Shown here: piece by piece, positions 1-31,856 of the stretch
Numbering within the stretch: position 1 is the first letter of the stretch
Layout: each line of letters starts with the position of its first letter
Assembly (NCBI GenBank): GCA_036012755.1
Contig: DASCPX010000135.1
Span: forward strand, 1-31,856
Direction: 5' to 3'
Length of the DNA stretch: 31,856 nucleotides
From: Myxococcota bacterium
Lineage (GTDB): Bacteria; Myxococcota_A; UBA796; CAJQPC01
Notes under the pieces: generated by a model
Told to the model about the DNA's origin: nothing
The model's database searches: none
What the model saw: only the letters and a program-made list of their open reading frames with translations
Made by a program: the position numbers and the translations under genes

Positions 1-285
1 CGACGTGTGGGGCGATATCGACACCGACGAGCCTGAGACCAAGGAGCTCGAGGACCTCATGGTGGTCGAAGAGCCGCCCGACGAGGTCCCGGTGGTGGAG
101 CTCTTCAGCGAAGAGCCCGAGGACGCCGCCTTCGAGGAGGAGCTCGACGCCCTGCTCGAAGCAGACCTCGTCGTCGACGTGTGGGGCGATATCGACACCG
201 ACGAGCCTGAGACCAAGGAGCTCGAGGACCTCATGGTGGTCGAAGAGCCGCCCGACGAGGTCCCGGTGGTGGACCTCTTCAGCGA
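1..285. repeat. Intragenic direct repeat, period 174 bp (58 aa)
   Basis: Positions 1-111 match 175-285 with one mismatch (g100 vs c274). Both copies encode DVWGDIDTDEPETKELEDLMVVEEPPDEVPVV(E/D)LFS. The first copy is cut by the window edge. Confidence 0.95.
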
Positions 286-922
286 CGAGGTCGAGGACGA
301 CATCGAGGTGGTCGAGGACGTGCACGACTCCTTCGTCCCAGAGGTCCACGAGCCCAGCTTCGAGCAGGCGAAGGCCTCGGGTCCCGACCTGGCGCTCGGG
401 GCACGCCTGGGCCTCGGTGCCAGCGGCGGTGGCAACCAGGCCAGCCTCTACCTGGGCCTGGAGGCCATCGTCGGCACTCCCTCCCCGAGCATGTCCGTCG
501 CGGTGAGGGTGGGTCGCTACGGTGTGTCCTATGCAGAGGCGCTGCCGCTCCAGCCGGCCATCGGCGGCTACCAAGGCGTCGCCGAGGGCATCGACTGGCA
601 GACCAATGTCCGCACCATGGAAGTCGCCGCCCGCGTCAGCCCGCCGCTCGAGATGCCCCTGGACATGCGCCCCTACGGCATGGCCGGCATAGCCGCCTAC
701 TTCTCGACCCGGATCGACGGGACCCAGAAGACCCGCAGCCTCGGCGGCGGGACGACCTGGGCCCTGGGTCTCGACATCCCCGCAGGTCCAGGCATCATCG
801 CGCCGGAGTTGGCCATCAACACCGGCCGCCAGAGCTTCGACAACACGAACATCACAGGCGGTGAAGCCCGCGAGCGCGTCGGCGGCTTCCGCGGCAACGT
901 CTCCTACCGCTACGTCTTCTAG
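1..922 (+). CDS. 5'-truncated protein: acidic low-complexity repeat region followed by a probable outer-membrane beta-barrel domain
   Basis: The frame is open from the window edge. The N-part is D/E-rich and repeated. The C-part has alternating hydrophobic/polar strands (LALGARLGLG, LYLGLEAIV, RPYGMAGIAAY, WALGLDI) and ends in YRYVF, resembling a terminal-Phe beta-signal. Confidence 0.7.
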   Translation, partial: DVWGDIDTDEPETKELEDLMVVEEPPDEVPVVELFSEEPEDAAFEEELDALLEADLVVDVWGDIDTDEPETKELEDLMVVEEPPDEVPVVDLFSDEVEDDIEVVEDVHDSFVPEVHEPSFEQAKASGPDLALGARLGLGASGGGNQASLYLGLEAIVGTPSPSMSVAVRVGRYGVSYAEALPLQPAIGGYQGVAEGIDWQTNVRTMEVAARVSPPLEMPLDMRPYGMAGIAAYFSTRIDGTQKTRSLGGGTTWALGLDIPAGPGIIAPELAINTGRQSFDNTNITGGEARERVGGFRGNVSYRYVF

Positions 923-924
923 GA

Positions 925-1590
925 ATGAGCATGCTCCTTCTGCTTGCAGCCTGTGGCGACCCTGTCGCCATCCACGACTACACGGCGATCATCAACGTCG
1001 CGCCGGGTCACGGCACCGCGAACGTCGGCGTCGACACGATCATCCAGGTCACCTTCAACGACGACCTCGACGAGTCCAGCCTCGCCGGCGCGATGTGGGT
1101 CGAGGATATCGCCGGCACGCCGGTGACCGCGCTGATGGACTACGACAGCTCGACGCGCACGGTGCACGTAGAGCCGAACGAGGACCTCGAGCGCGACTCC
1201 ATCTACAACGTCGTGGTCACGACCGGTGTCACCGGAGAGGCCTACGGACCGGTGCCTGCCGACATCACGACCTCCTTCTGGACGATCGGCCCCGGCCCCG
1301 CCGGGGGCAACCAGGCCCCGGTCGCGGTGATCAGCGAGCTCGACGCCGTCTGTGTCGTCGGCGAGCCCTATCCCCTGGACGGCGAGGCCAGCTACGACCC
1401 GGACGACGACGAGCTCACCTACCTCTGGCGCATCGTGACAGGCCCCGGCTCCGCCTTCGTCGACCTCTCGGACCAGCCCACAGCCAGCCTGAACACCGAC
1501 GATGGAGCGGTCTTCGTCATCGGCCTGGTCGTGTACGACGGCGCGATCGAGTCCTCGGAAGACTACCTGCGGGTCCAGTGCTTCGAGTAG
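925..1590 (+). CDS. Lipoprotein with bacterial Ig-like (Big_5-type) and PKD-like domains
   Basis: Lipobox LLAAC; Ig-like pattern P.hGt.nV.vDT.I.VTFndDLD...L...s.Y.v.v; PKD-like NQAPVA...LDGEASYDPDDDELTYLW...LVVYDG. The start may be ATG 931, which has AGGA upstream. Confidence 0.8.
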   Translation: MSMLLLLAACGDPVAIHDYTAIINVAPGHGTANVGVDTIIQVTFNDDLDESSLAGAMWVEDIAGTPVTALMDYDSSTRTVHVEPNEDLERDSIYNVVVTTGVTGEAYGPVPADITTSFWTIGPGPAGGNQAPVAVISELDAVCVVGEPYPLDGEASYDPDDDELTYLWRIVTGPGSAFVDLSDQPTASLNTDDGAVFVIGLVVYDGAIESSEDYLRVQCFE

Positions 1591-1594
1591 GAGC

Positions 1595-3076
1595 TCAGTG
1601 GCGGACGCGGGGCAGGTACTCCTCGTAGACGAAGGCGCCCTCGTCGCGCTCACCGTCGTGACAGCTCGTGCAGATCGCCTTCGCCGGCGGGTTCATGGTG
1701 TGGCCCTTGTCCTCGTCGGCCAGGTGCTCCTCGCCCGGGCCGTGGCATGACTCGCAGCCGACGTTCTTCAGGGGTCCGACGTCGTGAGCGGTCGTCGGAC
1801 CGCCCATGCCCGCACCGGTGACGTGGCAGCTGAAGCAGTCGGACTCGAGGTGCCGTCGAGCCTTCACCAAGGTGTCGTAGGCCTGGGCGTGCCCGGTGGT
1901 AGTCCACTGCTCGTACTGGGTCGTGTGGCACCCGCGGCATGACTGCGAGCCCAGGAAGGGGCCGCTCGGTGCATCGCTCTCGACGACGGGCGGTGCCAGC
2001 CCGCTGATGGCCTCCTTCGTCGCCTGGACCATGACGTCGGTAGCCGCGTGACCGTCGTACTTCGTGTCCAGGGGCACGAGCTGGTTCTGGAAGCTGTGGG
2101 CGAGCACCTCTGGCGCGGACTCCAGGGCAAGGATCTCGGCGCGGACCTCTGCGAGCTCGGCCTCGTAGTAGTCGATGCGCGTCTGGTATCGAGCGCTCAG
2201 GGTCTCGTCGTCGGCCCCGTCGAGGTCCGCGCGAGCCTTGGCGAGCCGCTCCTCCAGCCGGTCCCGCTCCTCCTCCAGCTGAACGGCTCCGCCAGCGTCG
2301 ATCCAGGACTCCGCTCCCTCGACGAAGGTCATGCGGAGCCAGCCGAGCTTCTTGCTGCGCGAGCCGCTGGCGAGGTGAAAGCCCCCGCCGTCGAGCGGCC
2401 GTGGGTTGCCCCAGGACTGGCGACCGTGACCGTTGACGATGAAGTCGATGCCCTCGACGTCGCGAGAGATCGCCTGGTCCACCGCCGAGGTGGAGTGGCT
2501 GACGAGCACGACGACGTCGACGTCACCGAGCTCCTCTACGCCCTGGGCCGCTGCCGCCTTGGGCTGGGCGCTGAGCTCGCAGCCCTCTCCAGGCACGCCC
2601 ACGACACCGATGAGCCCGATGGTGTGCCCCCCACGCTCGACGGTGCGGGTCAGCGGCCAGGTGGTGGTCCCGCAGACGAGGTTTCCCGCCAGGACCGGGA
2701 TGCCATGGTCCGTCGTGAGCCTGGAGAAGGCCTGGAGACCCAGGGCGAGGTCGCCCTCTCCCGGGACCATGGCGTCGACGCCTCCGAGAGCGAAGGCCCT
2801 CGCCTGGAGCTCCGCCTTCAGCAGCCGCTGCTCCACGTCGGCCTTCGGCAGACTCGAGCTCTTCCAGAACAGGTCGCCGCCGTCGACGACCACGCGGACC
2901 TCGTCGCCTCGCGCCTCGAGCAGACTGTTGCGCCTGGACAGACCGCCCAGCGGCTTCTTGGGTCAGCCACAGGGCTCGATCTCACCGTCCACGTTCGCCG
3001 AGTAGACCAGGGCGATGTGGTCGGCGGGCTCATCCTCTGCGGGAGCCTCGGAGCACGCGAGGAGCAAGGAGATCAC
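1595..3076 (-). CDS. Selenocysteine-containing UshA-like lipoprotein fused to a tetraheme (c554-like) cytochrome c domain, 493 aa, U38
   Basis: GTG at 3076 overlaps the upstream stop (GTGA). The frame reads MISLLLAC...YSANVDGEIEPCG-TGA-PKKPLGGLSRR...VVVDGGDLF and continues into the 1595..2893 ORF. A SECIS-like hairpin follows the TGA. Heme motifs: CRGCH, CFSCH, CESCH, CTSCH. Confidence 0.9.
2931..2952 (-). promoter_or_regulatory. Bacterial SECIS-like hairpin
   Basis: mRNA: UGA-CCCAAGAAGC-CG-CUGGGC-[GGUCU]-GUCCAG-G-CG. A 6-bp upper stem (one G-U pair) extends by 2 bp past a bulged G. The loop starts 18 nt after UGA and resembles the GGUC(U) apical loop of the E. coli fdhF SECIS. Confidence 0.8.
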
Positions 3077-4569
3077 TGGCCCTCCGCGCCCTCATCCAGA
3101 CCGGGCAGCTCCTTGCCCATCTCGTCCTCCATCTTCTCGCGGCGCTCCTGGGTCTCGGCCACCTTCTTCTTCTTGCGGCGCTGCTCTCTGAGGGCGTCCT
3201 CGAGCACCGACTGGATCGACCAGTCGACGAGGTAGACATTGGGCTCGCCCTCGAGCATCACGTAGAGCCGGCGGACCTGCCGGTCCTCGAAGTCGGTGCG
3301 CTCGGGGCCCGCGTCACCGATGAGGACGACCTTGGTGTTGCCGACATCGTCCGACGCGGCGATGCGAGCGGTGGGGGCGTCGAGGCCGTAGGGCGCCAGC
3401 GACCTCGGGTCGTCGTCGACGAACTCCTCGGCCTCCAGGCTGGTCACTCGTGAGGCGAGCCGGCGCGGCGTGGAGCCGGGCACGGGGCTTCCGTCCCACC
3501 ACTGCCAGACGTCACCGACCTTGCGCAGCGTGACCTCCTCTCCGACCAGGGCGTCGTCGTCGTCAGAGCGCAGCAGCGTACCGACGACCTGGACGACGTC
3601 GTCCTCGTCGAGCTCGACGACGCGGGCCTCGCGCAGCCGCTCCGTGTCGACGAGGAAGTCCTCGAGCATCTGGTCCTTCGCCGTGTACACGGTGCCGTCG
3701 CCTTCCAGCATCATGTAGGCCACCGGCGGATCGGAGTCGTCGATCAAGCGCGTCCCGACGAGCAGGGTCATCGGCTCCCGGGTCCCGAAGGCGATGGTGA
3801 TGCGAGCCCTCGGAGGCTCCAGTCCGTAGTCGGCGAGGTCGTCGGGGTCGTCGACGACGAAGTCCGTGGCCTTGAGCGCGCCGACGCGACCGAGCAGGGA
3901 GCGGGCCTTGTCCAGGGACACCGCCATCTCGCTCGGCTCGAGCATGACCCAGCGCTTCTCTCCGGTGCGCTGGAGCTTCAGGCGACGACCCCCGGGGAGG
4001 TCCGCCTCGATGAGGTCCGCGTCCTTGCTGTTGAAGCCGGCGAAGCGCCGCTCGCGGAAGTCGTCGAAGTCCAGCGAGTAGTAGTCCACGGCGGACTTCT
4101 TGACGGTGTAGATCGTCTCGCCCGGGAGTGGCTGGATGTAGTAGCTGACAGCGCTGGGGTTCGGGTCGCCCCCATAGAACTCGATGTTCGCGCCGTCCCG
4201 CATCGTCAGCGTCACGTGCACGCGCTGAGAGGGTCCCAGGCCGTAGAGCGCCGGCTCCTTGGTGTCCTCGACGACCTGGGCGCGGGCTGTGAGGTCGTGC
4301 AGCTGGTGCTTGACCCGGTTGACCATCGACTTGCTGGCCCGGAAGCCGGTCTCCTCGATGACCCAGCCGGTGTCGGTCTCGCTCAGGGTGATCTCGCTGC
4401 CGTCGGGCCGCAGCACGTGCGCCTTCACGAGATCCTGCTTCTCGAAGACGTAGATGGCTCGGTCGGCGTCCTCGCCGACCTGCTCCGGGGGCTTCTCGAC
4501 GAAGACCACGAAGATGATGACGGCGATGAGCACCAGCGCCGCAAGGAGGGTCCCGCGGAAGGTCTTCAT
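3073..4569 (-). CDS. DUF4340-type protein (N-terminal membrane anchor, repeated periplasmic domains), 498 aa
   Basis: The start is re-called to ATG 4569 (MKTFRGTLLAALVLIAV, GGAGAG upstream, ATGA overlap with the GldG-like stop). Three internal repeats carry the L..YGL..P...i motif. It lies downstream of a GldG-like gene, as is typical. Confidence 0.85.
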   Translation of the reverse strand: MKTFRGTLLAALVLIAVIIFVVFVEKPPEQVGEDADRAIYVFEKQDLVKAHVLRPDGSEITLSETDTGWVIEETGFRASKSMVNRVKHQLHDLTARAQVVEDTKEPALYGLGPSQRVHVTLTMRDGANIEFYGGDPNPSAVSYYIQPLPGETIYTVKKSAVDYYSLDFDDFRERRFAGFNSKDADLIEADLPGGRRLKLQRTGEKRWVMLEPSEMAVSLDKARSLLGRVGALKATDFVVDDPDDLADYGLEPPRARITIAFGTREPMTLLVGTRLIDDSDPPVAYMMLEGDGTVYTAKDQMLEDFLVDTERLREARVVELDEDDVVQVVGTLLRSDDDDALVGEEVTLRKVGDVWQWWDGSPVPGSTPRRLASRVTSLEAEEFVDDDPRSLAPYGLDAPTARIAASDDVGNTKVVLIGDAGPERTDFEDRQVRRLYVMLEGEPNVYLVDWSIQSVLEDALREQRRKKKKVAETQERREKMEDEMGKELPGLDEGAEGQ

Positions 4570-6041
4570 CGTCCTCTCCTGCTGGCCCAGACCCCGGCTC
4601 CGACGAGCAGCGTCAACATCGGGAACAGCCCGAGGACCATCCACAGGATGCGGTTGTTGTCCTCTTCGGTGAGCGCCAGCCGGCGGACCGAGGTCGGGCT
4701 ACCGATGAGGCTGATCCTGGCGTCGTCCCAGACGAGCCAGCGGAAGGCGTTGACAGCGAAGGTCGCGTTGCCCGGTCCCTCGGCGAGCAGGTCGTTGGTG
4801 GCGAAGTCCGAGTCGCCGATGACGAGCACCCGGGAGACGCGCTTGCCGGCGTTGACGATGGACTCCCCGCCAGGCTGGAGCTCCAGGGCCCAGGCGAAGG
4901 TGACCGGTCCGGCGAGGTCGATGTCCGGCTCGTAGACGCCGCCACCGCCCACCTCGAGCTGACCACCACGGTCGATCCAGCCATCGCGCGAGGTCTTCAG
5001 GACCTCTTTGGCCCGCATCCACTCCGGGGGTTCGTCCGGGAGGCGGACTCCGGCGATGTGGTCGAGCACGGTGAGCATGTGCTCGTCGCGGAGCTCGTCG
5101 ACGGTCGAGTGCCTGGCGTACTGGACCACCGGGCGTCCCTTGAAGGGGGCGATGAACTGCACGTCGGCCACGATGCCCTCTGGCACGGTCACGTCCAGGC
5201 GCTCGAGCACTGTCGGCAGCGGCGTGCCGGGGTCGAGGAGCACCATCAGCGCTCCCCCGCCGGCGACATAGGCGACCAGCGCGTCATCGACGCCCTGGGT
5301 CAGGGGGGCCTTCGGCGCGGCGACGAGCAGGCCGCTGGCGTCAACGGGCACGATGGGGATGCCGGCGGCGTCGCGATCCCGGTAGGGGTCCCAGACCTCG
5401 AGCTCGTAGTTCTCGTTGTCCAGCAGATCGACGAGCTCGGAGAGTCCGTCCGGGCCGGGCTCCTCTGGGTCCTTCTCCCCGTGTCCCCGCAGCATGTAGA
5501 CCGTGCGCCGCCGCTTCGAGAGGAGCTGGGAGGCGGCGCGGTTGAAGCTGGCCTCGCCAAGGAACTCCAGCCTCCGGTCAGCTCCCTTGCCGACGTTGCG
5601 AAAGAGCTCGCGGGCCTTGACGTCGACGCGCTCGTCGCCGCGCTTGATGACCATGTGGCCGTACTCGCGCACGCCGAGGTTCTCCGCCGTGAGCCGCTCC
5701 TTGTCGAAGTCGACCCAGTCGGTCTCGACCGCGCTGGACTGGTAGTCGAGCTCCAACAGCAGGTCCCGCATCGCCCGGTTCTTGAAGTAGGTGTCCTTCT
5801 TGCCGTCCTGGAAGGTGAAGGCCGTGACCTGGACCAGCTCGCCCTCCTCGTCGAGGCCGCCGAGCTTCTTCAGGGTGTCCTTCTGGAGCTGGTTCGCGCC
5901 GGACTCGGAGACGTCGATCCTGACGCGGTTCCGGTCCGCGATGCCGTAGAGCACGCCGACGAGCACGACGACGAGCACGGTCACCAGGGTGGCGTTGCCC
6001 CCATGGGCGAGGGCGCGACGGACGTTCCTGCTCAGCGCCAT
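4566..6041 (-). CDS. GldG-family ABC transporter auxiliary component, 491 aa
   Basis: The start is re-called to ATG 6041 (MALSRNVRR). N-terminal TM followed by RIDVS; YMLRGHGEK; RVLVIGDSDFATN...GNATFAVNAFRWL; C-terminal TM ending W...RR. Confidence 0.88.
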   Translation of the reverse strand: MALSRNVRRALAHGGNATLVTVLVVVLVGVLYGIADRNRVRIDVSESGANQLQKDTLKKLGGLDEEGELVQVTAFTFQDGKKDTYFKNRAMRDLLLELDYQSSAVETDWVDFDKERLTAENLGVREYGHMVIKRGDERVDVKARELFRNVGKGADRRLEFLGEASFNRAASQLLSKRRRTVYMLRGHGEKDPEEPGPDGLSELVDLLDNENYELEVWDPYRDRDAAGIPIVPVDASGLLVAAPKAPLTQGVDDALVAYVAGGGALMVLLDPGTPLPTVLERLDVTVPEGIVADVQFIAPFKGRPVVQYARHSTVDELRDEHMLTVLDHIAGVRLPDEPPEWMRAKEVLKTSRDGWIDRGGQLEVGGGGVYEPDIDLAGPVTFAWALELQPGGESIVNAGKRVSRVLVIGDSDFATNDLLAEGPGNATFAVNAFRWLVWDDARISLIGSPTSVRRLALTEEDNNRILWMVLGLFPMLTLLVGAGVWASRRGR

Positions 6042-6742
6042 CGTCGACTCTCGAGCGCTCGGTAGGTCAGGAACAGGAACACGAAGGTGAAGGCGACGAA
6101 GTAGAGGATGTCCGCGGAGTCGATGACTCCCTTCGTGAAGCCGCGGAGGTGCGGCAACAGCGCCAGCTGGTCCAACACGGCCTGGGCCTTGTCGCCGACG
6201 AGCGCGCCCGCGGAGCCGATCATCCAGAAGGGCAGCAGCATCACGATGCCGCCCATGCCCGCGGCCACCTGGTCGTTCGTCAGGCTGGAGGCGAAGATCC
6301 CGGTCGCGCAGAAGGCCGCGCAGACGAGCAGCAGGCCGAGGTAGCTGGTCCCGACGATGCCCCAGTCCGGGTCGCCGTAGTAGGCCAGGATGGCCGGGAA
6401 CAGAAGCGTGCCCGCCAGCATCAACACGCACATCGCCAGCGACGCCAGCCACTTGCCGACGATGAGGCTCACCGGGGACAGGGGCGAGGTCATCAACAGC
6501 TCGAAGGTGCCGCTGTCCTGTTCCTCCGCGAAGTGCCGCATGGTCAGCATCGGCAGCACGAAGATCAAGGCGACGGCGAGGTTTCCGAGCATCACCCGCA
6601 GGCTCGCCTCCCCCGTCAGCGCGACCCCCAGGTAGAAGAACATGCCCGCGATGAGCAGGAAGACGCCGAGGAAGACGTAGGCCAGCGGCGAGACGAAGTA
6701 GACCCGCAGCTCCTTCTTGAAGATGGTCCAGACGGCCCTCAT
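6032..6742 (-). CDS. ABC-2 type transporter permease (GldF-like)
   Basis: MRAVWTIFKKELRVYFVSPLAY, LTMRHFAEEQDSGTFELLMTSP...IVGKWLA, ASSLTNDQVAA, C-terminal LESRRWR; about six TM segments. Confidence 0.93.
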   Translation of the reverse strand: MRAVWTIFKKELRVYFVSPLAYVFLGVFLLIAGMFFYLGVALTGEASLRVMLGNLAVALIFVLPMLTMRHFAEEQDSGTFELLMTSPLSPVSLIVGKWLASLAMCVLMLAGTLLFPAILAYYGDPDWGIVGTSYLGLLLVCAAFCATGIFASSLTNDQVAAGMGGIVMLLPFWMIGSAGALVGDKAQAVLDQLALLPHLRGFTKGVIDSADILYFVAFTFVFLFLTYRALESRRWR

Positions 6743-7650
6743 GCGCGCGCCTCGTGACCGACCAGGGCCAGGAAGGCGTCCTCCAGGGAGGGGACGACCT
6801 TCTCCAGGCTGACGAGGTCCCAGCCGTTTTCGACGACCATGCGCGCGATCGCCGGCCGCGGGTCCCGCGAAGCCCGCACGACCACCACCTCGCCAGGATC
6901 GACCTGGTCGACCTCTGGTAGGGTGCCGATGGCGACCGCGACGTCCACGCCACCTCGCACCTCGACCCGGTAGTGGGTCGGCGCGGCCTGCTCGCGGACC
7001 TCTTCCATCGTGCCCTTCGCGGCGATGTGGCCCTTGTCGATGACGACGACGTGAGAGCAGAGCTCCTCGACCTCTCGGAGGATGTGGGTTGAGAGCACGA
7101 CGGTGTGATCTCCGGCGAGGTCCTCGATCAACGCCCTGACCCCGACGACCTGGGCCGGATCGAGCCCGCTGGTGGGTTCGTCGAGGATGAGCACGGGGGG
7201 GTCGTGGACCAGGGCCTGCGCGAGCCCCACGCGCTGCCTGTAGCCCTTGGAGAGGCTGCCGGTGATGCGCCGCTCCCAGCCACGCAGGCCGACCCGCTCC
7301 ATGACCTCGCCGATGCGGCGGTCGGCTTCGGCCCCGCGGATGCCTCGCAGCTCCGCGACGAAGCGCAGGTAGGCGCCGACTGTGAGCTCACGGTACAGCG
7401 GCGGCCTCTCGGGCAGGTAGCCGACCCTCCGCTTGACCTCGATGGCGTCCTCGAAGACGTCGTGACCGGCCACTACCGCGGTGCCATCGGTCGCCGGCAG
7501 GAAGCCGGTGAGGACGCGCATGGTCGTGGTCTTCCCGGCGCCATTGGGGCCGATGAAGCCGAGGATCTGCCCCTCGCCGACGCAAAACTCCAAGTCTTCC
7601 ACGGCGGTGAAGGGGCCGTAGCGCTTGGTCAGCTTCTTGACTTCGATCAT
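6739..7650 (-). CDS. ABC transporter ATP-binding protein (GldA-like), 303 aa
   Basis: The start is re-called to ATG 7650 (MIEVKKLTKRYG). Walker A GPNGAGKTT, signature LSKGYRQR, Walker B LILDEPTSGLDP, H-loop LSTH. Confidence 0.95.
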   Translation of the reverse strand: MIEVKKLTKRYGPFTAVEDLEFCVGEGQILGFIGPNGAGKTTTMRVLTGFLPATDGTAVVAGHDVFEDAIEVKRRVGYLPERPPLYRELTVGAYLRFVAELRGIRGAEADRRIGEVMERVGLRGWERRITGSLSKGYRQRVGLAQALVHDPPVLILDEPTSGLDPAQVVGVRALIEDLAGDHTVVLSTHILREVEELCSHVVVIDKGHIAAKGTMEEVREQAAPTHYRVEVRGGVDVAVAIGTLPEVDQVDPGEVVVVRASRDPRPAIARMVVENGWDLVSLEKVVPSLEDAFLALVGHEARA

Positions 7651-7682
7651 CGCCTGCAGTGCGCCTGAGCGGAGGGAGTGTA

Positions 7683-8204
7683 ATGCTTCCGCCTGTGATG
7701 GCAAGCGGCCTGATAGCGCTGTGGTTGTACCTCTCCGTAGCCGCCGCGGAGACCGTCGATGTCCTGCTCTCGGTGGTCGGGACGCGGGTCGTGGCGGCCT
7801 CTGACGTCGCCTTCGAAGAGGCCTATGCAGCCCACGATGTGTCCCCCCTTCCACCCTTCGAGCAGGCCACCGACTGGCTGCTGGTCGTCGAGGACTACCG
7901 GAGACTCCGCGTCCTCGCCGGAGACGCGCGGCTCTTCCATCCCCCGGTCGCCAGCGTCGACGCTCGCCTGGCCGCGTTCTCGGACTCCTTCGACACGCGC
8001 GAGGACTACCGGGCCTTCCTCGCGACCTGGCAGCTCGACGAGGAGGCCCTGCGCGAGCACGTCTACGCCCGCATGGTCGTCGAGTCCTACGTGGGCCGTG
8101 CCCTCGGCGAGGTGGACGACCCCGTCACCTGGGACGCCGCGTGGCAGACCTGGATCGCAAACCAGCGCGAGGCGCTGCCCTCGAAGAGGCTGGAGGCACC
8201 ATGA
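7683..8204 (+). CDS. Secreted hypothetical protein, SurA N-terminal-like helical domain without a PPIase domain
   Basis: Signal peptide ending VAAA-E, then ETVDVLLSVVGTRVVAASDV, which resembles the SurA_N start, and F...E.YRAFL.....L.EEALREHV. The start is uncertain (7683, 7695 or 7698). Confidence 0.6.
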   Translation: MLPPVMASGLIALWLYLSVAAAETVDVLLSVVGTRVVAASDVAFEEAYAAHDVSPLPPFEQATDWLLVVEDYRRLRVLAGDARLFHPPVASVDARLAAFSDSFDTREDYRAFLATWQLDEEALREHVYARMVVESYVGRALGEVDDPVTWDAAWQTWIANQREALPSKRLEAP

Positions 8205-8602
8205 TCCGCGCTGCCACCGAAGAGGACCTCCTGAGGATCGCCGAACTCGGCGACGAGGCCGAGCGGCAGGGCTGGACCCTGGAGCAGCTGCGAGGAGGCC
8301 TCGAGTCCGGGCTGAAAAGGGTCGTGGTCGCCGGCGAGGGCTCCTGGGCCATCGGCCAGGCGGTCGCGGGCGAGGCCCACATCCTGGATGTCCGCGTCGC
8401 CCCAAAGAGGCGTCGCCGCGGGCTCGGGAGCGCGCTGGTGGAGGCGCTGGTAGAGGCCTGCGAGGCCGAGGTGGCCCACCTGGAGGTCCGGGCTGACAAC
8501 ACAGGCGCCGTCTCGCTCTACGAGAGCCTTGGCTTCGAGGTCGTGGGCCGCCGCGCGGCCTACTACGGTGGCTGCGACGCGCTGCTCATGAGCCGGCCTT
8601 AG
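8201..8602 (+). CDS. rimI: GNAT acetyltransferase, RimI-like
   Basis: ATG 8201 (GGAGG upstream, ATGA overlap). EAHILDVRVAPKRRRRGLGSALV, HLEVRADNTGAVSLYESLGFEVVGRRAAYY...DALLM. Confidence 0.8.
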   Translation: MIRAATEEDLLRIAELGDEAERQGWTLEQLRGGLESGLKRVVVAGEGSWAIGQAVAGEAHILDVRVAPKRRRRGLGSALVEALVEACEAEVAHLEVRADNTGAVSLYESLGFEVVGRRAAYYGGCDALLMSRP

Positions 8603-9036
8603 CCCAACCAGATCGGTGCGGAGACCACCACGGTCTCCTCGGTGTGCGGCGGAAAGCGCAACAGCTCTGCCTTGGAGCGCAGGCACTCGATGAAGTCCTC
8701 GTCGAGGTCCTCTTCGATGGCCACCGACTCGACCGCGCCGGTGGGGCCGATGTGCAGCTCGAGGTCGAGGTCGACCCGCCTGTCCAGGGCCGCCTCCGAG
8801 TAGCAGCGGACGAAGCCCGGCCAGGCGCTCTTGATCGCGCCCTGGACGACCTCGGCGGGGTAGGGCTCGGCTGCCACCAGCACCCCTCCGCCCGCGGCCT
8901 CGAGGCTGTGGGTAGGGCTGACCTCTACCGAGACGAGCGAGCTCTCGACTGGCTGCTCCTCGTCCTCGTCGATCTGCTGGCCACCCCAGCCACCGGCCAG
9001 GGATGAGGATGTCGAGACGAGCAGTCCGATGAGCAG
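8599..9036 (-). CDS. Small exported protein with AgmX/PglI C-terminal (TonB_C-like) domain; start uncertain
   Basis: The domain pattern IK.....FVRCYSEAAL....V.L.L.IGPTGAV.SV.I......FIECL......LRFP lies in 8599..8883. The frame stays open to 9042 and encodes a signal-like LLIGLLVSTSSSLA with no ATG/GTG/TTG. CTG 9036 is the best candidate start. Confidence 0.6.
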   Translation of the reverse strand: MLIGLLVSTSSSLAGGWGGQQIDEDEEQPVESSLVSVEVSPTHSLEAAGGGVLVAAEPYPAEVVQGAIKSAWPGFVRCYSEAALDRRVDLDLELHIGPTGAVESVAIEEDLDEDFIECLRSKAELLRFPPHTEETVVVSAPIWLG

Positions 9037-9055
9037 CTGACTTCAGGCTATCGCC

Positions 9056-9382
9056 TCAGGCGGAGCCCTTCCTCGGCTTTCGCGGAGCTTTCTTCTTGGG
9101 CTCGGCGAGCTCGGTGCGCAGGGCTTCGTTCTCCGCGGCGAGCTCGGCGACCCGGGTCTCGAGCTCGGCGAGCCTCGCCTCGAGCTTCCTGGCGGTGCTG
9201 GCCGCAGAGGTGGTCTTGCCGCGCATGGCGTTGACGACGTCGCGAAGCTCCGTGAAGTCCGTCCTGCTGGGCACCTGTCGCTCGTTCATGACCTCCATCA
9301 CCACGTCCTCGAGGAGGTGTCGGGTGAGCGGGAGGGCCGCGTCAGAGACGACCGAGCGGATGTAGTCGCGGGTAGAGCTCAT
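9056..9382 (-). CDS. Small coiled-coil hypothetical protein with a basic C-terminal tail, 108 aa
   Basis: ATG 9382 (GAGAG upstream). Heptad pattern LEARLAELETRVAELAAENEALRTEL; tail PKKKAPRKPRKGSA; GC3-rich codons. Confidence 0.75.
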   Translation of the reverse strand: MSSTRDYIRSVVSDAALPLTRHLLEDVVMEVMNERQVPSRTDFTELRDVVNAMRGKTTSAASTARKLEARLAELETRVAELAAENEALRTELAEPKKKAPRKPRKGSA

Positions 9383-9518
9383 CGTCTCTCGTAGGCGGAA
9401 CAGGGCCGGCTTGACGCTGTCAGGGTAACTTGGTCGGCCAAGTTGCCGATGTACGAGAGAGGGTGCTACGTTGGCGCGGTTGCTCGCGCGGCCGCGGCAA
9501 GCCCCCAAGGGAGGATGG

Positions 9519-10427
9519 ATGGCCTCGGCAAGCTGCCCCTTCTGCAGCGGCGCAATCGACGAGGAGCTCGCGCGGTTCGGCGGGCCTTGTCCGACCTGCT
9601 TCAATGATGTCCCGGGTGAGGAGGCGGCGACTGATCCTGGCGTCCATGCCCAGCAGGCGGAGGCGGAGGCGGTCCGCGTCGAGACCAAGAAGCAGTCCAC
9701 CCGCACCGCGGGCATCGTCGGACTCCTCCTGACCCTCGCGCTGGCGTCCACGGCCATGCTCTACAAGCAGCACATGGACGCAGAAGCGCAGAAGCAGGAG
9801 ATCCTGAGCTTCGACGAAGAGGAGATGTTCGTCGTCGACCTCGACGACCTGACCGCCGCCGAGCGGGAGCGCATCGCCGCCGAGCAGGCCGCAGCCGAGG
9901 AGGCAGCGCGCAAGGAGGCCCAGCGTCTCGCGGCTGCCATGGCTGCCAACGCAGGCTCCGGCGAGGAGCCCGCCACCGAATACGGCAGCGGTGACCGCTT
10001 CACCGACGACGGGAGCGGCGGTCGCGAGGCCAGCGCGGAGTTCCAGGAGGCCAGCCTCGGATCTCGGGCACCGACCCTGAGCGTCGGCGGCGCTGGAACC
10101 AACGTCGTGCGCAAGGGTGCGGTGCTGACCGACAAGGCGATGATCGAGGACATGGCGAAGAAGGCCCTGTCCACCTACGGCGGCCAGCTCAAGCAGTGCT
10201 ACGAGCAGCGCTTGAAGGAAGACAGCTCGATCCGCGGCGCCTGGACCATCATCTTCATGATCGAGACCAACGGCTCGACCTCCGGGGTCCAGGTGCAGGC
10301 CAACAACAAGGCCGACGCACCCCTGGAGGCCTGCATGAAGCGGAACATCGAGAACTGGACCTTCAGCCAGATCAGCTCCCCCTTCGGCCCCATCGGCAAG
10401 ACCTACCGCTTCGGCTCCAGGTACTGA
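9519..10427 (+). CDS. Zinc-ribbon / single-TM / AgmX-PglI C-terminal domain protein, 302 aa
   Basis: ATG 9519 after GGGAGG. CPFC...CPTCF; TM AGIVGLLLTLALASTAML; charged helix; C-domain GQLKQCYEQRLKEDSSIRGAWTIIFMIETNG...LEACMKRNIENWTF. Confidence 0.8.
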   Translation: MASASCPFCSGAIDEELARFGGPCPTCFNDVPGEEAATDPGVHAQQAEAEAVRVETKKQSTRTAGIVGLLLTLALASTAMLYKQHMDAEAQKQEILSFDEEEMFVVDLDDLTAAERERIAAEQAAAEEAARKEAQRLAAAMAANAGSGEEPATEYGSGDRFTDDGSGGREASAEFQEASLGSRAPTLSVGGAGTNVVRKGAVLTDKAMIEDMAKKALSTYGGQLKQCYEQRLKEDSSIRGAWTIIFMIETNGSTSGVQVQANNKADAPLEACMKRNIENWTFSQISSPFGPIGKTYRFGSRY

Positions 10428-10495
10428 GTCCCTCGCCTGTCCCGGCCCATGCCGCTGGTATGGTGCTCTCTCCCGCACAATCGAAGGGGGTCGCT

Positions 10496-12115
10496 GTGCC
10501 GGCATCGAGTCGACGTAGGAACGTAGTCGGATTCGTTCTCCTCGCGTGGGGCCTCCCCGGAGCAGCCTGAATCAGCACGTCCTGGGCCCAGGACGAGGGG
10601 CTGGACTACTGGCCGATGGACCACGACCAGACCAACTTCCACCAAGCCAAAGCGGACGCCCTCCCCTTCGACACCGTCAAGATCGGTGGGGCTATCTGGG
10701 TCTTCTACAAGACGACTGGCGGAGAGATCCAGGTGGCGCCGTACGACCTCACGACCGGGCTGCTCGGAACCGCATCGAGCGAGCTGATCGCCCCGGATAC
10801 CGACAGCCTGTCACTCGACCAGGACGGTATCTCCTCGGCCAACGTCGAGCTGTGCAGCGCAGTCCAGCGCGGCTGGACGGATCTCAACTACGACTCGGTC
10901 ACGGGTCTCTACGAGCCCCAAACCCAGGACATCGGGATCGCCCCCGCGACCATCGATGTGCGCAGCAAGACGACCTTGTGCCCGACGATCGGGGTTGGGA
11001 CGTTTGTCGACGGCTACAAGGACGACACGGTCTACAGCTACGACCAGTTCGGTCTGACGGGAACGTCGGGATGCAGCGGAAACTACCAGGCCGCCTGCCG
11101 ATACACAAACTGCTCCTTGACCGGCACCGACAGGTTCTGGTGCGAGCCACCGGATACAGTCGACACGGACAGCTATGTCGAGCGCGGGTACTGCAAGCTG
11201 TTCATGATGTACGAGGGACTGTACGACGACGGCACCAACAACAACCACTACCTCATCATGGCCCGCTCCCAAGAGCCGGATGCCGCTTGGAGGAAAGCGA
11301 TATCGGGCTCCTACCCGGTTGCTCGCGGACGTACGCGTTCGCAACACGGGGCCCCACCATGGATCCGACCCCGGTGAGTACTCCTTCGCGGGGGTGCCCG
11401 ATCTGCTCTGGGACAGCGACGACGACGTGTGGAGGATGTGGTTCGTCTCCGAGGACGAGGGCAGCATCCGGTACACGGAGAGCGACGACGACGGCATCAA
11501 CTGGGGAATCACGTCTACGTCTACGTCCATCGACTGCTACGACACGGATGACGAGGAGTTCGACACCACCAAGTGCGTCGCGCTGGCCTGGGCGAGCGGT
11601 TCGGCGCCCCCAGAGGACACAGACACCACCGACGCAGTGGTCTCTACCATCGATCCCGGTGTCATCCCCTTGGACCTGGACTCGAACCCCGGTCTGGAGA
11701 CGCTCGGCATGTTCCTCGCTGGCGCTGATGACCGTTGCGACGGCGACACGACCAACAGCGTCAGAGAGAAGCGCGTCATCATCGTCGGGACGCACGACGC
11801 TCTCGGAGATCAGAGCGGGTCGGACAGCTGGAGCTGGGACAACACGGTGCACGCCGATTCGCTGACGGGCGTGCTCATCGAGCAGCACAGCACGGATTGC
11901 GAGAGCGACGACACCGACACCGACTCGGAGAACTTCCACGAGCAGGTCTACGACCCAGCGCCGCTCATGGTGTCGGCCGACAAGTACATCATGTTCTTCG
12001 GCATGCGTCCGGACGGTGACCCGACGGGGAACCTGTACGTCGCGGCGAGCGGGTTCCAGTGCTCGGACTTCGTCGACAACGGCGACACAGATACACTTGC
12101 CGACTACGGGAACGG
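10496..12115 (+). pseudogene. Disrupted secreted acidic beta-propeller-like (Asp-box) protein
   Basis: GTG 10496 (AAGGGGG upstream) starts a signal peptide interrupted by TGA 10568-10570, in frame with ORF 10616..11377. Protein-like sequence shifts to the 11280 frame around 11310-11340 (VPDLLWD..VWRMWF..IRYTESDDDGINW; VYDPAPL..KYIMFFG). It breaks off after CSDFVDNGDTDTLADYG. Confidence 0.65.
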
Positions 12116-13726
12116 CATGGGTATGGAGAGGACGACTGCGACGACGACGACGCGAATGTCCACTCGGGGGCCGAGGAGGTCCCCTACGACGGCATCGACC
12201 AGGACTGCGACGGCGAGGACCTCGTCGACGCGGACGGGGACGGCGAGGTCGGCTGGGAGCAGGGTGGCCCGGACTGCGATGACAGCGATCCGAACGTCTA
12301 CTCCGGGGCGGAGGAGCTGCCCGACAGCTGGATCGACGAGAACTGCGACGGCCTGGTGGACTGGGATGCCATGACCGGATGGGACACGGACGTCCACTGG
12401 TACGGGGCCTACGACCCCGATGGGTTCTACGCCTACAGCATGACGGACGAGGGCATCGGCGTCGCGCCGGACCTGGACGGTGACGGCATCCTGGACGTGG
12501 CGGTGGCGAGCACGCGCCAGGCGGCTGTCCTCCACTCCAGCGTCGCGTCCGGTTCCAACGGCGTGGAAGAGGCTTGGCTGCTGGCCGGGAGCACGGACTC
12601 GACGCTGCCCACCTGGGGCGACATCAAGCCCTTCCGGCCGGGACGAATCGACGACATCGATGGAGACGGTACAGACGACGTCATCGTCTCGGTACTCGGC
12701 ACCGTCTCCGGTGTCGGGAACCCCGCGGGACTCGTAGTCTACGACTCGGGGTCCATCGACGGCCGCACGACCCTGACCGGTGAGGACGCCTACCTCGATA
12801 TCGTCAGCGACCGATCGACGGGGGGCGTGAACCACCCGACCTGGCTCTTGACCGACCTCGACGGCGACGGCACGAACGAACTCCTCGTTGGGGACTGGTG
12901 GGCCGAGTCCAGTCGCGGTCGGCTCAGCGTCTTCGAGCACGAGGATCTCACGACGGGCGGCTCTCTGGACACCACCGACGGAAGCACGATCTGGAACGCC
13001 AAGACCAATTGGGGCGGGTACGTAGGCTACGAGATCTTCCCCCTGGGCGACCTCCGGGGCTCGGGCGGCCTGACGGTGGCGCTGGTTGGCTGGGGTCAGA
13101 CCCAGCTGGTGGAAGCCGAAGACCTGGTAGAAGGCGCAGACGTGGATGACATCGTCTTCGAGACGATCGCATTCTGGTCATCCGACCAGCAGGAGGAGGG
13201 CAAGGGGTCCTACGCCCGGAGCATCGTCCCAATCCTGAGCGAGGACGGTGTCGTCGAGGCGGTGGCCTTCTACGACGCCAGCGACGACCTCCTGCTGGAT
13301 GATCGCTACTGGGGCGGGCGGGTCGACGCCTTCCGAGACCTCGGCGACGGCGGAACCGTCAGCTACATCGACGCCGATGTACACATCGTCAGCTCGACCA
13401 GCGACACCTCCGGTGTGGTCGGACTCACAGCTGGCTACTTCGGAGGCGCAGAGACCGAGCTCGTGATCGCCGGCGCGGATGGCCTCTCCTTCATCGACCC
13501 CGAGGATCTGCCCGAGACCGGCGTGCTCGACATCACCGACTGGCCCAGGCGCATCGACAACGACGGCTCCTGGATCTGTCACCGGAACGACTTCGGCTCG
13601 AACCTCATCGCAGAGGACCTCGACGGAGACGGCTTCGACGACCTCGTCGCCGGCAGCCCGTGGTACTCCGACGGGACATACGACTTCCTCGGCCAGCTCG
13701 GGATCTTCTACAACCGCCATCCGTGA
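12116..13726 (+). pseudogene. 5'-truncated or frameshifted MopE-type metal-binding repeat + FG-GAP (integrin-like) propeller protein
   Basis: Protein-like sequence starts abruptly at HGYGEDDCDDDD. It has two DCDD....G.EE..DGID.DCDG-type repeats and several DLDGDG.D(D/E)(L/V).V FG-GAP motifs. No signal peptide or credible start is present. Confidence 0.65.
12134..12352 (+). repeat. Two degenerate copies of the putative metal-binding (Cu-binding_MopE-type) peptide repeat
   Basis: DCDDDDANVHSGAEEVPYDGIDQDCDG (12134-12214) and DCDDSDPNVYSGAEELPDSWIDENCDG (12272-12352). Confidence 0.85.
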
Positions 13727-13776
13727 CACACCCAGCCGGCGACCGTGGCCATGCTCGCGGAGGTGACGAGGGCCCT

Positions 13777-14565
13777 CTATGGCTTCACGATCCCGTAGAT
13801 CGTGTCGAGGGACACGACCACGATGTTGCAGGCGGCGTGGAAGAAAGCCCCGGCGACGATGCCGCTGGTGCGCTCGCGCAGGAGCCCGAACAGCAGCCCC
13901 GGGAAGAAGATGGCGAAGTGCCACCAGCGGAGGACCACGATGCTGTGGCCGAAGGCGAAGATGATGGCGGTGATCCAGAGCGCGTGGCCGAAGGGGATGC
14001 CAAACAGCAGGAACTTGCGATCGAAGACCTCGTTGAGCCGGGTCTGCACGTAGCCTCGGTAGAAGAACTCCTCCGGGATGGCGACGAAGAAGATCTGGTA
14101 GAGCACCAGCGTCGCCATGTCGCTCGGCCAGCGGGTCCAGTCGGGGGTCAGCCCGAAGACCTGGGTCTGCCAGAGGTGGTAGGCGATGAGCCACGGGACG
14201 AGGATGATGGCCATCCAGCGCAGGCCCATGCCGAGCCCTTCTGCCCAGGCCGCGACGTCGCGGAAGGCCGGGACCGCGAGGCGGTAGCCGTAGCTGTCCA
14301 CGCGGCGGATCTTGCAGAGCAGCACCGGTGCGTAGATGAACAAGAAGGGCACCAGGGCGAGCACCCAGTCGGGCAGCCCGGCGCCGCTCTGGATGGCGAC
14401 CACCCCGCGGATGAGCAGCAGCGTGACGAGCCAGAGCGCCCCGAGCTCCAGGAAGACCCGCCTCCGGGCCGCCCAGCTCGTGTCCGTCGCCCGGTCGCCT
14501 AGGCCGAGGGCGGAGGAGCTGACAGCCGGCCCCTCCGGTAGCCCTCGAGATCCAGTGTCACCCAC
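13777..14565 (-). CDS. CPBP-family glutamic intramembrane protease, myxosortase-like
   Basis: PEEFFYRGYVQTRL, FAFGH, FFPGLLFGLLRERTSGIVAGAFFHAACN, i.e. the EExxxR, FxxxH and HxxxN motifs. The start is re-called to GTG 14565 (AGGAGG 7 nt upstream) and overlaps the larE 3' end. Confidence 0.85.
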   Translation of the reverse strand: MGDTGSRGLPEGPAVSSSALGLGDRATDTSWAARRRVFLELGALWLVTLLLIRGVVAIQSGAGLPDWVLALVPFLFIYAPVLLCKIRRVDSYGYRLAVPAFRDVAAWAEGLGMGLRWMAIILVPWLIAYHLWQTQVFGLTPDWTRWPSDMATLVLYQIFFVAIPEEFFYRGYVQTRLNEVFDRKFLLFGIPFGHALWITAIIFAFGHSIVVLRWWHFAIFFPGLLFGLLRERTSGIVAGAFFHAACNIVVVSLDTIYGIVKP

Positions 14566-15308
14566 TGGAACCCCTCCTGGCGGCATGCCCCCACGATGCT
14601 GTCCCTGATGCCATCCCGTGTGAGCACCTCGAGGTCCGACGAATCGACCTCGATGCGCACCATCGGAGCACCCTCGAGCACGTGGTAGCGAACGCGGAAG
14701 CTGGACAGGCCGAAGGTCCGCAGCAGGCTCTCGATGCGCGCCACCCTGGTCACCCGCTCCTCTGTGACCCGGGTCCCGACCGGAAAGCGTGACCCCAGGC
14801 AGGCGAAGGCAGGCTTGTCCCAGACCTCGAGCCCCAGCTTCCTGGCAGCGCTTCGCACGGCCGACTTGTCCAGCCCGGCCTCGACCAGCGGATGGCGGAC
14901 CCTGTGCTCGCGGCTGGCCAAGAGGCCGGGCCGGTGCTCTCCAAGATCGTCCGGGATGGTGCCGTCCATCACCCACTTCACGCCGAGCTCCGCGGCACGG
15001 TCACGAGCAAGGGTGAAGAGCTCAGACTTGCAGAAGTAGCAGCGGTCACCGTCGTTGTTCGCGTAGCCCTCGCGCTCCAGCTCGCGGCTCTGCACGACGA
15101 GGTGTCGCATGCCCAGGCGCTTCGTGATGGCCCTGGCCTCTGCCAGCTCCTCGCTCGGGAAGGTCGGGGAGTCCGCCGTCAGCGCGATCGCGCTGTCACC
15201 GAGCTGCTCGTGCGCGACCGCGGCCACCAGCGCCGAGTCGACGCCTCCGGAGAGCGTGACCAGGACGCTGTCGGCGTCGTGAAGCACAGCTCGGAGCGCG
15301 GCCAGCAT
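14499..15308 (-). CDS. larE: LarE-family ATP-dependent sulfur transferase (PP-loop)
   Basis: SGGVDS PP-loop, N...DRCYFCKSELF, DGT..DDLGEHRPGL.A, WDKPAFACLGSRFP.G, FRVRYH, GF.WVTLDLEGYR.G. Confidence 0.92.
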   Translation of the reverse strand: MLAALRAVLHDADSVLVTLSGGVDSALVAAVAHEQLGDSAIALTADSPTFPSEELAEARAITKRLGMRHLVVQSRELEREGYANNDGDRCYFCKSELFTLARDRAAELGVKWVMDGTIPDDLGEHRPGLLASREHRVRHPLVEAGLDKSAVRSAARKLGLEVWDKPAFACLGSRFPVGTRVTEERVTRVARIESLLRTFGLSSFRVRYHVLEGAPMVRIEVDSSDLEVLTRDGIRDSIVGACRQEGFQWVTLDLEGYRRGRLSAPPPSA

Positions 15309-15317
15309 GGGCCGCTG

Positions 15318-16712
15318 TTAACCCGTGAGCCCCCCGAACACTGCGGAGAGCGCGTCGATCCCCAGCACGGCCGGGTCGATCGAGCGCAGCACTACCCGGG
15401 GGTCGCTGCATAGATCGACCACTGGAGCCTCCGCCCGGCGGCCTCCCTCTGCGGTCGTCAACAGCCGCACGGTCGGGCTCCCCGGATGCCTCTCGGGATC
15501 GCTCGCGGCGTGCACGACCCCGACCTCGCCCGTGTCGAGCAGCACCGTGGACCCGACCGGGTGGCGCCCCATCATGCGGGCGAAGGTGACGACAAGGGCC
15601 GGATCGAGACGCCCCCCTGCCTCGGCGACCATCTGGGCGACGGCCTCGGCCGGGAGCAGCGCCGCGCGCCAGGGCTTGCTCACGATCATCGCGTCGTAGC
15701 TGTCCGCGATGCTGATGATGCGGCTGTAGAGGTGCTGCCGGTCCCAGCCGAAGACCTTCGGGTAGCCGCGGCCATGGGACTCGATGTGATGCTCGAAGGC
15801 GACGATCAGGCGGCGCCGCATGGCGCTGTCGAGCGACGGGTCCTTCATCACCCGCCGCACGCTGTCGATGGGGTGTCGGTGGATGAACTCCAGCTCTCTG
15901 GACGACAGCGACCCGGCCTTCTCCAGGACCTCTCTGGGCACGTTCGCCATGCCCGTGTCGCAGGCAAGCGCGCACAAGGCGAGATCCAGCAGGGCTCCCC
16001 GGTTCAGGTTCAACTTGCGACCGAGCGCCAGGGCGAAGATCGTGGTGTTGACGGGGTGGCGGAGCTCATAGGCGACCGCCATCGGCACGACGGCGAGGCT
16101 GATGAGGTGGCGTGGATCGCGGACCGCGGCCGACACGAGCTCCTGGGCGACATGGGCGAAGGCCTCGAGCCCACCGTCCTCGATGTACATCGCGCCGACG
16201 AGCGCGAGCGCTCGGCCGTACGCGTCGATCTCGCCCGCGGCGCGCAGCTGCCCGCGGCGTCGAAGCTGCTTTGCGGAGGGAGGCCGCGCCGCCAGCCAGG
16301 AGAGCCCCGGGATCCCGGTCCCCGCCTGGAGCTCGGCGGCCCCGTCCTCGCCCTGGGGACGGGCGGGTGCGTTGATGACCCGCGCCAGCGCCTGGGCCCA
16401 CTGCTTGGGCTGCAGGGTCGCGTTGACGCGCAGGCCCCCCAGGCCCTTGCTCACGAAGAGACGATGGAGCTGGGTGAGCTGGAGGCCCATGCCACCGCCG
16501 GTGCGCAGCAGGTGGTCGTTCAGCCAGGCGGATCCTCGCTCGAAGCGAAAGGAGGCGACCGGCGCGATGGCGAGCAGCTCCCGAGTGGCCCCTGCGAGCC
16601 GACTCAGTCCCGACTTCAGAGCTCGAGGCGCGCTGACCGCCCGCCGCGTGGCGTTCCCGAACAGGAACACGACGCGTGTGCCGCGCTGGTCCAGCATGCG
16701 CAGGTCGCTCAT
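15318..16712 (-). CDS. HD-GYP domain protein with a degenerate HD motif
   Basis: LRHPVNT, ALACDTG (in place of LLHDIG), LEKAGSLS..E, HRHP, AFEHH, GRGYP, SRIISIADSYDAM...KPWR, LDP.LV..F, and a C-terminal PVGSTVLLDTGEVGVV. Confidence 0.88.
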   Translation of the reverse strand: MSDLRMLDQRGTRVVFLFGNATRRAVSAPRALKSGLSRLAGATRELLAIAPVASFRFERGSAWLNDHLLRTGGGMGLQLTQLHRLFVSKGLGGLRVNATLQPKQWAQALARVINAPARPQGEDGAAELQAGTGIPGLSWLAARPPSAKQLRRRGQLRAAGEIDAYGRALALVGAMYIEDGGLEAFAHVAQELVSAAVRDPRHLISLAVVPMAVAYELRHPVNTTIFALALGRKLNLNRGALLDLALCALACDTGMANVPREVLEKAGSLSSRELEFIHRHPIDSVRRVMKDPSLDSAMRRRLIVAFEHHIESHGRGYPKVFGWDRQHLYSRIISIADSYDAMIVSKPWRAALLPAEAVAQMVAEAGGRLDPALVVTFARMMGRHPVGSTVLLDTGEVGVVHAASDPERHPGSPTVRLLTTAEGGRRAEAPVVDLCSDPRVVLRSIDPAVLGIDALSAVFGGLTG

Positions 16713-18379
16713 CTGCGGGCCTTCTCCACCCGGAGCTCACGGATGGCGTCGCGGACCTCTGGCACCTTTCGGGCGACCTCGTTCAGACCCTGTTGACCGC
16801 GTCGGGTCCCGGTCGCCATGAGGCTACGCACGGTGAAGGACTTCAGGCGGGAATGCCGCCCGGCGATGGTGGTTCGGTCCAGCAGGATGTCCATCAGCTC
16901 GTCCACCACCTCGTCACCACCAAGGATGCCGTAGGTGATGAGGAGGGCCTTGAGCTCGGTCTCGCCAACCTCCGCGACCGCAGGCCCGAACAGACGCGCG
17001 CTGATCCGCTCGAGGGTCCTGGGATCGCGATGCACCGCGACATGGCGCAGCGCCTCGATGCGCACCCGACTGTCGTCGTCGTCCAACAGCTCGTTGGCCG
17101 CAGCGCGAATGCGGGCGTCGTCGTGGTGACGCACCGAGCGCAGAGCCGCCTCCCGGATCCGGGGCTCTGGGCTACGGGTGCGGAGCAGGCAGGCGCCGAG
17201 GGCCTGGGTCGCGGCCATGCGCGAGCAGGCCAACAGGGGCGCGAGGTGCAGCCGCTGGTCTTCGGCCTCCAACAGCTTCAACAGGGGCTGCTTGTCGAGC
17301 CCCGAGACCATGATCATTGCATCCGCGACCGACTGGGACAGCTCCGGCAAGGGGCAGTCGTAGCAGAGCAGCGCGAGCTCTGTCGTGCGCGAGGCGTGCA
17401 CCGCGGAGAGAAAGGTGAACAAGGGTCCACGAGCCTCGAGCGGGTCGTTGAGGCGGCCCAGCGCGCCCACGACGGCAGGCCGGCGTTGTTCCGAGACGAA
17501 GTCGCTCAGCCCCTCTCGGAAGGCGTTGCCGTGGTGGAAGCGCCCCCTGAACGGGGCCCTCAGGAGCACCAGCGAGCGCCGAACCAGGCAGGCCATGCCG
17601 TCTGGGTCGCTGTTGTCGAGACGGTCCAGCGCGAGGCGCGCCACTGCCTCGCCGACCCTGCGGGCGCCTCGATCGCTGAACTCCAGCCGCAAGACCTCGA
17701 AGATCACCTGGCTGACCCTGTCGTCGTCGATGTCCTCGCCCCCGATGACGTCGTCGACGTCACGGGCGACGAGCGATCGCTCGATGTGCTCCACATCCGG
17801 GATGTCCAGAGCGTCGGGCGCGCCGCGAGCCTTGCGACGAAGCCGGGCCAGGACAACGCCGGAGTCAGGACTCGGGGAGAAGCAGACGATCCTCTCGACG
17901 GAGCCCTCGACGAGCCGCGTCCGCAGGCTCTCGAGGATACCCGGCACGCCGCTGTCCTCGCCCCTCGGCGCCTCGACGAGGTCGACGTGGACGTTCTGGA
18001 ACTCGCCCCGCCAGACCGCGCTGGTGAGGTCCTCGTCGAAGTGGGAGCGACCGGCCCAGTCTCGGGTGAGGATCTCCAGGATGGAGGCGATCTCGGACTG
18101 CACCGCGTGGGGCTCTACGGAGATCCCTCGAATGCCCGCGCCCTCCAGCACGGCAGCCAGGGTGCTGCTCACCAGGAGCTCTCCCATGTGGCGCACGGTG
18201 CCGTCCTCGAAGTCCACCGACAGCCACCCGCTGTTGTCCAGGAAGGTGCGGACGTCCTTTGCGCAGCTCTCCCCGAGGCGACGAACACGCTGATCGACCA
18301 AGCCGTGCCGTCCTCGCGCCGCTGCCATCTTCTCAAGCGTCTCGAAGGCCCTCGACAGGACCCCGCTGTCTGCGCTCAC
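16709..18379 (-). CDS. HEAT-repeat protein
   Basis: GTG 18379 with AGGAGG upstream. C-terminal SPEPRIREAALRSV and LLDDDDSRVRIEALRHV repeats. ATGA overlap with the HD-GYP gene. Confidence 0.8.
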   Translation of the reverse strand: MSADSGVLSRAFETLEKMAAARGRHGLVDQRVRRLGESCAKDVRTFLDNSGWLSVDFEDGTVRHMGELLVSSTLAAVLEGAGIRGISVEPHAVQSEIASILEILTRDWAGRSHFDEDLTSAVWRGEFQNVHVDLVEAPRGEDSGVPGILESLRTRLVEGSVERIVCFSPSPDSGVVLARLRRKARGAPDALDIPDVEHIERSLVARDVDDVIGGEDIDDDRVSQVIFEVLRLEFSDRGARRVGEAVARLALDRLDNSDPDGMACLVRRSLVLLRAPFRGRFHHGNAFREGLSDFVSEQRRPAVVGALGRLNDPLEARGPLFTFLSAVHASRTTELALLCYDCPLPELSQSVADAMIMVSGLDKQPLLKLLEAEDQRLHLAPLLACSRMAATQALGACLLRTRSPEPRIREAALRSVRHHDDARIRAAANELLDDDDSRVRIEALRHVAVHRDPRTLERISARLFGPAVAEVGETELKALLITYGILGGDEVVDELMDILLDRTTIAGRHSRLKSFTVRSLMATGTRRGQQGLNEVARKVPEVRDAIRELRVEKARR

Positions 18380-18383
18380 CGGG

Positions 18384-18411
18384 CCTCCTGCAGCGATTGT
18401 AGTCGTATGCT
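18384..18411. promoter_or_regulatory. Back-to-back -10-like elements in the 56-bp divergent spacer
   Basis: Minus strand: TACAAT (18396-18401) followed by AGGAGG (18384-18389). Plus strand: TATGCT (18406-18411) ahead of GTG 18436. Confidence 0.4.
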
Positions 18412-18435
18412 TGTACGCGAGCTGAGGACCTCTGG

Positions 18436-19911
18436 GTGAGCCGTCCCCCCATCGGCGAGATCATGGTCGAGTTGGGCCTCCTGACCACGATCCAGGTCCA
18501 GCAGGTCCTCCTGGTCCTCCGGGAGCGCGAGCGTGGCCGCTTTGGAGAGCTGGCCGTAGAGCTCGGCTTCGTGGGGGAGATGGGTCTCGCGCTGTCCGTG
18601 GCACAGCAGTACGGCCTCCCGACCATGGAAGAGAGCACCATCGAGCACCTCGGCGTTCCCCGCGAGATCCTCGAGCTGCTCCCCTTCGACTTCATGCGAA
18701 ACCACCTGGTGATACCGACCTTCCACGACGAGCACACCGGGCGTCTCTCCCTCCTGATCGCGGATCCCACGGACCTGCCGTCCCAGCACCTCGCCCTGGA
18801 CTATGCCAGGGCGCGGGATCTGCGCCTGTTCGTGAGCACGCGCACCTCGATCGGCCGGCTGCTGGACCGTCTCCTCCCCCGGCCGAGCTTCGGCGATGCC
18901 TCCGGCGTCGAGGTGAGCGGCGCCCGCTTCCACGCACCGTTGCGCAGCTCGCGACCCGTCGTCTTCGAGCCCGATCCGGTGCGCGCTTCGGTCCTTCGGC
19001 GGCTGGAGACCCTGGAGCAGGGACGGACCGAATACGTCCGGGACCCCGACCAGGTCACCGCGCTCCTGGAGGCCGGGGCTGCGCACGCCGTGATCCATCG
19101 CGACACGCTCGCCGCCATCGTCGAGCCCTACCTGGGTGTGTGGCGACGCGCGCGGCCCGGTCTCCCGGTCGTGCCGACCCCCTCCCTGAGTCCTGGCGCC
19201 CTCGCCGAGACCACGGCCAGTCAGGGCCCCGGGGTGCTCGATCTGCTGGAGCGCGTCGTGCTCGACGACCTCGCCAATCCAGAGGTCCGCGCTCGGGTCG
19301 GCATGGCGAGCCTGCTCTGCGGGGACCTCGGACTCGCGCCGGACACGGGGGCCGCCGTCCGCATCGCGTTGCTCTTCCTGGAGCGCGGCGGAGACGTGGA
19401 TGCAGAGCTCGCCGACCGACCCGATGCCCTCGCCTTGCTCGACGGGCTGCGGGCGCGGGAGGCTGGTGGAGAGCCCACCCACGACCTGGGCGCGGAGATC
19501 ATCTTCTCCTCCCGACACGCTGAGCAGGGCGATGGCTCCCACCACCCGAGGGTAGTGGTCGCGCTGCGTCGGGCGGAGCGGCGCCTCGAGATGCTGGCCC
19601 GTCTCGAGGGTGGCGCGACCGAGGTCCAAGGCCGCCTCTCGGACCTGCCCCTTCCGGGGCTGCTGACCTCGCTTCACCGGACCGGCGCCAGCGCCCAGGT
19701 CTCGATCACAGGAGGCGCCGAGCGAGGCCTCGTGCACCTCGAGGGCGGCGAGATCATCGCCGTGGCGTGGGGTGAGCGCCACGGAGCCGAGGCCCTCGCC
19801 GGCCTCTGCAGCCTCCACCAGGCCGGCTTCGAGGTCGGCCCGACCGTGGCGGCGGAGCGCGAGCTGGAGATCGACACCGCCGAGCTGCTCAGCGGCCTGT
19901 CGTCCTCCTGA
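18436..19911 (+). CDS. MshEN/T2SSE_N domain + DUF4388 (PatA_N-like) domain protein, no ATPase
   Basis: PIGEIMVELGLLT..QVQQVL...RFGELAVELGFV...L...VAQQYGLP; L.LLP.DF...HLVIP; IADPTDL. The C-terminal QGRLSDLPLPGLLTSLHRTG.S..VSI....G.VHL.GGEII.V....HG.EAL pattern is DUF4388-like. Confidence 0.8.
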   Translation: MSRPPIGEIMVELGLLTTIQVQQVLLVLRERERGRFGELAVELGFVGEMGLALSVAQQYGLPTMEESTIEHLGVPREILELLPFDFMRNHLVIPTFHDEHTGRLSLLIADPTDLPSQHLALDYARARDLRLFVSTRTSIGRLLDRLLPRPSFGDASGVEVSGARFHAPLRSSRPVVFEPDPVRASVLRRLETLEQGRTEYVRDPDQVTALLEAGAAHAVIHRDTLAAIVEPYLGVWRRARPGLPVVPTPSLSPGALAETTASQGPGVLDLLERVVLDDLANPEVRARVGMASLLCGDLGLAPDTGAAVRIALLFLERGGDVDAELADRPDALALLDGLRAREAGGEPTHDLGAEIIFSSRHAEQGDGSHHPRVVVALRRAERRLEMLARLEGGATEVQGRLSDLPLPGLLTSLHRTGASAQVSITGGAERGLVHLEGGEIIAVAWGERHGAEALAGLCSLHQAGFEVGPTVAAERELEIDTAELLSGLSSS

Positions 19912-21514
19912 ACAGGACTACCCGGCCGCCGTGCTCCAGCGGCCAGCTGGCGACCTGCTCGAAGTCCTGCTCCGCCGCAGTGATCGTGCTCAGGACCGGT
20001 GGCAGGTCGGACAGGTCGTAGTGATGGGCCTCGAGGGCCTCTGACATCCGGCTCTCGCGAGGCCAGGCGCCGCCGCGCCGGCTCGTGCTGACGTGGACGA
20101 AGCCCTGGGCCGTGTCGAACCACTCGTAGACCCCCCGCGGATCTGAGATGAGGCCGCGCACCTTCTGGCCGGGCAAGCGCTCGCGGAGCTGGAGGACGAC
20201 GTAGCCCTCGAACCAGGCGACGTCCTCGCTGAAGACGACGACCTCGCCCCCAGGGATGGCGCCGGACAGGGACTCCAGGGGAAGGCGAAGCCCGCGCGGC
20301 GCGAGGGCTTGGGGAAACCTCGGCGCGACGTAGCGCTCGGGCAGCGCGTCGTTCTCGAACACGGCGGGGAGGGCGAGCCCCCGGTCCCACATCATGCGGC
20401 TGTGGCCATGCAGGCCACAAAACAGCATGACCGCTCCGACGAGGACGCCTGGCCTGCCCAGCCGGACCAGCAGCTCGGCGGAGAGCACGGCGACGCAGCC
20501 GAGCATCGGGATCGTGTAGAAGGCCTGCTTCTTCTGCACGAGGGTGAAGAGCCCCACGGCGCTCAGGACGATGAGCAGCGGGACCAGGCGTGGACCACGA
20601 GGCTTCGCCAGCGCCGCGGCGATGCCCCCGAGACCGAGGACACCGAGCACCACGCCCGCCTGGGAGTCGAGCAGGCTCGCCGGGTAGAACAGGAAGCTCT
20701 CCACCGCCCAGGCATCGCGCTGCTCGGTCCAGGCTCCGGTGCTGTCCACCTCGCCGATGCCGCCCTGGGACAGGAGCTCGTCCAGGTTGTGCGTGAAGAA
20801 CTCGACGTGCCACCAACCGGCGATCAGCGCCACCACCACCAGGCAAGCCAGACCTCCGACGAGCTTCTTTCGGGCATCGCCACGGGCGATGGAGGAGACC
20901 CAGACCACGCCCGCCGGCAGGGCAAGGAAGACGCCGAGGCTGAGCCGGTCCATCAGCAGCCCGAGCGCCACCGCGATCCCGAACATCAGGGCGGCGCGTC
21001 GGTCGGAGAAGCCCCTGGACCTGACAAGGAAGACCGCGCCGAGCGTGACCCAGGCGCAGACGGCGACGTTCGGCTCGAAGCGCACCAGGTTGCCGTAGAT
21101 GGAGGGGTAGAGCGTCAACAGCCCCATCGCGGCCAGCCCGGTCCAGCGACCGCGTAGCTCGACGCCGAGCAGGTAGGTGGCGGCGAGCAACACCGCCAGG
21201 TGCCCCAGGTTGGTCAGCACCATGGCGATGTGACGAGGGCCCATCACGGCGAACAGCGGCCAAGGGGCGAGGTAGAAGCCCGGCGGCCAGTAGTTCGTCG
21301 TCAGGTAGTAACGGAGATGCCAGCCGTCTCGATCGACAAACGCGCCCCAGAGGTCCAGGGCGTTGCCGATGTGGAGGAACTCGTTCTGGTGGCCGTCGGG
21401 GATGCCGTTTCGATGGGACCACTCGACGACCTCGACCCCATGGACGAGCAGGAGCGCACCACCGAGGAGCCAGGGCAGCCACCGCAACAGGTTCCGCGGG
21501 TCCAGGCCTCTCAT
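19889..21514 (-). CDS. ArnT/PMT-like (GT-C) polytopic membrane glycosyltransferase
   Basis: Many TM helices; NYWPPGFYL, ATYLLGVELRGRWTGLAA..L...P, ALGLLMD, KKQAFYTIPML. The start is placed at ATG 21514 because the 21577 start would overlap the divergent gene. Confidence 0.78.
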   Translation of the reverse strand: MRGLDPRNLLRWLPWLLGGALLLVHGVEVVEWSHRNGIPDGHQNEFLHIGNALDLWGAFVDRDGWHLRYYLTTNYWPPGFYLAPWPLFAVMGPRHIAMVLTNLGHLAVLLAATYLLGVELRGRWTGLAAMGLLTLYPSIYGNLVRFEPNVAVCAWVTLGAVFLVRSRGFSDRRAALMFGIAVALGLLMDRLSLGVFLALPAGVVWVSSIARGDARKKLVGGLACLVVVALIAGWWHVEFFTHNLDELLSQGGIGEVDSTGAWTEQRDAWAVESFLFYPASLLDSQAGVVLGVLGLGGIAAALAKPRGPRLVPLLIVLSAVGLFTLVQKKQAFYTIPMLGCVAVLSAELLVRLGRPGVLVGAVMLFCGLHGHSRMMWDRGLALPAVFENDALPERYVAPRFPQALAPRGLRLPLESLSGAIPGGEVVVFSEDVAWFEGYVVLQLRERLPGQKVRGLISDPRGVYEWFDTAQGFVHVSTSRRGGAWPRESRMSEALEAHHYDLSDLPPVLSTITAAEQDFEQVASWPLEHGGRVVLFRRTTGR

Positions 21515-21567
21515 CCTCCGCAAGATCGCACGAATCGGCGGGCTACAGTCGCTGAGGAGGTAGCTCG

Positions 21568-23043
21568 GTGACGACACGCTCGCTGCAGGGCCTGAAGGTC
21601 GCGCTGGTCTATCCGCCCTACGGGCCGGTCAAGAACGAGCCCGGGATCAAGACGGTGAAGGAGAACTACGGGATCTTCCCTTCCCTGTCCTTGCTCTACG
21701 TCGCGGGCATCCTGGAGGAGGCCGGGTGCGAGGTCCTGCTCCTCGACGTGCACGCTCATGAGCTGAGCCTGGAGGAGACGGTCCGCAAGCTGCGGGCCTT
21801 CGGCCCCGAGTACGTCGGCTACACGATCACGACCTACCTCTTCTTCCAGACCCTGGACTGGATCAAGGCGATCAAGGCCGAGCTCGACGTGCCGACCATC
21901 GTCGGCGGCGTCCACCTGAGCATCTACCCCCACGAGACGCTCACCCACGACGCAATCGACTACGCCGTCACCGGAGAGGCGGAGCTCGCGCTCCCCGAGC
22001 TGCTCCTCGCGCTGCAGACCAACGGCGCGCTGCGCGAGGTGCGGGGCGTCGCCTTCAGGCAAGGAGGACCGACCGCCGAGGGCGGCGAGGTCATCGTGAC
22101 GGAGGCCGCCCGGGACGTCGACGTCGACAAGGCGCCGTTTCCGGCCCGCCACCTCATCGACAACACCGTCTACCACTCGTTCATCAGCAAGTACCGGAAC
22201 TTCAGCTGCTTCATCACTTCCCGCGGCTGCCCATACAAGTGCATCTTCTGCGAGCAGGGCGCCAAGGCCTTCCGGGCTCGCTCGCCCAAGGACGTCGGCG
22301 ACGAGCTCGAGCTCTGCGTGAAGGAGTTCGGCATCCGCGAGCTCGACTTCTTCGACTCCAGCTTCACCATCCGAAAGGACCGGGTGCTCGGCATCTGTGA
22401 CGAGATCAAGCGCCGGCGTCTGGACATCCACTGGGCCGCTCGCACCCGGGTCGACTGCATCAACCGGGACGTGCTCCGCGCGATGCGCCAGGCCGGCTGC
22501 GCCCGCATCTACTACGGCATCGAGTCGGGCAACCGCGAGATCCTCAGGGTGCTCAAGAAGTCGACCAGCCTCGACGTCATCAAGCGCGTGATCCGCGAGA
22601 CGAAGCAGGAGGGCATCGACACCTTCGGCTACTTCATGGTCGGCAACCCCTTCGAGACGCCGACGACGGTCCGTCAGACGATCCGGCTGTCGCTGGATCT
22701 GGACCTCGACTACGCACAGTTCAGCAAGGTCACGCCCATGCCGGCGACCGAGATGTACGCGATGCTCATGAGGCAGACAGGGCGAGACTACTGGCGCGAG
22801 TTCGTGCTGGACCCGCACGACGATCTCGTGCCGCGACCACACTGCGACATGACCGACGCGGAGATCCAGCGCTGGACGCGCCTGGCCTACCTCCGCTTCT
22901 ACTACCGCCCCTCGATGATGCGACGGCGGCTGGCGGCGATGGAGAGCTTCGACGAGCTCAAGCGCAGCGTCGAGACCGCCTGGTCGATGCTCAGGGAGTA
23001 CGACCTCGGCGAGGACGCCACCGGCATGGAGGTCGTCGGATAG
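21568..23043 (+). CDS. Cobalamin-binding radical SAM enzyme (class B methyltransferase-like)
   Basis: GTG after GAGGAGG. B12 domain: PSLSLLYVAGILE, IVGGVHLS, VTGEAE, PFPARHL. Radical SAM: TSRGCPYKCIFC (CxxxCxxC), GIESGN, YFMVGNPFET, TPMPATEMY. Confidence 0.93.
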   Translation: MTTRSLQGLKVALVYPPYGPVKNEPGIKTVKENYGIFPSLSLLYVAGILEEAGCEVLLLDVHAHELSLEETVRKLRAFGPEYVGYTITTYLFFQTLDWIKAIKAELDVPTIVGGVHLSIYPHETLTHDAIDYAVTGEAELALPELLLALQTNGALREVRGVAFRQGGPTAEGGEVIVTEAARDVDVDKAPFPARHLIDNTVYHSFISKYRNFSCFITSRGCPYKCIFCEQGAKAFRARSPKDVGDELELCVKEFGIRELDFFDSSFTIRKDRVLGICDEIKRRRLDIHWAARTRVDCINRDVLRAMRQAGCARIYYGIESGNREILRVLKKSTSLDVIKRVIRETKQEGIDTFGYFMVGNPFETPTTVRQTIRLSLDLDLDYAQFSKVTPMPATEMYAMLMRQTGRDYWREFVLDPHDDLVPRPHCDMTDAEIQRWTRLAYLRFYYRPSMMRRRLAAMESFDELKRSVETAWSMLREYDLGEDATGMEVVG

Positions 23044-23052
23044 ACTCCCGCG

Positions 23053-24729
23053 GTGCTCGTCCTAGGCCTCGCAGACAACCACGACGCGGGCGCGGCGCTG
23101 GTCAGAGACGGCGAACTCGTCGCGGCCTGCGGGCAGGAGCGCATCGACCGAAAGAAGAACTCCGGTGCCTTCCCGTGGGGCGCCATCGACGCAGTGCTCG
23201 ACATGGTCGGAGCGCGCTACCGGGACGTCGATCGGGTCGTTTTCGGCACGGCCTACACACCATCGTGGCTCCTGCGGCGCTTCCCGGGCTTCCACCACGA
23301 GAAGAAGGGCGGCGGCAACTTCGACTACCTGCTGAACCTCTACATCGCCTACCAGGTGGCGCTGCGAAAGTCGGGTCTGGCGGTCCACGAGCACGAGGCG
23401 TGCCGGCGCTTGTTGGCCAAGCGCCTGTCCGACCGGGGCTTCCGAAAGGCACAAGTCACCCTCGCCGATCACCACATGGCCCACGCCCAGGCCGCCTACA
23501 GGTGCCAGGGCCGCGAGCGCTGCCTCGTCCTCACCGTGGACGCGATGGGAGACGGGGTGAGCTCGACGGTCTGCGTAGGTCGGCACGGCCAGCTCAACCG
23601 CCACTGGGAGCAGTCCGGCTTCGCCGCCGTGAACACCTACTACTCCCGCGTCACGGAGTTCCTCGGCTTCACGCCCAACCGCCACGAAGGCAAGATCACC
23701 GGCCTCGCGGCATACGCCGAGCCCCCCCCGGAGCTCCTGGAGCACTTCCGGTCCCAGCTTCACTTCGACGGTCGTCGCTTCTCCCGAGTGAACTACCTCC
23801 GGCGACAGCACCCCGGCGACCGCTTCTACTCGGTGCTGTCCCGCTACTCGCGCGAGGAGGTCGCCGCGGCGCTGCAGCAGAACCTCGAGCTGGCCCTCAC
23901 CGCCTTCGTTGCCCACTGGGTCGACCACGCCGGCATCGGGGATCTCGCCGTCTGCGGGGGCATCTTCGCCAACGTGAAGCTGAACCAGCGCATCTGCGAG
24001 CTCCCTGGTGTGAGCTCGCTCTTCGTCTTCCCGAACATGGGCGACGGGGGCCTGTGCATCGGGGCCGCGATGGCCTGCGCAGGGGTCGCGCCGCACGCGC
24101 TGCCGACGGTCTACCTCGGTCCGAGCTACACCGACGCGCAGATCGGCCGCGAGCTCTCCATAGCCAAGCTGAAGCCGTCGAGGCCTGGGGATCTCGCCGA
24201 TGCGGTGGTCGACCGGCTCGTCGAGGGCAAGGTCGTCGCGCGCTTCGCCGGGGGCATGGAGTTCGGGCCGAGAGCCCTGGGCCACCGCACGCTCCTGGTT
24301 CGCCCCGACTCAGAGGACGTCAACACCTGGCTCAACGATCGCCTGCAGCGCTCGGAGTTCATGCCCTTCGCCCCGGTGGTGCTCGATGTCGACGCCCCGC
24401 GGCTCTTCCACGGCTACGACAAGGCCCGCCACGCCGCGCGCTTCATGACCGTCTGCTTCGACGTGCACCCGGAGCTGGCCGAGAAGGCCCCAGGCTGCGT
24501 GCACATCGACGGGACCGCACGACCCCAGGTCATCCGCGAAGAGGACGACCCCGAGTACTACGCGATCCTGCAGGGTTTCAAGGCCAGGACGGGCATCCCC
24601 GCGCTCATCAACACCAGCTTCAACATGCACGAGGAGCCGATCGTGTGCTCGCCTCACGACGCCATCCGCGCCTGGAAGCTGGGCCGCCTCGACAGCCTCG
24701 CCATCGGCCCCTACCTCGTCGACTCCTGA
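23053..24729 (+). CDS. NodU/CmcH-family carbamoyltransferase
   Basis: VLGLADNHDAGAAL, ERIDRKK, DHHMAHA, DAMGD, HEGKITGLAAY, GGIFANVKLN, MGDGG, MEFGPRALGHR, FMPFAP, VHIDGTARPQ, NTSFNMHEEPIV. Confidence 0.95.
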   Translation: MLVLGLADNHDAGAALVRDGELVAACGQERIDRKKNSGAFPWGAIDAVLDMVGARYRDVDRVVFGTAYTPSWLLRRFPGFHHEKKGGGNFDYLLNLYIAYQVALRKSGLAVHEHEACRRLLAKRLSDRGFRKAQVTLADHHMAHAQAAYRCQGRERCLVLTVDAMGDGVSSTVCVGRHGQLNRHWEQSGFAAVNTYYSRVTEFLGFTPNRHEGKITGLAAYAEPPPELLEHFRSQLHFDGRRFSRVNYLRRQHPGDRFYSVLSRYSREEVAAALQQNLELALTAFVAHWVDHAGIGDLAVCGGIFANVKLNQRICELPGVSSLFVFPNMGDGGLCIGAAMACAGVAPHALPTVYLGPSYTDAQIGRELSIAKLKPSRPGDLADAVVDRLVEGKVVARFAGGMEFGPRALGHRTLLVRPDSEDVNTWLNDRLQRSEFMPFAPVVLDVDAPRLFHGYDKARHAARFMTVCFDVHPELAEKAPGCVHIDGTARPQVIREEDDPEYYAILQGFKARTGIPALINTSFNMHEEPIVCSPHDAIRAWKLGRLDSLAIGPYLVDS

Positions 24730-24829
24730 GACCCGCTGAAGATCGACGGGCCTGCTCCGTAGAGATGTGAGCGCGGCCTGTCGGAACTCCTCCGTTGATC
24801 AGTGCAGCGTCAAGAGGCATGATGAAGTA

Positions 24830-25570
24830 ATGCTTCAGCTACTGCCCATGGTGCTCGGCTGCTCACCGGTCTACCGGATCCCGGGGTCCACGGCCTCTGT
24901 CGGCACGGAGCGAGTCCGCACCTCTGGACCGTGGGCGGACGAAGAGGAGCCGGCGGTGGTGGAGGCCCACGTCTCGACACCCGAGGACGAGCCCCGCCGG
25001 GCGAGGAGGAAGAAGGAGAGCTCCGGTGGGGGCGAGGAGGTCGCAGAAGCCGCGGCCTGGTACATCGGCAAGTCGACCTTGTCCTGCGAAGGCGAGAACT
25101 ACCGCTACGACTGCTCGGGCTTCGTGGACGCTGCGCACGCCCGGGCCGGTGTCGACCTCGGCCACAAGAACACCGCCGCGCTCTTTGCCCTGGGCGAGAT
25201 GCTCGATGTCGACCACGACAGCCCCGAGCTTGGCGACGTGATCTTCTTCGACAACACCTACGATCGCGACGGCGACGGGCGCCTCGACGACGAACTCAGC
25301 CACGTGGCGATCGTCGAGGACATCGACGACGACGGCACCCTCACCCTCGTCCACAAGGGCAGCAAGGGCGTGGTGCGGATCTGGATGAACCTCGAGCACC
25401 CGGAGATGGCCCTGTCCCCGGAGGGCAAGAAGTGGAACAGTTGGCTGCGCGCTCGCAAGCGCTCGGATCCCCGGGGCACGGAGTACCTGACCGGCCAGCT
25501 CTACCGGGGCTCGGCCAGCTTCTGGGCTGCCGAGGAGCTCGACATCGACGCCAACGCCGAGATCCCCTGA
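24830..25570 (+). CDS. NlpC/P60-CHAP type peptidoglycan hydrolase, probable lipoprotein, 246 aa
   Basis: ATG 24830, MLQLLPMVLGC lipobox-like; catalytic YDCSGFV; PELGDVIFFDNTYDRDGDGRLDD; HVAIVE. Confidence 0.85.
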   Translation: MLQLLPMVLGCSPVYRIPGSTASVGTERVRTSGPWADEEEPAVVEAHVSTPEDEPRRARRKKESSGGGEEVAEAAAWYIGKSTLSCEGENYRYDCSGFVDAAHARAGVDLGHKNTAALFALGEMLDVDHDSPELGDVIFFDNTYDRDGDGRLDDELSHVAIVEDIDDDGTLTLVHKGSKGVVRIWMNLEHPEMALSPEGKKWNSWLRARKRSDPRGTEYLTGQLYRGSASFWAAEELDIDANAEIP

Positions 25571-25571
25571 A

Positions 25572-26171
25572 TCACTCCAGGGGCACGCCGGTCTCGCTGA
25601 CGAAGTCCTCGATGGACCGATCGCCCAGGAAGGAGCCCCAGCGAGCCTGGGCCTCGAAAGCCTCGCGGGCACGCCGGGCGTAGCGGAGCTCGAGCTCCAG
25701 GTGCTCGATGCGGTGGTCGATGATGAGGCGCGCGGCGGCCGGCACATAGGGCGAGGTGCGCTCCTTCAGGGCGTGCGCCTCCTCGATCTGCTCGGAGAGG
25801 ACCCCTGCGCGACGATCGAGCACCTCCAGCGCCTCGCCGAGCTCCAACAGGAAGGCTCCGCTGATGAAGAGGTCGATGTCGAAGGTGGTGGCGTCCGGTG
25901 ACGCCCCCGCCTCGAGGAGCATGGCGCGGAGGTGTTGTCTCCCGGTGTCCGTCACGTCGAAGACCTTGCGGCCTCGCTGCCCCCCCTCGCAGAGCGCGAT
26001 GTGCCCGTGCTTCTGAAGGCGGTTCAGGGTCGCGTAGATGTGGCCGTGGTCCGCCTTGGTCCACCACGAGACGTGCTTGTAGCGGAACTCGAGCTTGATC
26101 TCGTAGCCGTGCATCGGCTTCCTCGCCAAGGAGGACAGGATCAGGATCTCCATCCGGCTCGTGCGCGCCAT
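25572..26171 (-). CDS. PadR-family transcriptional regulator, 199 aa
   Basis: ATG 26171. ILILSSLARKPMHGYEIK, GHIYATLNRLQKHGHI, RKVFDVTDTGRQHL, and a long C-terminal helical domain. Confidence 0.92.
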   Translation of the reverse strand: MARTSRMEILILSSLARKPMHGYEIKLEFRYKHVSWWTKADHGHIYATLNRLQKHGHIALCEGGQRGRKVFDVTDTGRQHLRAMLLEAGASPDATTFDIDLFISGAFLLELGEALEVLDRRAGVLSEQIEEAHALKERTSPYVPAAARLIIDHRIEHLELELRYARRAREAFEAQARWGSFLGDRSIEDFVSETGVPLE

Positions 26172-26185
26172 TTCTCTTGCCCCTT

Positions 26186-26202
26186 TAGTCAATATTTGAC
26201 TA
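26186..26202. promoter_or_regulatory. Palindromic operator candidate TAGTCAA-TAT-TTGACTA
   Basis: Perfect 7-3-7 AT-rich inverted repeat in the 40-bp spacer between the divergent padR (ATG 26171) and hydrolase (ATG 26212) starts. Confidence 0.75.
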
Positions 26203-26211
26203 TCCGCCGAC

Positions 26212-27798
26212 ATGCTCATATTCATCGCCTGCACCACCCTACCCTCTTCCGCCCCTCCAGAGGTCCACGAGACCGACCCCGACGCTCCGCGCAACTGGGT
26301 GCTGGCTCCCCTCATCGAGGGCGAGACCGGGACGGACGAAGACCCCCTATGAGCCCCTTCCTGACTTGCCAGGTCTGGGACAGCGGCGCTGCGCCGACTT
26401 CGAGACCGCCGCCACCTGCGATCCGACGGACTGGGTCCACACCCGGTCGGGGTGAGGACCGTCGAGATCGTCGATCCCTTGCGCCCCGATCGTCCATTGT
26501 TGACTGAGATCTGGTATCCGGCCGCCGAGGGAACGACCGGCGAGGGCGAGTCCTACGGCATGGGAGCCGAGGAGCTCGCGGCGCTGGCGGGAGACGACTG
26601 GGCGTGGCTGCTGGCGCTCATGGGTGGTGACGATGACCTGCTCACCCTGGTCGAGACCATCGCCGTGCGGGACGCGGCGGAGGCGGAGCACGACCCCAAC
26701 CGGGGGCTGGTCCTCTTCAGCCACGGCTACCGGGGTGTGCGCTACCAGTCGACCTTCCTGACCACCTACCTGGCCAGCCACGGCTACGTCGTCGCGGCCC
26801 CGGACCACGTGGGCAACACGATGTTCGACGGCAGCGCCACCGACGACGAAGCGGTGGCGGACCGCATGCTCGACATGGTCTACCTCTCAGAGGCGCTCGA
26901 GGACGTGGTCGACACGGAGCCCGGTCGCGTGGCCTGGATCGGCCACAGCTTCGGGGCCTCCACGGTGCTCATGGCCGGCGCGATGGACAACAGCGAGATG
27001 GTCGGCATCAGCCTGGCGCCGGCCTTCGACGAGCGCATGGCCGGGGTCTACGAGCTGCGCTCCGCCCTGCTCGTGCTCGGCGGAACGGCAGACGGCACCT
27101 GCCCGATCGAGCAGCAGGAGCTGGCCTGGGAGCGCACGGTCGCCCCTCGCTGCCTCGGCGAGCTCGACGACATGCGGCACTTCGACTTCACGGACCTCTG
27201 CGCCAACGCGCTCTTCGCCTACGGCATCACCAGCTTCGTCGAGCAGCTCGAGGACGCCTGCGGCGAGGACCCGACCGCCTACCACGCCACTGTGCAGGCG
27301 GTCTCGACGGCGATGCTCGACCGCTACCTGGCCTGCGACGACAGCACGGATCTGGCCGGGCTCGACGCCGACTACCTCGTCCAATGGCTCGGAGACGACG
27401 CCGACTACAGCGACGAGGGCTCCCCCTCGCCCAAGAGCTGGCCGACACTTCCAGCCTCGAGCGGAGAGCTGCTCGGGTGGCCTGTCTTCGGCACCGGAAC
27501 GCCAGAGGTCGTCTTTGTCGGGGGCCTCGTCGACGCCACGGTCTTCGGCGAGGTCATCGGTGGCCACCTCCGCGCTGTCGATGTCGATGATGCCCTCGAC
27601 GCGGCCCCAGAGGTCCCCGTCCTCCTGCTGCACGGGGAGCACGATGACGCCGTGCTCATCGAGTCCTCTCGCTACCTGGCGGACACGCTGCCCGACCCCC
27701 GGCTGGAGGTCTTCCAGCGCAGCGGCCACCTGCTGATGCTGGATGAGCCCGAGCTCTTCGACCTCCGACTGTCCGAGTTCATCGAAGAGACTCGCTGA
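26212..27798 (+). pseudogene. Alpha/beta hydrolase lipoprotein (PAF-acetylhydrolase/chlorophyllase-like) with a disrupted N-terminus and a fused second hydrolase remnant
   Basis: ATG 26212 (MLIFIAC) is in frame with ORF 26452..27798 but blocked by TGA at 26350 and 26362. The core has GPHPVGVRT, EIWYPA, LFSHGY, VAAPDH, GHSFG, GTAD and RHFDF. The tail has PVLLLHGEHD and SGHLLMLDEP. Confidence 0.7.
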
Positions 27799-30036
27799 CT
27801 ACTTGCGGCGGCCCCAGCCCCCGTACTCGTCGCCCCCGCCGCTGGCCTCTGGACCGGGGTCGGCGAGGCGGTCCTGCTGCGGAGGGTCCAGGACCTTGGG
27901 GTTCCGCATGTAGGGGAGCGCGGCCTCGTAGCTGATCACTCCGTCGGTGTAGAGGTCCTTCAGGGCGCGATCCATGGTGACCATCCCCTCTCCGCGCGCC
28001 CCCTCCATGATCGAGCTGGCCTGGTGCATCTTGCCGTCGCGGATGAGGTTCCGGATGGCGCTGGTGCCGAGCAGCACCTCGAAGCTGGCGACGCGGCCCG
28101 GGCTGTCCTTGAGCGGCAGCAGGCGCTGTGAGACGACCCCGAGCAGACAGCTCGAGCACATCGAGCGGATCTGGGCCTGCTGGTGGGCGGGGAAGACGTC
28201 GATGATGCGATCGATGGCCTGGAGCGAGTCGTTGGCGTGGAGGGTCGCCAGCACGAGGTGACCGGTCTCGGCGGCAGTGAGGGCGGCGGAGATGGTCTCC
28301 CTGTCACGCATCTCGCCGACGAGGATGACGTCGGGGTCCTGGCGGAGGATGTACTTGAGCGCGGCGGCGAAGCTCTTGGTGTCGGCAAAGACCTCGCGCT
28401 GGTCGATGGTGGCCCGCTTGCTCTTGTGGGCGTACTCGATCGGATCCTCGATCGTGATGATGCGGCAGGCCCGGGTGTGGTTGATGCGGTCGATGAGGCA
28501 GGCGAGCGTGGTGCTCTTGCCTGCGCCGGTGGGGCCGACGACCAGGAGCAGGCCGTCCGAGCGGGACCCCAGGCGCAAGACCGCGTCGGGGATGCCGAGC
28601 TCGTCGGCGTCAGGGATGTGGCGCGGGATCGCGCGCAAGGACGTCGCCATGCGACCGCGCTGGTAGTACGCGTTCACTCGGAAGCGCCGCCCATTGTCCA
28701 GCGCCAGGGCGAAGTCCAGCTCCCGCTCCAGTTCGTAGACGCTGCGCTGTCGCCCGGAGAGGATCGAGAACAGCAGCATGCGCATGTCGGCGTCGGTGAG
28801 CTTGCGCTCCCCGATGGGCACCAGGCGCCCGGAGATGCGCAGGATCGGCGGTCGCCCGACCGTGAGATGGAGGTCCGAGGCGTCGCGATCGAGCACCTGG
28901 TGGAGGAGGGACTTCATGTCCATCTCGCCGACGGCGCCGGCGTGGCCCTTGAACGTGTCGATCGAGGTCGCCATGCCCTCGGCCTGGAGGCTGAACTCGT
29001 CGGCGTTGGTGGAGTAGGCGATGCCCGTGGCGTAGTCGATGACCTCTGCCTTGAAGAGGGCGAGCAGGGACCGGTTGAAGGGGATCATGGTGGGGTCCTT
29101 CGCGCCCCGCATGTGGTCGTACATCTCGTCGACCCGCTGCTCGCGGAGCAGCTTCGACACCGCCGCCGTGACGGACAACAGCTCGATGGCCAGCACCCGC
29201 CCCTTGCCCGAGCACCGCGGCACGAGCCGCTGGGACACGATGCCCTTCAGGGACATCGACAGGTCCATCGCCACCTGGTCCTTCAGGTGGTCGGGGAAGA
29301 AGCTCATGATGCGCTGCAGGGTCTGGGTCGCGTCGATCGTGTGGAGCGAGGCGAAGACGAGGTGACCGGTCAGCGCCGCCTGCGTGGCGACCTGGACCGT
29401 CTCGGCGTCGCGCATCTCGCCGATGAGGATGACGTCCGGTGACTGCCGCACGACCGTGCGCAGGGCCGAGTGGAAGTCCGCCGTGTCCTGGCCGACCTCC
29501 CGCTGGGTCACGCGGCACTGCTGCTCCTTGTGGACGAACTCGATGGGGTCCTCGATCGTGACGATGTGGCCCTTTCGGGTCCTGTTGATGTGAGCGATCA
29601 GGGCCGCGATCGTCGTGCTCTTGCCGCTCCCGGTGGCGCCGGTCACGAGCACCAGCCCCCGGTGGTGTTCGCTGAGCGCCCGAACCGGCTCCGGCAGGCC
29701 CAGCTCCTCGAAGGTCAGGTCCCCGCTCAGCACCGCGCGGGCGACGATCGAGATGCGACCCTGGTGGCGGGCGAGGTTCAGCCGGAAGCGCCGCCCGTCC
29801 TCGAGGCTGAGGCCACAGTCGAGGTCCCCCTCCTCGTCGAGCCGCAGCCGCCCGTGGTCGGTGAGGGCGAGGTTCAACAGCTCCTCGATCTCTTCTGTCG
29901 TGGTCGGCTCCATCTTCAGCCGGCGGACGCTGCCGTCGATCCGAAGGGCCGGGATCTTGTCCTCTGAGATGAACAAGTCCGAGGCCTTGTACTTCTCCAT
30001 ACGGGACAGGAGGTTGAGGAGGCTTGCCTGGCTCAT
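27799..30036 (-). CDS. pilT: Tandem PilT/PilU-family type IV pilus retraction ATPase (two full domains, 745 aa)
   Basis: ATG 30036. Domain 1: ASDLFI, GATGSGKST, TIEDPIE, DVILIGEMRD, TGHLVFASLH. Domain 2 (from about 28923): ASDLHL, GPTGAGKST, TIEDPIE, DVILVGEMRD, ETGHLVLATLH, AIRNLIRD. No stop lies between them. Confidence 0.93.
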   Translation of the reverse strand: MSQASLLNLLSRMEKYKASDLFISEDKIPALRIDGSVRRLKMEPTTTEEIEELLNLALTDHGRLRLDEEGDLDCGLSLEDGRRFRLNLARHQGRISIVARAVLSGDLTFEELGLPEPVRALSEHHRGLVLVTGATGSGKSTTIAALIAHINRTRKGHIVTIEDPIEFVHKEQQCRVTQREVGQDTADFHSALRTVVRQSPDVILIGEMRDAETVQVATQAALTGHLVFASLHTIDATQTLQRIMSFFPDHLKDQVAMDLSMSLKGIVSQRLVPRCSGKGRVLAIELLSVTAAVSKLLREQRVDEMYDHMRGAKDPTMIPFNRSLLALFKAEVIDYATGIAYSTNADEFSLQAEGMATSIDTFKGHAGAVGEMDMKSLLHQVLDRDASDLHLTVGRPPILRISGRLVPIGERKLTDADMRMLLFSILSGRQRSVYELERELDFALALDNGRRFRVNAYYQRGRMATSLRAIPRHIPDADELGIPDAVLRLGSRSDGLLLVVGPTGAGKSTTLACLIDRINHTRACRIITIEDPIEYAHKSKRATIDQREVFADTKSFAAALKYILRQDPDVILVGEMRDRETISAALTAAETGHLVLATLHANDSLQAIDRIIDVFPAHQQAQIRSMCSSCLLGVVSQRLLPLKDSPGRVASFEVLLGTSAIRNLIRDGKMHQASSIMEGARGEGMVTMDRALKDLYTDGVISYEAALPYMRNPKVLDPPQQDRLADPGPEASGGGDEYGGWGRRK

Positions 30037-30116
30037 GTCGGGAAGCGTAGATCGGATCAGGCCTCGGCCGTGGCCCTGCTCTCTCACATCGCTCTCTTCG
30101 GCGGCTCCGCGGAACG

Positions 30117-31856
30117 CTACTCGGTGTCGGCCAGCACGCGGTCGAGGCTGCGCTCCATGCGCTTGCCTCCGGCGCCGGTCCAGTGGTCGAGGATGTTGCC
30201 ATCGGCGTCCAGGACGAAGACGGTGGGGATGCCCGTGATGCGCAGCTCGGTCCAGCCCGGGGTGCCGGCCCAGGCGACCACGTAGTCGGGCTTGCGTGGG
30301 CCCTTCTTGAAGTCGAGCAGATCGTCGATGTCTCCATCGACGCTGACGGCGAGCACGGTCACGCCACGCTCGGCGTACTCCTCTGCGACCTCGTCGACGT
30401 GGGGCAGCGCGCCGACGCAGGGGCCACACCAGGTCGCCCAGACGTCCACCACGCGGACACCCTCGTAGTCGCTGATGTGCTTGTCCTGGCCGTCGACCTC
30501 GATGGCGAGGTCCGGGAAGGCCATGCCGATGCGGTAGCTCACCTCTTCGGTGGCCCCGGGGATGAGCTCGGCTGGGGCCTGGTCCGCCACCCACTCGTCG
30601 AAGTCGTCGTGACTCCAGCGGTGAGCCGAAAACAGCGGCTTCGCGATGCGGTGGGCCTGGCGCTCGAGCCGAGCCTCCGATGAGCCCATCGCCAGCCCCC
30701 GACCAAGGTGGAACAGCGCCTGCTCGTCCAAGCCCAGCTCGGCCAGGACCATGCCCATGTGGAGGTGGTGGACACCCCTGGGTTCCGGGGACAGCAGCAG
30801 GGCCAGCGCCATGTCCGAGCGGGCCGCCTCGTGCTCGCCCCGCTGGAAGTGGACCCACGCCCGGGTGTCGAGCATCCTCGCCAGCTCCTGCCGCCGGGTC
30901 TCGTGCCAGTCGTCGTAGCCGTCGACCCAGTAGGGACCGCGCGGGTCCCAGTCTCCCCAGTCCGACAGCGCCTCGTCGATGGCGGACAGGGCGAGGTCCA
31001 GGTCCTCGCCTCGCAAGGCGGCGGCATAGGCGAACTGGTTGGCCCGGTCGCCGGTGGGCTCGCTCTCCCAGGCCAGGCGCAGGGAGTCCAGCGCGGCCCT
31101 GTCGCGGTGCTGGTAGGCCTGGTTCTCGGCGAGGTAGTCGTACCAGAGGGCCCGCTCGGAGCCCTCTTCGAGCTCGCCGTCGAGCTTCCTCAGCGCGACC
31201 AGCGCCCGAGCAGGCGGGGTCTTGCGCTCGGCCTTGTAGATGTCGTAGCGGTGGGTCCCGGCAGCTCGCTCGGTGCGCAGGATCCAGCTCCTCGTCCCGG
31301 TCCCGCGCGACTCGGGTCGCATGGCGAGCGGGTCGAGCTCGGCGTGCCGTGCCCTCGCAGCCTCCTCCTCCTCCTCGAGCTCGGCCCAGACGAAGACCTT
31401 CACGGCGTTGTGCACCTGAACGACATCGTCGCTGCGGGCCTGCTCGCGTGCCCGCTCCAGCATCACCTCCTGGGCTCGGGCGATGGCGTCGCCCTCGTAC
31501 TCCTCGCGCCAGGGGCTGCCGACGTAGCCAGCGTCCAGGGCTCCGGACTGGTACCAGTCCTCAAGGTCGTCGACCCAGGCCGCGTCGATGACCTTCGTCG
31601 AGCTGAGGCGGACCCGAAGTGCGTAGCCCTGGAAGCCGATGTAGTCGGAGTCGTGGGCCAGCAGCGCCTCCCGAGCGTCCTCTTCGGTCATGCCGGGGCA
31701 GAGTCCCCGACTCTCGAACTGCACCCGCAGCGCCCAGTAGCGATCGACCGGGTCCGCTGGCAGCACAGTGAGCACCTCGTCCAGCTCGTCGCACCAGGCC
31801 CCCATCTCGTGGTGGGACCACACCAGGGCATTGGCCAGGCCCACCCGCGCCGCCGG
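30117..31856 (-). CDS. TPR-containing TlpA-family thiol-disulfide oxidoreductase (5' end beyond window)
   Basis: The frame is open to the window edge. TPR-like NQFAYAAA...DLDLAL, LDTRAWVHFQRGEHEAA, HLGMVLAELG-like segments; C-terminal VVDVWATWCGPC, ITGIPTVFVLDADGNI. Confidence 0.88.
   Translation of the reverse strand, partial: PAARVGLANALVWSHHEMGAWCDELDEVLTVLPADPVDRYWALRVQFESRGLCPGMTEEDAREALLAHDSDYIGFQGYALRVRLSSTKVIDAAWVDDLEDWYQSGALDAGYVGSPWREEYEGDAIARAQEVMLERAREQARSDDVVQVHNAVKVFVWAELEEEEEAARARHAELDPLAMRPESRGTGTRSWILRTERAAGTHRYDIYKAERKTPPARALVALRKLDGELEEGSERALWYDYLAENQAYQHRDRAALDSLRLAWESEPTGDRANQFAYAAALRGEDLDLALSAIDEALSDWGDWDPRGPYWVDGYDDWHETRRQELARMLDTRAWVHFQRGEHEAARSDMALALLLSPEPRGVHHLHMGMVLAELGLDEQALFHLGRGLAMGSSEARLERQAHRIAKPLFSAHRWSHDDFDEWVADQAPAELIPGATEEVSYRIGMAFPDLAIEVDGQDKHISDYEGVRVVDVWATWCGPCVGALPHVDEVAEEYAERGVTVLAVSVDGDIDDLLDFKKGPRKPDYVVAWAGTPGWTELRITGIPTVFVLDADGNILDHWTGAGGKRMERSLDRVLADTE

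Follow-up and report, generated by a model that had tools for sequence, protein, structure and literature searches.

The window, i.e. the whole stretch of 31,856 nucleotides from a Myxococcota bacterium, carries on its reverse strand a gene that joins a Cys-Gly-Sec motif, a 5'-nucleotidase-like fold and a tetraheme cytochrome domain (Table 1). Under genetic code table 11 the ORF list gives 1595..2893 (-), 432 aa; once TGA is read as U, the frame opens 61 codons earlier, at GTG 3076, and encodes 493 aa, which reproduces the extension proposed in the earlier note. It contains one internal TGA (2963-2965), residue 38, in the context EIEPCG-U-PKKPLGGL. At the start, GTG and the stop codon of the DUF4340 gene upstream share nucleotides (GTGA).

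Table 1. Features of the gene and of its upstream neighbours, in positions of the window.
Feature	Position	Strand	Basis
Whole gene, TGA read as Sec, 493 aa	1595..3076	(-)	NF041198 match, residues 4-484 on model 7-518
Predicted lipoprotein signal, very short, with lipobox Cys8	3053..3076	(-)	Cys invariant in 20/20
Cys36-Gly37-Sec38 motif, TGA at 2963-2965	2963..2971	(-)	TGA in all orthologue loci checked; Cys in homologues
SECIS-type hairpin, 6-bp stem, GGUCU loop	2934..2950	(-)	loop begins 21 nt after U of UGA
N-terminal fold of 5'-nucleotidase (UshA), catalytic His lost	2297..3022	(-)	AlphaFold and structure match to 2z1a
Two-helix coiled-coil insert, residues 263-319	2120..2290	(-)	AlphaFold model
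Linker helix 344-358	2003..2047	(-)	AlphaFold; 5'-nucleotidase structural alignments extend past the helix
Cytochrome c554-type tetraheme domain	1598..1966	(-)	PF13435, 52 bits; 1bvb structure match
Heme 2 motif (residues 414-418), predicted open	1823-1837	(-)	ligand count
Axial ligand candidates: His384/418/445/473 proximal; His396/451/493 distal
Upstream same-strand genes: ABC ATPase, GldF-like permease, GldG-like, DUF4340 protein	3073..7854	(-)	domain searches, TIGR03518 below cut-off; Walker A motif for the ABC ATPase
GldG-like gene	4566-6032	(-)	TIGR03518 below cut-off
DUF4340 gene	3073-4644	(-)	domain search

The TGA is present at this site in 20/20 top-scoring loci of relatives (own locus included) and in 14/14 further orthologue loci, all of them kin and hence non-independent. 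Homologues carry Cys opposite the TGA: this is the case, in the same context, of P0045, P0053 and P0055 (36-38% identity), and in alignment A3 of 105 database homologues Cys occupies the Sec column in all 29 proteins reaching it. The other 76 start after the Cys-Gly-Sec/Cys region, as expected if gene callers truncate such genes, a fate that had been foreseen for the present one. Among 98 locus proteins, chosen by a motif pattern that itself demands Cys or a stop at position 38, TGA is found in 41 and Cys in 57. The genome, 95.95% complete, holds selA, selB, selD (with its own TGA) and tRNA-Sec, all over cut-off, and selA is present in 40 of the 41 genomes searched. Two more Sec codons were observed in this genome, in a formate-dehydrogenase-like gene (G000:C59:125829 (+), labelled from its motif) and in selD (G000:C70:291416 (-)). 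A sequencing error is not suggested either by the assembled contigs of public marine runs (contigs, not raw reads), which display no mismatch across the TGA; two of them match, X5, which may be the DNA's own source, and X8, from a different study (2902-3052). Among the 20 runs listed, none that carries the sequence is of RNA.

The hairpin that follows the TGA, already noticed as SECIS-like, has a 4-bp core and a GGUCU loop that are invariant in 20/20 sequences. Gly44, Gly45 and Leu46 are each written with a single codon in 20/20 (GGC, GGT and CTG), and these are the only three of 48 conserved degenerate columns to be so; GGT represents 13% of the Gly codons in these genes, and the same three codons vary in the Cys paralogues. 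It is because these synonymous sites are invariant that we accept the hairpin as real. In addition, the formate-dehydrogenase-like gene displays a GGUCU loop at an equal offset after its Sec codon; the selD hairpin differs from it. The literature searched for this GGUCU loop offered no relevant result. By contrast, two other indications were negative: the hairpin is not more stable than its shuffles (z 0.22 to 0.76 in 4/4 windows), so that stability was dropped as a proof of SECIS, and the orthologue comparison revealed no two-sided compensatory change.

Could the TGA instead be a true stop, encode Trp or stem from a faulty assembly? The lack of stability over shuffles would fit a stop, and the pattern by itself is unspecific, with 83 TGA-plus-GGTCT hairpins genome-wide. 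This reading is nevertheless hardly credible in view of the TGA kept in every orthologue locus checked, the Cys of the homologues, the invariant synonymous sites, the full Sec machinery and the matching contig from another study; moreover the gene's own terminator is a TGA, hence TGA is not generally reassigned. The internal TGA thus very likely encodes selenocysteine, as the earlier note had it, and SelB would read the GGUCU hairpin to insert it.

The combination of the three parts is not new. The gene is a further member of the already catalogued NCBIfam family NF041198 (UshA_like_PCGU, 'UshA-like (seleno)protein'), which it matches with 291.7 bits for a cut-off of 275 (283.6 bits in the genome search); the match spans model positions 7-518 of 519 and residues 4-484, hemes included, and the P-C-G-U/C motif of the family lies near the N-terminus, as PCG-TGA here and with Cys in homologues. 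The three-part fusion pointed out previously is therefore real in its architecture, and what does not stand is its novelty, since NF041198 models it end to end. That it belongs to a recognised CxU/CxC family without assigned function agrees with the literature: the family is listed as UshA-like, CxU, in PMC13188914, and COG0737 UshA-like CxU in PMC2398784 and PMC9312934, the available text of these three sources giving no function. Our search, with most subscription journals and supplements outside it, returned family listings and no functional study. NF049981, UshA-like family 2, is matched below its cut-off (35.9 vs 140 bits).

It is a large family, whose profile is matched by 3,384 representative proteins with E up to 1e-30, a number that may include partial matches or other architectures. 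Cys-Gly-Cys four-heme relatives are found in records of Planctomycetota, Verrucomicrobiota, Myxococcota, Acidobacteriota, Armatimonadota and others, and Sec forms also in those of Desulfobulbaceae and Eisenbacteria. Four hemes are found in 91 of the 98 locus proteins, over many phyla, a count that may shift by one with the row of the window and that is favoured by a search pattern holding a heme motif. The genome itself encodes two Cys paralogues, at L108:7130-8509 (+) and L109:6799-7677 (-); one of the two has four hemes and forms a separate, well-supported clade, the other is heme-less. Three other proteins (P0219, P0234, P0242) are about 1,200 aa long; the two that we inspected contain two UshA-like Cys-x-Cys domains, a Cys-x-x-Cys or CPY middle and a C-terminal heme domain.

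The predicted signal consists of seven hydrophobic residues before Cys8, with no basic n-region. Such starts are common in this genome: a scan for a lipobox Cys preceded by a very short hydrophobic stretch without charges gives 248 coding-like ORFs, against 5-28 when control residues replace Cys; another example lies in the window at 925-960 (+). A literature search on such short signals returned nothing relevant. The invariant Cys8 and this genome-wide pattern are in line with the lipoprotein start claimed earlier, with an anchor that stays predicted: the protein would be exported and lipidated at Cys8.

An AlphaFold model built on 125 sequences (pLDDT 92.8, pTM 0.89) places residues 19-360 in the fold of the 5'-nucleotidase N-terminal domain, with 263 residues aligned to 2z1a (Z 31.9, rmsd 2.2) and a match also to SoxB (Z 29.8). 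The degenerate motifs had been read correctly: DxH aligns to N28-V-D30 when compared with the genome's own canonical 5'-nucleotidase, and profile alignments to solved 5'-nucleotidases place GNHE on G106-E-G-D and GHxH on G216-H-G-R, GD being kept. The dimetal ligand set (DxH, GD, GNH, H, GHxH) and the catalytic His are thus not retained as such, and judging by these alignments the phosphoesterase catalytic residues are lost. The coiled-coil insert announced by the earlier note is a helical hairpin in the model, with the covarying pairs R282-E305 and R271-L308, and is missing in some orthologues (e.g. L122). The linker helix would take the place of the nucleotidase hinge helix.

The fold had also been called dead. 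This holds for the catalytic residues, and less so for the metal, of which candidate ligands remain: D68, H194 and H217, plus E107 as a substitute, occupy the ligand positions of one metal, and their columns covary. All four occur together in 73/249 relatives, where 12 would be expected if they were independent, and none of them in 62/249, these relatives being kin and not independent; among Sec loci only 10/36 have all four. The present protein may therefore retain a single metal, while the 62 relatives indicate that the family can do without. C36 is conserved, whereas the metal ligands vary. These data bear on the idea that the protein is a nucleotidase or phosphoesterase with its activity intact and a cytochrome attached. 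The best fold matches are indeed 5'-nucleotidases, some sources give homologues that name, and one metal site may persist; but the Asn-His of GNHE occurs in 0/249 relatives, its His alone in 9/249 and DxH in 2/141, and the cytochrome has replaced the substrate-binding domain, which makes this activity very improbable.

The C-terminal part contains the four CXXCH motifs announced, at residues 380, 414, 441 and 469, and is of the c554 type according to both PF13435 (cut-off 20.8 bits) and the structure match, in which residues 371-493 align with 1bvb 2-180 (Z 11.2, rmsd 2.6, 121 aligned, 34% identity). Cytochrome c assembly genes are also present in the genome, and the protein would be loaded with four c-hemes. 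His396 and His451 are found in 92/92 four-heme rows. At position 493, 72 of these rows have His, 12 Cys and 8 another residue, and no eighth conserved axial ligand appears in the 92. There are thus seven conserved ligands for eight axial sites, which suggests that heme 2 is open (five-coordinate), as in cytochrome c554. PMC6703420 identifies heme 2 as the active site of both c554 and OcwA, the site being open in OcwA; 10.1101/2022.02.24.481543 is cited too on this point. The rows with Cys at the last axial position (L112-L117, L060, L084, L095, L017, L049 and L085) give a hint of a His/Cys-ligated heme in these relatives. In P0100, P0105, P0108 and P0110 this heme domain is joined to redoxin domains; these are database proteins with redoxin Pfam families, and their c554-type tetraheme block is double, as it also is at L110:5830-7182 (+).

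Do the hemes serve the Cys-Sec pair? Covariation, computed on 327 sequences and hence shallow, gives plausible contacts within domains and one inter-domain cluster: Q83 with A430, S412 and E411, D80 with D413, K354 with R408 and A406, and F70 with G440. Q83/D80 and K354/I357 are so linked, at overall ranks 55-165, to positions next to the heme-2 motif (406-413 and 430). Five of the top 20 inter-domain pairs fall inside a block that holds 2.3% of the pairs, a block drawn after the list had been seen, and most of the other top inter-domain pairs look like noise. This is a weak indication that the heme-2 motif docks on the helix after D68 and on the linker helix, i.e. on the old active-site face. 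Between the Cys-Gly-Sec loop and the heme domain, the 327 sequences revealed no covariation link.

On the other side, four of the four family-f2 orthologue loci examined (L118, L119, L120 and L121, in an ABC/DUF4340 context, L119 with a second internal TGA) keep Sec and have a proline-rich tail and no heme domain; in L120, Thr replaces Cys36 (Thr-Gly-Sec). In a quick tree (SH-aLRT only, first 330 residues; one spurious row, four loci present twice and a second copy of the present gene were removed, and L120, which escaped the pattern, is absent), three f2 orthologues nest inside the Sec clade, so that the loss of hemes looks secondary. This tree needs 4 Sec/Cys changes and is compatible with one origin. 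The existence of heme-less Sec orthologues means that heme coupling is not obligatory. The transfer of electrons from heme to Sec, put forward by the earlier note, thus gains a weak covariation and loses its necessity; we keep it as a supposition.

The genes upstream (the ABC ATPase being labelled from its Walker A motif and not from a family search) form a GldA/F/G-like ABC cluster, here in a non-Bacteroidota genome. A DUF4340 gene precedes the family gene in 18/19 and 10/14 orthologue loci; where the flank is long enough, GldA/F/G-like ABC genes are seen as well. As four family-f3 loci have no upstream ABC/DUF4340 genes and the distant phyla differ, we rejected the idea that the protein is a partner dedicated to the Gld-like ABC genes: the association is not obligatory. 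In distant loci the upstream gene encodes DUF4159 in 11/38 cases and DUF1573 in 8/38, and a thioredoxin-domain gene lies directly downstream in 8/37, from two related lineages; the present window has none. A conserved trio DUF4159 / UshA-like family / thioredoxin(-HEAT) was observed at L040, L045, L058, L065, L069, L071, L089 and L100, in Planctomycetota and Verrucomicrobiota records. Among the neighbours at distant loci (Pfam scan of 75 of 79 ORFs, the four short ones left out), no respiratory or sulfur-metabolism family is prominent. VKOR is present in 41/41 genomes and DsbB in 5/41; the protein is thus not needed as a general disulfide-forming enzyme, and a role as replacement for DsbB was rejected, there being no gap to fill.

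The reading that we favour, to which we give a little less than an even chance, is that of an envelope disulfide reductase or isomerase in which the protein's four hemes would recycle the Cys36-Sec38 pair. The heme domain would replace the substrate-binding domain of the nucleotidase and sit on the old active-site face, with the five-coordinate heme 2 nearest to it. One may then speculate that Sec38 attacks the S-S bond of a client, that Cys36 resolves the adduct into a strained Se-S ring, and that electrons from the heme chain reopen this ring; the reverse direction, a thiol oxidation with the hemes as sink, would also be possible. We think of a disulfide enzyme because Cys-x-Sec/Cys is conserved, thioredoxin domains recur as neighbours and redoxins as fusions, Cys-x-Cys peptides are active by themselves (they were able to replace protein disulfide isomerase in yeast, according to the accessible part of 10.64898/2026.01.27.701630), and MccSep offers a precedent. 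In a bolder version, which we consider rather unlikely, the protein would represent a second, independently evolved class of heme-fed selenoenzymes: the hinge of the nucleotidase would close the open, c554-type heme 2 onto the Cys-Gly-Sec loop, beside the remnant single-metal site, making it a direct envelope converter between cytochrome and disulfide, spread over many phyla and mostly in Cys form.

MccSep, whose fold is another one, could also be the model for a different chemistry, in which Sec38 at the open heme 2 cleaves a small molecule such as polysulfide, persulfide, thiosulfate or selenite. According to PMC13510729, MccSep combines a heme chain with Sec and with a Cys bound to heme; the Cys found at the last axial position of 12/92 relatives recalls it, the fold matches SoxB too, and R48 and K87, both invariant, are possible binding residues for an anion. 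However, R48 falls in the stretch constrained by the SECIS, SoxB chemistry requires the dimetal site that is lost here, the match to NF040886 (ExtKL) reaches only 17.4 bits for a cut-off of 250, and the 75 neighbour ORFs scanned include no sulfur-respiration or Sox family, so that we hold such an enzyme for unlikely. A metal-binding or sensing protein of the envelope, in which Cys36/Sec38 and D68/E107/H194/H217 hold a metal and the hemes set the redox state for the ABC/DUF4340 system, would account for the excess of complete, covarying ligand sets and for the frequent DUF4340 gene upstream. It agrees less well with the relatives devoid of all four ligands, with the few Sec loci that have them all (related sequences in both cases), with the f3 loci and with the other neighbours in distant phyla, and seems to us quite unlikely. 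It could be, finally, that the Cys-x-Sec domain works by itself as a thiol or peroxide enzyme, with hemes that are optional or have a separate job: heme-less Sec orthologues (one of them Thr-Gly-Sec) nested in the Sec clade point to it, as do the heme-less Cys paralogue of the same genome and NF049981, a shorter related family. The persistence of four hemes in nearly all locus proteins over many phyla, although favoured by the search pattern, makes it decidedly unlikely.

With the corrected gene model the protein regains its redox motif and, ahead of it, the signal with the predicted lipid anchor, all of which gene callers drop. If the hemes do recycle the Cys-x-Sec pair, the cell envelope would possess a redox route distinct from those of DsbB, VKOR and DsbD, and parallel to MccSep. 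The natural Cys forms, the heme-less forms and those with or without the metal site are ready comparisons. The present copy adds little beyond the other members of the family; what the analysis usefully adds is the candidate remnant of a metal site, the predicted opening of heme 2 and the Sec orthologues devoid of hemes.

Compared with NF041198, there is no architectural difference; the local traits are the 7-residue signal, the coiled-coil insert and the Gld-like ABC/DUF4340 context. With the N-terminal domain of UshA, CD73 and SoxB the protein shares the fold (Z 30-32, rmsd 2.2-2.5) and D68, H194 and H217 in place; unlike them it has lost DxH and the Asn-His of GNHE, carries a Cys-Gly-Sec loop after motif 1, and bears a cytochrome instead of the substrate-binding domain. 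The same four CXXCH in the same fold occur in Nitrosomonas europaea cytochrome c554 (1bvb) and in the OcwA c554 module (6i5b), which have three distal ligands for four hemes, a number equal to that of the candidates in the present domain; the latter differs from c554 in being shorter and fused, and scores 41 bits for an equivalog cut-off of 400. The MccSep / ExtKL polysulfide reductase (NF040886; PMC13510729) is likewise an exported protein that carries Sec together with c-type hemes on a single chain, and is in this respect the precedent for heme-fed Sec chemistry; it differs by its five hemes, its heme-bound Cys and the absence of a nucleotidase fold, the weak match between the two being confined to the heme region.
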